Shown: piece after piece, positions 1 through 64,000 of the stretch
Layout of the letters: each line of letters begins with the position of its first letter
Position numbering within the stretch: the first letter of the stretch is position 1
DNA from: Gemmatimonadaceae bacterium
Lineage (GTDB): Bacteria; Gemmatimonadota; Gemmatimonadetes; Gemmatimonadales; Gemmatimonadaceae
NCBI GenBank assembly: GCA_051859245.1
Contig: JBHYGA010000001.1
Span: forward strand, 640,001 to 704,000
DNA: 64,000 bases
Reading direction: 5' to 3'
Program-made: the position numbers and the translations under genes
Notes under the pieces: generated by a model
What the model was told of the DNA's origin: nothing
Database searches by the model: none
Seen by the model: only the letters and a program-made list of their open reading frames with translations

Positions 1-510
1 TATCTGATCACGGGGCAGTGGTACGACGGTCCCGTTGGGACATCGCTGTCCACGGCGAACACGCCCATGATTGGCGCGCAGTTGTCAATTCCGCTTACGG
101 CCGGCCTCTCGCTCACTGGCAATGTGGGCTACGCGTCGGGCGACGTACGCGTGGGGCTGCCCATCATTGGTGGCGTGAATGTGGGGAGCAACCGCATGTG
201 GGTGTACGACGCCGGCCTCGAGCTGGGCGGTCTGGCACGCGGCGGGCAGGGGATCGCACCGTTCGTGCAGGGCGGGATTGGTGGCATGACCAACAACATT
301 CAGAACCGGTTGCTCAACATCCAGTCCACGAACCTCATGTACTCCGCTGGGGTAGGCGTTGATGTGGGAGTGTCCCGCAACATCGCGCTGCGCATTCAGG
401 CCAAGGACTACATCGGTCGGTTCGATTCGCAGGAGGCCGTGGGTGTGACAACGCGTGGGAACCTCTCGCACAACTGGGCCTTGAGTGCAGGTGTAAAGCT
501 CGCCTTCTAG
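1..510 (+). CDS. Outer-membrane beta-barrel protein (OmpA/OmpW-like), 5'-truncated by window edge
   Basis: Frame +1 is open from base 1 (YLITGQWYDGPVG...). Alternating amphipathic strands (APFVQGGIG, YSAGVGVDV) and C-terminal Phe (GVKLAF), a BAM signal. Confidence 0.75.
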   Translation, partial: YLITGQWYDGPVGTSLSTANTPMIGAQLSIPLTAGLSLTGNVGYASGDVRVGLPIIGGVNVGSNRMWVYDAGLELGGLARGGQGIAPFVQGGIGGMTNNIQNRLLNIQSTNLMYSAGVGVDVGVSRNIALRIQAKDYIGRFDSQEAVGVTTRGNLSHNWALSAGVKLAF

Positions 511-554
511 CCGCTTCGCGTTAGACTAGGCGAGACGCGTTTCTGACCTCCATC

Positions 555-2366
555 GTGATGCCACTCGTGCCACTTGCCATGCTGTCCGACGTTGCCCTGC
601 CGCTGTTCCGACGCGTGTCGTTCGCGCTCGCACTGATCGCGCCCGCTCTCGTCTCGGCGCAGACACAGACGCAGACACCGCCGCCGCCGCGTTTCGATTC
701 GCTCACGATCGATCAGACGCGTTCAGCGAGCGGAGAATCGCGGACCGTATCGGCCGATGGATCGCGGGCACGGGCGGCGCAGGATGCGTTCGAACGCAAT
801 CGCCGCGCCGGTCTGCGCTTTTACAATGGCGGCGCCAATGCGTCGTGCGAAGTGCAAATCGGCACGCTGTGTTACTGGAACAACAATGGCGATGTACCGC
901 CGCCGGCAGAGCGCACGGATCTGATCATCGAGCGCGATCGGCTGCTGGATTTGCTCGCGCAGGCGGCGCGCAGCGATCCGGCAGATGACTGGGTGGCGGG
1001 CATGCGCGTTCGCTATGCCCTGGAACAACAGAAGCTCCCGCTGGCCATCGAGGCAGCGCGTGAGTGTGGTGGCACGGCGTGGTGGTGCGCGGCGCTGCGT
1101 GGGCTGGCGTTGCACGCCTCTGACATGCACGTCGACGCGTCGACTGCTTTTGATCGTGCGCTCAGCAGTATGAGCGATTCCATGCGCTGTGAATGGACGG
1201 ATCTTACGCCGTGGCTTCCCACGTCCACACACGAGGCGTATCGCGCCAAGAGTTGCGCACTGCGCGCGTCGGACAACGCGCGCATTCTTCGACTCGCGCA
1301 GCCGCTGTGGCTCTTGCCGGCGAACGATCTGCGCAATGAACTGTTCTCGCGCCACATCATTTCAATCGTACACGGGCAGGGACGCATCCCGTACGATATG
1401 TCGTTCGACGGATCGATTCCGGCAATTCAGGTGCGCTACGGATGGCCCACCGCGTGGTCCATGCAAACGGCTGGTGCGCTCGATCCACGACTGCCCAGCA
1501 TCATCGGTCACGAGCCAACCCCAAGCTACGACTTCATGCCGACCGCGTCGGCGATTACCTCGCCGCTGATGGCGACCGAAGGAGACTGGGAGCCCGATCG
1601 CAAAGACTCGCGCATGCGCTATGCCACACGATATGCGACGGGCTTTGGCATGCTGCCGCATCAGATCGCACGCTTCAAGCGCGGTGACAGTACGGTGATT
1701 GCCGGTGCGTGGCGCCTGATGCGCGAGCAGCGCATGGGCCCTGCACCATACCAGGTGGGGCTGTTTGTCGCAGACGACTCTGCGCTCGTGATCTCACGCA
1801 CCCTCAAAGACAGTGCGCCTGCGAACGGCGCTGTTGTGACGGCGCTCGGCAAGAGTGCCAAGCTTGTCTCGCTCGAGATCATGGCGCCAACGGCCAAGCG
1901 CGCCACGCGCGTTCGTACGGCGGTACAACCGCTGACCAACGGCGTTCGTATCAGCGACATGCTGCTGCTGGCGGCCGGAGACGCAGGCGCCACACCGTCG
2001 CTCGAAAGCGTCGCAGGACGTGCGTGGGGCAGCAACGATATTGTGCCGGGCCGATCGTTCGGTTTGTACTGGGAAACCTATGTGCCCGTGTCGCCCGACG
2101 CGCCGTTGCAAGTGACCGTGCGCGCAACGCGCACGAGTTCCAGTTTCTCGCAGCGCATTACCAACGCGCTGCGCCTGTCGCGTGCGATGACACCGGTGGC
2201 CATCAGCTTCCGTGATGCGGGACGCCCGGACGGCCTGCCGGGGCGTGCGGTGCAGTTTACGTGGCCCGAGGTACCGCCGGGCGAGTATCGACTCACTGTC
2301 AAGCTGGAAGGTGCGAAGGGCGTGGACAGCACGTCGCAACTCTTCACGATACGCGGCGAGCGCTAG
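555..2366 (+). CDS. Secreted hypothetical protein, TPR-like N-half, degenerate GWxTD-like middle region, beta-rich C-terminus
   Basis: 603-aa ORF with signal peptide (ALALIAPALVSA-Q), several Cys (CEVQIGTLC, CGGTAWWC) and NE..R...VRYGWP resembling GWxTD domains. Confidence 0.55.
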   Translation: MMPLVPLAMLSDVALPLFRRVSFALALIAPALVSAQTQTQTPPPPRFDSLTIDQTRSASGESRTVSADGSRARAAQDAFERNRRAGLRFYNGGANASCEVQIGTLCYWNNNGDVPPPAERTDLIIERDRLLDLLAQAARSDPADDWVAGMRVRYALEQQKLPLAIEAARECGGTAWWCAALRGLALHASDMHVDASTAFDRALSSMSDSMRCEWTDLTPWLPTSTHEAYRAKSCALRASDNARILRLAQPLWLLPANDLRNELFSRHIISIVHGQGRIPYDMSFDGSIPAIQVRYGWPTAWSMQTAGALDPRLPSIIGHEPTPSYDFMPTASAITSPLMATEGDWEPDRKDSRMRYATRYATGFGMLPHQIARFKRGDSTVIAGAWRLMREQRMGPAPYQVGLFVADDSALVISRTLKDSAPANGAVVTALGKSAKLVSLEIMAPTAKRATRVRTAVQPLTNGVRISDMLLLAAGDAGATPSLESVAGRAWGSNDIVPGRSFGLYWETYVPVSPDAPLQVTVRATRTSSSFSQRITNALRLSRAMTPVAISFRDAGRPDGLPGRAVQFTWPEVPPGEYRLTVKLEGAKGVDSTSQLFTIRGER

Positions 2367-2944
2367 GGCGTTGCTGGAACCGTGCTCATGACACTGGCGA
2401 TGCCGAGCACGAGAAACACACCGAGCAGGGCAAAGGTGAGACTACGACTCGTGCCGCCCACACGGCGCAGCAGCTGTGTGGCATCGTCGTCTCCCATGGG
2501 CTGCATCCCAACCACGCGAATCGCCGTGCTGGCGCGCCGAAACAGCAGCCAGTTCGCAACACCTCCCGCGGCAAGACGCGACGAGATCTGCACCGCAAAG
2601 AGCATGTACACGACCTGACGATTTTCCGGCTTGAGAATCGCCTCTGGCGTGAGTCCGCCTGCCGTGGGCACGAGCCAATCGAGCACCGCGCCCGGAAGAA
2701 AAAAGAACACGGCAAACCACCAGTACATCTTGCGGTACAGAAACCAGAAGGGCAGTGCGAGCGCCGCCGACCAGTTCCAGGTTGGCACAAACGACGGATC
2801 CTCCATAAACACCGCGAGCTTGCGCCGGTAGGAGCTCTCCCAGCGCGGGCCGATAAAGGCACCCATGCGTTGCTGAAAGACACTGTCCACCGGCGTTGGC
2901 TGCTGCGGCGCGATGTCCTGATTCGTTTGTGATTCGTCTGGCAT
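2363..2944 (-). CDS. DUF2628-family membrane protein
   Basis: TWNWSAALALPFWFLYRKMY signature plus transmembrane helices. Confidence 0.75.
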   Translation of the reverse strand: MPDESQTNQDIAPQQPTPVDSVFQQRMGAFIGPRWESSYRRKLAVFMEDPSFVPTWNWSAALALPFWFLYRKMYWWFAVFFFLPGAVLDWLVPTAGGLTPEAILKPENRQVVYMLFAVQISSRLAAGGVANWLLFRRASTAIRVVGMQPMGDDDATQLLRRVGGTSRSLTFALLGVFLVLGIASVMSTVPATP

Positions 2945-2950
2945 GATGAG

Positions 2951-4048
2951 TTACGGCGTACGTGCAGATGGCTGCTGCTGCGTGAGGCAATGCAACGTGC
3001 CAAGCCCCCACACAAGATCTACCGCGTGAATGCCCACCACGCGGCGTGTGGGAAACAGTTCAGCGATGATGTTCAGCGCGATGCGATCGTTCGCATCGTT
3101 GAACGTTGGCACAATCACTACGGTGTTGCCGATGTAGAAGTTTGCATAGCTCGCCGGCAGACGCTGTCCGTCCATGATCACCGCACGCGGATACGGCAAC
3201 GTGACCACGCGCAACTTCTCACCGCGCGCGTCGACCGCGTGCTGCAGCCGGTGAAGATTGTCCAGTGACCGGACGTGGTTTTCATCCGACGGATCCGTCT
3301 CGTGCGCCAGTACCACTACACCGGGCGCTACGAATCGTGCGATGTCATCCACGTGACCGTGCGTATCGTCGCCGACGCACCCTTCACCCAGCCAGATTGT
3401 GTGCGTAATGCCGAGCGTCTTGGCAAACGCACGTTCGTAATCGGCGCGTGTCATGCCGGGATTGCGCACTTGCACGTCGGACAGCAGCCACTCTTCCGTA
3501 ACGAGCATCGTGCCAAGCCCATCGGTCTCGATGCCGCCGCCTTCAAGTACCAGCGGAGCCCCGGTGTCCGGTCGTTTGGCGGCAATGAGCGGCAGGCCCG
3601 TTACGGTGTGCACGATCTCGGGAATGCGCTGATCGTTGGCGTAGTTGTCGTACTTGGCCCAGGCGTTGAAATCCCAACGCATCAGCGAAACGAGACCCGT
3701 TGCATCCATCACGCCCGTTGGCCCACTGTCGCGCAGCCACACACGATCCGTGGCGGCCACGTGCAAGCGATAGGCGTCCTGCGGAACGGCGTGCATGTCG
3801 AGACAGGCAATCGCATCCTCGCGCACCGCGTCACTATTGCACACGATCTCCACGCGCTCACTGCCGGCGAGCGCGCGCACGATTTCCGCGTACACCCACG
3901 GAATCGGCTCGAACTTTCCGGGCCAATCCGGCTCGTGATGCGGCCACGCAATCCAGGTGGCATCGTGCGGCTCCCACTCGGCCGGCATGCGCCAGCCTAT
4001 GAGCGGTGTCACCACATCGGGTGTTGCCAGCGAATCAATCGGCGCCAC
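2951..4048 (-). CDS. aguA: Agmatine deiminase (PAD/agmatine deiminase family)
   Basis: RMPAEWEPH, WLRDSGP, LEGGGI, DDTHGHVDD, ASYANFY and C-terminal GTLHCLTQQQP with catalytic Cys. Confidence 0.93.
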   Translation of the reverse strand: MAPIDSLATPDVVTPLIGWRMPAEWEPHDATWIAWPHHEPDWPGKFEPIPWVYAEIVRALAGSERVEIVCNSDAVREDAIACLDMHAVPQDAYRLHVAATDRVWLRDSGPTGVMDATGLVSLMRWDFNAWAKYDNYANDQRIPEIVHTVTGLPLIAAKRPDTGAPLVLEGGGIETDGLGTMLVTEEWLLSDVQVRNPGMTRADYERAFAKTLGITHTIWLGEGCVGDDTHGHVDDIARFVAPGVVVLAHETDPSDENHVRSLDNLHRLQHAVDARGEKLRVVTLPYPRAVIMDGQRLPASYANFYIGNTVVIVPTFNDANDRIALNIIAELFPTRRVVGIHAVDLVWGLGTLHCLTQQQPSARTP

Positions 4049-4056
4049 GGTTCTGT

Positions 4057-4980
4057 TTACTCCGCAATCCAGCGATTCAAAATCGGACCGTACGCATCAA
4101 TGCGACGATCGCGCAGGAACGGCCAGTTACGACGCGTTTCTTCGATCAGGTTGAGATCACATTCAGCCACGAGCACCGCCGGATCCGTGCCCGCTTCGGC
4201 GAGATAGCGACCGAATGGATCGGCTATAAACGACTGACCAAAGAACTCAATGCCGTCGGTTCCCGCTTCGGGTTCAAGACCAACACGATTCGGCGACGCG
4301 ACAAACACGCCATTGGCAATGGCGTGCGAACGCTGCATCGTGCGCCACGCTTCCACCTGCGCGGTGCCGAACGTGCTTTTCTCTGCTGGATGCCAGCCGA
4401 TCGCCGTGGGATAAAACAAAATCTCGGCGCCGAGCAGCGACGTGATGCGCGCGCCTTCGGGATACCACTGATCCCAGCAAATGAGCACGCCAATATCCGC
4501 ATACTTTGTGCGCCACATGCGGAACCCGTTGATTCCGGGATGTTTGTCGCTGCGCAGATCCGGTCCGACATCTCCCGGCGCGAAGTAGTACTTCTCTTCG
4601 AACAACGGGTCGTGTGGAATGTGCATCTTGCGATACGTGCCGAGCAGGGCACCGTCGGCGTCAATCACGCATGCGGAGTTGCGATAGAGCCCCGCGGCCT
4701 GACGTTCGTAGATCGGCACCACAAGCACGACGGCCAGTTCTTTCGCGAGTTCCTGCAACGTGCGCACGGTGTCGCCCGCAATGGGCTCGGCGAGATCAAA
4801 GCGTTCAATGCGCAACGACTTGCAGAAGTACGGTGCGTTGAAGAGCTCTTGCAACGCAATGATCTGCGCACCGCGTGCTGCGGCCTCGCGGATGCGCGTA
4901 ACAGTGCGCTCCAGATTGGCGGCGCGGTCATCGCTGGCGGTCTCCTGAATGAGACCGACGGAAACGGGGCGTCGGGACAT
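4057..4980 (-). CDS. aguB: N-carbamoylputrescine amidase (carbon-nitrogen hydrolase)
   Basis: LQELF, YRKMHIPHDP..EKYYF, ICWDQWYPE (Glu-Lys-Cys triad), YPTAIGW; directly upstream of aguA. Start set at ATG 4980. Confidence 0.88.
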   Translation of the reverse strand: MSRRPVSVGLIQETASDDRAANLERTVTRIREAAARGAQIIALQELFNAPYFCKSLRIERFDLAEPIAGDTVRTLQELAKELAVVLVVPIYERQAAGLYRNSACVIDADGALLGTYRKMHIPHDPLFEEKYYFAPGDVGPDLRSDKHPGINGFRMWRTKYADIGVLICWDQWYPEGARITSLLGAEILFYPTAIGWHPAEKSTFGTAQVEAWRTMQRSHAIANGVFVASPNRVGLEPEAGTDGIEFFGQSFIADPFGRYLAEAGTDPAVLVAECDLNLIEETRRNWPFLRDRRIDAYGPILNRWIAE

Positions 4981-5158
4981 GTGCACGTGGGGCGCGAGAC
5001 GGGTATCGGCACGCGCAGGCGCGCGTGTAATCCTGAAAGTTCGTTGATTCACGCGCTGGGGGGTAGGGCTTGCCAGAGATGCGTGACCGTAGAATCACGG
5101 AGGCGATCCGTACCACTCCGGGGATGATTGACCGCGCGATCGCGTCGAGATTAGGCGC

Positions 5159-5899
5159 ATGTCACAATCCTGGGTTCACTACGTACCGATCATCACAACA
5201 CTTGTGGGTGTTGTGTTCGCGAAAACGCTGTTTGCACACTGGCGCCGCAAACCAGACGCAACGTATTTGCTCTGGTGGTTTCTGGGCATCGCGACCTATG
5301 TGGCCGGCACGCTGGCGGAAAGTATTACCGCCTTCGTTGGGTGGGACCCTGTAGTCTTCCGCACGTGGTATATCGCGGGGGCGCTGCTCGGGGCCGCTCC
5401 GCTCGCCCAGGGTACGGTCTACCTGCTCATGCCTCGGCGAACGGCACATGCGCTCACCGTCATGTTGCTGCTCGCGGTGGTCGTGGCGGGCACGTTTGTC
5501 GTGCTCTCTCCCCTGAATCTTGCGCATCCGGCGGTTGAGGCCGGTCGACTTACCGGTCAGGTGCTGGAATGGACCTGGGTGCGGCGCTTCTCGCCGTTCC
5601 TCAACTTGTACGCGTTTGTGTTTCTCGTGGGTGGCGCCGCCTGGTCGGCCTGGCGCTACCGGCGCGTTGAGGGTGCAGGTGCACGTGTGCGAGGGAACGC
5701 CTTGATCGCGGTCGGCACGTTGCTGCCGGGTATCGGTGGTATGGCCACGCGCTACGGCTACACCGAAGTGCTGTTCGTGACCGAGCTGGTGGGTCTGTTG
5801 CTGGTGTGGCTGGGTTACCGACTCATGGTGCAGACGCGTGCGCCGAGCGTGCACTCGGCGCAGCAACTCACGATGACGGCGGATCAAGTAGCGGCGTGA
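5159..5899 (+). CDS. Hypothetical polytopic membrane protein (~7 TM)
   Basis: 246 aa, successive hydrophobic helices, no soluble domain. Confidence 0.7.
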   Translation: MSQSWVHYVPIITTLVGVVFAKTLFAHWRRKPDATYLLWWFLGIATYVAGTLAESITAFVGWDPVVFRTWYIAGALLGAAPLAQGTVYLLMPRRTAHALTVMLLLAVVVAGTFVVLSPLNLAHPAVEAGRLTGQVLEWTWVRRFSPFLNLYAFVFLVGGAAWSAWRYRRVEGAGARVRGNALIAVGTLLPGIGGMATRYGYTEVLFVTELVGLLLVWLGYRLMVQTRAPSVHSAQQLTMTADQVAA

Positions 5900-6584
5900 G
5901 ATAACAGTGCAGTACTCGACGCAAATCGTCGAGCAACGGTTTTTTCTCTGCTTGCACGGCGCGATCGCGTCTGGCGAGCAGTGCCTGTCCGATTGACGAG
6001 CACACCATGGCGGCGCGGCGTCGATCTCGCGCTGGAAGTTTCGGATTGCGCGCAGCGAACAACAAGTCGAGTCGATCAACGATGGACTCAAACAGTTGCG
6101 CGCGAATGCGATTCGGCGCAGCGCCGGTTGAATCAATCGGTGCGTCGGCCGTCATGAACACGCGTCGGAACGCCGGATTGCGATCGTGAAACGCGGCCAG
6201 CGGGCGCACAATACGATCGATCAGTCGATCCAGTGGCAATCCACGCGGATCGGTCGCGAACGCTTTCTCGTGAATGCGTCGCAGTTCATCGGCGAAACGC
6301 ATGGCCAGCGCCGCGACCACGGCTTCACGGTTGGGAAAGAACTGATACAGCGAACCTTTGGCCGTGCGCGCGCGAAGCGCGATTGCTTCGGCGGTCGCAG
6401 CATTGAGTCCATGTTCAGCGATGACCTCGGCCGCGGCGTCGAGCAGCAGATCCACGCGTCGCTGACCACGCGACTGTCGCGGTACGCGTCTGTACGTGGG
6501 TTCGGACGCATTCTCCACGGCTGGCGACTCGCTGGGAGCGGCCGGCGCACGCGTGGATGGACGTTTGGCTGGACGTGGGGGCAT
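5868..6584 (-). CDS. TetR/AcrR family transcriptional regulator
   Basis: PRQSRGQRRVDLLLDAA...AIALRARTAKGSLYQFFPNREA helix-turn-helix. Start set at ATG 6584. Confidence 0.88.
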   Translation of the reverse strand: MPPRPAKRPSTRAPAAPSESPAVENASEPTYRRVPRQSRGQRRVDLLLDAAAEVIAEHGLNAATAEAIALRARTAKGSLYQFFPNREAVVAALAMRFADELRRIHEKAFATDPRGLPLDRLIDRIVRPLAAFHDRNPAFRRVFMTADAPIDSTGAAPNRIRAQLFESIVDRLDLLFAARNPKLPARDRRRAAMVCSSIGQALLARRDRAVQAEKKPLLDDLRRVLHCYLTPLLDPPSS

Positions 6585-6661
6585 GCCGAGGGACAGAGAG
6601 TGAGTGGCTTCGGCGAATATGAGCGCGACACCTGCTGGACACAACGGAACGTTCGCGACGA

Positions 6662-8131
6662 CTACCGGGCGTCGATGAGTGCGATCACGATATCCATGAC
6701 ATTGGTGCCCGTGGGGCCGGTGCGTACCAGAGCGTCCGCGGCATCGAGCGCACGATAGCTCCGCAGACGCTCAAGATCGCGATACGGCTCGCGTCCCGCA
6801 CGTTGCATCAGTCGAGCGGTTGTGGCGTCAACTAAGGCACCGGCCGCATCGGTGGGGCCATCGCGACCGTCCGTGCTGCCGGCGAGAACGCTCACGCGAA
6901 GCGCGTTCGAATTGGTGAGTGCGGCGCGGTCAAGCGTGATCGCCGCGGCCAGCGCGAGCGCCTGCATGCGTCCCCCCAGCGGCGCTTCTTCTGTGGCGCT
7001 CAGTCCGAAGGCCGCGAGTGGTGCGATCTCCTCGTCACCATCGACCAACGTCACGTCTGCATCGGTGTCGCCGAAGATTCGCGCCTCGTCCAACATGTTG
7101 ACGGTGGGTTCGCCGCCCCAGATCAGCACCATGCGCTCGTCAATTTCCTGCGCGTATCGCAGCGCAATCTGCGCCACGGCGCCGCCAAGCGAGTCGGCAT
7201 CTCCCTCGAGCATGTGGTCCGACACCACCACGTGCGAAACGCCAGCCGCTTCGGCCGCGTTGGCGGCGGCGCGACACGCATCGGCATTGCTGGCAATGAT
7301 GTCGTACGAAACGGTGCTGAACGCTGCGTGTGATGCTGGCGCTGTAGCAATCGCCACGTGCGCACTGCCGGCCAGTCCGAGCGCGCGACTGATCGCGGGA
7401 TCAAACGCGCTGCGCAACCCGTGCGCATCACACAGGGCGAGCACCTCGTCGACGTGCAGCGGATCCGCAGTGCACGGACCGGAGCCAATCGTTGCCGCAT
7501 CGTCTCCAATCACGTCGGAGATGGCCATCACGTGAATCGTTCGTGCGCCACGCGCGTGTATCGCGGTGGCAAGGCGTCCCGCGCCCCAGCGAAGCAGGCG
7601 CCGCCGAATCGCGTTCATCTCATGAATCGCCATGCCATGCGCCATCATGTGTTGCATGGCGCTGGCAATTGCGTTCTGCGCGTCGGCGGGATGGCCCACG
7701 ATGGAGCTGAGTTCTGCACAGGGCGCCGCGCACAGCGACGTCGTGCCGCCTGACAACAGCACGAGCACATCATCACCGGCGTCGATGGCGCTGATCGCCG
7801 TCGCAATCGCATCTGCTGCCGCGAGCGATCCAATACTCGGCAGTGGATGGTCGCCCACGCGAAATGACAGTGGCGCGAGTTCGGCGGCGTCAACCTTGTG
7901 CGCGGCGACCACGATTCCGCCTGTAAGTCGCGCCTTCGCTTCACGAATCGCCTGCAGGGCACCTCGTGCCATGTCTGGCGCGGCTTTGCCGAGTGCAAGA
8001 ACATGAAGTGGTGATGACGACGCGCGGGCGTCCAACCAGCTGCGCACCCGCTCATGGGTGCGCGGATACGGCGACACGCCCTGAATCGCCGCGGTATGAA
8101 GCGCGGCGAGCAGGGCGTGTGCGGAACTCAA
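6662..8131 (-). CDS. Glycerate kinase type 2 (MOFRL/DUF4147 family)
   Basis: LGKAA, GDHPLP, LLSGGTTSL, SDVIGDD..IGSGP, GGEPTV, TDGRDGPTDAAGA, TGPTGTNVMD motifs. Confidence 0.88.
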   Translation of the reverse strand: MSSAHALLAALHTAAIQGVSPYPRTHERVRSWLDARASSSPLHVLALGKAAPDMARGALQAIREAKARLTGGIVVAAHKVDAAELAPLSFRVGDHPLPSIGSLAAADAIATAISAIDAGDDVLVLLSGGTTSLCAAPCAELSSIVGHPADAQNAIASAMQHMMAHGMAIHEMNAIRRRLLRWGAGRLATAIHARGARTIHVMAISDVIGDDAATIGSGPCTADPLHVDEVLALCDAHGLRSAFDPAISRALGLAGSAHVAIATAPASHAAFSTVSYDIIASNADACRAAANAAEAAGVSHVVVSDHMLEGDADSLGGAVAQIALRYAQEIDERMVLIWGGEPTVNMLDEARIFGDTDADVTLVDGDEEIAPLAAFGLSATEEAPLGGRMQALALAAAITLDRAALTNSNALRVSVLAGSTDGRDGPTDAAGALVDATTARLMQRAGREPYRDLERLRSYRALDAADALVRTGPTGTNVMDIVIALIDAR

Positions 8132-8697
8132 CGTGCGGCCTTCTTGATGGCCGCGTCGAGTTCGTCATACGCTTCCTGCGCCATGGCGCGGAAGCTCGTG
8201 GCGTACGTGATTTTTCCGTCTGGTCCGATCACGTAGAGATAGCGACGGTGGTAGCCGGCTTCGGTGGCCGCGTTGTAGAGCGCGCCGACTTTCTTGTCAC
8301 TGTCCGCGCCCAGTGCGAACTGAAACCCGTCGTCCTTGGCCCAGGCCGTGAGATCGGCGCCGTTGTCGGTGCTGATGCCAACAAGCGTGACCTTCTTGCC
8401 GTTGAGAAACATGCTCTCGTACTTGTCGCGGTACGTGTGCATCTGTGCCGTGCAGCCGCTGGTGCGCGCTTTCGGGAAGAACGCGAGCACCACGGTTTCA
8501 CCGCGATGTTCTGACAACTTGAACGGCGCAGCGGTCGGACCCGCCTGTGTGACGGTTGTGAGCGTGAAGTCAGGGGCGACCGTACCCACGGCGAGTGGCG
8601 CCGGGGTTGGCGCCTGCGCGAACACGGCAGGCGCGAGCATCGGCGAGGCGGCCAGCGCAACCGCGGCGACCAACGAAGACAAACGAAGCATCAACAA
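8128..8697 (-). CDS. Exported peroxiredoxin (BCP/PrxQ-like, AhpC/TSA)
   Basis: Signal peptide, then APDFTL and FFPKARTSGCT (PxxxTxxC peroxidatic motif). Confidence 0.85.
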   Translation of the reverse strand: MLMLRLSSLVAAVALAASPMLAPAVFAQAPTPAPLAVGTVAPDFTLTTVTQAGPTAAPFKLSEHRGETVVLAFFPKARTSGCTAQMHTYRDKYESMFLNGKKVTLVGISTDNGADLTAWAKDDGFQFALGADSDKKVGALYNAATEAGYHRRYLYVIGPDGKITYATSFRAMAQEAYDELDAAIKKAAR

Positions 8698-8894
8698 CTC
8701 CGGAAGAAGCGATCAGTGATCGCCGCGACGCTCGCGGCACAGACTGCGAAGAAGATACGCCGCGGAGGGCGCAAGTGTTCATCCGGACATCGGTGTCCAC
8801 GTTGATGGACGGCCGATACGGACTCAGAGGACAATGCTTGGTGACCCCCCGCACGTTTCAAGGCGAATTGGCGGTCTTTTGACCGAATCTCCGA

Positions 8895-8910
8895 TGGCAC
8901 GGGTTCTGCA
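8895..8910 (+). promoter_or_regulatory. Putative sigma54 (-24/-12) promoter
   Basis: TGGCACGGGTTCTGCA has GG-N10-GC spacing, one mismatch to TGGCACG-N4-TTGCW; lies upstream of RBS GGAGG (8962) and ATG 8973. Confidence 0.55.
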
Positions 8911-8972
8911 CCCCTGATCACATGTCGGAGGCTCTCATGGACGCTCCGCCGATCACTCTCTGGAGGTGTCAG

Positions 8973-9596
8973 ATGCGGAATACATCGCGAGTTCGTGCAG
9001 TCGCGCGGCCAGTGCCCTTGGTATCGCGCAAAGCGATTCTGACGATGGCTGTGCTTACGTCGGTCTTGGCGCTTGCGGCGTGTGGCGACAGCGACGCCAA
9101 GCGAATGGATGCGGCGTTGCAGTCCGACCTCGCCATGGCGTCGTCGGCGCCTGGCATGCGCTCGGGGTACGCATCGCCCATGGAGCTGGGCTACCCGCAG
9201 GCGTACCCGCCCGGTTACCCGGCTCCGTACCCGCCGGGCTACCCGCAGCCGTACCCGGCCCAGGCGTTTCCGCCGCAGCCGTACGGTTATCCGCAGCCGG
9301 GCTATCCGCAGCCGGTGGCGCAGCGCGCGCCCACGCAGGTGATCTATCGTGACCGTGCGCCCAGTGGTGGTGGTGGAAGTGGCACGAGCACGGGAAGCGG
9401 TACGGGATCGGCTCAGGGCACGGAGTCCAATACCAAACGCGGCGCGATCATTGGCGCCGCCACGGGCGCGGCGGTGGGCATTGCGACGCAGCGGGATAAA
9501 GTGAAGGGCGGTGCGGTTGGCGCCATCACGGGCGCGGTACTTGGCGGCGTGGTTGGTTCGCAGATCTACACCAAGCCGCGCACACGACCGTACTAA
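8973..9596 (+). CDS. Lipoprotein with Pro/Tyr-rich repeats and C-terminal glycine zipper
   Basis: GGAGG RBS; lipobox LAAC; YPxx repeats; GAIIGAATGAAVG...GGAVGAITGAVLGGVVG glycine zipper. Confidence 0.8.
   Translation: MRNTSRVRAVARPVPLVSRKAILTMAVLTSVLALAACGDSDAKRMDAALQSDLAMASSAPGMRSGYASPMELGYPQAYPPGYPAPYPPGYPQPYPAQAFPPQPYGYPQPGYPQPVAQRAPTQVIYRDRAPSGGGGSGTSTGSGTGSAQGTESNTKRGAIIGAATGAAVGIATQRDKVKGGAVGAITGAVLGGVVGSQIYTKPRTRPY
9192..9263 (+). repeat. Six 12-bp tandem units (TACCCG-N6) encoding YPxx
   Basis: TACCCGCAGGCG / TACCCGCCCGGT / TACCCGGCTCCG / TACCCGCCGGGC / TACCCGCAGCCG / TACCCGGCCCAG. Confidence 0.9.
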
Positions 9597-9644
9597 GGGT
9601 CGAATTTGTAACGGCGATACGGATCGCACCGGCGCGAGAAGCGC

Positions 9645-9672
9645 TTGACGCGCCGGTGTGACCCCGTAGGAT
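9645..9672 (+). promoter_or_regulatory. Putative sigma70 promoter, leaderless-type
   Basis: TTGACG-N16-TAGGAT, 7 nt before ATG 9680; no Shine-Dalgarno. Confidence 0.45.
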
Positions 9673-9679
9673 TCTGTGT

Positions 9680-10210
9680 ATGAGCTATCTCGTGAAGCCC
9701 GCCGCCGTCCATCACATCGCTGCGCTCCCCGCTATCGAGCGCGCGGCTGCGGCGATGTTTTCGCCCGATGATCTGCCGCCTCACATGCTCGACGAGCAGA
9801 CGTCGCTCGCGCGTTTTACCGAAGCGCAGCGTGATGACCGGCTGTGGGTTGCGGTGGATGCCGCCGATCAGCCGGTTGGCTTTCTGCTCGCGGATGTCAT
9901 CGACGACACCTTGCACATCACTGAAATGGATGTGCATCCCGATCACGCGCGACGCGGGCTCGGTGCCACCATGCTTCGCCATGTGCTGCTCGTGGCCGAA
10001 CATCATGGCAATCATTCGGTCACGCTCACCACGTTTGCGCACCTTGAGTGGAACGCGCCGTTCTATCGCCGTCACGGGTTTGTTGACGTGAGCGATGCGG
10101 AGTGCGGACCGGAGCTGGCCGGTGTGCTCAAGGAAGAGCGAGCGCGCGGATTGCAGCAGCGCATTGCAATGCGCCGTTCGGTGCGTCGCACGGAACGCGC
10201 GGCGCGCTGA
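9680..10210 (+). CDS. GNAT family N-acetyltransferase
   Basis: EMDVHPDHARRGLG acetyl-CoA motif A; LTTF...WNAPFYRRHGF. Confidence 0.88.
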   Translation: MSYLVKPAAVHHIAALPAIERAAAAMFSPDDLPPHMLDEQTSLARFTEAQRDDRLWVAVDAADQPVGFLLADVIDDTLHITEMDVHPDHARRGLGATMLRHVLLVAEHHGNHSVTLTTFAHLEWNAPFYRRHGFVDVSDAECGPELAGVLKEERARGLQQRIAMRRSVRRTERAAR

Positions 10211-10227
10211 GCGTTGGTGGCGTTGGC

Positions 10228-10842
10228 GTGAAGCGGCGTATCCTGCAGGTCGCCGCGCTCGCTACGAACACACTGTGCCTCGCTGCCTGCAGCGCGAACA
10301 GATCGGCTGACCTGCCACCCGCCATTGTTGTTGGCGCGCCAGACTCCCTGATCGGACTGGTGACCGCTCACGAATCATTGCTTGATTCGCTGGAAACGCG
10401 CGAGTATGGCTACGAGGAACGCGCGCTCGCGGTTTACGCGAGGCGCGATGCGTGGTTTCTCGTGGGCACGCGCGATAGCGCACGCACATGGATTCGCGCG
10501 GCTGCCGTCGACTCTTTCATGCCGCTGGATTCACTGCTGCACGATCGATTGGCCTATCTCACAGATGCGTGGGACGGCGCGTTGCGTGTAGCGCCGGCGT
10601 TCAATGCTGCGCGCGTGCCTGTGTCCATGTCGTTGCGCGCGCCGGCACCAGATGCGGATCAAACACCGGCGCGCGTGTTGCGTACACGTCGCATGGATGA
10701 CGCCGCATGGTGGGCAGAAGTTGAAGTGATGAACACGAGTGGCTGCGATGATGACACACCGCGTGTGTTGGCCAGCGGCTGGGTGCCGCTGTGGGGAACC
10801 AATCGCGCGCCGACGGTGTGGTACTTCTCACGCGGTTGCTAA
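10228..10842 (+). CDS. Hypothetical lipoprotein
   Basis: GTG start gives MKRRILQVAALATNTLCLAAC (lipobox); ends VWYFSRGC. Confidence 0.6.
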   Translation: MKRRILQVAALATNTLCLAACSANRSADLPPAIVVGAPDSLIGLVTAHESLLDSLETREYGYEERALAVYARRDAWFLVGTRDSARTWIRAAAVDSFMPLDSLLHDRLAYLTDAWDGALRVAPAFNAARVPVSMSLRAPAPDADQTPARVLRTRRMDDAAWWAEVEVMNTSGCDDDTPRVLASGWVPLWGTNRAPTVWYFSRGC

Positions 10843-11080
10843 CCGCCACATGTCGCATCGGATAACACACACGTAGCTCTTTCGAGCGAGTGGCAGCAAC
10901 ACAACGGCATTGAAGTGGCGCTTTGCGCACCAATGCACATCGATACGTGACTTTTCGCACCAGCGATTTGTGTGGTGTCGATTACGTATCAAAGAGCGAT
11001 GCTTGCATCGTCATCACATGTGACATCGCGCGTGTGCGCATCACAACGCGACGCGCCGATCTCACACACTCAAAGGAAAA

Positions 11081-13225
11081 ATGATGTCCAGATCGTGTCT
11101 GTCCCAACGCGCGCTGAATGCAGCGCGCCTTGTCCTTGTTTCCGCGATGGTCACCGCCACGAGCGCGACAGTCCATGCACAGCAGGTTGGCGTCTCGGTG
11201 CTTCCCGGTGCGCAGCGCGTACAGTGGAGCAAGGATCTGCCGTTCGACGATGACTACATGTACGGCGGTCGCGTTGCACTGCGCTTTGGCAAGTGGGTGG
11301 AACTGCAGCCCTTCTACTTCTTCCGCGATGGCCTCGGTCTCGATTCAACGCGCGCTGTCAGCGTGTTCGGTCCGTTGTCGGCGGGAAAAGAAGTTGACAT
11401 CAAGCACTATGGCAGCTCGCTGCAGTTCAATCTTGGCGACGCGGCATTCGTGCCGTTCGCTCGCATCAGCGCGGGCGTACTGCGCCTCGAGCCAGATTCC
11501 GCCGCTCGGCAGGATCGCATTACCATGGGCGCCGGCGGTGGTGTACGGTTTGGTTTTGCAGGCTTGAATGCAGAGGTGTACGCGGAGCAAATGGGTTTCC
11601 GCATGAACCCAGGCTCCCTGTTTGGTGCGGACACTACACTCGCGTCGAACCCGATGACGCTGCGCAACTTCGTGTACGGAGCGGCGGTCACGATTCCGTT
11701 GAGCACCATGCGTGACGACGAAGGCAACGCGGGTGGATTGAGCGGATCATCAGCGCCACTGGAACCGTTTGTTGGGCGACTGCGATACGCGGGTGAGCAT
11801 GGCCTGCCAGATCTGGAACTTGCCGGCGTGCGCGCAGGCATCGACTTCTCGCCCGTCTTTGGCATTCGCGGCTTTTACTGGCGCGGCCTGAATGATGATC
11901 GGGATGGCCCAGCGCCTGTTGCCGGTTACGGCGGTGAAGGTCAGTTCAACCTGTCCACCGGAGCCGGACTGTCGCCGTACCTGATCGTTGGTGCCGGCCA
12001 GATTGACTACAAGGACGATTTCGTCGATTCGCTCGGCGTGTCACGCGTTGACAAGACCGCGCTGATTCTTGGTGCCGGAGCCAGCTTCCGATTGACGGAT
12101 CGCTTGCGCATTAATGGTGCGGTGCGCGATTACGTCATGACCGTCGACGAAAATCTCGACGATGTCGCCACCACAGGCGACCTCACGCACAATACCATGA
12201 TCACGGCCGGTCTCACGATCAGCTTTGGTGGAAAATCCACGCCATCGTCGGCGCAGCGTGAGCGCGAGCGTGATGAAGAGTTGCGCGAACTGCGTGCCGA
12301 GCGAGATCGGGCTGAGCGGATGCGCGATCCGCGCGACCGCATGATGGACCGTGACAGCATGATGATGCGTGATCGCATGCTTGAGCGCGAGCGCATGATG
12401 GATCGCGACGCGCGTGTTGGTCGCATGATGCAGGACAGTGTGCGCGTCTATCGCGATTCCACGGTGATCATGTCGCGCCCGTCAATGCGTGGTGGTTCGC
12501 CGGACGTGCAGTGGATTACGATTCCGGTTCCTTCGCAGGGCGAAATCATTCTGCGCTACGGCCTGCCGGTTCGCGCTGGAGATAGCACGACCGTTTCACG
12601 TGATACCGTAATGATGCGTTCAGGTACGCCGCCGTCGGGTGACCTGGCCGCGCAGTTGCTCGAGATCGAGCGTCGTCTCACGGCACGTATTGATGCCATG
12701 CAGCGCCAGACGCTCACGGCACCGTCCACGCCTAACGTCACGGTCGTAACGCCGGAAACACGCAACATGGTCGTGCAGGATCGTGACAATCTTCCGGTAT
12801 TCCAGCGTCTTCAGCGTACGCGTACCGCCGACCTGCGTCCGTATGTCGGGTTGGGCTTCGACGACGGTGATGCGCAGCTGATTCTCGGCACGCGGGCCGA
12901 CCTCGGCCCGATCAGCGCCGGCAGCGGCTTCAACTTTGTGCCGGAGCTCGCGGTGGGTGTGGGCGGCGGCGACGTGTCAGTGCTCGCCATGGCGAACGTG
13001 CAATACGCGTTCGGTTCGGTGGGTGGCACGAATGCATTCCGTCCGTACGTCACGGTGGGCGGCGGCATCTATTCGCCCACGGTGCTCGGCATCAATACCG
13101 CCGTGGGTACCTCGTACCAGCTGCGTACCGGGGCGGAAAAGCCGCTGTTCCTCAATGTTGAGCTGCAGGGCATCAACCTGTTCAGCAAGACGCGTGTTCT
13201 GGTTGGGTTGAGCCGCAGTCGGTAA
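11081..13225 (+). CDS. Outer-membrane protein, probably three beta-barrel domains with a charged Met-rich linker
   Basis: AAGGA RBS; signal peptide (VHA-Q); three blocks of amphipathic strands (FVPFARISAG, LSPYLIVGAG, FRPYVTVGGG); coiled-coil/low-complexity linker before the third block. Confidence 0.75.
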   Translation: MMSRSCLSQRALNAARLVLVSAMVTATSATVHAQQVGVSVLPGAQRVQWSKDLPFDDDYMYGGRVALRFGKWVELQPFYFFRDGLGLDSTRAVSVFGPLSAGKEVDIKHYGSSLQFNLGDAAFVPFARISAGVLRLEPDSAARQDRITMGAGGGVRFGFAGLNAEVYAEQMGFRMNPGSLFGADTTLASNPMTLRNFVYGAAVTIPLSTMRDDEGNAGGLSGSSAPLEPFVGRLRYAGEHGLPDLELAGVRAGIDFSPVFGIRGFYWRGLNDDRDGPAPVAGYGGEGQFNLSTGAGLSPYLIVGAGQIDYKDDFVDSLGVSRVDKTALILGAGASFRLTDRLRINGAVRDYVMTVDENLDDVATTGDLTHNTMITAGLTISFGGKSTPSSAQRERERDEELRELRAERDRAERMRDPRDRMMDRDSMMMRDRMLERERMMDRDARVGRMMQDSVRVYRDSTVIMSRPSMRGGSPDVQWITIPVPSQGEIILRYGLPVRAGDSTTVSRDTVMMRSGTPPSGDLAAQLLEIERRLTARIDAMQRQTLTAPSTPNVTVVTPETRNMVVQDRDNLPVFQRLQRTRTADLRPYVGLGFDDGDAQLILGTRADLGPISAGSGFNFVPELAVGVGGGDVSVLAMANVQYAFGSVGGTNAFRPYVTVGGGIYSPTVLGINTAVGTSYQLRTGAEKPLFLNVELQGINLFSKTRVLVGLSRSR

Positions 13226-13240
13226 AAGTTGTCTCACGAT

Positions 13241-13278
13241 GGAAAACGCCGCCGACATCATTGTCGGCGGCGTTTTTC
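13241..13278 (+). terminator. Rho-independent terminator
   Basis: GAAAACGCCGCCGACA-TCAT-TGTCGGCGGCGTTTTTC hairpin with T-tract, just after stop 13225. Confidence 0.85.
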
Positions 13279-13327
13279 GTTTTCCGAAGCAGGTTGAGCA
13301 CCTCGCCACCGTGCCGTATCGTATGGT

Positions 13328-13732
13328 ATGACCTCGCCTGTTCCTCGTGTTGGTGTTGGCGTACTTGTGGTTCGCGACGAGCGCGTGCTGCTCGGACGGC
13401 GCCTTGGAGCGCACGGTGCTGAGACGTGGGCGCCGCCTGGCGGAAACCTCGAGTTTGGTGAATCCATCGAGCAGTGCGCCGCGCGCGAGCTGCGTGAAGA
13501 AACCGGCCTGATGACAAATGCAGTCGCGCTCGGGCCGTACGTGAACACGGTGTTCACAGCCGAATCCCTGCACTACGTCACGCTGTTTGCGATCGTGCGT
13601 GACGGACAGGGCACGCCACAGGTTCTTGAACCACACAAGTGCGCGGAGTGGCGCTGGTTTTCGTGGTCGGCGCTACCGGAGCCGCTCTTTCAACCGCTTG
13701 CGACGTTGCAAGCAACCGGGTTTGTGCTATGA
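13328..13732 (+). CDS. NUDIX hydrolase (NUDT15/MTH2-like)
   Basis: PRVGVGV; Nudix box GGNLEFGESIEQCAARELREETGL; EPHKCAEWRWF. Confidence 0.9.
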   Translation: MTSPVPRVGVGVLVVRDERVLLGRRLGAHGAETWAPPGGNLEFGESIEQCAARELREETGLMTNAVALGPYVNTVFTAESLHYVTLFAIVRDGQGTPQVLEPHKCAEWRWFSWSALPEPLFQPLATLQATGFVL

Positions 13733-15081
13733 TCGCTTTGGCTCTACTAGCGCCTGTTGTGAAACGCATTTGCACACCTATCGCGACACGCCGGTCGACA
13801 GGCGCTTCCAGGCGCATCGCAGCAGCCTTCGTCGCCAGCGTCTTGACCGTGTCGTCGTTGTCGGGTTGTAATCAAACCCGCGAGCGCAGCAACGAACCCG
13901 TCTCCGTGATCGATTCTGCTGGCGTCACCATTGTGGTGAACCGGGCACCGCTCTGGAGTGCGGACAGTGGATGGCGTGTCGACGGCACTCCGATCGTGAG
14001 TATCGGTGGCGCCGACGCGGATACGAATCAGCACTGGAAGCGATTCGAACATGTGCAACGGATGTCCGACGGACGCCTTGTCATTGCCGTCGAAGGAGAG
14101 CTGCGTTGGTTCGATAGCAACGGGAATTACCTGCAGACGTCAACGCGCAGCGGCGATGGTCCCGGTGAGTTTCGCGGCTTCGGTGCCGTGCACAGACTGG
14201 CAGGTGACTCCCTACTCGTGGCGGATCGAATGGGTCTCAGGCGCGCGGTCTACGCGCCGGATGGCTCGTTGGTACGGGAGTGGCGGGACGAAACTGCGAA
14301 ACTTCGCGCGCTCGGCAAGTGGACCGAATGCTTTTCGACCACGCTTGCCGATGGAAGTTGGATCAGCTGCCAGCATGACGCGTCGATTCCCCTCTCCGCG
14401 ACCAATCGGCCGGATCGCTTCATCAAGGAAGGATGGACCTCCCCAGGCCCCGGACTCCTGCGACAGCTGCGCCGCATCCATATCGCGTCGCCGGATCGCG
14501 ATGCTTCGTATCCGCTCGGTATCGACGCGGGCATTGAACAGTTCGGATTCGACGTTGGTGACATGACGCAGTTCGTTGTGCATCCCTTCCACGCGCGATC
14601 GGTTACAGTGGGTGGGGGCGATCCGCTGCGCGTAGCGATCGCTACCAATCCTCAGTACCGCATTGAAATCTGGACGGTGAACGGCAGACTGGAGCGCATC
14701 ATTGAGCGCGAGAACGGTCGACGTGCGCCGAACGATGCCGAACTAGCCGACGTACCCGCGGCCCTTGCGCGCGCTCTGCCGATCAATGATCCAGCGCTGA
14801 CGGCAATCATGCTGGACAAGGTACCAACACCGGATTCGTTGCCGGCTGTGATCTTCATGACGTTCGGCAGTCGTGGTGAGTTGCTGGTAATGCGCGAGGG
14901 ACATCAGCCGTCGCATACGCATTCCGTGTACGATGTCTTTCAGGCCGATGGCCGCTGGCTTGGCACTCTGCGCATTCCCGGGAAAGTCTACGTGCGCGAG
15001 TTGGACGGCGACGTGTTAACGGTTGCGCGCGTAAACGACGATGGCGTCATGCTCGCCGAGGTGTACGCCCTCCGGCGTTAG
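13729..15081 (+). CDS. 6-bladed beta-propeller lipoprotein-like protein
   Basis: ATGA overlap with the NUDIX stop; LSGC lipobox-like; DSAGVTIVVN, GDGPGEF, YDVFQADGRWLG motifs typical of these propellers. Confidence 0.7.
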   Translation: MIALALLAPVVKRICTPIATRRSTGASRRIAAAFVASVLTVSSLSGCNQTRERSNEPVSVIDSAGVTIVVNRAPLWSADSGWRVDGTPIVSIGGADADTNQHWKRFEHVQRMSDGRLVIAVEGELRWFDSNGNYLQTSTRSGDGPGEFRGFGAVHRLAGDSLLVADRMGLRRAVYAPDGSLVREWRDETAKLRALGKWTECFSTTLADGSWISCQHDASIPLSATNRPDRFIKEGWTSPGPGLLRQLRRIHIASPDRDASYPLGIDAGIEQFGFDVGDMTQFVVHPFHARSVTVGGGDPLRVAIATNPQYRIEIWTVNGRLERIIERENGRRAPNDAELADVPAALARALPINDPALTAIMLDKVPTPDSLPAVIFMTFGSRGELLVMREGHQPSHTHSVYDVFQADGRWLGTLRIPGKVYVRELDGDVLTVARVNDDGVMLAEVYALRR

Positions 15082-15087
15082 CCCTGC

Positions 15088-16035
15088 CTACGCAATCACG
15101 TTGAGCGCCATCGGCCGCACCCGCACCTCAAGCGACGTATTGCTCGCCTGATACAACTCTCCATCCGCCTGATACATCGGCGGCGCAGGAAATTGCAACG
15201 TCACTCCTTCGTGCTGCGTGTACCGCACTTCCGGCGCGCTTACGTGCCGACCAAACGGCGCCCCTCCAAACAACTGCGCACGCCGCAGCGGTGATCCATC
15301 CGCGATCGCGACAAGATCCAGCGCCCCGTCGCTGAGCGACGCCTCCGGTGCAATGCGAAACGTGCCGCCAAACCATTGGCCGTTCGCGATCACGACCGTG
15401 AGCCAATGTTCGTTTTCGCCGGTGCCCTTGCCAACTGCACTCGACGACGTGCGCGCATTCCACGCCGTCGTTGTCGCCGCGTCTCCTGACGATACAGCGG
15501 CCGTGAATCCGCGATACCGAAACAACTGCCCCATCGCCGTAACCGCATACAACACATCACCACGCAACCAACGCGCTTTCAGCGTGCGCTCCAGCACTGC
15601 TACATCAAACCCAACGCCCGCCGCATTCACGAACACCCGCCCGTCAATCTCACCCACATCAATGCGCCGCACTTCACGCGCGGCAATCCGCTCGGCCATC
15701 GCGGCGTAGTCGAACACCGGCGCACCTAACGACTTCGCCAGATCATTTCCGGTGCCAGCACCGAGAATCGCCAAGGCCGTATCACCACCGGTCTCAACGA
15801 GTGCGGCAGCAACTCGAGAAATGGTACCATCACCACCGAGCACAACCAGCGTGCGCACGCCATCGTGCACCGCTTCGTGCGCCAGTCGCGCTTCATCACC
15901 GGCCGCACGTGTGGTCACCACGTCAAACGGCCCAACATGCACAAGTGCATGTCGGGCCGCTTCCAGTCGACGGAGCGCGCGACCGCGCCCCGCCGCCGGA
16001 TTCACCAGCAGTCGTACTGGTGCGCTCAGTGTCAC
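15088..16035 (-). CDS. Diacylglycerol/lipid kinase family (YegS/DgkB-like)
   Basis: [32 protein letters not shown] motifs. Confidence 0.9.
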
Positions 16036-18803
16036 ACCTTGTTTGACGCCAACTGACGCAGCACGTAATGCAGAATGCCACCGTGTGCGTAGTACTGCAG
16101 CTCTTCCGGCGTATCAATGCGACAACGCACGGCGAACGTCGCCACTGATCCATCGGCGCGCGTTGCGTGCACCGTGAGCGTGGCACGATGCGAGAGCGTC
16201 GAATCGAGCCCGGCGATCGTGATCGTTTCGAAACCGGTCAGGCCGAGTGTCTGACGCGTCTGGCCATCCGTAAACTCAAGTGGCAACACACCCATGCCCA
16301 CAAGATTCGAGCGGTGAATGCGCTCAAACGACTCGGCAATCACGGCGCGCACGCCGAGCAACGCCACACCCTTGGCCGCCCAGTCGCGCGACGAACCCGT
16401 GCCGTATTCCTTGCCCGCAATAATCACCAGCGGTGTACCGGCCGCCTGCCACTCCATGGCCGCGTCGTACAACGCTACCGCTTCGCCGCCCGGCGTGGTG
16501 GCTGTCCACCAGCCTTCCTTACCCGGCGTGAGTTCGTTCTTGAGACGAATGTTCGCGAGCGTACCGCGCATCATCACTTCATGATTGCCGCGACGTGAAC
16601 CGTACGAGTTGAAGTCCGCACGCTCCACACCCTGCGACTGCAGCCACTTGCCCGCGGGCGACGCACCAGCAATCGCACCGGCCGGTGAAATGTGGTCGGT
16701 GGTAATGGAATCGCCGTACATGCCAATCACACGCGCGCCGGCAATCGGCTGCACACCGGGTGGCGTCATCGTCATGCCTTCAAAGTACGGCGGATGCTGC
16801 ACGTACGTGCTCGACTCACTCCAGGTATAGCGATCACTGCTCGGCGCGTTGATCTGCTGCCACAGCGCGTCACCGTCAAACACATTCGCGTACTGTTCCG
16901 TGAACTGTTCGCGCTTCACACTCGTGAGAATCGTGTCCTGCACCTCCTGCGCGCTTGGCCACACGTCACGCAGGAACACCGGACCGTTCGCACCAACGCC
17001 GAGCGGCTCTGTGGCAAAGTCAATGTCCATGCGACCCGCCAACGCGTACGCCACAACCAGTGGCGGTGACGCCAGGTAGTTGAAGCGCGTGAGCGGATTG
17101 ACACGACCTTCAAAGTTGCGATTGCCGGAGAGCACGGCAGCAACATTGAGCTTGCCCTGTTCAATCGCTTCCGTGATGGGCTCGGGCAGCGGACCAGAGT
17201 TGCCAATGCACGTGGTGCAGCCGTAGCCCACGGTGTTGAAACCGAGTGCATCAAGCGCTGGCGTGACACCCGCCTTGTTGAAGTACTCGGTAACAACCTT
17301 CGATCCCGGCGCGAGTGACGTCTTCACCCACGGCTTCGTGCGCAATCCCTGCGCCACGGCCTTCTGGGCGAGTAGGCCGGCCGCGAGCATCACGCTCGGA
17401 TTCGAGGTATTCGTGCACGACGTGATTGCGGCAATCACCACATGACCGTGATTCATCGTGAACTGTTCGTCGCGATACGAACACGCCACACCGGAATCCA
17501 CCACGTCCACCGGCGCACCTTCCGCAACCATCGTGGCTTCGGCACTGCCAGGCGCAGGCTTCGCCGCCGCAACAGAAGGCGCGAGCTGCGACGCCAACTG
17601 CTGCGCCAGCGCTTCGCGGAACATCTTCTTGGACGCGCTGAGTGGCACGCGATCCTGCGGACGCTTCGGGCCGGCGAGGCTCGGCTCCACCGTGCTCAGA
17701 TCCAGCGACAGCGTATCGGTGAACTCCGGATCGGGCTGATCATCCGTGCGGAACAACCCCTGCGCCTTGCAGTACGCTTCCACCAACGCCACCTGTTCAT
17801 CACTGCGGCCCGTGAGACGCAGGTACTTGAGCGTTTCTGCGTCGACCGGGAAGAAGCCCATGGTCGCTCCGTATTCCGGCGCCATGTTCGCGATCGTGGC
17901 ACGATCGGCCAGCGACAACGACGAAATGCCGGGGCCGTAGAACTCAACAAACTTGCCCACGACTTTCTTTTTGCGCAGCATCTCCACGCACGTGAGCACG
18001 AGATCCGTGGCTGTTGCGCCTGCAGGCAGCTTGCCATGCAAACGGAACCCCACCACTTCCGGCACGAGCATCGACACCGGCTGACCAAGCATGGCCGCTT
18101 CGGCTTCAATACCACCCACGCCCCAGCCAAGCACACCGAGACCGTTGATCATCGTGGTGTGCGAGTCGGTGCCGACGAGCGAGTCGCAGTAGGCCAGCGT
18201 TTCGCCGTCTTGCTGCATGGTGAACACCACGTGCGCGAGGTACTCGAGATTCACCTGATGGCAAATACCCGTACCCGGCGGCACCACGCGGAAGTTGTTC
18301 AGCGCCTGCTGTCCCCACTTGAGAAACTCGTAACGCTCCGTGTTGCGCTCAAACTCCTTCTCCACGTTCAACAGCGCCGAGGCTTCGGTGCCGTACTCGT
18401 CCACCTGCACGGAGTGATCGATGACCAGATCCACGGGCTGCAGCGGATTAATGCGCGTGGGGTCGCCGCCCAGTTTTACGATGGCATCACGCATGGCCGC
18501 GAGATCCACCACGCAGGGCACGCCGGTGAAGTCCTGCAACAAGACGCGTGCGGTACGAAACGCGATTTCCTTGTCGACGGGACGCGTGACATCCCAGCGC
18601 GCGAGTGATTCGATGTCGCTGCGATGCACAAACGCCCCGTCTTCACCACGCAGCAGATTCTCGAGCAGAATCTTGAGCGAAAAGGGAAGCGAGGCGATGC
18701 GATTGCCGTCGAGTGATTCGAGGGCGCCAAGACGGTAGTACGAGTACGACCGCGAACCCACCGTAAGTGAGGCGCGGCTGCCGAACGAGTTGGGATGTGT
18801 CAT
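16032..18803 (-). CDS. acnA: Aconitate hydratase A
   Basis: [48 protein letters not shown] (three Fe-S Cys), [12 protein letters not shown]. Confidence 0.97.
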
Positions 18804-18974
18804 GAGGCACGAGAGTACGGCGCGCGGAACCCTTCGGGTGTCCGTCACGGCGTCCGGAGTGGAGCCACTCGCCGCCCAGTCCGGGCAACCCGCGGTCGCG
18901 GCGAGGCTACGTGTAATCTAGTGGCCCGACGCAATGCTCGGCCAACTGCCGGTCAGGCCGTGGGCATCGCTCGC

Positions 18975-20075
18975 TCAGTCTGCGCCGACCTGAGCCAGCG
19001 CCGAGGGGGGCGTCAGGTGACGGTCTCGGCTCCGCACCGAGATGGCGCCGGTCGGACACTGCCGCACAAACGAGCCGTCGGCCGGGCTCCACTCGAGATT
19101 CGGGGTGGTAGCGAAGGCTTTGCCGCTGGCGTCGATGGCCATCAGGTGCGGAGCCTGCGCTACGCACTGACCGCAGCCAACGCAGGCGTCGCGGTTCACA
19201 CTGATCGCAATACGACGACGCGGAAAGACGCCGCCGCGCGCACTGAGCACCTTGTCAAAATCCAACAGCGCTTCGTTCATGGCATCGTAACCGAGCTGCA
19301 GCAACTCGGCGGTGTGCTGAAAGCCAAACCATGAAATGTGCGACACGCGCGGCCGCACCAGCAGCATAGGCGGACCTTGCCAGCGTTCGAGTACACGCGA
19401 CTGGAGCGCATGCATCATGAGTGTGGCGGCGCGCATGTACACAGACGCAAAGCCCTGTTGCGCAATTCCCGCCGCCGCCGGCACGTCACCGATTCCCACG
19501 TCGATCGCGATGACCGCGTCTACACCGAGCGACGCGATGCTGACCGGCAGGTTGTCCGTGGTGCCACCATCAATGCACGGACGTCCGTTCACCACGCCCG
19601 GCGGAAAGAATCCGGGCAGTGCGCACGACGCATACACCGCGTCCCGCACACTGACATTGCGCATGCCGGGCGTTCCCCAGACGACTTCGAGACCCTGCTC
19701 AATGTCCACCGAGGTGACAAGGAGCGGCGTGCGCAGTTCCGCGAAGGTCCCTTCGGGCACCACGTGATCGCACAGCGCACGCAGCGGCGCTTCCAGGTAG
19801 ATGGACCGCGACTGCATGCGGTCCATGAGCATGCCCATGTGATTGATGCGAAACAGATCCTTCCGTCGCAGCGCGATGGCGCGTTCGGCCATCGTGTTGA
19901 CGTCCATCCCGCCGGCCGCAGCGGCGGCGACAAGCGCCCCAATGCTGGAGCCTGCAAAGACGCTGGGTTGGACACCATGTTCGGCCAGCGCGCGCAACGC
20001 GCCGATGTGTGCGAAACCCTTTAGCGCACCGCCGCCGAGGACGAGGGCAATTCGCGGAGTCGAGGTCGGTGTCAT
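18975..20075 (-). CDS. Patatin-like phospholipase fused to a C-terminal ferredoxin domain
   Basis: GGGALKG, GSSIG and DGG catalytic motifs, followed in frame by DACVGCGQC...CPTGAISV. True start is ATG 20075; the longer ORF is antisense to the response regulator. Confidence 0.88.
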   Translation of the reverse strand: MTPTSTPRIALVLGGGALKGFAHIGALRALAEHGVQPSVFAGSSIGALVAAAAAGGMDVNTMAERAIALRRKDLFRINHMGMLMDRMQSRSIYLEAPLRALCDHVVPEGTFAELRTPLLVTSVDIEQGLEVVWGTPGMRNVSVRDAVYASCALPGFFPPGVVNGRPCIDGGTTDNLPVSIASLGVDAVIAIDVGIGDVPAAAGIAQQGFASVYMRAATLMMHALQSRVLERWQGPPMLLVRPRVSHISWFGFQHTAELLQLGYDAMNEALLDFDKVLSARGGVFPRRRIAISVNRDACVGCGQCVAQAPHLMAIDASGKAFATTPNLEWSPADGSFVRQCPTGAISVRSRDRHLTPPSALAQVGAD

Positions 20076-20108
20076 GCGGCGAGCACGAGGCACTGGTAGA
20101 TTGCAAAC

Positions 20109-20807
20109 ATGCGTATTCTGCTGGTAGAAGACGACGCGGATCTGCGAGAAACGGTGTCCGCTTATCTGCGCGCAACGGGGTTTGCGGTTGACGCCGTCGC
20201 CACAGGGAAGATGGCGCTCGCGCAGGCCGCCGTCAGCCCCTTCGACGCAATCGTGCTCGACGTGTTGCTGCCCGATACCGACGGCTTCGCCGTGTGCCGC
20301 TCGCTCCGTGCGCAGGGGAACGACGCACGGATCCTGATGGCCACGGCGCGTGACGCGGTCGAGGATCGCATCACAGGTCTGGATGGCGGCGCCGACGACT
20401 ACATCGTCAAACCGTACGCGCTTGGCGAGCTGGTGGCGCGACTGCGTGCGTTGTTGCGGCGGCCGACCGAAGGTCTGCCCACGCATTTGGTTGTGGGTGA
20501 CCTGCGGTTGGATCCGGCGACGCGCACGGCCGCGCGCGGTGCACGCGCCATTCCACTCACGACCAAAGAATTCGCGGTGCTCGAAGTGCTCATGCGACGA
20601 GCCGGCACCGTGGTAACTCGGGAACGACTTGGTCAACACGCGTGGGATGACAACTTTGATCCCGCCAGCAATGTGATTGATGTGTATATCGCACGCTTGC
20701 GCAGAAAGATCGACCATGGCGATGACACTCCGCTGCTCGAAACCGTGCGTGGGGCCGGGTATCGACTAGGGCAGTCGCCCGCGGGCGCGGTAGCCCGCTC
20801 GCGTTGA
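20109..20807 (+). CDS. OmpR/PhoB-family response regulator (CusR/CzcR-like)
   Basis: MRILLVEDD, LDVLLP (phospho-Asp), GADDYIVKP, SNVIDVYIARLRRKID, TVRGAGY. Confidence 0.95.
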   Translation: MRILLVEDDADLRETVSAYLRATGFAVDAVATGKMALAQAAVSPFDAIVLDVLLPDTDGFAVCRSLRAQGNDARILMATARDAVEDRITGLDGGADDYIVKPYALGELVARLRALLRRPTEGLPTHLVVGDLRLDPATRTAARGARAIPLTTKEFAVLEVLMRRAGTVVTRERLGQHAWDDNFDPASNVIDVYIARLRRKIDHGDDTPLLETVRGAGYRLGQSPAGAVARSR

Positions 20808-22210
20808 GCATGCACACCACCGCTCGCCCTCGCCTGCGCACACGTCTGATCGCGTGGTACGCGGGCACGTTGTGTGTGGTGCTGCTCGCTGCGGCCGCGT
20901 CTACGCGTTACATCGTGCGCCGGACGCTGGATCGCGCGCACGATGAAAGTGTCGTGTCATCCATTGAACTCTTTCGACAGTTTTTTCGTGTAGAAATCGC
21001 GGAGTACCGCGCGGTTGATGCCACACTCGCCCACATTGCGAGCGAGTTGGTGTTTGAGGACCGCGTGATCGATGTGCATCGCCCAGACGGCACGCTGTTC
21101 GTGCCACCCGGCGCCCGACCGACTCCTCGCGTAGCGCTGCGGCCTCCGGTCCGCGATGTCTCGGCACCGCTCGATCCCGAGTTGGCGCCGGGTTGGACGA
21201 TCGATGTGCACGCCAGCACGGCCACGCTCGACGCGGCGGCACGGCGCGTGGACTACTGGCTGCTGGGCGGCATTCCGTTGGTCGTGTGCATTGCTGCGCT
21301 GCTCGGCTGGTGGTTGGCAGGTCGCGCATTGCGTCCGATCGGTCGTATGGCCGCCGAGGCCGGAACGCTCGACGTTCGCGCGGGCTCACGATTGTCACTC
21401 CAGGATCCCGATGACGAGCTTGGTCGATTTGGCGCGAGCTTTAACGCGGTGCTCGATCGCCTGGATCTCGCGCTCAGTCAGCAACGACGATTCCTGACAG
21501 ACGCCGCGCACGAACTTCGTACGCCCATCGCGCGGCTTCGTTCGCGCGCTGAGTTGGGACGCCTGTCATTGGCGAACACGTCGGCCGATCAGGCGCGCGA
21601 CGTGGCCGACGAAACACTCGGCGCGCTCGAGCGCGAGCTGCGGGCCACATCGGATGTGGTGGGTGGACTGTTGTCACTCGCGCGTGCGGAATCAGGCGCC
21701 AGTACGCTGACGCTCACAAACGGCTTTGTTGACGATGTAGTCAGCGAGGAGTTGCCGCGTTGGCAGGAATCAGCGAACGCCGCAGGAATGACGATTGCGC
21801 TTGGAGAGTTTGAAGAAGTCGCGGCCGTGTTTGACGCGTCGTTGGTGCGTCGATTGATCGCGCTCCTGCTCGACAACGCCGTGAACTACGGATCAGCAGG
21901 CGACACGATCACCGTGCACTGCACCGCGCGGGAGCATCAGGTACGCCTGATGGTGGAAGATGAAGGCATTGGCATTCCTGTCGCCGAGCGCGGCGCCGTG
22001 TTCGCGCGCTTTCATCGGACGGCGGTAGCGCGAGCCCATCGTGCCGATGGAAGTGGGCTTGGCCTCGCGCTCGCACAGTGGATTGTCGAACAGCACGGCG
22101 GTTCCATCAGCGCCACAGACCGAGCAGACGGCCGGCCCGGAGTGGCCATGATTGCGAGCTGGCCTACCGAGGTTGCCGCGTTAGCGTTCAGTCCAGCTGC
22201 GCGCGCGTAG
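20804..22210 (+). CDS. Sensor histidine kinase (2 TM, HAMP, HisKA, HATPase)
   Basis: DAAHELRTP H-box, LLDNA N-box, DEGIGI, GSGLGL. Confidence 0.93.
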   Translation: MSMHTTARPRLRTRLIAWYAGTLCVVLLAAAASTRYIVRRTLDRAHDESVVSSIELFRQFFRVEIAEYRAVDATLAHIASELVFEDRVIDVHRPDGTLFVPPGARPTPRVALRPPVRDVSAPLDPELAPGWTIDVHASTATLDAAARRVDYWLLGGIPLVVCIAALLGWWLAGRALRPIGRMAAEAGTLDVRAGSRLSLQDPDDELGRFGASFNAVLDRLDLALSQQRRFLTDAAHELRTPIARLRSRAELGRLSLANTSADQARDVADETLGALERELRATSDVVGGLLSLARAESGASTLTLTNGFVDDVVSEELPRWQESANAAGMTIALGEFEEVAAVFDASLVRRLIALLLDNAVNYGSAGDTITVHCTAREHQVRLMVEDEGIGIPVAERGAVFARFHRTAVARAHRADGSGLGLALAQWIVEQHGGSISATDRADGRPGVAMIASWPTEVAALAFSPAARA

Positions 22211-22547
22211 CCGGCGGTGCGTCGATTGCAGGCGCACGCGTTTTGGAGGCGGATGTCATGGATGGCACGCTGGTGATCCGATCGGCCGTTTCCCACGCCG
22301 TACGCAACTGCTCCAGTGTGCGAGCCGCTCCGAGAAAGTCACCACTCAACACGGCACGTTCGCACCAGTCGTAGATCCCGCCAATTCCGCCGGCTGATGG
22401 GGAATCGCACGGATGGGCCTCCTGCAACAGCGCAATTGAGCGGTACGCGCGAGAGGCATTGCGGGCGCGGCACGCACTGATCGCCTGGTCGTAGGCCGAC
22501 AGAAGCAGCTGGAGCGGAGAAGCCGAAGAAGCGGAAAGTGGGCGCAT
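22188..22547 (-). CDS. Short FliS-like (flagellin chaperone-like) protein
   Basis: ASPLQLLLSAYDQAI, GIYDWC and LEQLRTAW parallel FliS motifs (ASPxxLIxMLYDGAI, LYxY, LxELRxAW); preceded by a sigma28-like promoter. Confidence 0.6.
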   Translation of the reverse strand: MRPLSASSASPLQLLLSAYDQAISACRARNASRAYRSIALLQEAHPCDSPSAGGIGGIYDWCERAVLSGDFLGAARTLEQLRTAWETADRITSVPSMTSASKTRAPAIDAPPATRAQLD

Positions 22548-22629
22548 GAGTCGAAGGAGTGCGTCAGCGTTCGGAGCGTCATTGCGACGCGGGAGGTGGG
22601 AAGGGAGACTTTCATCGCCCTGCCTTAGG

Positions 22630-22657
22630 TATTCGGCTCGATGTCGCGCAGACTTTA
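22630..22657 (-). promoter_or_regulatory. Putative sigma28 (FliA/SigD) promoter
   Basis: Minus strand reads TAAA-N16-GCCGAATA (consensus TAAA-N15/16-GCCGATAA), ~80 nt upstream of the FliS-like ATG. Confidence 0.55.
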
Positions 22658-22659
22658 GC

Positions 22660-22692
22660 GTTCATCAGGGGTTCATGTTCGATTTGTACATT
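22660..22692 (+). promoter_or_regulatory. Putative OmpR-family direct-repeat box and -10 element of the RND operon
   Basis: GTTCAT-N5-GTTCAT (11-bp period, 22660-22676), then TACATT (22687-22692) 7 nt before ATG 22700. Confidence 0.45.
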
Positions 22693-22699
22693 GACCGTC

Positions 22700-24004
22700 A
22701 TGAGTCAGCCCCCACGATCAAAACGTGTGACACCTGGCGCCCGAATGCTCATCTGCCTGGCGCTGTTGTGTGCGTTGCCGGCAGCGACCGTGCGGTCGCA
22801 AGGCATATCGAGTGCCAGCGATTCTGTGCTCACCCTTCGAACGGCACTTCGTCTCGCCCAGCAACAGTCACCGGCACTCGCCCGAGTCGATGCGCAGGCG
22901 GATATGGCGTTCGGCAGTCTGCAAAGCAGCGCACAATGGCCGAATCCAACGCTGGAATACCGGCGAGAGAACCTTGGCGCTCCAATCTTGCCAGACGAAT
23001 TTGTCACGGCGTACGTACCCATCGATTTGACGGGACGCCGCATCAGGCTGGGGCGCGCCACGGATCAGGCGCGAAGCCGGGTGGGATTGGAGCGCCGCGC
23101 GGCACGCCGTGATGTGGAGCTTGAGATCACCCGAGCCTGGGTGGAAGCCATGTTGGCGGCGGATCTGCGCGAAACGGTACGCGTGCAAAAAGTCGCGGTG
23201 GACGAGATCGCGCGTGTGGACGCCCAGCGCGCGCTCGAAGGCGTGGTCGCGGAGGCGATTGCCATGCGCTCGCGCGTCGAAGCAAACCGCCTGGCGCATG
23301 AACTCACCATGGCTGAGTCGCGCGCCGCCCGCTCGCGCTTTGCACTGGCCACACTGATCGGCATCGCGTCGGATTCATTGCCGGCGCTGCCACACACGGC
23401 CGACGCGGCGGCCTCCGAGCTTCGTGCGGACAGTCTGCTCTCGAGCGACGCGGCCCTGATTACGCGTGCGCAGCGTGATCGCGCCGATTTCACCGCGTCA
23501 AGCATCGCCGTGGAGGAGGCCGTACTTCGTCGTCGCGCCGAGCGCACCAGTTTGTTCGGTGACTGGCAGCTTCAGGGCGGTACCAAGCGCACCAGCGGGT
23601 TCATGTCAGGGCAAGTGGGCTTGGCCGTTCCGCTGCCGGTGTTCAATCAGCAAAGCGGCGCCCGTTTGCAGTCGAGCGCTGCGGAGCGGGAGGCGCTCAC
23701 GGCGCGGCGCGCGCTCGAACTCGAGTTGGTGGGCGAAGTAACGGCCGCCGCCGATGCGCTGCGTCGCCTGCAGCAACTGGGAGACGTGCTGCAACGGTCA
23801 CCCCGCCTCGCAGAAGACATCGCGGCGAGTGCGGGCGTGAGCTACGCGGAGGGAAACATGTCGTTGCTCGAACTGCTCGATGCGCATCGTGCGGCCACCG
23901 ATGCGCGGCGCACCATGCATGAGTTTTACGCTGATCTGCTGATTGCACGCGCCACGCTGGCCCGTGCGCTTGGCGCACCTTTTGTGCCAGAGAACATTCC
24001 GTGA
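22700..24004 (+). CDS. TolC-family outer-membrane efflux protein (CzcC-like)
   Basis: Signal peptide, WPNPTL, VPLPVFNQ, YAEGNMSLLELLDA; first gene of the CBA operon. Confidence 0.85.
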   Translation: MSQPPRSKRVTPGARMLICLALLCALPAATVRSQGISSASDSVLTLRTALRLAQQQSPALARVDAQADMAFGSLQSSAQWPNPTLEYRRENLGAPILPDEFVTAYVPIDLTGRRIRLGRATDQARSRVGLERRAARRDVELEITRAWVEAMLAADLRETVRVQKVAVDEIARVDAQRALEGVVAEAIAMRSRVEANRLAHELTMAESRAARSRFALATLIGIASDSLPALPHTADAAASELRADSLLSSDAALITRAQRDRADFTASSIAVEEAVLRRRAERTSLFGDWQLQGGTKRTSGFMSGQVGLAVPLPVFNQQSGARLQSSAAEREALTARRALELELVGEVTAAADALRRLQQLGDVLQRSPRLAEDIAASAGVSYAEGNMSLLELLDAHRAATDARRTMHEFYADLLIARATLARALGAPFVPENIP

Positions 24005-25224
24005 TGAACCCAAAACTCGTCAAATCAACGCTTGCATCAGCTGCCATCGCGTTCGTGCTCTCGGCGTGCAGTGCAGAAACGCCGCCAGAGGAATCCGCGG
24101 TAACGGTCGCCGCGCCAGATACGGCGCTGCTCAGCGCAGACGCTGTAGCGATTGCCAACTTTGCCCTGGATACAGCCCGGATTGTGCCGTGGTCTTCCAC
24201 GGTGAGCGCTCCAGCGCGTGTCACGCTTGATCCGTCGCGTCACCAAACGCTGGGCAGCATCACCGAAGGACGCATTACACGTGTGCTGGTGCGCGTCGGT
24301 GATGCGGTTCGCGCGGGAGACATTCTCGTGGCGATTCACTCACATGAAATCATGGATGCGCGCAGTGGCGTGGTGCGCGCCGAATCGCAGCTGCGCACCG
24401 CCACGGCCGAACGAGACGCCGCACAGATCGCGGTGCAACGTGCGGAGCGATTGCTGGCCGCGCGCGCAATGGGTCAGGCTGATGTGGATCGCACGCGCGT
24501 GACGCTCACGGCAGCGCTCGCGCGATTTGATGAAGCGCAGGCGGAAACCGAACGTGCGCATGGCCTGCTCGAACACTTGCTGGGCGACGGACCAGTGCCA
24601 GCGAATCTGGATCCGCACGAAGTGCTGATCCGATCGCCCATGAACGGAGTGGTCACGGATCGAACCGCCGTGCCCGGCACGGTCGTGTTGCCGGGAGACC
24701 CGCTGCTGTCCGTTGCAGACCCAGCCGCGTTGCAGCTCGAGATCCGCCTGACGGATCGACAGGTCGCGGGCGTGTCGGCCGGTGATTCCATTCAGTTCTC
24801 CCTGGTTGGCAACGAGGCTGCCAACGCGAGCGGAACGGCGCGTGTGATTCGCGTGTCGCCAGTGCTTGATCAGGAAACCCGCACGACGCTGGTGATCGCG
24901 GCGATCATGCAAGCGCCCGCCGGAGTGCGCGCCGAGCGTTTTGCGAACGCATTGTTGACATCACGCGAGGCCGAACCAGCACTCGTTGTGCCCGCGCAGG
25001 CGATTCAATCGCTGGCGGGCGACACTGTGGTGATCGTCGCCGAACAACGTGGCGAGGGGTTGCACATTGTGGCCGTACCGGTACGGGTGGGGCGTCGGGA
25101 TGCTGCGCACGCCGAAATTCTCGCCGGACTTGAAGCGGGGCGCGTGGTGATTGCGCGTGGTGCAACGATTGCGCGCGCCGAGTTGCTCAAACGTCGCGAA
25201 GGAGAGGGTGGTGCAGAACACTGA
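24001..25224 (+). CDS. RND efflux periplasmic adaptor (CzcB/CusB-like)
   Basis: Lipobox LSAC; GRITRVLVRVGDAV, IRSPMNGVV, VVPAQAI, EILAGL. Confidence 0.88.
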   Translation: MMNPKLVKSTLASAAIAFVLSACSAETPPEESAVTVAAPDTALLSADAVAIANFALDTARIVPWSSTVSAPARVTLDPSRHQTLGSITEGRITRVLVRVGDAVRAGDILVAIHSHEIMDARSGVVRAESQLRTATAERDAAQIAVQRAERLLAARAMGQADVDRTRVTLTAALARFDEAQAETERAHGLLEHLLGDGPVPANLDPHEVLIRSPMNGVVTDRTAVPGTVVLPGDPLLSVADPAALQLEIRLTDRQVAGVSAGDSIQFSLVGNEAANASGTARVIRVSPVLDQETRTTLVIAAIMQAPAGVRAERFANALLTSREAEPALVVPAQAIQSLAGDTVVIVAEQRGEGLHIVAVPVRVGRRDAAHAEILAGLEAGRVVIARGATIARAELLKRREGEGGAEH

Positions 25225-28200
25225 TCGTCCGGCGCTGTCCGACGCATCATTGAGCACCGCGACGCCGGAGCACGCAAACGGCATTCACGGTTCGGCCCTC
25301 GCGCGGCTGGTTGGCGCCGCGATGGCACGACCGGTTCTGGTACTGCTCACGGTCGCCGTGTGCGTTGTGGCGGGTGTCTTGGCGTTCCTGCGATTGCCAT
25401 TCGATGCGTTTCCGGATCTGACCGGTGTGCGCGTTGAAGTGATCACCGAAGCGCGCGGCTACGCGGTTGAAGAAGTGGAGCAGTTGGTCACGTACCCGAT
25501 TGAGTCCGTGCTCATGGGTGTGGAGGGCGCCGAACAAGTGCGCTCCACCTCAAAAGCCGGTCTCTCGTTGGTGACGATTGCGTTTGCGGACGGCACGGAC
25601 CTGTATCACGCACGCACGCTGGTCACCCAGCGACTTGGCGATGCGAAAGGCGAACTCCCCGACGGCGTATCGCCGCTGCTCGGTCCCGTCTCAACGCCGC
25701 TTGGTGAGCTGTACCAGTATGTGGTTGAGAGTGATTCGCTCACGCTCACCGAACTAAAGGCACTGCACGACTATGTGGTGCGGCCGCGACTGCGCAGCGT
25801 GCCCGGTGTGAGCGAAGTGAACTCGTGGGGCGGACTGATTGAGCAGGTGCAGATTCAGGTGAACCCAGCCGCGTTGGCCTCGTATGCATTGACGCTCGAT
25901 GATGTACACAACGCGTTGGCCAACAACTCGGTCGCGTTTGGTGGATCGTACGTGGAGAGCGAGGGAGAGCGATGGACACTGCGCGGTCTCGGACGCATTG
26001 AGGCGGCGGAGGATCTGCTTTCGGTAGTCATTCGATCTGTGGACGGGGTCTCGGTTCGTGTTCGCGATGTTGCCACCGTGGAAGTGGGTTCGTTGCCGCG
26101 CTTCGGCGCCGTGTCGCGCGACGGGACGCACGCCACCGTCGCGGGCATGGTGCTCAAACGCAAAGGCGAAGATTCGCGACGCGTGATTACGGGCGTGCTC
26201 GAGCGACTTGACGAAGTACGGGCGGCGCTTCCGAGTCATGTGAAGATCACACCGTTCTATGATCAAAGCGCGCTCGTGACACGAACCACGCACACCATTC
26301 TGAGCAATCTCACGCTTGGCGGTGTGCTGGTGGTTGCGGTGCTGTTTCTGTTTCTGCGCGATGTGCGAGCCTCATTGTTGGTTGCGAGCGTGATTCCGCT
26401 CAGCATGCTCATTGCATTCGCGGCCATGTGGGCCACCGGCGCCTCAGCGAACTTGATGAGTCTTGGCGCGCTCGACTTTGGATTGCTGGTTGACGGCGCG
26501 ATCGTGATGGTGGATCAGTTCGTCCGACAGTTCGAAGGCAAACATTCCGTGGCGGCGGAAGGCGTCACACCGGAACTACGTCGCGTGAGGCTGCGCCGCG
26601 CCGCGGTGGAAGTGGCGCGCCCGGTGTTGTTTGGCGTGTCGATCATTGTGGCAGTGTATCTGCCGATCTTCGCGCTTGGCGGTATGGAAGGCCGCATGTT
26701 CCGACCCATGGCGTTCACCGTGGTGGTGGCGGTGTTGGCGTCGCTGCTGCTGGCGCTCACGTATGTGCCGGCCATGGCGGCGCGCGTGCTTAAGCCGGTT
26801 GCACGAAAGCCGTCACCAGGCTTTGAACGCATGGAAGGTGCGTATGGGCGCGCGCTCAACAGCTGCCTGCGTCAGCCTCGCCTTGTTGTTGGTGCGGCTG
26901 TCATGCTCATCGCGGGATCGCTGGTGCTGCTACGCAATACGGGCACCGAGTTCATGCCGCGCCTCGACGAAGGTGCGATTCTCGTGAATACACGGCAGCT
27001 GCCGAGCACGTCGCTTGAGGAGGCGATGCACCTGGCGTCGGCTGCCGAGCGCATCGTCAAACAGTTTCCCGAGGTGATTACCACGATCACCAAACAGGGG
27101 CGGCCAGATCTCGCGACCGAAGCGATGGGACTCTTCGAAGGCGATATGTATGTGCCGCTGCATCCGCGCGACACGTGGACCACGGCCGAGACCCGTGAAG
27201 GACTCGTGGCGGCGTTTGATTCGGCGCTGCGCGTGATTCCCGGTCTTGATGTCGCGTTTACACAGCCCATGGCCATGCGCCTGGACGAAGCAGAAAGCGG
27301 CATCAAGACCGATCTCGGCGTAAAGATCTTTGGCGCCGATCTCGAGCTGATTCACAACGTTGCGGAGCGTATTCGCGCGGTGGTTGCGAGCGTTCCAGGC
27401 GCTGCAGATGTCATGGTGGAAGTGAGCGAAGGCGCGGGCGAGCTGCGCATTACGCCGGATCGCAATGCGTTGGCGGCGTACGGCATCAGCATCGACGATC
27501 TGCGTGCGGCGGTGGACTACAGCACGGCGCGTCGCACGGCGGCAGAGCTCGTGATCGGTCCGCGGCGCGTGCCCATTGCCGTGGTGCTACCGGCCGCGCA
27601 ACGCAGCGACAAAGAATCGTTGAACAATCTGCCGCTGCGGGCCGCGAGTGGCGCCATCGTGCCGCTCGGCGCCGTTGCCACGCTCACCTATGGCGAAGGA
27701 CCGGAACTGATCGGCCACGAAGACGCACAGCGTCGTACACTCGTTGTCGCGAACGTGCGCGGACGTGATCTCGGTGGCTTTGCCGGCGAAGTGCAGCAGC
27801 GCGTCGCGGAATCGGTGGTGCTGCCGGCTGGCGTGTTTCTGGAATGGGGCGGGCAGTACGAAAATCAGCAGCGCGCCATGCAGCGTCTTGAGCTGGTGGT
27901 ACCGGCCGCGATTCTCCTGATCGTACTGCTGTTGTACGCCGCGTTTGGTTCGTGGGGGCAATCTGTACTGGTGCTGGCCAACGTTCCGTTCGCACTCGTG
28001 GGTGGCGTGGCCGCACTGTGGCTGCGTGGACTCAACCTGAGTTTGTCGGCGAGTATCGGCTTTATTGCGCTATTCGGTATTGCGGTGCTCAATGGTGTGG
28101 TGCTCGTGGAGCATCTCAATCACCTGCGCGACGTCGAACACGATTTGGAGCGGCGCGTGCGCAAGGGCGCGAGAGATCGACTGCGCCCGGTCTTGATGAC

Positions 28201-28390
28201 GGCGCTGGTGGCCAGCCTCGGCTTTGTCCCGATGGCGCTCTCGCATGGCGCGGGTTCGGAGGTGCAGCGGCCGCTCGCCTCCGTGGTGATCGGCGGCTTG
28301 CTGACCTCGACGCTGCTCACACTGTTCGTGCTTCCAGTGCTGTATCGCTGGCTGGAAGCACGAACGGGAACGCGTGAAGCCGTGCGCTAG
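25211..28390 (+). CDS. CusA/CzcA-family heavy-metal RND permease
   Basis: DAFPD, EEVEQLVTYPIE, NLMSLGALDFGLLVDGA, GFIALFGIAVLNG, RLRPVLMTA, EVQRPLASVVIGGL. Confidence 0.93.
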   Translation: MQNTDRPALSDASLSTATPEHANGIHGSALARLVGAAMARPVLVLLTVAVCVVAGVLAFLRLPFDAFPDLTGVRVEVITEARGYAVEEVEQLVTYPIESVLMGVEGAEQVRSTSKAGLSLVTIAFADGTDLYHARTLVTQRLGDAKGELPDGVSPLLGPVSTPLGELYQYVVESDSLTLTELKALHDYVVRPRLRSVPGVSEVNSWGGLIEQVQIQVNPAALASYALTLDDVHNALANNSVAFGGSYVESEGERWTLRGLGRIEAAEDLLSVVIRSVDGVSVRVRDVATVEVGSLPRFGAVSRDGTHATVAGMVLKRKGEDSRRVITGVLERLDEVRAALPSHVKITPFYDQSALVTRTTHTILSNLTLGGVLVVAVLFLFLRDVRASLLVASVIPLSMLIAFAAMWATGASANLMSLGALDFGLLVDGAIVMVDQFVRQFEGKHSVAAEGVTPELRRVRLRRAAVEVARPVLFGVSIIVAVYLPIFALGGMEGRMFRPMAFTVVVAVLASLLLALTYVPAMAARVLKPVARKPSPGFERMEGAYGRALNSCLRQPRLVVGAAVMLIAGSLVLLRNTGTEFMPRLDEGAILVNTRQLPSTSLEEAMHLASAAERIVKQFPEVITTITKQGRPDLATEAMGLFEGDMYVPLHPRDTWTTAETREGLVAAFDSALRVIPGLDVAFTQPMAMRLDEAESGIKTDLGVKIFGADLELIHNVAERIRAVVASVPGAADVMVEVSEGAGELRITPDRNALAAYGISIDDLRAAVDYSTARRTAAELVIGPRRVPIAVVLPAAQRSDKESLNNLPLRAASGAIVPLGAVATLTYGEGPELIGHEDAQRRTLVVANVRGRDLGGFAGEVQQRVAESVVLPAGVFLEWGGQYENQQRAMQRLELVVPAAILLIVLLLYAAFGSWGQSVLVLANVPFALVGGVAALWLRGLNLSLSASIGFIALFGIAVLNGVVLVEHLNHLRDVEHDLERRVRKGARDRLRPVLMTALVASLGFVPMALSHGAGSEVQRPLASVVIGGLLTSTLLTLFVLPVLYRWLEARTGTREAVR

Positions 28391-28851
28391 CGGACCAATC
28401 CGTAAATGCCCCAGAGCGCGAAGCCGGCGCCGCCGAGCACGATCAGATCACCGGGCGCGTCATCAACTTCGGAGCCGATGATCATGGCCGCGAGGCCGAC
28501 CACCACATAGGCAATTGACGCGCGACGGCTGGGCGCGCGCTGCTTCATGAGCGCGGTGGCATTGGTGCTCACCTCATCGCGCGATGCCGCGGGAATGAAC
28601 TGGACTTCGCCGCGCTGCATGAGCGGACCGGCCATGTTCACGCGATTGGGCGACGTGACAGTTTCAGCATTGGACGTGACGTTCGTCGCGACGACCGGTA
28701 CAACCGCTGCGACCGCTGCTTCCTGAGCGCCGGCCGTTTCCTGCGCCGATGCCGTGGAGGCAAAGAGAACGGCGGCGGCGAATGAGGCGCCGGCGACAAA
28801 CCGGCGGCGATGGTCGGGGCGGACGGCGCCACGCGATGTGTACTGAGCCAC
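28387..28851 (-). CDS. Hypothetical exported protein with two C-terminal hydrophobic helices
   Basis: AAGGAG RBS before GTG 28851; RRRF...ASA-Q signal; C-terminal TM hairpin. Confidence 0.6.
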   Translation of the reverse strand: MAQYTSRGAVRPDHRRRFVAGASFAAAVLFASTASAQETAGAQEAAVAAVVPVVATNVTSNAETVTSPNRVNMAGPLMQRGEVQFIPAASRDEVSTNATALMKQRAPSRRASIAYVVVGLAAMIIGSEVDDAPGDLIVLGGAGFALWGIYGLVR

Positions 28852-28933
28852 GGAACACTCCTTGAGCTGAGAGATTGAGCTAACGCCGGAAGCCGCCCAC
28901 GCCGCACGGAATGGGCGCCGGTGATAACATCCA

Positions 28934-28962
28934 TGAGACACTGTCCATCCGCCAGTAGTTCC
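28934..28962 (-). promoter_or_regulatory. Putative ECF (sigmaE-like) promoter
   Basis: Minus strand GGAACT-N17-GTCTCA, upstream of the 28851 gene. Confidence 0.35.
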
Positions 28963-28999
28963 GGTTTTCTGCGGTCTTCACGTCGCTCTCCCTCACGCT

Positions 29000-30208
29000 A
29001 TGTGCGCTGCATCACTCACTGCTGATCCACTGCTCGCGTTTCGCGAGGAGTTTCCCATTCTTGAACGCTCCACGTATCTCGTGTCGAACTCGCTCGGTGC
29101 GATGCCACGAAGCGTGCCGGCACAGTTGGCGGAGTATGCGCGCCAGTGGGGCGAGCGCGGCGTTCGCGCGTGGGCGGAAGGGTGGTGGGATATGCCTATT
29201 CGCGTGGGCGACATCGTGGCGCCACTGATGGGAGCGGCTCCCGGCGAAGTCGCCATGATGCCCACCGTCACGCAGGCCATGAGCGCCGTGCTGTCGTCGC
29301 TCGATTACCCGGCGCAGCGCAATCGTGTGGTGATGACCGCGTTGGATTTCCCTTCCGTACGCTACGCATACAACGCGCTGGCCCCACGCTTCGGCGCCGA
29401 AATTGTGGTGGTGCCAAGCGACGACGGTGTGCGCATCGAAACGCAGCGCGTGCTCGACGCCATCGATGAACGCACGCGGCTCGTGGCGGTTTCGCACGTG
29501 CTGTTCAAGTCAGCGTACATTCTCGACGCGGCCGCGATCTGTCGGCGCGCGAAAGAAGTGGGTGCAGTGGTGGCGCTCGACGCCTATCACTCGGTGGGTG
29601 TGATTCCCGTGGACGTCCACGCACTCGGCGTGGATTTTCTCGCGGGCGGCGTGCTCAAGTGGCTGTGTGGTGGTCCAGGTGGTGCGTTCCTCTACGCGTC
29701 GCCTGAGGCGAGTGCGCGGTTTGCGCCGGCAACCACCGGCTGGCAGGCTCATCGCACACCATTCGCGTTTGATCCGCAGATGCAATACGCCGACGGCGCG
29801 TGGCGGTGGCTTGGTGGCACGCCCACGGTCCCCGCGTTGTTCGCGGGGCTTGACGGCCCCAAGCTGGTGCATCAAGCGGGAATGATGGCCGTGCGCGAAA
29901 AGAGCGTGCGACAGACATCACGGCTGATCGCACTGGCGGATGAGCATGGCTGGACGGTAAATGCACCGCGTGAATCGGAACGGCGCGGGGGCACCGTCGC
30001 GTTTGACATGCCAAATGCGTCCGAAATCTCGCAGGCGCTGCTCGCGCGTGATGTGGTCATCGATTATCGGCCGGGCGCCGGTATTCGCGTGGCACCGCAC
30101 TTCTACACCACCGATGCCGAGGTGGAACGTGTCGCGTATGAGATTGACGACATCGTGGCCACCGACGCATGGCGCGCATTTGCGGGACAAAAGAGAACGG
30201 TCACGTGA
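29000..30208 (+). CDS. Class V PLP enzyme, kynureninase-like
   Basis: YLVSNSLGAMP, LDAYHSVG, GGVLKWLCGGPG (PLP Lys), RVAPHFY. Confidence 0.8.
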   Translation: MCAASLTADPLLAFREEFPILERSTYLVSNSLGAMPRSVPAQLAEYARQWGERGVRAWAEGWWDMPIRVGDIVAPLMGAAPGEVAMMPTVTQAMSAVLSSLDYPAQRNRVVMTALDFPSVRYAYNALAPRFGAEIVVVPSDDGVRIETQRVLDAIDERTRLVAVSHVLFKSAYILDAAAICRRAKEVGAVVALDAYHSVGVIPVDVHALGVDFLAGGVLKWLCGGPGGAFLYASPEASARFAPATTGWQAHRTPFAFDPQMQYADGAWRWLGGTPTVPALFAGLDGPKLVHQAGMMAVREKSVRQTSRLIALADEHGWTVNAPRESERRGGTVAFDMPNASEISQALLARDVVIDYRPGAGIRVAPHFYTTDAEVERVAYEIDDIVATDAWRAFAGQKRTVT

Positions 30209-30306
30209 CGAGCGGTGGTGGTTGAAATCAGTGCGGCTCACACGCTGGCGCGTTTCGTGCGCTGACCGCAGTTTTCAGTGCAACGATTCCCTCAACCCGT
30301 CGCGAG

Positions 30307-30555
30307 ATGAGCGCTTCGAGCACCCCGCCCAAAAAACTCCGCAAGCAATACAGCAATAACACGTATCCACTTGTGGTGCTGAAGTTTGAAGACGGGCATG
30401 AGATCAAAATTTATCAGGGCAAGGGCAAGTTGTTCGATGCGTGGCCTGGCGAGCGCGTGAAGATCATGGCCGTGCACGATACGTCGGCAAAAGAATGGGA
30501 GCTTGTGGAAACGCGCACCGGGGACATGTTCGACGACGCTCCCGCCGACGCGTGA
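30307..30555 (+). CDS. Small hypothetical protein (82 aa)
   Basis: Protein-like composition; GTGA overlap with the next gene. Confidence 0.65.
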   Translation: MSASSTPPKKLRKQYSNNTYPLVVLKFEDGHEIKIYQGKGKLFDAWPGERVKIMAVHDTSAKEWELVETRTGDMFDDAPADA

Positions 30556-31463
30556 GCGCTCGCCGTTCCGTGCACCGCGCCATCGCGAGCGCGCTCTTCG
30601 TTCTGGGATCGGCGACCCAGTTGGCGGGTGCGCAGAGTACTCGCGGCCCGATCGTCGACACCAGTGCGCTGCGCGCCGCGATGCAGCGAGAGATCCAGCC
30701 GCACCGTGGTGTCGTCGGTTATACCGTGCGTGATCTCGATGCCGGCTGGCAGATTGCCGAACGGGGAGACGAAAAGTTCCCCACGGCCAGCTTGATCAAG
30801 GTCCCGATTCTGGTGACCGTATTTGACCTGGTGGAACAGGGCAGGCTGTCGCTCGATGACAAGCTCACCGTGTTGCCAATCGACGTGGTACCGGGCGCGG
30901 GGATACTGCAACATCTGCACGCCGGCATCACGATCACAGTGCGCGATGCCGCATGGCTGATGACCACAATCAGCGACAACACGGCCACGAACTTGTTGCT
31001 CGATCGCATCATCATCCGGCGCGTGTGGGACAAGATGGACTCCTTGGCGCTGCCGGCCACTCGGGTGCATTCCAAATCGTTCCTGCGCTCGTCGAGCGTC
31101 GCGATGGACAGCTCTGTCAAGTACGGACTCGGTGTTACGACGCCGAATGAAATGGCGCAGCTGTTTGCGCTGCTGGCGAACGGCCGCGCCGTATCACCCG
31201 CCGCAGATTCGGTGATGCGCGATATGCTGGCTGCCAATGAAGACGCGCAGTTGCTGCAGCGACGCGTGTCTGGCGTACGCGCGCCCCACAAAACGGGCGC
31301 CACCGACGCGGTGCGCACCGAGTGCACGTTGTGGTACTTGCGATCACGCGTGGTCGCGTGCGTAATGACGCGCGACAACGCGGATACACGCTGGGTGCTC
31401 GACAGCGAGCCACAGTTGCTCATGGCGCGACTTGGTGAGCTGATCGTGAGCGCCTTCAAGTAA
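30552..31463 (+). CDS. Class A beta-lactamase-like serine hydrolase
   Basis: Signal peptide; FPTASLIK (SxxK), SDN and HKTG motifs. Confidence 0.87.
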   Translation: MSARRSVHRAIASALFVLGSATQLAGAQSTRGPIVDTSALRAAMQREIQPHRGVVGYTVRDLDAGWQIAERGDEKFPTASLIKVPILVTVFDLVEQGRLSLDDKLTVLPIDVVPGAGILQHLHAGITITVRDAAWLMTTISDNTATNLLLDRIIIRRVWDKMDSLALPATRVHSKSFLRSSSVAMDSSVKYGLGVTTPNEMAQLFALLANGRAVSPAADSVMRDMLAANEDAQLLQRRVSGVRAPHKTGATDAVRTECTLWYLRSRVVACVMTRDNADTRWVLDSEPQLLMARLGELIVSAFK

Positions 31464-32392
31464 TGGCCTCGCCCGCGTCACCGGTCTTCGTCGCAGCGCC
31501 CATTCGCGCGTCGCTCGCCCGAGGTGGCGCCGTGGTCGCGCTTGAGAGCTCGGTGCTCGCACAGGGGTTGGCCATTCCCCACAATCGTGTTGCAGCGGAG
31601 CGCATGCTGCGTGGTGTGGAACGCACGGGAGCGGAGGCGGCGATCACCGCCATCGTGCGTGGGGTGCCAACCGTCGGACTCGCGACAGATGATCTGGAGC
31701 GCTTTCTGGCGCGCGATGGCGTGCGCAAAGTCTCGTCGCGCGATCTCGCCTGGTGCATGACGGAACGTTGCGATGGCGCGACCACTGTGGCCGCCACACT
31801 CACGCTCGCGTCGGCGGCTGGTGTTGAGGTCTTTGCGACCGGTGGTATTGGCGGTGTGCATCGCGACGCACCGTTCGACGAATCGGCCGATCTGGTGGAA
31901 CTCGCGCGCACGCCAATGATCGTGGTGTGCGCAGGTGCGAAAAGCATCCTCGATCTGCCAGCCACCATGGAGCGGCTGGAAACACTTGGCGTTACGGTGA
32001 TTGGATATCGCACCCGGGAACTTCCCGGGTTTTTCACGATTGGTACGGGTATTTCACTCACGGCCACTGCGGAAACACCGGCGCAGATTGCCGAGTTGTG
32101 GCGGCATCATCGGGCGCTCGGACGGACGTCCGGGCTACTGGTGGTGCAGCCGCCGCCCTCGCAGTCAGCACTTGACCGTGACCTGGTGGAACGCGCGACG
32201 ACGGCCGCATTGGCGAGTGCGGAGGCGGCCGGCGTGCGCGGCGGTGCGGTCACGCCGTTCCTGCTGGCGGAGGTCGAACGTCAAACCAATGGCGCCTCGG
32301 TGCAGGCCAATCTTGACCTGCTTGAGGCCAACGCTGTAACGGCTGGGGAGATTGCGGTCGCATTGGCGCGTGCTCAGGCCGTCAACCGTTAG
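31463..32392 (+). CDS. psuG: Pseudouridine-5'-phosphate glycosidase
   Basis: VVALESS, GATTVAAT, FATGGIGGVHR, DESADL, CAGAKSILD, VTPFLL. Confidence 0.92.
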   Translation: MASPASPVFVAAPIRASLARGGAVVALESSVLAQGLAIPHNRVAAERMLRGVERTGAEAAITAIVRGVPTVGLATDDLERFLARDGVRKVSSRDLAWCMTERCDGATTVAATLTLASAAGVEVFATGGIGGVHRDAPFDESADLVELARTPMIVVCAGAKSILDLPATMERLETLGVTVIGYRTRELPGFFTIGTGISLTATAETPAQIAELWRHHRALGRTSGLLVVQPPPSQSALDRDLVERATTAALASAEAAGVRGGAVTPFLLAEVERQTNGASVQANLDLLEANAVTAGEIAVALARAQAVNR

Positions 32393-32510
32393 CCTGGGAG
32401 CGAGCAAATCGTCGTGCAGGTACGTAGATTTCCGGTAGTTGATCAGTTGAACTTGCAGTGAATCGCGCGGTACTATCCGGTAACCCGTTCGCGATGGAGG
32501 CTCGACCCGT

Positions 32511-33701
32511 ATGCCGAACCCATTCTTAAGCTCGGAAGAGTACGACGATCGCGCGCACGCGTTGTATAACGAGGCGCGATACGACGAGGCTCTGGATGTG
32601 CTGCGCGAAGGGCTGGCGCTGTATCCGAACGCCGTGGAACTCCACGTCGGTGTTGGTTACGCGCGGTTGGCACGCGAAGAGTTTGCGTGGGCGCGCCGCA
32701 GCTTCGACGAAGCGCTGCTGCTCGACCCCGAGCATGAAGATGCGCTGGCGGGCGCGGGAGAACTGCTGCTCAAGTTCGGACGCGTGGACGAAGCCATGTA
32801 CACATTCGGGCGCACGCTTGAACTGGGCTACGAAGACGACACCGATCTGATGTTGCAGATCGGTCGGGCGCTCTTTCGCGAAGGGTACATCGAGCCGGCG
32901 CTGTCGTATTTCGAGCGCGGTGTGGCGCACGCGCCGGAGAATGCCGAGGCGCTGGCCTGCGTTGGCTACGCGCAGCATCGACTCGGTCGTGATGCGGAGG
33001 CCATCAACACGCTGCGCCGCGCACTCTCGTTCGACGAGTCGTTCGGTGAAGCGCGCGTCTACCTGGCCAACTTGTTGTACGACGCCGGCGAGCTCGAAGC
33101 CGCGCTCGCTGAGTTTGAGCGAACCACGCCCGAAGATCACTGGGACGAACTCGGTATCTGGCGCCTGGTGGAACTGCGCAAATCGGCGGGCGGCTTGTCC
33201 GACGACGATCTCGTCCTCAAGCCGTGGGATGATCGGCTCACGGAAATTTCGAGCGACCCCGATGCGATCGACGAACTGCTCGCCGAAGTGGAGACGCAGT
33301 TCATGGAGCGTGAAGGTGCGGCACATTCACAGGCGCAGGGTCATCTTGAAATGCTTGGCTCGTTGCTCGACGGACTGGCCAAGGATCGCGAGCATGACTC
33401 TTCGGCTGACGAAGCACTGGCGCTCGATGCGGCCACTCGCCCGTCGCCAAAGTCGCGTGAACTCACCGCCGAGTCCGCGCATCAGGTGGTGTTGCGCGAC
33501 GGTCGGTCATTCGAAGGGACGTGGGACGAAATCGTGACGGCCCTGCGCGATGCGCAGGACTCCACGCGTTCGGTCGACGAGTTCATGACGGTTGAAGCAC
33601 GGCGGCAGTACGGCGCCACGGGTGTACGTATTTCAACGCGTGGTCCGGAGGAGTTCCTGCGCGGCAGCGAACACGCCGGATTGTTGCGCATCATTCGCTA
33701 A
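32511..33701 (+). CDS. Cytoplasmic TPR protein with distinct C-terminal domain
   Basis: GGAGG RBS; several TPR units (e.g. PNAVELHVGVGYA, PENAEALACVGYA); acidic linker. Confidence 0.85.
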   Translation: MPNPFLSSEEYDDRAHALYNEARYDEALDVLREGLALYPNAVELHVGVGYARLAREEFAWARRSFDEALLLDPEHEDALAGAGELLLKFGRVDEAMYTFGRTLELGYEDDTDLMLQIGRALFREGYIEPALSYFERGVAHAPENAEALACVGYAQHRLGRDAEAINTLRRALSFDESFGEARVYLANLLYDAGELEAALAEFERTTPEDHWDELGIWRLVELRKSAGGLSDDDLVLKPWDDRLTEISSDPDAIDELLAEVETQFMEREGAAHSQAQGHLEMLGSLLDGLAKDREHDSSADEALALDAATRPSPKSRELTAESAHQVVLRDGRSFEGTWDEIVTALRDAQDSTRSVDEFMTVEARRQYGATGVRISTRGPEEFLRGSEHAGLLRIIR

Positions 33702-33711
33702 GCGAGACTGT

Positions 33712-34767
33712 GTGAGTGTTTCTGTTGAACGCGCGCGTCAGGCGTACACGAGCGCGCGTCCGGTGCTCGACCGATTGTTGCACAGTGCACAGTCGGTCGG
33801 TGCACCTGCGGCCGTAGATGCTGCTGCTGCGTGGGCCGCAATCGCAAGCGTGCTTGAACCGCTCGTGCCTGACGCGCCGCCTGGTGATGCCAAAGCGCTC
33901 GTCGCCGCACTCCGTCAACGTGGTCTCTGCACGCTCGAAGAAGCGCACACGCTGATTGACGCGCACGCGCTCGCGGAGCGAAGCAAGAGCGACGTGGCGT
34001 CACCTGCGGGTGAACTGCCGCGACAGGTGCTGGTGCGTGCGGATCAGACGCTTGATCGCATTCTGCGCACCGCCGATGACAGTTCGTCGGCGGTACCGCT
34101 GCAATCGGAGTACGCGCGTGCGGCGACCGCGTCGGCCGCCACATCCGCCGCGTCGACGCCCTCACCGAATCCTTCGGCGGCATCCTTTAATAGCAGTCCA
34201 GACCGCAGCCCTCAACCTGACGGTCGCTCCAATCGCTTCGTGATTGCGCTCGTCCTCGTGTGCGTGGCGGCCGCGGTGGTGGCTGTGGTGCTGTTCACGG
34301 GCATCGGGCGCAACGATCCGATGGAGCAGGGCATTACGGCGTATCAGGCAGGTCAACGCGTTGCCGCGCGGCTCGCCTTTGAACAGGCCATGGTAAAGGA
34401 CCCGGCAGACGCTCGACCGCTCATCTATCTTGGTCGACTCGCGCGCGAAGAAGGGGATCTCATTCAGGCGCGCCGACTCCTTGAACAGGCCGTGCAGCGC
34501 GCACCGGACAACGCCCTCTCTCATCGTGAGCTCGGATCCGCGCTGTTGGCCGACGGACAACCCGAACTGGCGCGTCGCTTCTACGTGCGCGCGCTGGCCT
34601 TGCAGCCGGATGACCGACTGGCGCAGGGCTTTTTGGGATGCGCGCTGGCGCGCCTTGGCCGCGTTGACGAAGCGCGTCGTTGGCTCGATCGCGCCGGTCC
34701 GGGCGATTGGGTGGCCTGCGCCAATGCCGTCCCCGCTGCACCGATGCCAATACCGCCTGTTCGGTGA
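33712..34767 (+). CDS. Membrane-anchored TPR protein
   Basis: N-terminal helical domain, Ser/Pro linker, TM helix (FVIALVLVCVAAAVVAVVLF), C-terminal TPRs. Confidence 0.75.
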   Translation: MSVSVERARQAYTSARPVLDRLLHSAQSVGAPAAVDAAAAWAAIASVLEPLVPDAPPGDAKALVAALRQRGLCTLEEAHTLIDAHALAERSKSDVASPAGELPRQVLVRADQTLDRILRTADDSSSAVPLQSEYARAATASAATSAASTPSPNPSAASFNSSPDRSPQPDGRSNRFVIALVLVCVAAAVVAVVLFTGIGRNDPMEQGITAYQAGQRVAARLAFEQAMVKDPADARPLIYLGRLAREEGDLIQARRLLEQAVQRAPDNALSHRELGSALLADGQPELARRFYVRALALQPDDRLAQGFLGCALARLGRVDEARRWLDRAGPGDWVACANAVPAAPMPIPPVR

Positions 34768-37442
34768 GTCGTTCGGACGGAGGGAGCGAAGCGTCGCGCG
34801 CACGCGCGGCTGCACTCATGGTGCACGAGGGCGTGTCGCGCTTTGTGTTGCCCAACGGTCTCGTGCTGCTCGTGCGCCGAGATACCACCGCACCGGTCGT
34901 TGGTCTCTATACGCATGTCAAAGCCGGCTACTTCGATGAGTCGGATGATCGCGTGGGCATCGCGCACGTGCTCGAACACATGTACTTCAAGGGCACCCCA
35001 ACCCGTGGTGTTGGTGCGATCGCGCGCGAAACCAAACTCGCTGGTGGTTGGCTGAACGCGCATACCATTTACGACCACACGGCCTACGTGGCGGTGTTGC
35101 CCAATGGTGCCTTCGAACGCGGACTCGATATCCAGTTCGATGCGTACGCGAACTCGCTCATCGATGCGGGTGAGCTGAGCCGCGAGCTGGAGGTGATTGT
35201 GCAGGAGGCCCGGCGAAAGAAGGATGCGCCTGGCGCCGTCACGGTAGAATCGCTCTTTGCGTTGCTGCATGATCATCATCGCATTCGCCGGTGGCGCATT
35301 GGGGAACCGGATGACCTGCGCACGTTCACGCGGGACATGCTGCACGCGTTCTATCGCACGTGGTATGTCCCGTCCAACACGATTCTCTCGATTGTTGGCC
35401 ATGTGGACCCGGACGCGGTGCACGCCGCGGTGCTCGCGCGATACGGTGCGTTGCCGGCCGGAGAGGTCACGCGCGACGCCGCGCCGCAAGAGCAACGCGC
35501 CCCGGGCGTGCGGGTGCGCGATATGGTCGGTGACATAGCGCAGGCGCAGCTGGCATTCGGCTGGCGCACGCCGTCGCAGGAGCATCGGGATTCTGCAGCG
35601 CTCGATCTCGCGGGTACCATGCTTGGATCCGGACGCGCGTCTCGTTTTTACCGCGCCGTGCGGGAGCGGCAGCTCGCGTCGGGCGTCTCCTCGTATCAGT
35701 ACACTACCGCGAACCTTGGCGTGTTTGTGGTGCACGCGGAAACACCGGCCGACAAGCTGGCTGATGCGGCGCTGGCCACATGGCGCGAAATCAGCGCCGC
35801 GCGCAATCATGAGTTTCGGTCCGAGGAGCTGGTGCGCGCGCAGCGTGTGCTTGAAGCTCGCTGGCTTCGCCGCCTGGAAACCATGGACGGTCAGGCCGCG
35901 TATCTCGCCTCGTGGGAAGCCGAAGGTGGGGTGGCGCTGGGAGCCGAGTACTATGACCGCCTGATCAGTGCAAGCGCGACGCACGTGCAGCAGGCCATGC
36001 ACACGCACCTCGATCCGTCGCAGGTGAGTGTAATCGTCTATCGCCCATCCCACGCGACGTCGCTGCCCGACAGCGCTGAATCCATGCGCAGTTGGCTCGC
36101 CACGGCGGAGTCACAGGAGAGTGTGACCGCGAATGCCACGCCGAGTGTGTCGCGTGTCGGTGTGCCGCGCAGTGCGCCGGCGTCAGGCGCGTCTGCACAC
36201 GCCGAGCGTGTCGTGCGTAACGTGCACGTGTTTCGTACGGCGCGCGATGTGCCGGTGCTGATTCACGCGCGTCCGGGAACGCCGCTGGTGAGCATTGGCG
36301 TGTTCGTGCGCGGCGGAACCGTGTCCGAACCTGAGGGTCGCGAGGGACTCGCCCGACTGATGGCGCAGAGCACGCTCAAGGGCACGCACACTCGGACGGG
36401 TGCGGAGATCGCGCTCGCTGCGGAATCGCTTGGCGGGAGCATTGGTGTGAGCGCTGGTCTCGAGAGTCTCGGCTGGAGTATGTCGGTGCCAGTGCGGCAA
36501 CTCGACGCAGCCCTCGAGTTGCTTGGCGATGTGGTGCAGTTGCCCACGTTCTCCCCGTCGGCGATCGATACGGAGCGACAGCTCGCCATCGCCGAAGTGG
36601 AGCGATTGCGTGACGATATGTATCGTTGGCCAATGCGGCTTGCGTCGGAGGCTGCGTATCGCGGACATCCGTACGCGCGATCCGTGATTGGCACGGCGTT
36701 GTCCCTGGAAACAATCAGCGCTGAGGATGTGCGTGCGCAGCATGAGCGCGCGTTGCACAACGGCGCGTGTGTGATTGGCATTGTTGGTGATGTGAACACG
36801 CGCGATGCAGCGAGCGCCGTGCAGCGCCACTTTGGCTCGGTCACGTGGGGCGCCGACAGTGAACCGGCGGCGCACATCTGGCCAAACGCGATGCGTGTTG
36901 CCGAAGACACGCGTGAGAAGCAGCAAACCGCGCTGGCCATGCTCTTTCGTGGACCGTCGCGTCGTGATCCGGCGCGGCACAACGCGCGTGTGCTGGCAGC
37001 GATCGCGAGCGGACTGGGTGGTCGCTTTTTTGAAGAGTTGCGCGACCGCCGCTCATTGGCGTACACGGTTGCGGCCTATCCGATTGAGCGACGCGTGGAT
37101 GGTGTGTTCGCGGCGTATATCGCCACCACACCGGAGCGCGAAGACGAGGCGCGCGACGGGTTGCTTGAACAGTTCGCCGCACTGTGCAACGAACCGGTTC
37201 GCGAAGATGAAATCGAACGCGCGAGGCAGTATCTCGTGGGCACACACGCGATCGCGCAGCAGAGCGGTGCGTCGGTGCTGTCCGACCTCATCGACGCCTG
37301 GTCGTTTGGTGATGGACTGGAAGAGTTGGCAGAACATGACGCGCGTGTGCTCGCCGTGACACCGGCGAACATTCTGGAGCTGGCACGCACGTACTTTGAT
37401 CCGGCGCGACGCGTTGAAGGCGTGGTGCGCGGGCGGAGCTAG
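34764..37442 (+). CDS. M16 (pitrilysin/insulinase) zinc peptidase, fused two-module form
   Basis: GIAHVLEHMYFKG (HxxEH), NAHT; second module with RFFEELRDRRSLAY. Confidence 0.92.
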   Translation: MSRSDGGSEASRARAAALMVHEGVSRFVLPNGLVLLVRRDTTAPVVGLYTHVKAGYFDESDDRVGIAHVLEHMYFKGTPTRGVGAIARETKLAGGWLNAHTIYDHTAYVAVLPNGAFERGLDIQFDAYANSLIDAGELSRELEVIVQEARRKKDAPGAVTVESLFALLHDHHRIRRWRIGEPDDLRTFTRDMLHAFYRTWYVPSNTILSIVGHVDPDAVHAAVLARYGALPAGEVTRDAAPQEQRAPGVRVRDMVGDIAQAQLAFGWRTPSQEHRDSAALDLAGTMLGSGRASRFYRAVRERQLASGVSSYQYTTANLGVFVVHAETPADKLADAALATWREISAARNHEFRSEELVRAQRVLEARWLRRLETMDGQAAYLASWEAEGGVALGAEYYDRLISASATHVQQAMHTHLDPSQVSVIVYRPSHATSLPDSAESMRSWLATAESQESVTANATPSVSRVGVPRSAPASGASAHAERVVRNVHVFRTARDVPVLIHARPGTPLVSIGVFVRGGTVSEPEGREGLARLMAQSTLKGTHTRTGAEIALAAESLGGSIGVSAGLESLGWSMSVPVRQLDAALELLGDVVQLPTFSPSAIDTERQLAIAEVERLRDDMYRWPMRLASEAAYRGHPYARSVIGTALSLETISAEDVRAQHERALHNGACVIGIVGDVNTRDAASAVQRHFGSVTWGADSEPAAHIWPNAMRVAEDTREKQQTALAMLFRGPSRRDPARHNARVLAAIASGLGGRFFEELRDRRSLAYTVAAYPIERRVDGVFAAYIATTPEREDEARDGLLEQFAALCNEPVREDEIERARQYLVGTHAIAQQSGASVLSDLIDAWSFGDGLEELAEHDARVLAVTPANILELARTYFDPARRVEGVVRGRS

Positions 37443-38953
37443 GGCAGGTCGTCTACGCGCGGCATGGTGCGACGAATCATGTCCACCACCGATCGTTCGC
37501 GTCCGTTGGCGGATATCAGTCCGAGCGTGGTGATATCGTCGCGCAGCTCGCCGATCACAACGCCGCGTACGAACGCGCGTCGGGAAGACCATGCGAGCAC
37601 TTGACGGATTGCCGCGCTCTGCGATTCATCGCCGTGTGCGCGCGGCAACCCTGCCATGAACATCCAGTGCGCACGACCGCCGGCGTTGTGAACGGCGACC
37701 CATCGATCGGCCACGCGCAGTCGCGCGTCAACCGACGCCAGTCCCGCAAAACTCGGCAATGGTGCGAAGCCAACCGCCTGCAGTGGTGAGGCGCTGTCGG
37801 TGGCCCACGCGTGCATTACGCTGTCGGCCGCATCAAATCGAGTGGCCACCCACATCACGCTCGTCTGCGGACGTGCGCGTTGCACCGTGCGTGCCGCTTC
37901 GCGCAAATGCTGTTGCCACCACGCGGTGGACACCGCGGGCGTGAAGAGCATGCCAGGTAGCGCCGGCGGTAACGCCGGGATCACGATGTGTGGGCGCAGC
38001 GTTTCAGTGACGCGTTGCAGTGCGTCGAGGCGCAGTCGACTTGCGAGCTGCGGCGCGTTGCGCACGCCAATCGCATCGTCACGCGTGAACGAGAGCGCCA
38101 CAATCAGACGCACGCTGTCGTTGCGATACGGCGCGAGTACGCGTACGAGTGAGTCGAGCCCCGACGACCGCACGGCCGACGCATTCAGCGAGACGAGCAG
38201 CGCGTCGGGATGGAGGCGGTCATAGAGGCGCGCGCCAACACGCACCGCGCGCGCATCGGGCACACCGGCAATATCGGGAAGCAATCGCAAGCCGAGCGCA
38301 AAGCTGCGGGTGTCGCGCGGCGCGAGGGTTCGCGACGCGGCGTCGTAACTGCGCACCGCGCCGACACCGCGCGGCCACTCCATGATCAGCAATGTGAGCG
38401 TCGCAGCGGCATACAACACGAGCACGGCGCGAACAAACGCGCTCGATCGCCACCGGGCCGGATACGCGGGCGCGACCAGCGGGATCAACAAAGAAAACGG
38501 AGAGCCCAACGCCGCGCGTCCACTCACCATGCCAAGCACCGCGTCACGCGCGGCGATCAATCCCTGCAGCGCGTCTGGTGCGTAGCCCGATCGCAGCACC
38601 TGATCATCGCCAATGGCGACCAATGCGAGCAACGAGTTGTACAACACGATCGGCACGCCGACCGATGACGACACGAGACGCCCCGCTGTGGCAGAAATCG
38701 CCTGGGCGACCATCAAGACGCATGTCACAGGCCAGAGCCACGCCACCCCGGTAATCGTGCGTGCACCCGTGTCGGTGGAGGCGGCGATCGCGAGCACCGC
38801 CGCGGGCGCAATGAGCAGCCCCGCAAGCGCCGTGAGATTGCGAAACCAGGACGCGCCTTCGCGCCGCGTGGCAATCCAGCCGGAGAGCGTGACATTCCAC
38901 GCCAGCACCAGGGCCGCCACAATCAGTGGCACGATGCCGAGGCGCGCCAACAT
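37439..38953 (-). CDS. Hypothetical membrane protein (multi-TM N-terminus, possible TIM-barrel C-terminus)
   Basis: 504 aa; hydrophobic first ~190 aa, then alternating beta/alpha segments; start overlaps the upstream stop (TGATG). Confidence 0.7.
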   Translation of the reverse strand: MLARLGIVPLIVAALVLAWNVTLSGWIATRREGASWFRNLTALAGLLIAPAAVLAIAASTDTGARTITGVAWLWPVTCVLMVAQAISATAGRLVSSSVGVPIVLYNSLLALVAIGDDQVLRSGYAPDALQGLIAARDAVLGMVSGRAALGSPFSLLIPLVAPAYPARWRSSAFVRAVLVLYAAATLTLLIMEWPRGVGAVRSYDAASRTLAPRDTRSFALGLRLLPDIAGVPDARAVRVGARLYDRLHPDALLVSLNASAVRSSGLDSLVRVLAPYRNDSVRLIVALSFTRDDAIGVRNAPQLASRLRLDALQRVTETLRPHIVIPALPPALPGMLFTPAVSTAWWQQHLREAARTVQRARPQTSVMWVATRFDAADSVMHAWATDSASPLQAVGFAPLPSFAGLASVDARLRVADRWVAVHNAGGRAHWMFMAGLPRAHGDESQSAAIRQVLAWSSRRAFVRGVVIGELRDDITTLGLISANGRERSVVDMIRRTMPRVDDLP

Positions 38954-39321
38954 CAGGCGCCGCGGAGCAAACGTTCCGAACGCACTTCGCCGGGCAGCAG
39001 GCGGCGTGTGAGCACGTCGAAGGCGCGCACCAGATCAAACCGCACCGGAGCGAGCAGATCCACGAGAATCACCGAGCGCTCGGGATGTGTGTGCAGGGCC
39101 GCGTGTCCTCCCTCCAGCAGGAGCATGGCGTCCACACCGTGCGGGGCGCGCGTGCGCACAAGCGGAGCGCCAAGGGTGTGCAAACCAGCGGCACCAGCTG
39201 CCGCGACCAACACACCACCGAGGCGTGACGCGTCACCGAGCAAGTCTTCGGGCACGTCGTGAAACTCCGCGACCAGGTGGGCGTGGGAAGACGACACAGA
39301 CTCGCGTACCGAAGGGACCAT
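38953..39321 (-). CDS. S-adenosylmethionine decarboxylase-like protein (SpeD/SpeH fold), degenerate active site
   Basis: HLVAEF, LVAAA..AG, PHGV...LL.., H..LHTHPE...VD match the family, but ESH is replaced by GGH and there is no TCG. Confidence 0.7.
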   Translation of the reverse strand: MVPSVRESVSSSHAHLVAEFHDVPEDLLGDASRLGGVLVAAAGAAGLHTLGAPLVRTRAPHGVDAMLLLEGGHAALHTHPERSVILVDLLAPVRFDLVRAFDVLTRRLLPGEVRSERLLRGA

Positions 39322-39388
39322 GCGCGAGACGATAACCATCGCGAGTCCCCGCTGGCACCCCGGTTGGCAGATCGGGTACGTTTATCGG

Positions 39389-39943
39389 ATGACCGACCGT
39401 TCCACCTATCTCAGCCTGCCGAATCTGGTCTCCGGTTCGCGTTTCGCGCTGGCGATCGGCTTTTGGGCCGTGGACGCGGTGCCGGCGCGAGTGGCGGTGC
39501 TGGTGGTCGCCACGTTCACCGATTTTTTTGACGGGTGGCTGGCGCGTCGGCAAAAGGTCACCTCGCGGTTCGGTGCGTTGCTCGATCCGGTAGCCGACCG
39601 CGCGTTCGTGCTCGCCGTCGTGATCCGGTATCTGATTGACGGTTTGTTGTTACCGTGGCAGGCGGCGGCGCTGCTATTTCGTGATGTGATGAGCCTGATC
39701 GGCTGGTTTGTTGCGCGCAACGTGAGTTGGCTCCGGCCGATTCCGTTTCGCGCGCGGTGGCCTGGCAAGGTTGTCACCGCCCTGCAGTTCACGGCGTTCC
39801 TGGCGGTGCTGCTCTGGCCGGCCTATGTGTCGCCGCTGGTGCTGCTGTCGCTTGTGATCAGCGTGGTGGCCACGGCGGACTACACGCTCATGCTTTGGCG
39901 TGAACGAACCGTGACCGGAGCCAAAGGAAGCGCGCCCAACTAA
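39389..39943 (+). CDS. CDP-alcohol phosphatidyltransferase (PgsA-like)
   Basis: LPNLVSGSR; TDFFDGWLARR...FGALLDPVADR signature. Confidence 0.92.
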   Translation: MTDRSTYLSLPNLVSGSRFALAIGFWAVDAVPARVAVLVVATFTDFFDGWLARRQKVTSRFGALLDPVADRAFVLAVVIRYLIDGLLLPWQAAALLFRDVMSLIGWFVARNVSWLRPIPFRARWPGKVVTALQFTAFLAVLLWPAYVSPLVLLSLVISVVATADYTLMLWRERTVTGAKGSAPN

Positions 39944-39945
39944 AC

Positions 39946-39978
39946 AAAAAGCCCCCTCACAAATCGCGGGGGCTTTTT
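39946..39978. terminator. Bidirectional Rho-independent terminator
   Basis: AAAAAGCCCCC...GGGGGCTTTTT between convergent genes. Confidence 0.85.
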
Positions 39979-40011
39979 GATGTACCGATCACTCGTGGAT
40001 CGGAGACAGCG

Positions 40012-40281
40012 TCAGGCAGTGACTGCTTCCTGAGTCTGCGCACGCGGCGGCTGCGCAAAGCGCTCACCGAGAGTCCGCAAATCCTTCACCTGCACAGCAT
40101 TCAACTCCGGGTACCGCGACGTCATGTACTGCATTGTGTTGTCGAACCATTCCTTCTGATCGTCGGGATGTGACCCGATAACACCACACTGCATGATGTG
40201 CTGAAACATCTCGTCGCGGGCCTCTTCGTACGGCGAAGGCTGCGCGACGTCACGACGCGGACGTTGCTTGAGCTTGGTCAT
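40012..40281 (-). CDS. Small hypothetical protein (89 aa)
   Basis: MTKLKQRPRR...EEARDEMFQHIMQCGV...WFDNTMQYM; helical, protein-like, ends near the terminator. Confidence 0.65.
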   Translation of the reverse strand: MTKLKQRPRRDVAQPSPYEEARDEMFQHIMQCGVIGSHPDDQKEWFDNTMQYMTSRYPELNAVQVKDLRTLGERFAQPPRAQTQEAVTA

Positions 40282-40456
40282 TTCTCGGGAAAATGCGTAA
40301 CAAACGAACCGATCACAGGGATCGGCGCCGCCCGGTGGTTCGTGGGGGCGCGTGGTGCTGCGCACACGCTCCGGAACCAAGCGCACCGACATTGACCACA
40401 GGTTTCGCCTGTAACAACGACGGTGAGACACGACACCGTGCAGCTATGAAAAACTA

Positions 40457-40490
40457 GCCGAGAGACACCTCAGAAACCAGTGTCTCTGCC
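40457..40490 (-). terminator. Probable terminator hairpin after the alpha/beta hydrolase
   Basis: Minus strand AGAGACAC-N11-GTGTCTCT with a T-run shortly downstream. Confidence 0.4.
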
Positions 40491-40501
40491 TCTATAAACG
40501 C

Positions 40502-41350
40502 CTATTCCTCGTGATTCGTTGAGGCGTTCATCCATTCAAGCAGCGTGTGCGCGAGCGTGTCAGGCGCGTCTTCCGCCACCAAGCGTCCCACGCCGAGCAT
40601 CGTCCGAAGCTCGGCGCCTCGCAGCGCGGCGCTCAAGGCTGTGGCGACGGTGGCTGGCACTGTTCGATCCCCGTCCGTACGCAGCACCAAGGTGGGCGTG
40701 CGAACGTGATCCAGCGCCTCGAGCTCTACGCCGTCGCCTTCGAGCGTGCGCGCGAGGAGCTGCAGCTGCTCAACGCCCCCTGAACCAGCCCACGGCGCGA
40801 GGTAGCGTGCCATGGCCGAGGCGGGAAGACCCGCGGGGTCGGCCACCGCATCACTGAGCACGGCTCCCATCAGCGCGGCTGCACCCAGTCGTGCGCTCGA
40901 CGCGCCAATGGCCAGACGCGCCGCCGCGCGCTGCATGGCGCGAACCGGTGCCGATGGCAGGTCGGTGATGTCGGGTGGATTCAGAATTGCCAGCCGGGAT
41001 ACGCGCTCGGGGTGCCGCGAGGCCAGCGCCAGCCCCACGAGGCCGCCCACATCTTGCCCTACGATGGTCGCCTGCGGTACGCGCAGCGCGCCGAGCGCTC
41101 GATCCACCACGTCGGCCTGGGTGGCCAGATCGTACGTGGCGTCGAGCGGTCGATCGGATTCGCCGTGCCCCAGCAGATCGATCGCCAACGCGACCAGGCC
41201 GGCGTTGGCGAGTCGCGCCGACACGCCGCGCCACAGGGTCGCGTTCGTTCCGAACCCGTGCAACAACACCACGGGACGATTGCCGCGTCCCATGCGCTCC
41301 ACGTGCAAGGTGCCACCGCCAATCGGAACGCGGAGATGCTCAACGAACAT
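40502..41350 (-). CDS. Alpha/beta-fold hydrolase (epoxide hydrolase/dehalogenase-like), catalytic His apparently absent
   Basis: LLHGF, DLLGHGES, VGQDVGG (Asp nucleophile elbow); C-terminal GVGRLVAED where GxGH is expected. Confidence 0.85.
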   Translation of the reverse strand: MFVEHLRVPIGGGTLHVERMGRGNRPVVLLHGFGTNATLWRGVSARLANAGLVALAIDLLGHGESDRPLDATYDLATQADVVDRALGALRVPQATIVGQDVGGLVGLALASRHPERVSRLAILNPPDITDLPSAPVRAMQRAAARLAIGASSARLGAAALMGAVLSDAVADPAGLPASAMARYLAPWAGSGGVEQLQLLARTLEGDGVELEALDHVRTPTLVLRTDGDRTVPATVATALSAALRGAELRTMLGVGRLVAEDAPDTLAHTLLEWMNASTNHEE

Positions 41351-41500
41351 AGGTGCCGGATGAAGGAAACGTGTCTCAGGATAGCGACGAGCCCCGTCGC
41401 GTGAATAACTTGCCAATACGACGCTCCGTCGAACGCATCGCCGTCTACGACGGTTGCACTCCCCCTCTCTCTCGCATCGCGATCACGAGGCCGTAACTCG

Positions 41501-42226
41501 GTGAGCAAGAAGACTGTCAAACCACAAAAGTCGCCGGTGCCGTTCTACGCGCTCCTGGCCGTAGTCGCCGCCGTTGGTGCCTATGTGTTGTACACCGTCA
41601 CCCGCCCCACCGCTCCGGTCGCCATTGCCGTGGCCCCAGGATCGGCGCCGGTCGAAGCGTCGGGCTACCTGTACGGCAACGCCGACGCGCCGGTCAAGAT
41701 CATTGAATACGCCGACTTTGAGTGTGGTGGATGTGCGCAGTTCAATGTTCTGGTGACGCCCGACATCAAATCGCGCATTGTTGACGCCGGACTGGCCAGC
41801 TTTCGTTTCTACGACTTCCCGCTCAACATCCATCCGAACGCCATGGCCGCACATCTCGCCGCCGCCTGCGCTGACGATCAAGGGAAGTTCTGGGTGATGC
41901 ACGATCGGATTTTTGCCGGTCAGATCGACTGGAACACACAAGCCACACGCAATCCGCGCAAAGCGCTCGAGGGCTACGCCAAAGAGCTCGGCCTTGATAT
42001 GGCCGCGTGGAACACGTGCTACGACTCGCAGAAGCATGTCGCGCGGATCGAGGCCAATCGGAATGCTGGTATCAAGATGGGTGTGGGATCAACACCGACG
42101 GTGCAGGTGGGTGACCGCCTCTATCCCGGTGGCCTGAGCAGCGATCAGATCAAGTTCATCGTGGACTCCATGGTGGCCGCCATGCCGGCGGTGATGCTGA
42201 CGCCCAGCGACACCGCCAAGCCGTAA
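41501..42226 (+). CDS. Membrane-anchored DsbA-like thioredoxin-fold protein
   Basis: GNADAPVKIIEYADFECGGC, DFPL..HP, QGKFW.MHD, STPT cis-Pro loop. Confidence 0.88.
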   Translation: MSKKTVKPQKSPVPFYALLAVVAAVGAYVLYTVTRPTAPVAIAVAPGSAPVEASGYLYGNADAPVKIIEYADFECGGCAQFNVLVTPDIKSRIVDAGLASFRFYDFPLNIHPNAMAAHLAAACADDQGKFWVMHDRIFAGQIDWNTQATRNPRKALEGYAKELGLDMAAWNTCYDSQKHVARIEANRNAGIKMGVGSTPTVQVGDRLYPGGLSSDQIKFIVDSMVAAMPAVMLTPSDTAKP

Positions 42227-42246
42227 CGACCGTACCGTGAACAAAT

Positions 42247-42282
42247 CGCCCCCGCTGATACAGATCGGCGGGGGCGTTTTTT
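42247..42282 (+). terminator. Rho-independent terminator
   Basis: CGCCCCCGCTGAT-ACAG-ATCGGCGGGGGCG followed by TTTTTT. Confidence 0.85.
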
Positions 42283-42285
42283 GTG

Positions 42286-42675
42286 CTAGGCCAACCGGCG
42301 TCGGGCGGCGGCTGCGTCGTCCAGCCGCAAGCGCGGGCGTACCGGGAGTTCGTCGGTGCTGGCGTGTGGCTCGGCAACCGGCGAGGCGCTGGTACGTGCC
42401 GACATCAGTCCCTCGCCAAGCGCCACGAGCGCACGGGTAATGATCACACCGGCCAGTGGGTCGGGCACCGCCATCTCACGCACGTACACTTCGAGCGCGC
42501 GCTCGAACGGCACATCGGGCGCGAGTGCGTCCACGAACAGCAGGGCGTTCTCTACATGGGCACGCACAATTGCCTCGTCCGCTCGCGCCTGCGCGAGGCG
42601 CAGTCGCTGCTCCACGGCCGGAGACAACTTGCGCGAGAAGATCGATTCGGGAAGCAAACGACGGAAGAGATCCAT
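42286..42675 (-). CDS. Hypothetical protein (129 aa)
   Basis: Helical ORF filling the gap between the terminator and acs; TAAATT 6 nt before the ATG. Confidence 0.65.
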   Translation of the reverse strand: MDLFRRLLPESIFSRKLSPAVEQRLRLAQARADEAIVRAHVENALLFVDALAPDVPFERALEVYVREMAVPDPLAGVIITRALVALGEGLMSARTSASPVAEPHASTDELPVRPRLRLDDAAAARRRLA

Positions 42676-42769
42676 GATGTCAATTTAGACGCTATTTGGC
42701 TCAGGATGTTTCGTCCCGGGTGCCAGCGCTGGTGACAACCGTCACGAATCTCTCACCGTCGCGTGCTTT

Positions 42770-44737
42770 TTAGCTCTCCTGCGCCTCGTATTGCTCCTTG
42801 AGACCGGCCACTACACCCGGATCGGCCAGCGTCGTGGTGTCTCCCAGCGCGCGTCCTTCGGCGATGTCGCGCAGCAGCCGACGCATGATTTTGCCCGAAC
42901 GCGTCTTGGGCAGATCAGCGCTGAACAGAATATCGTCGGGGCGGGCCAGTGCCCCGATTTTCATGGCCACATGTTCGCGCAGTTCGTCACGCAGCGACGG
43001 GCTGGCGTGAAAGCCCGTGCGCAGCGAAACGAACGCGGCAATCGCTTGTCCTTTCATCTCGTGTGCTTTGCCAACGACAGCCGCTTCGGCAACGGCCGGA
43101 TGGTCAACCAGCGCACTCTCCACTTCCATCGTGCCAATGCGATGTCCGGACACGTTGAGCACGTCGTCGACGCGTCCAAGAATCCAGTAGTAACCGTGAT
43201 CGTCGCGCTTAATGCCGTCGCCGGGAAAATACAAATCGGGACGACCGGGCCATTTGCTGAAATACGTGTCGACGTAACGCGCGTCGTCGTTCCAGATCGT
43301 GCGCAACATGCTCGGCCACGGCTTCGTAATCGCCATCAGGCCGCCACCCTTTTCGAGTTCGTTGCCATGCACATCAACAAGCGCGGCGTGAATGCCAGGA
43401 TACGGCGTTGTCGCCGAGCCGGGTTTCGTTGACGTCACACCAGGCAACGGGCTGATCATGATGGCACCGGTTTCTGTTTGCCACCACGTATCCACAATCG
43501 GGCAACGTTCACCGCCAATGTGTTCGTGATACCACATCCACGCTTCAGGATTGATCGGTTCACCAACGGAGCCGAGCAGTCGCAGTGTGGACAGGTCGTA
43601 CGGTTTTACGAGGGACGCGCCCCATTTCATGAACGCGCGAATGGCGGTTGGTGCGGTGTAAAAAATGGTGACGCCGTAGCGCTCGATGATTTGCCAGAAA
43701 CGATCTTTCTCGGGCCAGTCGGGCGCGCCTTCGTACACGATGCACGTGGCGCCGTTGGCGAGCGGGCCGTATGTGAGATACGAGTGGCCGGTAATCCAGC
43801 CAATGTCGGCGGTGCACCAGAACACGTCTTGTTCTTTGAGATCAAACACGTGTTTGGTGGTGCTGGCCACGCCGGTGAGATAGCCACCAGTGGTGTGGAC
43901 GATGCCCTTGGGTTTTCCCGTGGTGCCACTCGTGTACAGAATGAACAACAGGTCTTCTGCGTCCATCACTTCTGGTGCGCACAGCTTGGGCACCTGACGC
44001 TTGAGACGATGCCACCAGTGATCGCGTCCGTCTGTCATCTCCGCGAACGTTTCGTCGCCAACACCAGTGCGTCGGCGCATCACAACAAGCACGTGTTCAA
44101 TCGTGGGGCAGTCGGCGACTGCTTTGTCCGCGTTGCGCTTGAGTGGCACCATCTGTCCGCGGCGATATCCTCCGTCGGCGGTGATAAGCACTTTCGCGCC
44201 TGCGTCGTTAATGCGATCGCGAAGCGCTTCCGGCGCAAAGCCACCAAACACAACGGAGTGCACCGCGCCAATGCGCGCGCAGGCGAGCATGGCGATGACG
44301 GCTTCGGGAATCATCGGCAGGTAAATCGCCACGCGATCACCTTTTTGCACGCCGAGATGCTTGAGCATGTTGGCCGCGAGATTCACTTCGCGGTACAGAT
44401 CCCAGTAGGTGTACGTGCGACGATCACCTGGCTCGCCTTCCCAGATGAGAGCGGCCTTGTTGCGTCGCGGGCCGTGAATGTGCCGGTCCACGCAATTCAC
44501 GCAGGCGTTGAGCTGGCCTCCGGTGAACCACTTGGCATGGGGCGGCGTCCACTCGAGCACCTGATCCCAGGGGCGATCCCACTGCAGCGTGGCGGCTTCT
44601 TCTGCCCAAAAGCCCTCAGGATCAGCGGCTGCACGCTCGTGCAGCGAGCCGTCGCGCACGAGCGCGTCGTTGCGGAAGGCGTCGGACGGAGGGAAGAGAC
44701 GGTGTTCCTGCAGGAGAACGTCGATATCGCTGCTCAT
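42770..44737 (-). CDS. acs: Acetyl-CoA synthetase (AMP-forming)
   Basis: [44 protein letters not shown]. Confidence 0.97.
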
Positions 44738-44873
44738 GGTCGGAATCGGGTAGTGGGAAACGGCAACTAGTCGAACCTGTGCAACTGACGCGTCGCGGGC
44801 AACCGCTTTGGTGGCTAACCTTCAGGAATGTGCACGTTCCGATACTCCATTTCTTCGCGCCGGCAGGCTGTCG

Positions 44874-45596
44874 GTGGTTGAACAGCCCGCGCTGGTGGCC
44901 GAACGCGTGACCCGCAAGTATGGCGGTCGCGTGGCGGTGAAGGACGTGTCGCTCACGCTCTCCCCGGGCGATTGTCTGGCGCTCTTTGGCCCGAATGGGG
45001 CGGGGAAGACCACGTTGCTGCGCATGCTTGGCGGCCTTTTAAAGCCAAACAGCGGTACGGTGCGACTGCACGGCAACGCGCTGCCGGGTGAAGCGGAGAC
45101 GCGGCGATTGCTCGGCGTGATTTCGCACAAGTCCATGCTGTATGACGCACTCACGGTGCGAGAGAATGTGATGTTTGCGGCGGAGTGTCAGGGGCTGCGT
45201 GACGCGGCTGCGGCAACAACGCGCGCGCTTGAGATGTTGAAGGTGCTCGATCGTGCGGACACACCCGTACGCGCGCTGAGTCGCGGCCTGCAGCAACGTG
45301 TGTCGATCGCGCGGGCGTTGGTGCACGGGCCGCAGCTGGTGTTGCTGGATGAACCGTACACTGGGCTTGATGAGACGGGCGCGCGTGCGTTGACCGATGC
45401 GTTGCGCGCTTTGAAATCGAGCGGCGCAACGGTGGTGCTCATTACACACAATCTGAGTGAAGGGCTGGCGCTCGCGACGCACGCCACGATCATGCGCTCG
45501 GGGACATTTGCACATGAAATGCCGCGTCCTGAAGCGTCGTATGATTTGGCCGAGTATGCAGCGCTGTACCGCGAGATTGTGGCGGGTGGAGAGTGA
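44874..45596 (+). CDS. ccmA: Heme ABC exporter ATP-binding subunit
   Basis: GPNGAGKTT, LSRGLQQR, LLDEPYTGLD; upstream of ccmB/ccmC. Start uncertain. Confidence 0.8.
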   Translation: MVEQPALVAERVTRKYGGRVAVKDVSLTLSPGDCLALFGPNGAGKTTLLRMLGGLLKPNSGTVRLHGNALPGEAETRRLLGVISHKSMLYDALTVRENVMFAAECQGLRDAAAATTRALEMLKVLDRADTPVRALSRGLQQRVSIARALVHGPQLVLLDEPYTGLDETGARALTDALRALKSSGATVVLITHNLSEGLALATHATIMRSGTFAHEMPRPEASYDLAEYAALYREIVAGGE

Positions 45597-45668
45597 CCAC
45601 GGTCTTGTGTACGCACCCGGTGGCTCGCACATGAGTGCCTGGTTTCATGTGCGAACAGCAGGCGCACG

Positions 45669-46367
45669 ATGAGCAGCCTGTTTCGCGAGCCGTCGTTCTT
45701 TGCCGACGCCGTGCGCATTGCGCGCAAGGATCTGCTGATCGAGTTTCGCACGCGCAGCGGATTTTTATCCGCGACGGTGTTCGCGATGCTGTCCATTGCG
45801 ATCTTCCGGTTTTCGTGGGACCCGACCGCGGTCTCGTCGATCGACTTGGCGCCCGGCATTGTGTGGGTGATTTTCACCTTTGCCGGCTTGCTTGGTCTGA
45901 ATCGATCGTTCGGTGTGGAGCAGGCCGATCGGGCGCTCGACGCGCTGCTCGCGTCTCCCGTTTCTCGCGAGGCGGTGTTTGCGGGCAAGGCGCTCGGCAA
46001 CCTCTGTTTCGTGCTGGCGGTGCAGGTGATCGCACTGCCCACGCTGGCGCTTTTTTTCGGGCTGCCGGTGGCGCCGGAGTGGTGGGGCGTTGGCGCCATC
46101 GCGCTGCTCGCGGCCGTGGGTTTTGCGGCTGTGGGAACCCTGTTCGCGGCCATCGCGTCGAATACTCGACTGGCCGAGATGCTGCTGCCCATGCTGGCGC
46201 TGCCGTTTTTTGTGCCGGTACTGATCCCGGCGGCTCAGGCCACGTCGAAGTTGCTGGCGGGGCTGCCGCTCACTGAGGTAATTGCGGAGTTGAAGATCCT
46301 CGCGGCCTTCGACATTGTGTTCGTGGCGGCGTGTACGCTCGCCTTCCCGTTTACGCTTGAGGAATAG
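45669..46367 (+). CDS. ccmB: Heme exporter protein B
   Basis: KDLLIEFRTR, LNRSFGVE, LLPMLALPFFVPVLI; multi-TM. Confidence 0.88.
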   Translation: MSSLFREPSFFADAVRIARKDLLIEFRTRSGFLSATVFAMLSIAIFRFSWDPTAVSSIDLAPGIVWVIFTFAGLLGLNRSFGVEQADRALDALLASPVSREAVFAGKALGNLCFVLAVQVIALPTLALFFGLPVAPEWWGVGAIALLAAVGFAAVGTLFAAIASNTRLAEMLLPMLALPFFVPVLIPAAQATSKLLAGLPLTEVIAELKILAAFDIVFVAACTLAFPFTLEE

Positions 46368-46370
46368 GTC

Positions 46371-47087
46371 ATGACCTCCGTTTCTGCCGTGGACTCGCGT
46401 TCCACCACGGCGCGCCCGTTGCCCGCGTTTGACTGGTTGTTGGGGCTGGCCGTGCTCGCGGTGGGCGCGATGACGGTGCGCGCGCTGATGTACACGCCGG
46501 CAGATGCCGCGCTTGGCGCGGTGCAACGCATTCTGTACATCCATGTGCCGTCGGCGATTCTTGGCATGTACGTGGCGTGCACGATCATGGCCGCGTGCGG
46601 TGGATTGTTCTTGTGGCTCAAGGACGATCGCCTGGATCGGATTTCAGAGTCCGCGGCCGAAGTTGGGTTCGTGTTCCTGACCGTGGTGCTGGCGACCGGA
46701 GCGATCTGGGGCAAATCGTCGTGGGGCACGGCGTGGGCGTGGGAGCCAAGGCTGACATCGGCGTTGTTTCTCTGGTTTGTGCTGTTGTCGTATCTCGTGC
46801 TTCGCGACGCGATTGAAAACCGCGATACGCGCGCGCGGCTGTCCGCGGTGCTCGGAGTGTTGGCTCTGCTGCTCGTACCGTTCATTCACATGACGGTGTA
46901 CTTGTTTCGCGGCTTGCATCCGGATCCTGTGGTGTTGCAGCCAGGCAAGCCCAAAATGCCACCGGAAATGTTGATCACGTGGTTGTTCGCTGTGGGCGCG
47001 TTTGCGCTGCTGTTTTTTGCCTTGTTGCGCTTGCGGTATCGCTGGGCCACGGCGCGTGATGCACGACTGATGCTGGAGCAGGCGTGA
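46371..47087 (+). CDS. ccmC: Heme exporter protein C / cytochrome c assembly protein
   Basis: RILYIHVP, TGAIWGKSSWGTAWAWEPRLT (WWD motif), LHP. Confidence 0.9.
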   Translation: MTSVSAVDSRSTTARPLPAFDWLLGLAVLAVGAMTVRALMYTPADAALGAVQRILYIHVPSAILGMYVACTIMAACGGLFLWLKDDRLDRISESAAEVGFVFLTVVLATGAIWGKSSWGTAWAWEPRLTSALFLWFVLLSYLVLRDAIENRDTRARLSAVLGVLALLLVPFIHMTVYLFRGLHPDPVVLQPGKPKMPPEMLITWLFAVGAFALLFFALLRLRYRWATARDARLMLEQA

Positions 47088-47293
47088 GCGCGCTGATCTC
47101 GGTGAACGCGTTGCGGGCGCAGGAAGCGGCTGCAGCAGATTCCGCGGCGCAGGTCGCAGCGGCACCAGCGCGCGTCGGCCCTCCAGATACGTCTTACTAC
47201 ATGAAGCTCGGCTACATCGTGGCCGGCGTGATTTTCGCCGCGTACATTTTGGTCATGCTGCGACGCATCGCGTCAGTTCGACGCGGCTCGTGA
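47084..47293 (+). CDS. CcmD-like small membrane protein
   Basis: Single TM (GYIVAGVIFAAYILVML) with basic tail; overlaps the ccmC stop and hemD start. Confidence 0.55.
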   Translation: MSALISVNALRAQEAAAADSAAQVAAAPARVGPPDTSYYMKLGYIVAGVIFAAYILVMLRRIASVRRGS

Positions 47294-48051
47294 GTGCGTT
47301 GCGCGTTGCGGTCACGCGCGCGGCAGGAAAAGCGGAGTCGCTGTCGAGTCGACTGATCGCGGCGGGCGCCGAAGTGCACGAAATTCCGCTCACACGAATC
47401 GCGCGGCTTGATCCCGCGCCACTGCACGCAGCACTCGCCAACATCGCGCCGGTGCGATGGATTCTGCTCACGAGTGTGAACGCCGTGGAAATATTCGCCG
47501 ACGCGGTGCGTTCCACGAACACGGGCGATGCAATCGCTGATCGGTACGTGGCCGTTGTGGGTGACGTGACCGCGCAGGCGGCGGAGGCGCACGGTTGGCG
47601 CGCCGATATGGTGCCAGCGCAGTTCACTGCGGAAGGAATGCTGGATGCGTTTGCCGCGCGTGGTGATGTGGCGGGCACCACGGTGCTGTATCCGTGCGCG
47701 GTGGCCGCGCGCGATGTGTTGCCGGATGGTTTGCGCGCGCTCGGTGCCCACGTGCTGGTGGTGCCGTGTTACGAGAGTGTGCCCGATCGCGATGGACAGC
47801 GCACACTTGGGCAAATGCTTGCGAGTGGGATGCTCGATTTGATCACCGTTGCTGCACCGAGCGCGGTTGACGCACTCGCTGATGCTGTGCCGCCGGAGCA
47901 GGCTTCGCGCGTGCAGCTGGCGAGCATCGGGCCGGTGACGTCAAAGGCTGCGCGTCAGGCCGGGTTTCGTGTGACGGTGGAGGCAAATCCGTACACCGCT
48001 GAGGGATTGGTGCGCGCGATTGCGGAGTGGCGGGCGCGGACCACGAGGTAG
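47290..48051 (+). CDS. hemD: Uroporphyrinogen-III synthase
   Basis: VAVTR, LTSVNAV, VGDVTA, SIGPVT motifs. Confidence 0.88.
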   Translation: MSALRVAVTRAAGKAESLSSRLIAAGAEVHEIPLTRIARLDPAPLHAALANIAPVRWILLTSVNAVEIFADAVRSTNTGDAIADRYVAVVGDVTAQAAEAHGWRADMVPAQFTAEGMLDAFAARGDVAGTTVLYPCAVAARDVLPDGLRALGAHVLVVPCYESVPDRDGQRTLGQMLASGMLDLITVAAPSAVDALADAVPPEQASRVQLASIGPVTSKAARQAGFRVTVEANPYTAEGLVRAIAEWRARTTR

Positions 48052-48052
48052 C

Positions 48053-49255
48053 GTGCACACACATGGCCCGCGGCGCCTGCCGCGAGAGGTCTGGGTGTTG
48101 GGGGTGGTCAGTCTGTTGACTGACATGTCGTCAGAGCTGGTACACAGTCTGCTGCCGTTGTATCTCGTCTCGACACTCGGCGCGTCGATGCTTGTGGTCG
48201 GCGCGCTCGACGGTGCGGCGGAGTTTGTCGCGCTTCTGGTCAAAACATTTTCTGGTCGACTCAGTGACCGAACCGGCAAACGCAAGCCGCTCGTGTTGCT
48301 CGGCTACGGACTCTCGGCTGTGACCAAGCCGTTCTTTCCGCTCGCGGACTCGATCGCTCTCGTTGTGAGCGCACGCCTGATCGACCGAACGGGCAAAGGC
48401 ATTCGTGGTGCACCACGCGATGCGCTGATCAGTGATGTGACCGATGCGGCGCAGCGTGGCGCGGCGTTTGGACTGCGTCAGTCACTAGACACAGTTGGCG
48501 CGGTGCTGGGACCACTGCTCGCGATCGGTGGCATGATCTACTTCGCGTCGGACGTACGCACTGTGCTCTGGATCGCGGTGATTCCCGGGGCGATTGGGGT
48601 GCTGCTACTCGCGACGCTCGTGCGAGAACCGGCGCACCGTGCAATGCGCGTGAGTGAGGCTGTCGCAGGTGGTGGTCAGACCAGCACAGCGTTCGCTGGG
48701 CTCGGCCGCGCGTATTGGCAACTTGTTCTCTTTGGCGCGCTGTTGATGTTCGCTCGCGGCACCGAAGCATTTCTGGTGTTGCGTGCATCGAACGTTGGCC
48801 TGTCCGATACGTGGACGCCGCTCACGCTCGCAATTATGAGCCTGGCGTACGCACTCACGTCTTGGCCGGCTGGACACCTGTCAGATCGCATGCCGCGCGA
48901 GCGACTGCTCGTGATCGGTCTCGTGGTGCTCATCGTTTCGCATATGCTGCTAAGCGTCTCCACAAACATTGTGTGGACACTCGGTGGCACCGCACTCTGG
49001 GGCGTACACATGGGTCTCACGCAGGGAATTATTTCCGCGATGCTGGCCGATCGATCGCCCAAGGCGCTGCGTGGCACGGCGTTCGGCGTCTACGCCACGG
49101 CGAGTGGTGTGGCGCTGCTCGCGTCGGGCGCCGTTGGTGGATACTTGTGGCAGCGCGTGTCGCCGAGTGCGACGTTCCTAACGGGCGCTGTGGTGGCGCT
49201 TGTCGCGCTGCTTGCACTCCGATTGGTGCCGTCAACCCCAGTGGTGCGAGGTTAG
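48053..49255 (+). CDS. MFS transporter
   Basis: SLLTDMSSE, GRLSDRTGKRK, DRTGKGIRGAPRDALI; ~12 TM. Confidence 0.9.
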   Translation: MHTHGPRRLPREVWVLGVVSLLTDMSSELVHSLLPLYLVSTLGASMLVVGALDGAAEFVALLVKTFSGRLSDRTGKRKPLVLLGYGLSAVTKPFFPLADSIALVVSARLIDRTGKGIRGAPRDALISDVTDAAQRGAAFGLRQSLDTVGAVLGPLLAIGGMIYFASDVRTVLWIAVIPGAIGVLLLATLVREPAHRAMRVSEAVAGGGQTSTAFAGLGRAYWQLVLFGALLMFARGTEAFLVLRASNVGLSDTWTPLTLAIMSLAYALTSWPAGHLSDRMPRERLLVIGLVVLIVSHMLLSVSTNIVWTLGGTALWGVHMGLTQGIISAMLADRSPKALRGTAFGVYATASGVALLASGAVGGYLWQRVSPSATFLTGAVVALVALLALRLVPSTPVVRG

Positions 49256-49521
49256 TCGGCGAAGAGCGCCGCGAGATCGATCCCGAGGGGAGCCGACGCG
49301 TTCAGCGGATGCCACACTAGCGTTCTGCGTTCGATCTGCGGGGAGTGCACGTCTGACTGATGACGGGATTGGGTACGCAAAGCTGAGGCTGAGAACTCGC
49401 GATCGGGCTAGCGGACCCGCAATGCACGTACTCTATTTGCCTGCCGAGGATCGTTCGGCCTGCATCTGGTCCGGCCAAGCCTCGCACCACGCCTGACCAC
49501 CACTCAACTGCCGCCGCGCCG

Positions 49522-50334
49522 ATGACACTCGCCCGCGCTCGACGCTTCGTGCAGTCCGGCCTCGGACTTTTCGTCGCCGGCGCACTGATCATCGCGTGGG
49601 TCGTGTATCGGCACTCGGGGGCCGACCTCCCCGTGCCGGCGGAGCTCACCGTGTTCGGCGCGTTCGTGCTTGCTGGCTCGGGACTGCTCGTAGCCTGGGT
49701 CGGTTGGCGCACGCTGCGTCTTGGCTCAGCCTCACAGGCCTTTGCGCGCTGGCGCGTAACAGAAGCGGAGTGGCAGACATATGTCGCAGCCTGCCGCGCT
49801 CGGGAGACGATGCCCGGTGCGCTGCGGGGGGCGGTGCCACTCGATTTGGCGGTGTCATCGCAGGGCATCGAAGTGCTGGCGTTACGCCGAGGTTTTCGCG
49901 TGGGCGACTCGTTTCATGAGCTCGGCACGCTCGGAGCGGAAGTACTCGACGTGCGTGTGGTAGATTCGCCGGCAGCGATGTTCGAGTTCAACGTGCAGTA
50001 CGCGACAGGCAAAACCAGCAGCGTCAGTCTCGGGTTGCGCATTCCCATTGCCAACGATTCAGCGCAGCTCGCGAAGCAGGTGGAAGACCACTGGATGGCT
50101 CGTGAGCCGCTGCAACTGATGTCAAGCGCGCAGTTGCGAGCACGCGAGCGGACAGCTTGGTGGACTGCACTGGGCGGACTCTTTGCGTTCCTCACCGTCA
50201 TCGCGATCTTCGTTTTCAGTAATCCGCCAGGCTGGGCGGCGATCGCACCCGTGGGAGCGCTAGCGGTCGCGTGCATCGGCTTTTTTCGTGGGCTTCGAGC
50301 GCGCAGCGTCCGCTGGCGCAAGTTCGGGCGATGA
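49522..50334 (+). CDS. Hypothetical membrane protein (2 TM, soluble domain, 2 TM)
   Basis: 270-aa ORF with hydrophobic helices at both ends. Confidence 0.6.
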   Translation: MTLARARRFVQSGLGLFVAGALIIAWVVYRHSGADLPVPAELTVFGAFVLAGSGLLVAWVGWRTLRLGSASQAFARWRVTEAEWQTYVAACRARETMPGALRGAVPLDLAVSSQGIEVLALRRGFRVGDSFHELGTLGAEVLDVRVVDSPAAMFEFNVQYATGKTSSVSLGLRIPIANDSAQLAKQVEDHWMAREPLQLMSSAQLRARERTAWWTALGGLFAFLTVIAIFVFSNPPGWAAIAPVGALAVACIGFFRGLRARSVRWRKFGR

Positions 50335-50457
50335 AAGTCCGGGACCGCCCTTGGCACCCGTGCATGCGTCGGCATCCACGGCCCTTTTCGACATCGACGT
50401 GCCCGCGCCCAACGGCTAACTTGTGTGTCAACGATCCCTGACACTTTTCCCGATTGT

Positions 50458-51402
50458 ATGACCCACGTAGTCCGGATTGGTACTCGCTCGTCGGCGCTGG
50501 CCATGGCGCAGGCGCATCAGGTCGCGGCGCTGCTCGCCTCGCACGGCGTGGAGTCCACGCTCACAGAGTACACCACGATTGGTGACCGCATTCTCGACCG
50601 GCCGCTCTCGGCGATTGGTGAGAAGGGGCTGTTCACGGCCGAGTTGGAGGCCGATCTGCGGGCGAACCGAACGGACTGCGCCGTGCATTCGCTCAAGGAT
50701 TTGCCCACCGCTGATCCGGACGGCCTAACCGTGGTGGCGCTGCTCGAGCGTGAAGATCCGCGTGACGCACTGGTGGTCACTCAAGGTTCGTCGGTGCGGT
50801 CGCTGGCCGACTTGCCGAACGGTGCGCGCATTGGCACATCAAGTTTGCGACGTCGTGCACAGTTGCTCGCGCTGCGGCCGGATCTTGATGTGCAGGAGTT
50901 ACGAGGCAATGTGGGCACGCGACTGCGCAAGATTGACGAAGGACAGGTGGACGCGGCGTTGCTTGCGGCCGCAGGACTCAAACGTCTCGGCCTTGCAGAT
51001 CGCATTGTGAGTTTGCTCGATCCTCCAGAGTGGCTAAGCGCACCGGGGCAGGGTGCGATCGCCATTCAGTCGCGCACCGATGACGCGCCAATGCGTGCGT
51101 TGCTGGAACAACTCGATCACGCGCCAACACGTCGCGCAATTACTGCTGAGCGTGCGTTGCTCGCCGCGCTCGAAGGTGGATGTCAGGTGCCGATCGGTGC
51201 CGCCGTCGTTCGTGATGGTGACCGCTTGATGCTGCACGCGTGCATTGCTGATCTGTCGGGGCGCACGGTACTTCGCGGGACTCATCTCGTTGATGACGCC
51301 GCACCTGCCGAAGCTGGCGTGGCATTGGCCGAGCAATTGCTCTCCGACGGCGCCGGCGAGATTCTCGATCAACTGCGCGCCACCGGCGGAGGGCGCGCAT
51401 GA
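50458..51402 (+). CDS. hemC: Hydroxymethylbilane synthase (porphobilinogen deaminase)
   Basis: [50 protein letters not shown]. Confidence 0.96.
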
Positions 51403-52439
51403 GTACACCGCACATGTTTGACGGAGCGGAAGCAACCGTCGCCAATCGCGCCCCACTCGGCGGTTTCCCACGGGTACGCCCTCGCCGCCTGCGCGGTAGC
51501 GACGCCATCCGCCGGCTCGTGCGCGAAACACGACTGCACGAAGCCCAGTTCATTCTGCCGCTCTTCGTGCGACCTGGCGTTGGGCTCCGCTCGCCGATCG
51601 GCTCAATGCCTGGTGTTGCGCAAACATCAATTGACGAAATGCTGCGTGACGCAGAAGCAGCGTCGAAGGCCGGCATCGGCGGCGTCTTGCTGTTCGGCAT
51701 TCCCGACACGAAAGACGAAGTTGGTTCGAGCGGCTGGCACGAACACGGCCCGGTGCAGGAAGCGGTGCGTGCGATCAAGCGGGAGTTTCCGCAGCTGCTG
51801 ACCATCACCGATGTGTGCATGTGCGAATACACCTCGCACGGACACTGTGGTGTGCTGACCGCGACTGGTGACGTCGACAACGACGCCACGCTTGAGCTGC
51901 TCTCACGCGAAGCGTTGTCGCACGCCGAGGCGGGCGCCGACATTGTGGCGCCGAGCGACATGATGGATGGTCGCATTGGCCACATGCGTGACGCACTCGA
52001 TAGCGCGGGCTTCACGAACACGCCCATCATGAGTTACGCCGTGAAGTACGCGTCGGCGTTCTACGGTCCGTTTCGCGAAGCTGCCGAAAGCACACCCACG
52101 TTCGGTGACCGACGCAGCTATCAGATGGATCCCGCAAACGCCGCTGAAGGTATCAAGGAGGCGCGGCTCGATCTGGTGGAAGGCGCTGACATTCTGATGG
52201 TGAAACCCGCCGGCGCGTATCTCGATGTGATTCAGGCGGTAAAGCGTGACACAGGTGTGCCACTCTGCGCCTATCAGGTGAGCGGCGAGTTTGCGATGAT
52301 TCGGGCAGCCGCCGAACGCGGATGGATTGACGGTGAGCGCGCCATGATGGAATCGCTCACGGCCATCACGCGTGCCGGCGCCGATATGGTGATTACGTAC
52401 TTTGCGCTTGAAGCGGCGGCAGTGCTTCAACGCCGATAG
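51399..52439 (+). CDS. hemB: Porphobilinogen synthase (ALA dehydratase)
   Basis: [39 protein letters not shown]. Confidence 0.96.
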
Positions 52440-52531
52440 GCAGGCCGTAGCGCGGCGATTCGCGTCGCGTTGCTTGTTTGGTTCGCGTTGCGTCGCTTGC
52501 GCTGCAGCGCTCACTCTGGTCAGACCATCGC

Positions 52532-53065
52532 ATGTCCAACTTGTGGCACGACATTCCGCCCGGCCCGCACGTTCCTGAGCAGGTCACGGCCGTGATCGAA
52601 ATCCCGTCGGGTAGCCGGAACAAGTATGAACTCGACAAGATCACGGGGCTGCTCAAGCTCGATCGCGTGTTGTATTCCGCGGTGCAGTATCCGGGTGACT
52701 ACGGCTTCATTCCCGGCACGCTCGCCGAAGACGGTGACCCACTTGACGTGCTGGTGCTGATTAACGAACCCACGTTCCCGGGGTGCCTGATCACGGTACG
52801 TCCGGTTGGCGTACTGATGATGAAAGACAAAGGCGACCCCGACGAAAAAATCCTCGCCGTGCCGAGCGAGGATCCGTATCACCAGGAATACTTCGATATT
52901 GCCGACTTGCCGCAGCACTATCTGAAAGAAGTGGAGCACTTCTTCAGTGTGTATAAGGATCTCGAGGGCAAGCGCGTGGAGATCGATGGCTGGCGGCAGA
53001 GTACGGTGGCCATGGCGACGATCGAGGACTGCATCAAGCGGTATGATGAGAAATATCCGCGCTGA
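52532..53065 (+). CDS. ppa: Family I inorganic pyrophosphatase
   Basis: EIPSGSRNKYE, YGFIPGTLAEDGDPLD, DEKI, HFFSVYKDLE. Confidence 0.96.
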   Translation: MSNLWHDIPPGPHVPEQVTAVIEIPSGSRNKYELDKITGLLKLDRVLYSAVQYPGDYGFIPGTLAEDGDPLDVLVLINEPTFPGCLITVRPVGVLMMKDKGDPDEKILAVPSEDPYHQEYFDIADLPQHYLKEVEHFFSVYKDLEGKRVEIDGWRQSTVAMATIEDCIKRYDEKYPR

Positions 53066-53084
53066 TTGGTGTGACCGCGAGTTT

Positions 53085-53245
53085 GTAAACTGCCTGGAAC
53101 GCAGAGGCGCAGAGGCGCGGAGACAGCATGTTGATTAAAGGTAGAGTCAAAGCGTCTACAAATTGATTAACGTGAATCTTGAGACGTCATTGAAATCATG
53201 GTGCAGTCTCCGCGCCTCTGCGCCTCTGCGTTCCAGGCTGTTTAC
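53085..53245. repeat. Long inverted-repeat element (40-bp arms containing CGCAGAGG octamers, AT-rich spacer)
   Basis: 53085-53124 GTAAACTGCCTGGAACGCAGAGGCGCAGAGGCGCGGAGAC versus the reverse complement of 53206-53245: one mismatch. Confidence 0.9.
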
Positions 53246-53272
53246 GATATCGCCACCGCACGAATCTCTTGG

Positions 53273-54514
53273 CTACGCGCGCCGCAACACCAGACTCGCG
53301 TTAATCCCACCAAACCCAAACGAGTTACTCAGCACCACATCGGGCGTCGCATCCCGCCCGCGCTGCGGCACATAGTCGAGATCGCACGCGGCATCCGGCG
53401 TCTCGAGATTCAACGTGGGCGGTATCCACTTTCGGTCAAGCGCCAGCGCACTGATCGCCGCCTCGATCGCACCGGACGCACCGAGTGCGTGCCCGTAGTA
53501 CCCCTTGGTGCTCGACACCGGAATACGCATGGCCTGCGCGCCGAGCGCGCGCTTGATCGCCAGCGTTTCCGTGGGATCATTGAGCGGTGTCGCGCTGCCG
53601 TGCGCGTTCACATAACTCACATCGTTCGGCGAAACATCCGCGTCGGCCAACGCGAGCGTAATGCACCGCGCCGCCTGCGTCCCATCGGGAAGCGGCGCCG
53701 TCATGTGGTGTGCGTCGTTTGTGGTGCCGTACCCCGCGAGCTCCGCGTAAATGTGTGCACCGCGCGCCACCGCATGATCCCACTCTTCAAGCACAAGCAC
53801 CGACGCGCCTTCACCCATGACGAAGCCGTCGCGATCTGTATCGAACGGACGTGACGCGCGTTCCGGTTCATCGTTGCGTGTGCTCATGGCACGAATCAGC
53901 GCGAACGCACCAAAACACAGTGTGGCCAGTGGAGCCTCCGCGCCGCCCGCGAGCATGACGTCTACCTCGCCATCACGTACGCGTCGAAACGCTTCACCAA
54001 TGGCGATCGTACCAGACGCGCAGCTCATGGCGTTGGTGGAGTTTGGCCCCGTAATGCCAAACTCAATCGCAATGTTGCAGCTCGATGCGCCGCCAAACAC
54101 GGCCAATGCGAGTGTTGCGTCAACGGCACGCAAACCGCCTTGCATGAATCGACCCGCTTGCTCTTCGGCGTATCCCACGCCGCCGAGTGCAGTGCCCATC
54201 ATCGTGCCAACACGATCGCGGTCGACGTGGTCTAGCTCGAGCTGCGCGTCTTTCAGCGCGAGCATTGCCGACACCACGCTGAAGGCACCAAATCGATCCA
54301 GTCGCTTGACGCGTTTTTCGTCGAGATAGTGCGTCGCGTCAAACTCAACCGATGCATTACAGCGACTGCGAAAGATCGACGCGTCAAAACGCGTGATCGC
54401 CGTGACCGCGCTGCGTTCCGCGCGCAGTCCTTCCCACAGGGCATCCACTCCCGTGCCGATGGGCGTAACACAACCAATGCCAGTGATCGCCACGCGTCGA
54501 CGCACGCGACTCAT
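53273..54514 (-). CDS. FabF-like beta-ketoacyl synthase (KAS II / KS-alpha-like)
   Basis: VAITGIG, AMSCASG (Cys), SRPFD.DRDGFVMGEG, NAHGSAT and GHALGASG (His-His), SNSFGFGG. Confidence 0.9.
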   Translation of the reverse strand: MSRVRRRVAITGIGCVTPIGTGVDALWEGLRAERSAVTAITRFDASIFRSRCNASVEFDATHYLDEKRVKRLDRFGAFSVVSAMLALKDAQLELDHVDRDRVGTMMGTALGGVGYAEEQAGRFMQGGLRAVDATLALAVFGGASSCNIAIEFGITGPNSTNAMSCASGTIAIGEAFRRVRDGEVDVMLAGGAEAPLATLCFGAFALIRAMSTRNDEPERASRPFDTDRDGFVMGEGASVLVLEEWDHAVARGAHIYAELAGYGTTNDAHHMTAPLPDGTQAARCITLALADADVSPNDVSYVNAHGSATPLNDPTETLAIKRALGAQAMRIPVSSTKGYYGHALGASGAIEAAISALALDRKWIPPTLNLETPDAACDLDYVPQRGRDATPDVVLSNSFGFGGINASLVLRRA

Positions 54515-55155
54515 GTGGACGATCCGTCGCGATGCGAAGCTGTTTCGCGTGACGTCACACGTGTTGCGTCAACCGGCGCGACAACCCGCGCGTCGCGCGT
54601 GGTCACAGCGCGCGTCTCACCGCGCTCAGCGGCCTTGGCCAATCCCGCCAGAGTGCGCGACGCAATGCCGTGCACAAACACCGGCCCAATCACTGCAGTG
54701 GCCGCAAACGGCCCGATCAATGGCCAGTGCGGACCATCCCACGTATGCAAAATGCGCACGTGCGTGCCCTCGGCGACTGCCTTGAACTCCCAGGCCACAT
54801 CCATGCGCGTCGTGACGCCGCCAATGTGACGAAAGCGAATGAGCGGTGTGTCGTGATCCACCGACATTTCAGACAACCACCACGTGGGCCAACCCACCGG
54901 GCCAAACGGGCGATTCGCGCTCATCTCCACGATGCCACCGCCGTCACTCGCGTGCTCGCGAAACCGAACGAATCGATAGTGCGGCAAGTACGCGGGCCAG
55001 TGCTCAACCTTTCGAGCGATCTCAAAGATCTGCGCGACCGGCGCACGAACAATGCGTTCGTCGATGGTGATCAGGCGCCGAGCCATCGGCACGGGGCCAA
55101 GGTCGAACGGTGTGCGCATGGATTGGGCGGACGAAGCGTGAGCGTGCGATTGCAT
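54511..55155 (-). CDS. SRPBCC/START-fold protein (polyketide cyclase/dehydrase family)
   Basis: RIVRAPVAQIFEIARKVEHWPAYLPHY and M...W.F....GTHVRILH pattern. Start is 55155 or 55119. Confidence 0.75.
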   Translation of the reverse strand: MQSHAHASSAQSMRTPFDLGPVPMARRLITIDERIVRAPVAQIFEIARKVEHWPAYLPHYRFVRFREHASDGGGIVEMSANRPFGPVGWPTWWLSEMSVDHDTPLIRFRHIGGVTTRMDVAWEFKAVAEGTHVRILHTWDGPHWPLIGPFAATAVIGPVFVHGIASRTLAGLAKAAERGETRAVTTRDARVVAPVDATRVTSRETASHRDGSST

Positions 55156-55160
55156 GAATG

Positions 55161-55856
55161 TTAGCGCGGGGACCAACTGGCGGTGACGCGCCAACCAAGG
55201 CGATGTCGTACGGTGGCCGAACGCTGCACCGCCTGCTGCACAATGGTGCGCAGCTCGGAGGCGGTGTACCCGCGAAAGATGGACACGATCCCGTCGTGTC
55301 GGCTCACGGGATGAAAGCCCAGCGGAAACGACACCAGCCACAACAGCCCCGCGGCCAGCCAACTGCGGCGAAGATCACTGACAATCACCGCACTTCCCGC
55401 AACACGCGTGAGCTCCGTGAGCAGCGCATCTGCGTCGGAGTGTTCAAAATGATGCAGCACCTGCGAACAGGTCACGATATCAATGCTGCCCGAGGCAAAA
55501 GGCAGGGCTCGTGCATCGGCCGTGAGTGCGCGATCCGCCCCCTGTCGTGCCGCGGAAGCGAGCGCGGCGGTGAGCTCCACGCCAATCGTGACCATGGTGA
55601 CACCACGTTTGCGCGCAAACGCTCGCGCAGCGCGCGGAATATCACCGAGGCCGGTGCCAACATCGAGCAATATGAGCGGGCGCTGTTCGCGCTGCGCACG
55701 TTCGACAAGCGGTGCCAGCGTAGCGATCACCGCACGTACGCCACCAAACAGCAGATTGGCTCGCGCCACATCGCGCAATGATCGCGTGGCAAGGGCCGGA
55801 TCGAGCGCGGGATCGTCGAGCAACTCCACGCCGCGACGACGCGCTGGAGTCAGCAT
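55161..55856 (-). CDS. Class I SAM-dependent methyltransferase
   Basis: ELLDDP N-terminal motif, LLDVGTGLGD motif I, SQVLHHF, SDLRRS, SRHDG.VS. Confidence 0.88.
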   Translation of the reverse strand: MLTPARRRGVELLDDPALDPALATRSLRDVARANLLFGGVRAVIATLAPLVERAQREQRPLILLDVGTGLGDIPRAARAFARKRGVTMVTIGVELTAALASAARQGADRALTADARALPFASGSIDIVTCSQVLHHFEHSDADALLTELTRVAGSAVIVSDLRRSWLAAGLLWLVSFPLGFHPVSRHDGIVSIFRGYTASELRTIVQQAVQRSATVRHRLGWRVTASWSPR

Positions 55857-55876
55857 GCGCGCGCCGCGATCACGAA

Positions 55877-56380
55877 CTAGCGCGCGAGCCGAGCGTACGC
55901 GCCTCGGAAATACAACAATGGATCGCCGTCTTCATAGCGTACCGATTGTACCGCGCCCACCACAATGCGATGATCGCCGCCTTCGTGTATTGCGGTAATA
56001 CGGCATTCCAGCAACGCGAGCACACCCTCGAGCTGAATCAGGCCGTTCTCGCCGCGTGTGAATGCGGCTTCGGTAAATCGACCGGCGCGATCGGTGGCGA
56101 ATCGGCGCGACACGGCTTCCTGATCGTCGCGCAAAATGTGCACGTTGAAGTCGGTGGCCTGCGGCAGCACGCTGTGCCACGTGGCCGATTGATCGATGCA
56201 CACCAGCACGAGCGGTGGATCAAGGCTGAGCGAGCTGAACGCGCTCACGGTCATGCCGTAGTCACGCCCTTCGGTGTCACGTGAGGTCACCACGGTGACG
56301 CCCGACGCAAATCGGCTGAGCGTGGAACGGAACTGTGCGGCGTCAACGAGCGCGTTGACGGGAGTCATTGCAGGAGTCAT
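55877..56380 (-). CDS. Flavin reductase-like protein (HpaC/RutF family)
   Basis: FASGVTVVT, TVSAFSSLSLDPPLV, GGDHRIVVG, PLLYFRG; ATGA-coupled to the upstream gene. Confidence 0.9.
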   Translation of the reverse strand: MTPAMTPVNALVDAAQFRSTLSRFASGVTVVTSRDTEGRDYGMTVSAFSSLSLDPPLVLVCIDQSATWHSVLPQATDFNVHILRDDQEAVSRRFATDRAGRFTEAAFTRGENGLIQLEGVLALLECRITAIHEGGDHRIVVGAVQSVRYEDGDPLLYFRGAYARLAR

Positions 56381-57615
56381 GTACGGACAGGAGGAACGAG
56401 CATGCGCCACAGTACACCTGGGCGCAACACTTCACGGGCCGGCACAAAGTCGCCGGTTACACCAATGAGCAGATCAGCGAGTTCAGTGCGGCGCGACATT
56501 ACACGCGCCGCGTGATTCATGAGCCGCGGAAATGACACCGCAAGGCCGATCAGCTGCTCAACACGCCACTTTCCCGAGAACGCACGCACACGCGCTTGCT
56601 GATACGCGCGCAGTGCATGCAGGGACGCCCGCGCGCTGGTCGCACGCACGGCGTCAGCAGCGAACGGCGCCAGCATTTCTCCGCCGCGCAGCGCTGAATA
56701 AATGCCTTCACCTGTGAACGGATCAAAAAAGTCCGCGGCGTCGCCAACGAGCGCAGCGTCTGGTGCATACGCGCGCCGTGCGTGCGAGCCAAACGGTCCG
56801 GTTGCACGCACCGGTGATACACGCGTGGCGCCCTCAAAGCGCGACGCGAGGTGCGGATACTGCGCGATCCATCGCTGCACAAACGCGTCGGGATCGCCGT
56901 TCATGTTGCGCGCCTGCGACGCCGGTACCACCAACGCCACATTCGTCAGACCGTGACCAACGTCGGCCAAGCCCACGTACCCGTCGTGCTGCACGTGCAT
57001 TTCGCCGCGCGATCCGATGTTGCGCAAACCGGACCAGTGCGCCACCAGCGCCAAACGACGTGGCCACGCTCGCCGACGTGCCAAACCGAGGTCGCGTGCG
57101 ACCACCGATCGCAGTCCGTCGGCACCGATCAACAGCGCGGTGCGAATCGTGTGCAGCGAATCGTTTTGCCGAACGACCACATCGTATCCACGATCACGTC
57201 GTGTGATTCGCTCCACGCGCGCGCTTTCGTGAACACTCGTTCCCGCGGCGCGCGCGCGATTGAGCAGCAGTTCATCAAGGACTTCGCGGCGCAGCGCCAA
57301 CCCACGATCCCGAAAGCCGCGAAAACCGTGCTCGGCCACAAACGCACCTTCAATTTCAAATCCGTTCGGCGCGCGCACGACCATGCCAGTGAGTTGCGCC
57401 GCGCCCGCGGCTTCGACGAGCTGCAGCGCACCCATGGCTTCGAGCACGCGCGACGCTTCTGGACTCAGGTATTCCGCGCACGGTTTGGCGCGCGGAAAGG
57501 TGGCGCGATCCAGCACGGTCACATCGATCCCCGCCGAGGACAGGAAATGCGCCGTTGACGACCCCGCGGGGCCGCCTCCAACGATCAAGACCTGCGTGGT
57601 GTTCGGCAGCGACAT
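56377..57615 (-). CDS. FAD-dependent oxidoreductase (geranylgeranyl reductase/monooxygenase family)
   Basis: IVGGGPAG, FPRAKPCAE, IGADG..S.V, VGDAADFFDPFTGEGI. Confidence 0.9.
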   Translation of the reverse strand: MSLPNTTQVLIVGGGPAGSSTAHFLSSAGIDVTVLDRATFPRAKPCAEYLSPEASRVLEAMGALQLVEAAGAAQLTGMVVRAPNGFEIEGAFVAEHGFRGFRDRGLALRREVLDELLLNRARAAGTSVHESARVERITRRDRGYDVVVRQNDSLHTIRTALLIGADGLRSVVARDLGLARRRAWPRRLALVAHWSGLRNIGSRGEMHVQHDGYVGLADVGHGLTNVALVVPASQARNMNGDPDAFVQRWIAQYPHLASRFEGATRVSPVRATGPFGSHARRAYAPDAALVGDAADFFDPFTGEGIYSALRGGEMLAPFAADAVRATSARASLHALRAYQQARVRAFSGKWRVEQLIGLAVSFPRLMNHAARVMSRRTELADLLIGVTGDFVPAREVLRPGVLWRMLVPPVRT

Positions 57616-57788
57616 CAGGATTCGCGTTCGGGGAAATCGTCAATCGGCGCGCTCAGCGTCGCATACCTGATACCCCGGAAGCGACAACCATTGCCCATTC
57701 ATGGCTAAGGAGGAGTCTCGCGCGCGGGTTCCCAGGCCGCAACTGTGCTCGTGCGGCCATACCCCCCTTCGCATGTCAATCGAACGAG

Positions 57789-58592
57789 CTATAACGTGAG
57801 TCCGAGCGCCAGCAATGCGCCGGCGAATGTTGCGGCCAGATTGACAAGATCATTGTCAATCGCGGAGCGACCGCCCACGAGCCTGGTTGATGTGCCGCAG
57901 AGATGCACGTGTTGCTCGGTGCCGGCGTGGCACACGTCGCACCACCGTCGCTCTTGCCACCACGCGCCAATGAGCGAGTCCACGATCGCGCCGCCCACGC
58001 CGCCGGCAAGTACGGCTGGTACCGCGTGTTCTGGGATTAGGCCGAGCCCAAAGGCGAGCAGCGCGTACGCGAGTGCGCCCACTACCATGGCCAGCGATCC
58101 CCACACGCTGATCGCGCCCGACGTCCCTGCGGGCACCCACTGACCAGTGCGCAGCGACCACGCCTCCGCCTTGCGCCAGGTGCCAAACTCCGTGGCCCAT
58201 GTGTCGGCGCCAGCGGCGGCTAACGCCCCCGCCGCAGCGATTGCCAGCGCGATCGCCGCGCTCGGTTCAACGGCAAGGATCGCCACGAGCGCGCAGCCGG
58301 CGAAGACCAGACCATTCGCCAGCACCTGTCGTGCGTCACGAGCACCGGGTTTGGCAACCACGCCGAGCACGTGTCGTTCTTTCCGACCACGGCCAACGCG
58401 CGACAGCAGCGACGCGGACACAAACCACGCAATGAGAAATGCGCCCCAGTCGGGGCCTGCGGCAACCGCTGCGATGCCAACACAGAGTGCCGCGAGGGCA
58501 CCGGATGCGGTCAGGGATCCCGCTCGCCAGGCAAGGGCACTGATCACCCCTGCAATGCTTGTCGCCGCCGCGAGTGTGATCAGCGTCGGCAT
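57789..58592 (-). CDS. DUF92 (TMEM19/VTE6-like) membrane protein
   Basis: RDARQVLANG, ADTWATEFG, GTSGAIS..G, DSLIGA, NDLVN. Confidence 0.9.
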   Translation of the reverse strand: MPTLITLAAATSIAGVISALAWRAGSLTASGALAALCVGIAAVAAGPDWGAFLIAWFVSASLLSRVGRGRKERHVLGVVAKPGARDARQVLANGLVFAGCALVAILAVEPSAAIALAIAAAGALAAAGADTWATEFGTWRKAEAWSLRTGQWVPAGTSGAISVWGSLAMVVGALAYALLAFGLGLIPEHAVPAVLAGGVGGAIVDSLIGAWWQERRWCDVCHAGTEQHVHLCGTSTRLVGGRSAIDNDLVNLAATFAGALLALGLTL

Positions 58593-58610
58593 AAACAACG
58601 AAAGCCGCGC

Positions 58611-58904
58611 TTAGTCGTGACTGTGGTCGTGCTCCGCGAACAACTGCGCGACACGCAGCCGCAGGCGACGCGAGGCCATGACCGACAACTGAGAATGTCT
58701 GATGGTTTCAATCAGGCGGCGGAGCGACTGTTCGGCTCGGCGGCAATCGGCGCATTCCACAAGGTGGAGCCGAACGCGCGATGTTTCTGCTTCGGTTGAC
58801 TCGCCATCGACATACGCATCCAGACAATCGAGAACCGCGAGGCACTCCGGGGATACAGCCTCGGATGCTGCGTGTCGTTCGGTTTGAATGGAAAGCGATG
58901 CCAT
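58611..58904 (-). CDS. zf-HC2 (ZAS) anti-sigma-factor-like protein
   Basis: C...L.AYVDGE....HLVECADC (HxxxCxxC); soluble, ~97 aa. Confidence 0.75.
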   Translation of the reverse strand: MASLSIQTERHAASEAVSPECLAVLDCLDAYVDGESTEAETSRVRLHLVECADCRRAEQSLRRLIETIRHSQLSVMASRRLRLRVAQLFAEHDHSHD

Positions 58905-58994
58905 ATCTTCAATCCTTTGGCGGGCCGCGGATGCACGCATCAGCCGTTCGACGGGGATTCGACGGCCAGCGCAATGCAATGTCTCAACATAACG

Positions 58995-59019
58995 AACGGC
59001 ACCCGCCGAGAAAGGTTCC
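58995..59019 (-). promoter_or_regulatory. Putative ECF sigma promoter
   Basis: Minus strand GGAAC-N16-CGTT, ~90 nt upstream of the anti-sigma gene. Confidence 0.5.
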
Positions 59020-59120
59020 ACGCCGGTGGGCGATGCGGCGCGGGCGCTCGCTACGGAGACGTGCCGTTCCGTGATGGGCACTGCCTGTTCCACCCCCGCT
59101 CGCGTCACTACTTTGCTGTG

Positions 59121-59804
59121 GTGACCCACACGTTTCCCGACCTGACACAGCGCTTCACGCCGCCCCTCGGCGTCACCGTACTTTCACTCAGCGGACCGCC
59201 CGTACACGCGGTCGTGCCGCTGTCGCTGCTTGAAGCGGTGCGCGCGCTTGATCTGCCGGCCGCAGATCTCGACACCGAACTGGTGCACGAGCTGCGCAAT
59301 AAGCGCTTCGGGTTGAGCGACACGGTGTACATGCAGATCAAGCGGTACGCTGAAGCGGTCAAGCGACAGCAGCCCGTCGCGTTCGATGAAGTCGTCGCAC
59401 TCGCCCGTCTCGTTGGACGGCGACCCGATGCGGACATTGTGTTTCGCGAGACCGGTCGACGTGTTGCGCGTACCGCACTCGACACGGTCGCCTCGACCAC
59501 GCGTCGTGCTGCCCGCTCGCTGCCAGGGGCGATTGCGCGCCCAATCGCTCTGCGGCATTTGCGCGCGCTGTCGCGACGCTTTCTGGCGGGATCCATTGAG
59601 CGCCAAGGGAGTACGTTGGTGCTGAATGTGGTCGCGCCCATCAGCGCTGACGCCGCCGCCAACGGTGGTGGGTGCGGCTACTACGAAGCAGCGTTTCGTG
59701 AACTGCTGCTCGGACTCACTGGCGTTGATCACGCCATTCAAGTGGTCGCGTGCCGTTCGCGTGGCGACGCATCCTGCCAATGGCGCACTGACTGGAGACG
59801 ATAG
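59121..59804 (+). CDS. Hypothetical protein with V4R-like C-terminal domain
   Basis: C.YYEAAFRELL...ACRSRGDASCQW resembles the V4R Cys pattern. Start uncertain. Confidence 0.6.
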   Translation: MTHTFPDLTQRFTPPLGVTVLSLSGPPVHAVVPLSLLEAVRALDLPAADLDTELVHELRNKRFGLSDTVYMQIKRYAEAVKRQQPVAFDEVVALARLVGRRPDADIVFRETGRRVARTALDTVASTTRRAARSLPGAIARPIALRHLRALSRRFLAGSIERQGSTLVLNVVAPISADAAANGGGCGYYEAAFRELLLGLTGVDHAIQVVACRSRGDASCQWRTDWRR

Positions 59805-60982
59805 TGCTGACACCCGCCATGCTGCCCGCGTTGCAGCGACACATTGCGGCGCTCGATGTTGATGGCTGGTTGCTGTATGACTTTCGTGGCACGAATGCGA
59901 TTGCGTCGGGACTGCTCGGATTCTCGGGACTGGTCTCGCGTCGCGTGTTTGCGTGGATTCCGCGAGAGGGCACGCCAATCGGTATCCAGCACGCGATCGA
60001 ACCGGGACCGTGGTCACAGTGGCCATCCGAGTGGCCACTCCGCGTGTACAGCGGCTGGCGTGAGCTCGAGTCGAATGTTGCCGCGCTGGTGACCAATCGC
60101 CGCGTCGCCATGGAGTATTCGGCTGGCGACGCCATTCCGTATCTTGATCGCATTCCGGCTGGTGTGATCGAAATGGTGCGCGCGACGGGCGCCACCGTGG
60201 TCAGCTCCGGCGAGTTGGTGAGTCGTGTCTACGCCACGTGGTCGCCGGAGAATCGCGCATCGCACGAGCGAGCCGCCGAGCACATTCGTCGCATTGCGCT
60301 GAGCGCGTTTACGATCGCGGGTGAGCGCGCGCGGACAAACAACCCTGCCAGTGAGCATGAGCTGCAGGCGTACATTCTGTCGGAGTTCGCGTCAGCTGGT
60401 TTGTTTACCGATCACGGTCCCGATGTGGCCGCTTCTGAGAACGCCGCCAACCCGCACTATGAGCCGAGCGCTGATCGCCCGCGCATGATTCGCGAGGGCG
60501 ATACGCTGCTTATTGATCTGTGGGCGCACGAAGCGGGTGGTGTGTATGCCGATCAAACGTGGATGGCTTCGATCGGTGCGCCGCGCGCAAAGGTGACTGC
60601 GGTGTGGGAAGCGATCCGCGATGCGCGTGATGCGGCACTGGCGCTGTTGCATGATCGACTGGCTCGCGGTGTGCCGGTGCGTGGCGCGGAGGCCGATGAC
60701 GCGGCGCGCGCGGTCATCACGGAGCGCGGGTTCGGACCGTATTTCACGCACCGCACCGGACATTCCATTGACGCACGCGAGCTGCACGGCTCCGGTCCGC
60801 AGATTGACAATCTCGAGTCGCGCGACGAACGGCTGCTGATTCCCGGTGTTGGATTTTCAATTGAACCGGGCGTGTACATTCCGGGCGAGTTCGGAATGCG
60901 CACGGAAGTGAACGCGTTGGTGACGGAAGATGGGATGCTGGTCACGCCAGGCGAGATCCAGCACGAGCTCATCGTGCTGTAG
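59804..60982 (+). CDS. M24 metallopeptidase (Xaa-Pro aminopeptidase-like)
   Basis: NPHY, LIDLW, YADQTW, HRTGHSI, FSIEPGVY, RTEVN metal ligands. Confidence 0.9.
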   Translation: MLTPAMLPALQRHIAALDVDGWLLYDFRGTNAIASGLLGFSGLVSRRVFAWIPREGTPIGIQHAIEPGPWSQWPSEWPLRVYSGWRELESNVAALVTNRRVAMEYSAGDAIPYLDRIPAGVIEMVRATGATVVSSGELVSRVYATWSPENRASHERAAEHIRRIALSAFTIAGERARTNNPASEHELQAYILSEFASAGLFTDHGPDVAASENAANPHYEPSADRPRMIREGDTLLIDLWAHEAGGVYADQTWMASIGAPRAKVTAVWEAIRDARDAALALLHDRLARGVPVRGAEADDAARAVITERGFGPYFTHRTGHSIDARELHGSGPQIDNLESRDERLLIPGVGFSIEPGVYIPGEFGMRTEVNALVTEDGMLVTPGEIQHELIVL

Positions 60983-61839
60983 TGCTGGCGTCTCAGCGCA
61001 TCGCAGGTGCTCGCACTGCATGGGTCGCAGCGGTATGCCTGTTGTCCGTCCTGGCCTGTGGGGAGGAGAATGATGCATCCGCTCCCGATACCCAGCTTGT
61101 GAAAATGTCGGCGCTGGCCGCGAATACATCGCTGGCGCAGCGCGACTACCGTGTAGACTCAGTCGCGTCGCCGGCAGGACAGATCTACGGTACGGTGCAG
61201 TTTGATGGCCGTCTTCCAGCGGACTCGCTGTTGCAGCCGACGCATGATCTGTCCACGTGCAAGCCGGTGGTGCATGCGCCGTTTGTTGGCGACAGCGACG
61301 GACTCGGCGACGCCGTGGTCTGGTTAGCGGGCGTCACCAACGGTGCGGCCGACACGACGTCACGTCGCGTGCCGCTCACCCTGAATGACTGTCAGCTGCA
61401 GCCACGCGTGCAACGAGCGGCCGTAGGTGGCACGCTACTCGTAGGCAGTCGCGACGCGATGAACGCCCGGTTGCGATTTATCTCGGCCGACGACTCCGCG
61501 GTTGTGGACTCCGCTGGCAATCGTGGCGAACCGCTGCCGCGCGAGTTGGTCCCACTGGCTGACGCGGGTGCGGTCGTGCCGATCACATCGGTGCTGGCCG
61601 AGCCCGGGCTTGTTGAAGTGCGCGACGATCATCATCCGTGGGTTCGTGGATGGATCGCGGTGGCGCCGCATCCGTACGTGGCGATTTCCAATGCGCGTGG
61701 CGAGTTCACCTTTGACCGTGTGCCAACTGGCGCGTATGTACTCGTCACCTGGCACGAGCGACTCGGGCGAATTGAACTGCCGGTGTATGTGGAGACGGGC
61801 GTGCAGACGCGTGTGACGGTGCGTTTCCGCGCACCGTGA
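60982..61839 (+). CDS. Lipoprotein with carboxypeptidase-regulatory-like/cupredoxin-like domains
   Basis: VLAC lipobox; CQLQPRV, D.HPW...W, PHPY.A.S...GEF...VP.G.Y...WHERLG. Confidence 0.7.
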   Translation: MLASQRIAGARTAWVAAVCLLSVLACGEENDASAPDTQLVKMSALAANTSLAQRDYRVDSVASPAGQIYGTVQFDGRLPADSLLQPTHDLSTCKPVVHAPFVGDSDGLGDAVVWLAGVTNGAADTTSRRVPLTLNDCQLQPRVQRAAVGGTLLVGSRDAMNARLRFISADDSAVVDSAGNRGEPLPRELVPLADAGAVVPITSVLAEPGLVEVRDDHHPWVRGWIAVAPHPYVAISNARGEFTFDRVPTGAYVLVTWHERLGRIELPVYVETGVQTRVTVRFRAP

Positions 61840-63612
61840 TTACGCCGGCAGTACCAACTCGCCGAACTGACGCGCGTAGAGCGACGAATACAGTCCGCCC
61901 AGCGTGATCAGCGCATCATGCGATCCCTGTTCGACAATTCGCCCCTGATCCATCACGATCACGCGATGCGCACGACGCACCGTGCTCAGTCGATGCGCAA
62001 TAATGATCGTGGTGCGGTGCTGCAGCAGCTTGGTGAGTGCGGCTTCCACCAACTGTTCGCTTTCTGAATCCAGGCTTGACGTGGCTTCGTCGAGAATGAC
62101 CACTGCCGGGTTCTTGAGAAACATGCGGGCAATCGCAATGCGCTGACGTTGCCCGCCAGATAATTTCACGCCGCGTTCGCCAACGAGTGTGGCCAGCCCG
62201 TCGGGCAAACGCTCGATGAACTCCCACGCATGTGCTGCGCGGGCCGCCGACTCAATGTCGTGCGTCGATGCATCGGCGCGCGCGTAGGCGATGTTCTCAC
62301 CAACTGTGCCGCTGAACAACGTGGGTTCCTGCGGCACAATGCCAATCGCGCCGCGCAGATCCGCGAGGGCCAGCGTGCGCACATCTTGTCCGTCGAGCGA
62401 AATGCTCCCCGACGTGACATCCCAGAAGCGTGGTACCAGAGACGCCAGCGTAGTTTTTCCGGCGCCGGAACGTCCAACGAGGGCAATGACTTCGCCCGGT
62501 GCGACCTCGAGCGTCACATCGGTGAGCACGGCCGGAGAATCCGCGCCGTAGCGAAAGTTAACATCCTGCAGCAACACGGCGCCGCGAACCGGGCGCGCGA
62601 GCGCGGCTGGTGTGGCTGGGTCAGCAACCGTGGCGCGTGAGTCGAGCAACTCAAAGACACGCTGCGCTGCACCCACGGCTTCCTGAAAGTTGCCAAAGAG
62701 TGAGGCCAGCGCGCCAACGGCGGCGGCAACGGTGAGCGCATAAAACAGAAACGATACCAGCGCGCCAGCCGTGAGTCGGCCGGCCAATACCTGCGCGCCA
62801 CCCTGCCACAGCACCGCGACTACAGACGCGAATGCAACAAATCCTACGACACCAAAGAAACCGGCGCGGAGTTTTGCACGGTATACAGCCGCAGACACCA
62901 CGCCGTCGAGCAATGAGCGAAAACGCTGCGTTTCAATGGGCTCGCGCGTAAAACTCTGCACGGTGCGAATGCTGGCAAACGCTTCGTCTGCGGTGCCCAT
63001 GGCCGTGGCAATACGATCCTGCACACCAGTGCTCGCTTTGCGAAGCGCGCGGCCAAAGAAAATCGCCGCCGCCACCACGATGGGCACCACCGCCAGCGTG
63101 GTGAGCGTGAGCCCAGGATTGGTAATCGTGAGCATGGCAATGCCGCCCACCAAAAACAGAATCTGTCGCGACAGCTCCGAAATCCACGTGCCGAGCAACG
63201 ATTGCAGCAGCGCGAGATCCGACGACAATCGACTGGTCAGCTCACCCGTGCGTCGCTCAGTAAAAAACGCCGGGCTCAGATTAATGAGATGCGCAAACGT
63301 ATCTTCGCGCAATTTGGCGACAATGCGTTCGGTTGTTGAGCTGAGCAGATACACCTGCACAAAGTTCATCAACCCTTGCACACCAAAAATCGCCAGCAGG
63401 GCGAGTGCAATACGATCGAGTGCGCTGCGGTCTTTCAGTTCGAATGCGGCGTCGAGCAGGTAGCCAATCACGAGCGGGAACACGAGCCCCGCGGCCGCAG
63501 CCACCACCAGACAAATAAACGCGATGATCAGTTTGCCGCGATATGGCGCCAGCCTCGGCAGCAATCGCGCGAGCGGGCGTGGCGAGACCAGCGAACGTTT
63601 CTCCGCCGTCAC
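61840..63612 (-). CDS. ABC exporter, fused permease/ATPase (MsbA-like)
   Basis: 6 TM plus GRSGAGKTT, LSGGQRQR, ILDEATSSLD, IAHRLST. Confidence 0.93.
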   Translation of the reverse strand: MTAEKRSLVSPRPLARLLPRLAPYRGKLIIAFICLVVAAAAGLVFPLVIGYLLDAAFELKDRSALDRIALALLAIFGVQGLMNFVQVYLLSSTTERIVAKLREDTFAHLINLSPAFFTERRTGELTSRLSSDLALLQSLLGTWISELSRQILFLVGGIAMLTITNPGLTLTTLAVVPIVVAAAIFFGRALRKASTGVQDRIATAMGTADEAFASIRTVQSFTREPIETQRFRSLLDGVVSAAVYRAKLRAGFFGVVGFVAFASVVAVLWQGGAQVLAGRLTAGALVSFLFYALTVAAAVGALASLFGNFQEAVGAAQRVFELLDSRATVADPATPAALARPVRGAVLLQDVNFRYGADSPAVLTDVTLEVAPGEVIALVGRSGAGKTTLASLVPRFWDVTSGSISLDGQDVRTLALADLRGAIGIVPQEPTLFSGTVGENIAYARADASTHDIESAARAAHAWEFIERLPDGLATLVGERGVKLSGGQRQRIAIARMFLKNPAVVILDEATSSLDSESEQLVEAALTKLLQHRTTIIIAHRLSTVRRAHRVIVMDQGRIVEQGSHDALITLGGLYSSLYARQFGELVLPA

Positions 63613-64000
63613 CGCGCCAGCGCCCGATCAACCGCCATCGCCACAAACAACAATGCCAGATACAACAACGAATATTTGTACACCCACCACGCCGGTCCAC
63701 TCCACGGAGTGCCCGCACGCGCGGCGCGTAACATTTGCAGAATTCCGCCGAGCAGCAACGCGCCGAGTATGACTGCGCTGGCGAGATACACGAGACCAAA
63801 CGCACCAACCCACCACGGTAGCGCGGTGAGCACGAGCAGAATGATCGTGTACCAGAGCATCTGGTACATTGTCTCGCGTTCACCCCAGACGAGTGGCGCC
63901 ATGGGCACACCGGCTTTGCCGTAGTCCACCTGTTTCATAAGCGCGAGCGCCCAGAAATGTGGCGGCGTCCAGTAGAACACAATCAGGAACAGGGTGAGCG
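63609..64000 (-). CDS. ctaB: Heme o synthase (protoheme IX farnesyltransferase), 3' part only
   Basis: FYWTPPHFWALAL...DY..AGVPM and YSLLYLALLF; truncated by the window edge. Confidence 0.9.
   Translation of the reverse strand, partial: LTLFLIVFYWTPPHFWALALMKQVDYGKAGVPMAPLVWGERETMYQMLWYTIILLVLTALPWWVGAFGLVYLASAVILGALLLGGILQMLRAARAGTPWSGPAWWVYKYSLLYLALLFVAMAVDRALAR

Follow-up and report, generated by a model that had tools for sequence, protein, structure and literature searches.

What do five tightly packed genes that put a ketosynthase (KS) beside an SRPBCC protein, a methyltransferase (MT) and two flavin enzymes make in a Gemmatimonadaceae bacterium? The original prediction read them as an operon in which a KAS II-like enzyme and a cyclase may take the place of a type III polyketide synthase (PKS), which would yield a methylated, hydroxylated aromatic lipid, pigment or quinone. 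The five minus-strand ORFs are present at 53273..57615 of the window (the whole 64-kb stretch of DNA analysed; Table 1), with 4-bp ATGA overlaps at 56377-56380 and 54511-54514, as had been reported. Of the other gaps, given as 5 to 20 nt, the 20-nt one stood, whereas the 5-nt one is true only if the SRPBCC gene starts at 55155; homology favors a later ATG, at 55119 or 55086, which gives a gap of 41 or 74 nt.

Table 1. Features of the cassette and the genes upstream of it
Feature	Position	Strand	Description
FAD-dependent oxidoreductase	56377..57615	-	412 aa, PF01494
HpaC-like flavin reductase	55877..56380	-	PF01613, E 4.8e-40
Class I SAM methyltransferase (MT)	55161..55856	-	Methyltransf_11/25; best NCBIfam PRK06202, under cut-off
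SRPBCC/START protein, mono-domain	54511..55155	-	PF03364
KAS II-fold ketosynthase (KS)	53273..54514	-	413 aa, PF00109/PF02801
DUF92 membrane protein	57789..58598	-	PF01940
zf-HC2 anti-sigma-like ORF	58611..59129	-	PF13490 at aa 96-130, weak RsrA similarity

Two further same-strand genes, encoding the DUF92 and zf-HC2 proteins, lie upstream and had gone unmentioned; they are 12 nt apart, and 173 nt separate DUF92 from the FAD oxidoreductase gene. The zf-HC2 coordinates are those of the longest ORF, whose real start is probably later. This protein is a possible regulator; no sigma gene was recognized beside it within the window, and ECF sigma genes lie upstream of DUF92 in two relatives' loci (L025 and L066). 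A scan for sigma-70 promoters found 0 against 1.3 expected, and one for terminators found 2 against 6.8 expected; neither count is informative.

That the five genes belong together is borne out by their conservation. All five, in the same order, are kept in 17 of 20 relatives' loci, which places the arrangement beyond chance. The flavin reductase is present in 18 of these loci and was not found in those of Chloroflexota, Vulcanimicrobiota or Chthoniobacterales; it is an add-on of Gemmatimonadales-order loci, outside the core. DUF92, upstream in 15 of the 20 and not found in the cassette loci of other phyla, probably heads the operon as an accessory gene in Gemmatimonadales. The core itself is SRPBCC and KS, usually with the methyltransferase and FAD enzyme: the SRPBCC gene lies directly upstream of the KS gene in 26/26 clade loci (four phyla and one unclassified), versus 0/54 other FabF-type loci. 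Outside Gemmatimonadales, the order is MT-FAD-SRPBCC-KS (8/26 clade loci). The methyltransferase is absent from 9 of 102 SRPBCC-positive genomes, including 7/7 of genus g14; in four Chthoniobacterales genomes it is apart from the cassette and has no FAD gene closer than 1.5 kb. Overall, the cassette is conserved in most Gemmatimonadales, and the SRPBCC-KS pair at least in three further phyla. In 20 KS representatives, taken for their length or top rank, no N-terminal SRPBCC fusion occurs, the fusions seen being with sensor domains. In some cassette loci, B12 radical-SAM genes are inserted.

The KS passes the fabF model TIGR03150 (511 bits against a cut-off of 493.75) and, by structure comparison, has the FabF (KAS II) fold, with the same triad and gate loops. 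It is nevertheless a paralogue. A separate plsX-fabH-fabD-fabG-acpP-fabF cluster, whose own fabF is 44% identical to it, rules out the KS as the genome's sole FabF; fabD, fabG and acpP, which do not neighbor the cassette, as had been reported, all lie on its contig at a distance of about 1.05 Mb. Three KAS II-like genes, each with a catalytic Cys, occur in this 99.87% complete genome. In a quickly built tree that took in 57 of the 109 rows, with one KS-alpha and one CLF (chain-length factor) as references, the KS fell in a clade apart from the FabFs (SH-aLRT 100). Its best matches on plasmids are 45-48% identical; the three examined are a KS-alpha, a fabF linked to fabD and a fabF whose cluster contains an ACP.

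The triad Cys165-His305-His342 and the motifs AMSCASG, HGSAT and KGYYGH read as first described, and the triad is kept in 73/73 clade members. The clade KS resembles FabF in GFGG and Asn404, in its gate Asp265 (72/73) and in 5/6 basic AcpP-contact positions, and differs from it in several substitutions fixed within the clade and in its acyl-pocket helix, which is rebuilt (LALxVFGG). The FabF Gly107 position is Ala in 73/73, and the Thr305 position is Ser (Ser307) in 71/73, compared with Thr in 67/67 FabFs; both replacements occur in the KS-alpha compared. In the available part of PMC9006962, Ser in place of one pantetheine-pocket Thr is described as a feature of type II aromatic PKSs, and in that of PMC7138838 Asp265 is tied to off-loading from one cycle to the next; at that position, actinorhodin's iterative polyketone KS has Asn. 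Neither a CLF nor an ACP had been seen in the cluster, and the same is true on a wider scale: no CLF was found in the genome, and its sole PF00550 match lies in the fab cluster. No dedicated ACP occurs in the 26 clade loci, some of which are ended by contig ends. The genome has 0 PF00195 (type III PKS) matches, the control being positive in 5/14.

DarB is a KAS III-like enzyme. A reaction in its style, in which the KS would join two ACP-bound fatty-acid intermediates head-to-head and SRPBCC would aromatize the ring, giving a dialkylresorcinol for the tailoring enzymes, would suit the kept acyl-ACP gate and the rebuilt pocket helix, and would need neither iteration nor a CLF; ACP-less Dar-type clusters are known (PMC6836626, available part). 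We nonetheless regard it as very unlikely, since the KS has a KAS II fold and a Cys-His-His triad, whereas DarB is of a distinct class by its description in that paper, and since the tailoring pair is typical of monoalkylresorcinol clusters.

The SRPBCC protein is modeled with an aromatase/cyclase-like fold (AF2, pLDDT 85). Its top PDB sequence matches are TcmN and WhiE-ORFVI, also BexL; Foldseek ranks TcmN best, and structural alignment gives Z 20.5 with ZhuI (rmsd 2.1, 152 aligned). These scores are to be read beside those of non-cyclase START proteins, which come nearly as high (TTHA0849, within 1 Z unit, at 20.0; MSMEG_0129 at 18.0). Y37, W70, H87 and H114 are invariant (82/82), and TcmN W28, Y35, W65 and S67 are retained, the Tyr35 position being Tyr in 82/82. 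In contrast, the TcmN Arg69 position is mostly Met or Gln and the Arg82 position is His in 82/82; a START protein without Arg has been interpreted as non-catalytic (PMC13525633). The protein had no match among plasmid sequences.

By sequence, the FAD oxidoreductase belongs to the GGR/halogenase/QhpG superfamily and is predicted to be a ring hydroxylase with a HidB/Fdo-like role, with FADH2 predicted to come from the flavin reductase. It is 40-44% identical to FAD enzymes adjoining type III PKSs and shares 28% identity with the Fdo type of planctomycetes. Its best PDB matches are halogenases. WxWxIP is the motif of flavin-dependent halogenases; it occurs in 0/66 cassette FAD proteins, which rules out that identity, and CmlS and 8zop bear it where the FAD oxidoreductase reads GYVGLA. 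The methyltransferase conserves the SAM motif LLDVGTG; its family resembles PRK06202 and is related to the Mtr type of planctomycetes.

The same enzymes could instead serve to modify or transport a prenyl lipid or isoprenoid quinone, with GGR-like reduction by the flavoprotein, UbiE-like methylation by the methyltransferase, Coq10-like carriage by SRPBCC, a part for DUF92, and a KS supplying an unrelated acyl chain. The best NCBIfam match of the flavoprotein, just below cut-off, is indeed to the geranylgeranyl reductase superfamily (TIGR02032, 146.9 bits; cut-off, 158.8), and the plant phytyl-phosphate kinase VTE6 is a DUF92 protein, of the family found upstream in most relatives' loci. However, the closest linkage is SRPBCC-KS rather than SRPBCC-DUF92, DUF92 is confined to the Gemmatimonadales among the loci compared, UbiE/MenG scores for the methyltransferase are weak (25 bits), and the Coq10-like CC1736 (Z 13.9, rmsd 3.0, 143 aligned) ranks far under the ARO/CYCs. 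This is the least probable of the readings that we weigh.

Comparative evidence also comes from exchange with type III PKSs. The link of this kind of methyltransferase and FAD enzyme to type III PKS genes, put forward in the original prediction, is found in all nine plasmid matches of the methyltransferase family, which have both partners. Within genus g63, genomes G152 and G172 carry MT-FAD-type III PKS without SRPBCC, and G173 carries the KS cassette. Among 151 genomes of the phylum, 6/7 strong type III PKS matches fall in SRPBCC-negative genomes (of 34 PF00195-positive genomes, 27 have weak partial matches only, assigned as a group to FabH-like proteins). The 80 metagenome loci include 25 with SRPBCC and KS, 10 with type III PKS and 0 with both; another 11 pair a different KS type with the same methyltransferase family, without SRPBCC, and 8 of these have the FAD enzyme. 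Strict mutual exclusion is ruled out by G059, which combines SRPBCC with a type III PKS that stands alone. In the FAD tree, type III PKS-linked enzymes occur in three places, and a single clade is rejected (p-AU 5e-12); type III PKS and KS contexts interleave in the FAD and methyltransferase trees, the latter poorly resolved and weakly supported, with one bootstrap that had not converged. The type III PKS clusters nearest by FAD are uncharacterized and represent about two lineages. That the tailoring pair moves between the two contexts is most simply explained if both supply a similar ring. The proposed replacement of a type III PKS by KS and cyclase gains support from these comparisons; the proposed product, the unreduced iteration and the cyclizing role of SRPBCC are our inference, and some active-site features run contrary to them.

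Our reading leans, if only slightly, toward an operon that makes a methylated, oxidized phenolic membrane lipid of the alkylresorcinol/alkylquinone type, with the KS and cyclase-like protein replacing the type III PKS. The KS homodimer would accept a long acyl chain carried on the one ACP of fatty acid synthesis and add about three malonyl units, left unreduced. SRPBCC would shelter the tetraketide and close and aromatize one ring; release and decarboxylation would follow by a route not assigned to a cassette gene. The methyltransferase would then add an O- or C-methyl group, and the flavoprotein, with FADH2 from the flavin reductase, would hydroxylate the ring to a hydroquinone or quinone. 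Residue comparison lends support through the Ser and Ala replacements in the KS and its kept AcpP contacts and Asp265, and modeling through the ARO/CYC fold matches of SRPBCC and its putative pocket of invariant His, Tyr and Trp. As a precedent, the brt cluster is described in the available part of PMC6836626 as borrowing a primary-metabolism ACP. Against the pathway count the replaced TcmN arginines, the gate Asp265, by which a released ketoacyl-ACP would probably meet FabG, and the finding of no thioesterase or other release gene in the cassette. Also counting against it are the cyclase-free KS type that shares the tailoring pair and the low identity to planctomycete Fdo, an enzyme type that was inactive in the host tested (PMC10896814, available part). 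More tentatively, and with somewhat more doubt than belief, we propose that a homodimeric KAS II-type KS, which has neither a CLF nor a dedicated ACP, carries out repeated condensations without reduction on the fatty-acid ACP, then passes its chain to a histidine-lined mono-domain cyclase.

Several of the contrary features would suit a non-aromatic lipid, with the KS elongating a special acyl-ACP stepwise, SRPBCC acting as a dehydratase or lipid carrier, and methyltransferase and flavoprotein modifying the chain. They include the FabF-like Asp265, GFGG and Asn404, the lost arginines, the use of the tailoring pair by the cyclase-free KS type and the B12 radical-SAM insertions; moreover, SRPBCC His114 aligns with a His of the BexL N-terminal domain, described as dehydrating before aromatization. 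Still, assayed methyltransferase relatives work on alkylresorcinols, as far as the available texts describe them, and the pair swaps between type III PKS and KS-SRPBCC. We therefore consider this reading unlikely, albeit a serious contender.

A phenolic lipid would place the cassette next to known systems, namely hidABC, for cyanobacterial hierridins, and the mtr-fdo-type III PKS operons of planctomycetes (PMC10896814 and PMC6836626, available parts). Measured on plasmid or planctomycete copies, the methyltransferases are related (31% identity to a Paludisphaera plasmid copy) and the FAD enzymes share the motif GYVGL; both kinds of cluster do without an ACP. The MT-FAD-SRPBCC-KS form keeps the mtr-fdo-type III PKS order, with SRPBCC and a KAS II-type KS in the PKS slot, and in Gemmatimonadales the additions are DUF92, the flavin reductase and, in some cases, a gene for an ECF sigma factor or a B12 radical SAM protein. 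As in type II aromatic PKSs, a discrete Cys-His-His KS adjoins a protein of the ARO/CYC fold (TcmN, ZhuI, WhiE-ORFVI, BexL); unlike them, the genome has no CLF or dedicated ACP, and the KS has Asp265. By the descriptions available in PMC10896814 and PMC6836626, SrsABC, FtpABC, AgqABCD and DarAB/BrtCD are likewise small phenolic-lipid clusters with fatty acyl starters, the first three using type III PKSs; DarAB also pairs a ketosynthase with an aromatase, although DarB condenses head-to-head, and brt likewise has no ACP.

No characterized pathway matching the cassette, and no description of it, was found in the searchable literature (open papers, main texts; titles or abstract starts); the available part of PMC11316326 does not mention it. 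The cassette enzymes resemble ordinary FabF, and therefore detection rules that look for a type III PKS or a KS/CLF pair would likely miss the cluster. If the more tentative proposal of an iterating homodimer is true, alkylresorcinol/alkylquinone lipids would have a third enzymatic origin, and the cassette would rank as the smallest aromatic polyketide system of type II, almost core to Gemmatimonadales and evolutionarily interchangeable with type III PKS. If our main reading is true, an abundant, barely cultured soil order would have, as a near-core trait, a phenolic lipid or an additional quinone unreported in the literature searched. A FabF-like homodimer that makes an aromatic polyketide without a CLF would also bear on the origin of aromatic type II PKSs from fatty acid synthesis. 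With four or five small genes, the cassette is directly accessible to heterologous expression. In the ESM Atlas, SRPBCC falls in three clusters, with Gemmatimonadota the commonest taxon.

We show that the window's cassette is real, conserved, and uncharacterized. The original prediction's five ORFs and gene order were borne out, as were its two ATGA overlaps and KS motifs. Pfam and NCBIfam assign a GGR-superfamily-like FAD_binding_3 flavoprotein (FAD), a Flavin_Reduct protein, a PRK06202-like methyltransferase (MT), a Polyketide_cyc protein (SRPBCC), and a ketosynthase (KS) scoring above the fabF cut-off; named close homologs are from Gemmatimonas/Gemmatimonadaceae. Across 40 relatives, 38 (including the unpublished G021) encode a KS 64 to 96% identical to the window KS. 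The five genes are indeed conserved together, being complete and in order in 17 of the 20 loci fetched from these 38, a selection favoring long contigs; the other three are cut by a contig end, lack the flavin reductase, or lack the methyltransferase. SRPBCC is single-copy in 102 of 151 Gemmatimonadota genomes, a set in which 94 of the 107 other Gemmatimonadales genomes carry it. The methyltransferase occurs in 97 of the 151, 93 of them with SRPBCC and, as read by eye, about 90 of these 93 with both genes ≤2.5 kb apart. In genome G037, the cassette is decaying (FAD and KS genes broken, SRPBCC missing, flavin reductase intact); the pathway is dispensable in this lineage.

Upstream of the cassette, the same strand carries a DUF92 gene and a zf-HC2 ORF. 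The latter, anti-sigma-like, heads the DUF92 operon; no sigma gene was recognized beside it in the window, and some relatives carry ECF sigma genes upstream of DUF92. In some Gemmatimonadales, a B12-binding radical SAM gene, absent from the window, separates DUF92 from the FAD gene.

The source genome, G000 (99.87% complete), has its sole ACP within a plsX-fabH-fabD-fabG-acpP-fabF cluster. Its three KAS II-like genes all keep the catalytic Cys, so the genome has no chain-length factor (CLF), and the cassette KS is therefore an extra. The housekeeping fabF-acpP to be sought elsewhere was thus found, and the claim that the cassette has neither CLF nor ACP holds. Any ACP-bound cassette chemistry would have to run on the fatty-acid ACP. 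No type III PKS was found in G000, nor close paralogs of any of the four non-KS genes. The third FabF-like gene stands alone, on a long branch inside Gemmatimonadales housekeeping FabFs, with apparent counterparts across many genomes of the genus. Radical-SAM and other ORFs, presumably the futalosine-pathway menaquinone genes mqnE, mqnA, and mqnC, immediately follow the housekeeping fabF.

In both sequence and fold searches, polyketide aromatase/cyclases rank top for SRPBCC, tied with the uncharacterized TTHA0849 and well above the Coq10-like CC1736. Tyr37, Trp70, His87, and His114 are invariant across 82 sequences, which would suit an enzyme pocket. Since Arg69 and Arg82, key TcmN residues in the available text of PMC13525633, are both replaced, SRPBCC is not TcmN-type by this test.

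Queries with distant KS clade members found among representative proteins gave 598 genome loci, of which the best 80 were fetched. In 26 of these, SRPBCC lay immediately upstream of KS (13 Gemmatimonadota, 4 Chloroflexota, 4 Chthoniobacterales, 4 Vulcanimicrobiota, and 1 unclassified); no ACP or type III PKS was seen in the DNA fetched around them. The other 54 were FabF-type without SRPBCC. In a quick tree (57 of 109 rows), 23 clade KSs form one branch (SH-aLRT 100), six representative proteins having been assigned to the clade by motif rather than neighborhood. This branch is separate from housekeeping FabF and probably also from the one KS-alpha and one CLF included. Comparing 73 clade KSs with 67 FabFs, at positions taken from the accessible text of PMC7138838 and PMC9006962, we found Ala at E. 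coli Gly107 (73/73), Ser at Thr305 (71/73), Ser preceding the catalytic Cys (71/73), and a rebuilt pocket helix; the triad, Asp265, GFGG, and Asn404 are retained, with basic residues at five of six AcpP-contact positions. From these alignments, the cassette KS looks able to dock acyl-ACP like FabF but has a pocket different from FabF's, two changes being KS-alpha-like. A Dar-like head-to-head route is improbable. Three Chthoniobacterales loci (L064, L067, and L068) place SRPBCC-KS near a xylose-isomerase-like TIM barrel and a RibD C-terminal protein, two of them also near an LPG-synthase membrane protein, with the methyltransferase elsewhere in the genome. Among representative proteins, some FabF-like KSs with intact catalytic Cys are fused to signaling domains, suggesting signal- or c-di-GMP-controlled ketosynthases; four tested PocR-KS fusions cluster together in the KS tree.

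The link drawn in the original prediction between the tailoring pair and type III PKS genes was confirmed: all nine plasmid matches of the methyltransferase adjoin a type III PKS-like gene and a FAD enzyme, one being a planctomycete mtr-fdo-PKS operon. As far as the accessible text of PMC10896814 and PMC6836626 goes, PKSs of such operons make resorcinols with pentadecyl and heptadecyl chains, one probable C-methylation came from the Gimesia mtr-fdo pair, HidA performs O-methylation, and the FAD enzyme's role is putative. In eight of the 26 clade loci, the gene order is MT-FAD-SRPBCC-KS, which matches mtr-fdo-PKS with SRPBCC and KS in the PKS slot. Genus g63 includes both arrangements: two genomes carry MT-FAD-type III PKS and lack SRPBCC, and another carries the KS cassette. 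Six of seven strong type III PKS matches (six fetched) fall in SRPBCC-negative genomes, G059 being the exception, and PF00195 had no match in five non-Gemmatimonadota clade genomes of unstated completeness. In a metagenome scan biased by its KS-linked query, the best 80 of 324 loci comprised 25 with SRPBCC and KS, 10 with type III PKS, 11 with another KS type without SRPBCC, 1 with ACP, KS, and B12 radical SAM, 4 with SRPBCC but no KS within the fetched DNA, and 29, many short, with none of these; PKS and SRPBCC never co-occurred. Nine type III PKS-linked FADs (40 to 44% identical to the window FAD) are closer to it than cassette FADs of Vulcanimicrobiota or Limnocylindrales (29 to 37%). In the FAD tree (45 of 88), PKS-linked FADs fall in three places, and a single clade was rejected; methyltransferase trees (38 and 49 rows) agree weakly. 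Therefore, the pair switched condensing partner more than once. Isoprenoid tailoring is very improbable. A cluster on Novosphingobium plasmid pLA3 (similar in L159 and L160) combines FAD monooxygenase, type III PKS, KAS II-like KS, ACP, DUF2147, and the same methyltransferase family; its KS is 37% identical, outside the SRPBCC-linked clade.

We lean toward the simplest account, a phenolic-lipid pathway in which KS and SRPBCC take over the type III PKS's contribution and provide the tailoring enzymes, methyltransferase and flavoprotein, with a ring-headed lipid. In this scheme, the KS would be loaded with acyl-ACP and perform about three unreduced malonyl extensions, the ring would close within the SRPBCC pocket, and the released product would be methylated and finally hydroxylated by the flavoprotein. 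The cassette would work like hidABC/mtr-fdo-PKS, yet it has no PKS, and it resembles type II aromatic PKSs, yet without CLF or ACP. The proposed route is weakened by retention of the Asp265 gate, FabG competition, replacement of the TcmN arginines, a cassette without any release enzyme, and a cyclase-free third KS type beside the same tailoring family. A non-aromatic modified lipid is a rather unlikely product. The flavoprotein's nearest structures are halogenases, an identity ruled against by the absent halogenase motif. We found no description of the cassette in open-access full text, the scope of this search.

The third type, a different KAS II-like subtype, directly adjoins the same methyltransferase family, often with a FAD enzyme. 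Alignment of five of the eleven shows STGCTSS or a close variant around the Cys, the motif GHPQGASG, and a gate loop changed to NCIGFGSKN. Neither SRPBCC nor ACP was detected at these metagenome loci, and this KS may be another stand-in for type III PKS.

Coordinates and identifiers of the features discussed
Feature	Locus, protein, or window position	Genome position
zf-HC2 anti-sigma-like ORF	window 58611-59129	
ECF sigma genes	L025:8315-8893, L066:1952-2548	
B12-binding radical SAM genes	L058:1150-2613, L071:269-1720, L019:7550-9037	
Decaying cassette	L139	G037:C5:282000-295000
Third FabF-like gene	L010:8080-9429	G000:C1:1493112-1494341
ORFs after housekeeping fabF	L009:8797-11982	G000:C1 about 1752800-1756000
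KS fusions: PocR with or without GGDEF; PilZ; response-regulator receiver	P0135, P0137, P0138, P0143, P0159, P0165, P0201, P0214, P0268; P0141, P0193, P0254; P0160	
pLA3 cluster	L032:815-4678	
Third KS type	L207:3433-4944, L228, L231, L234, L240, L211, and five others among the best 80 of 324 metagenome loci
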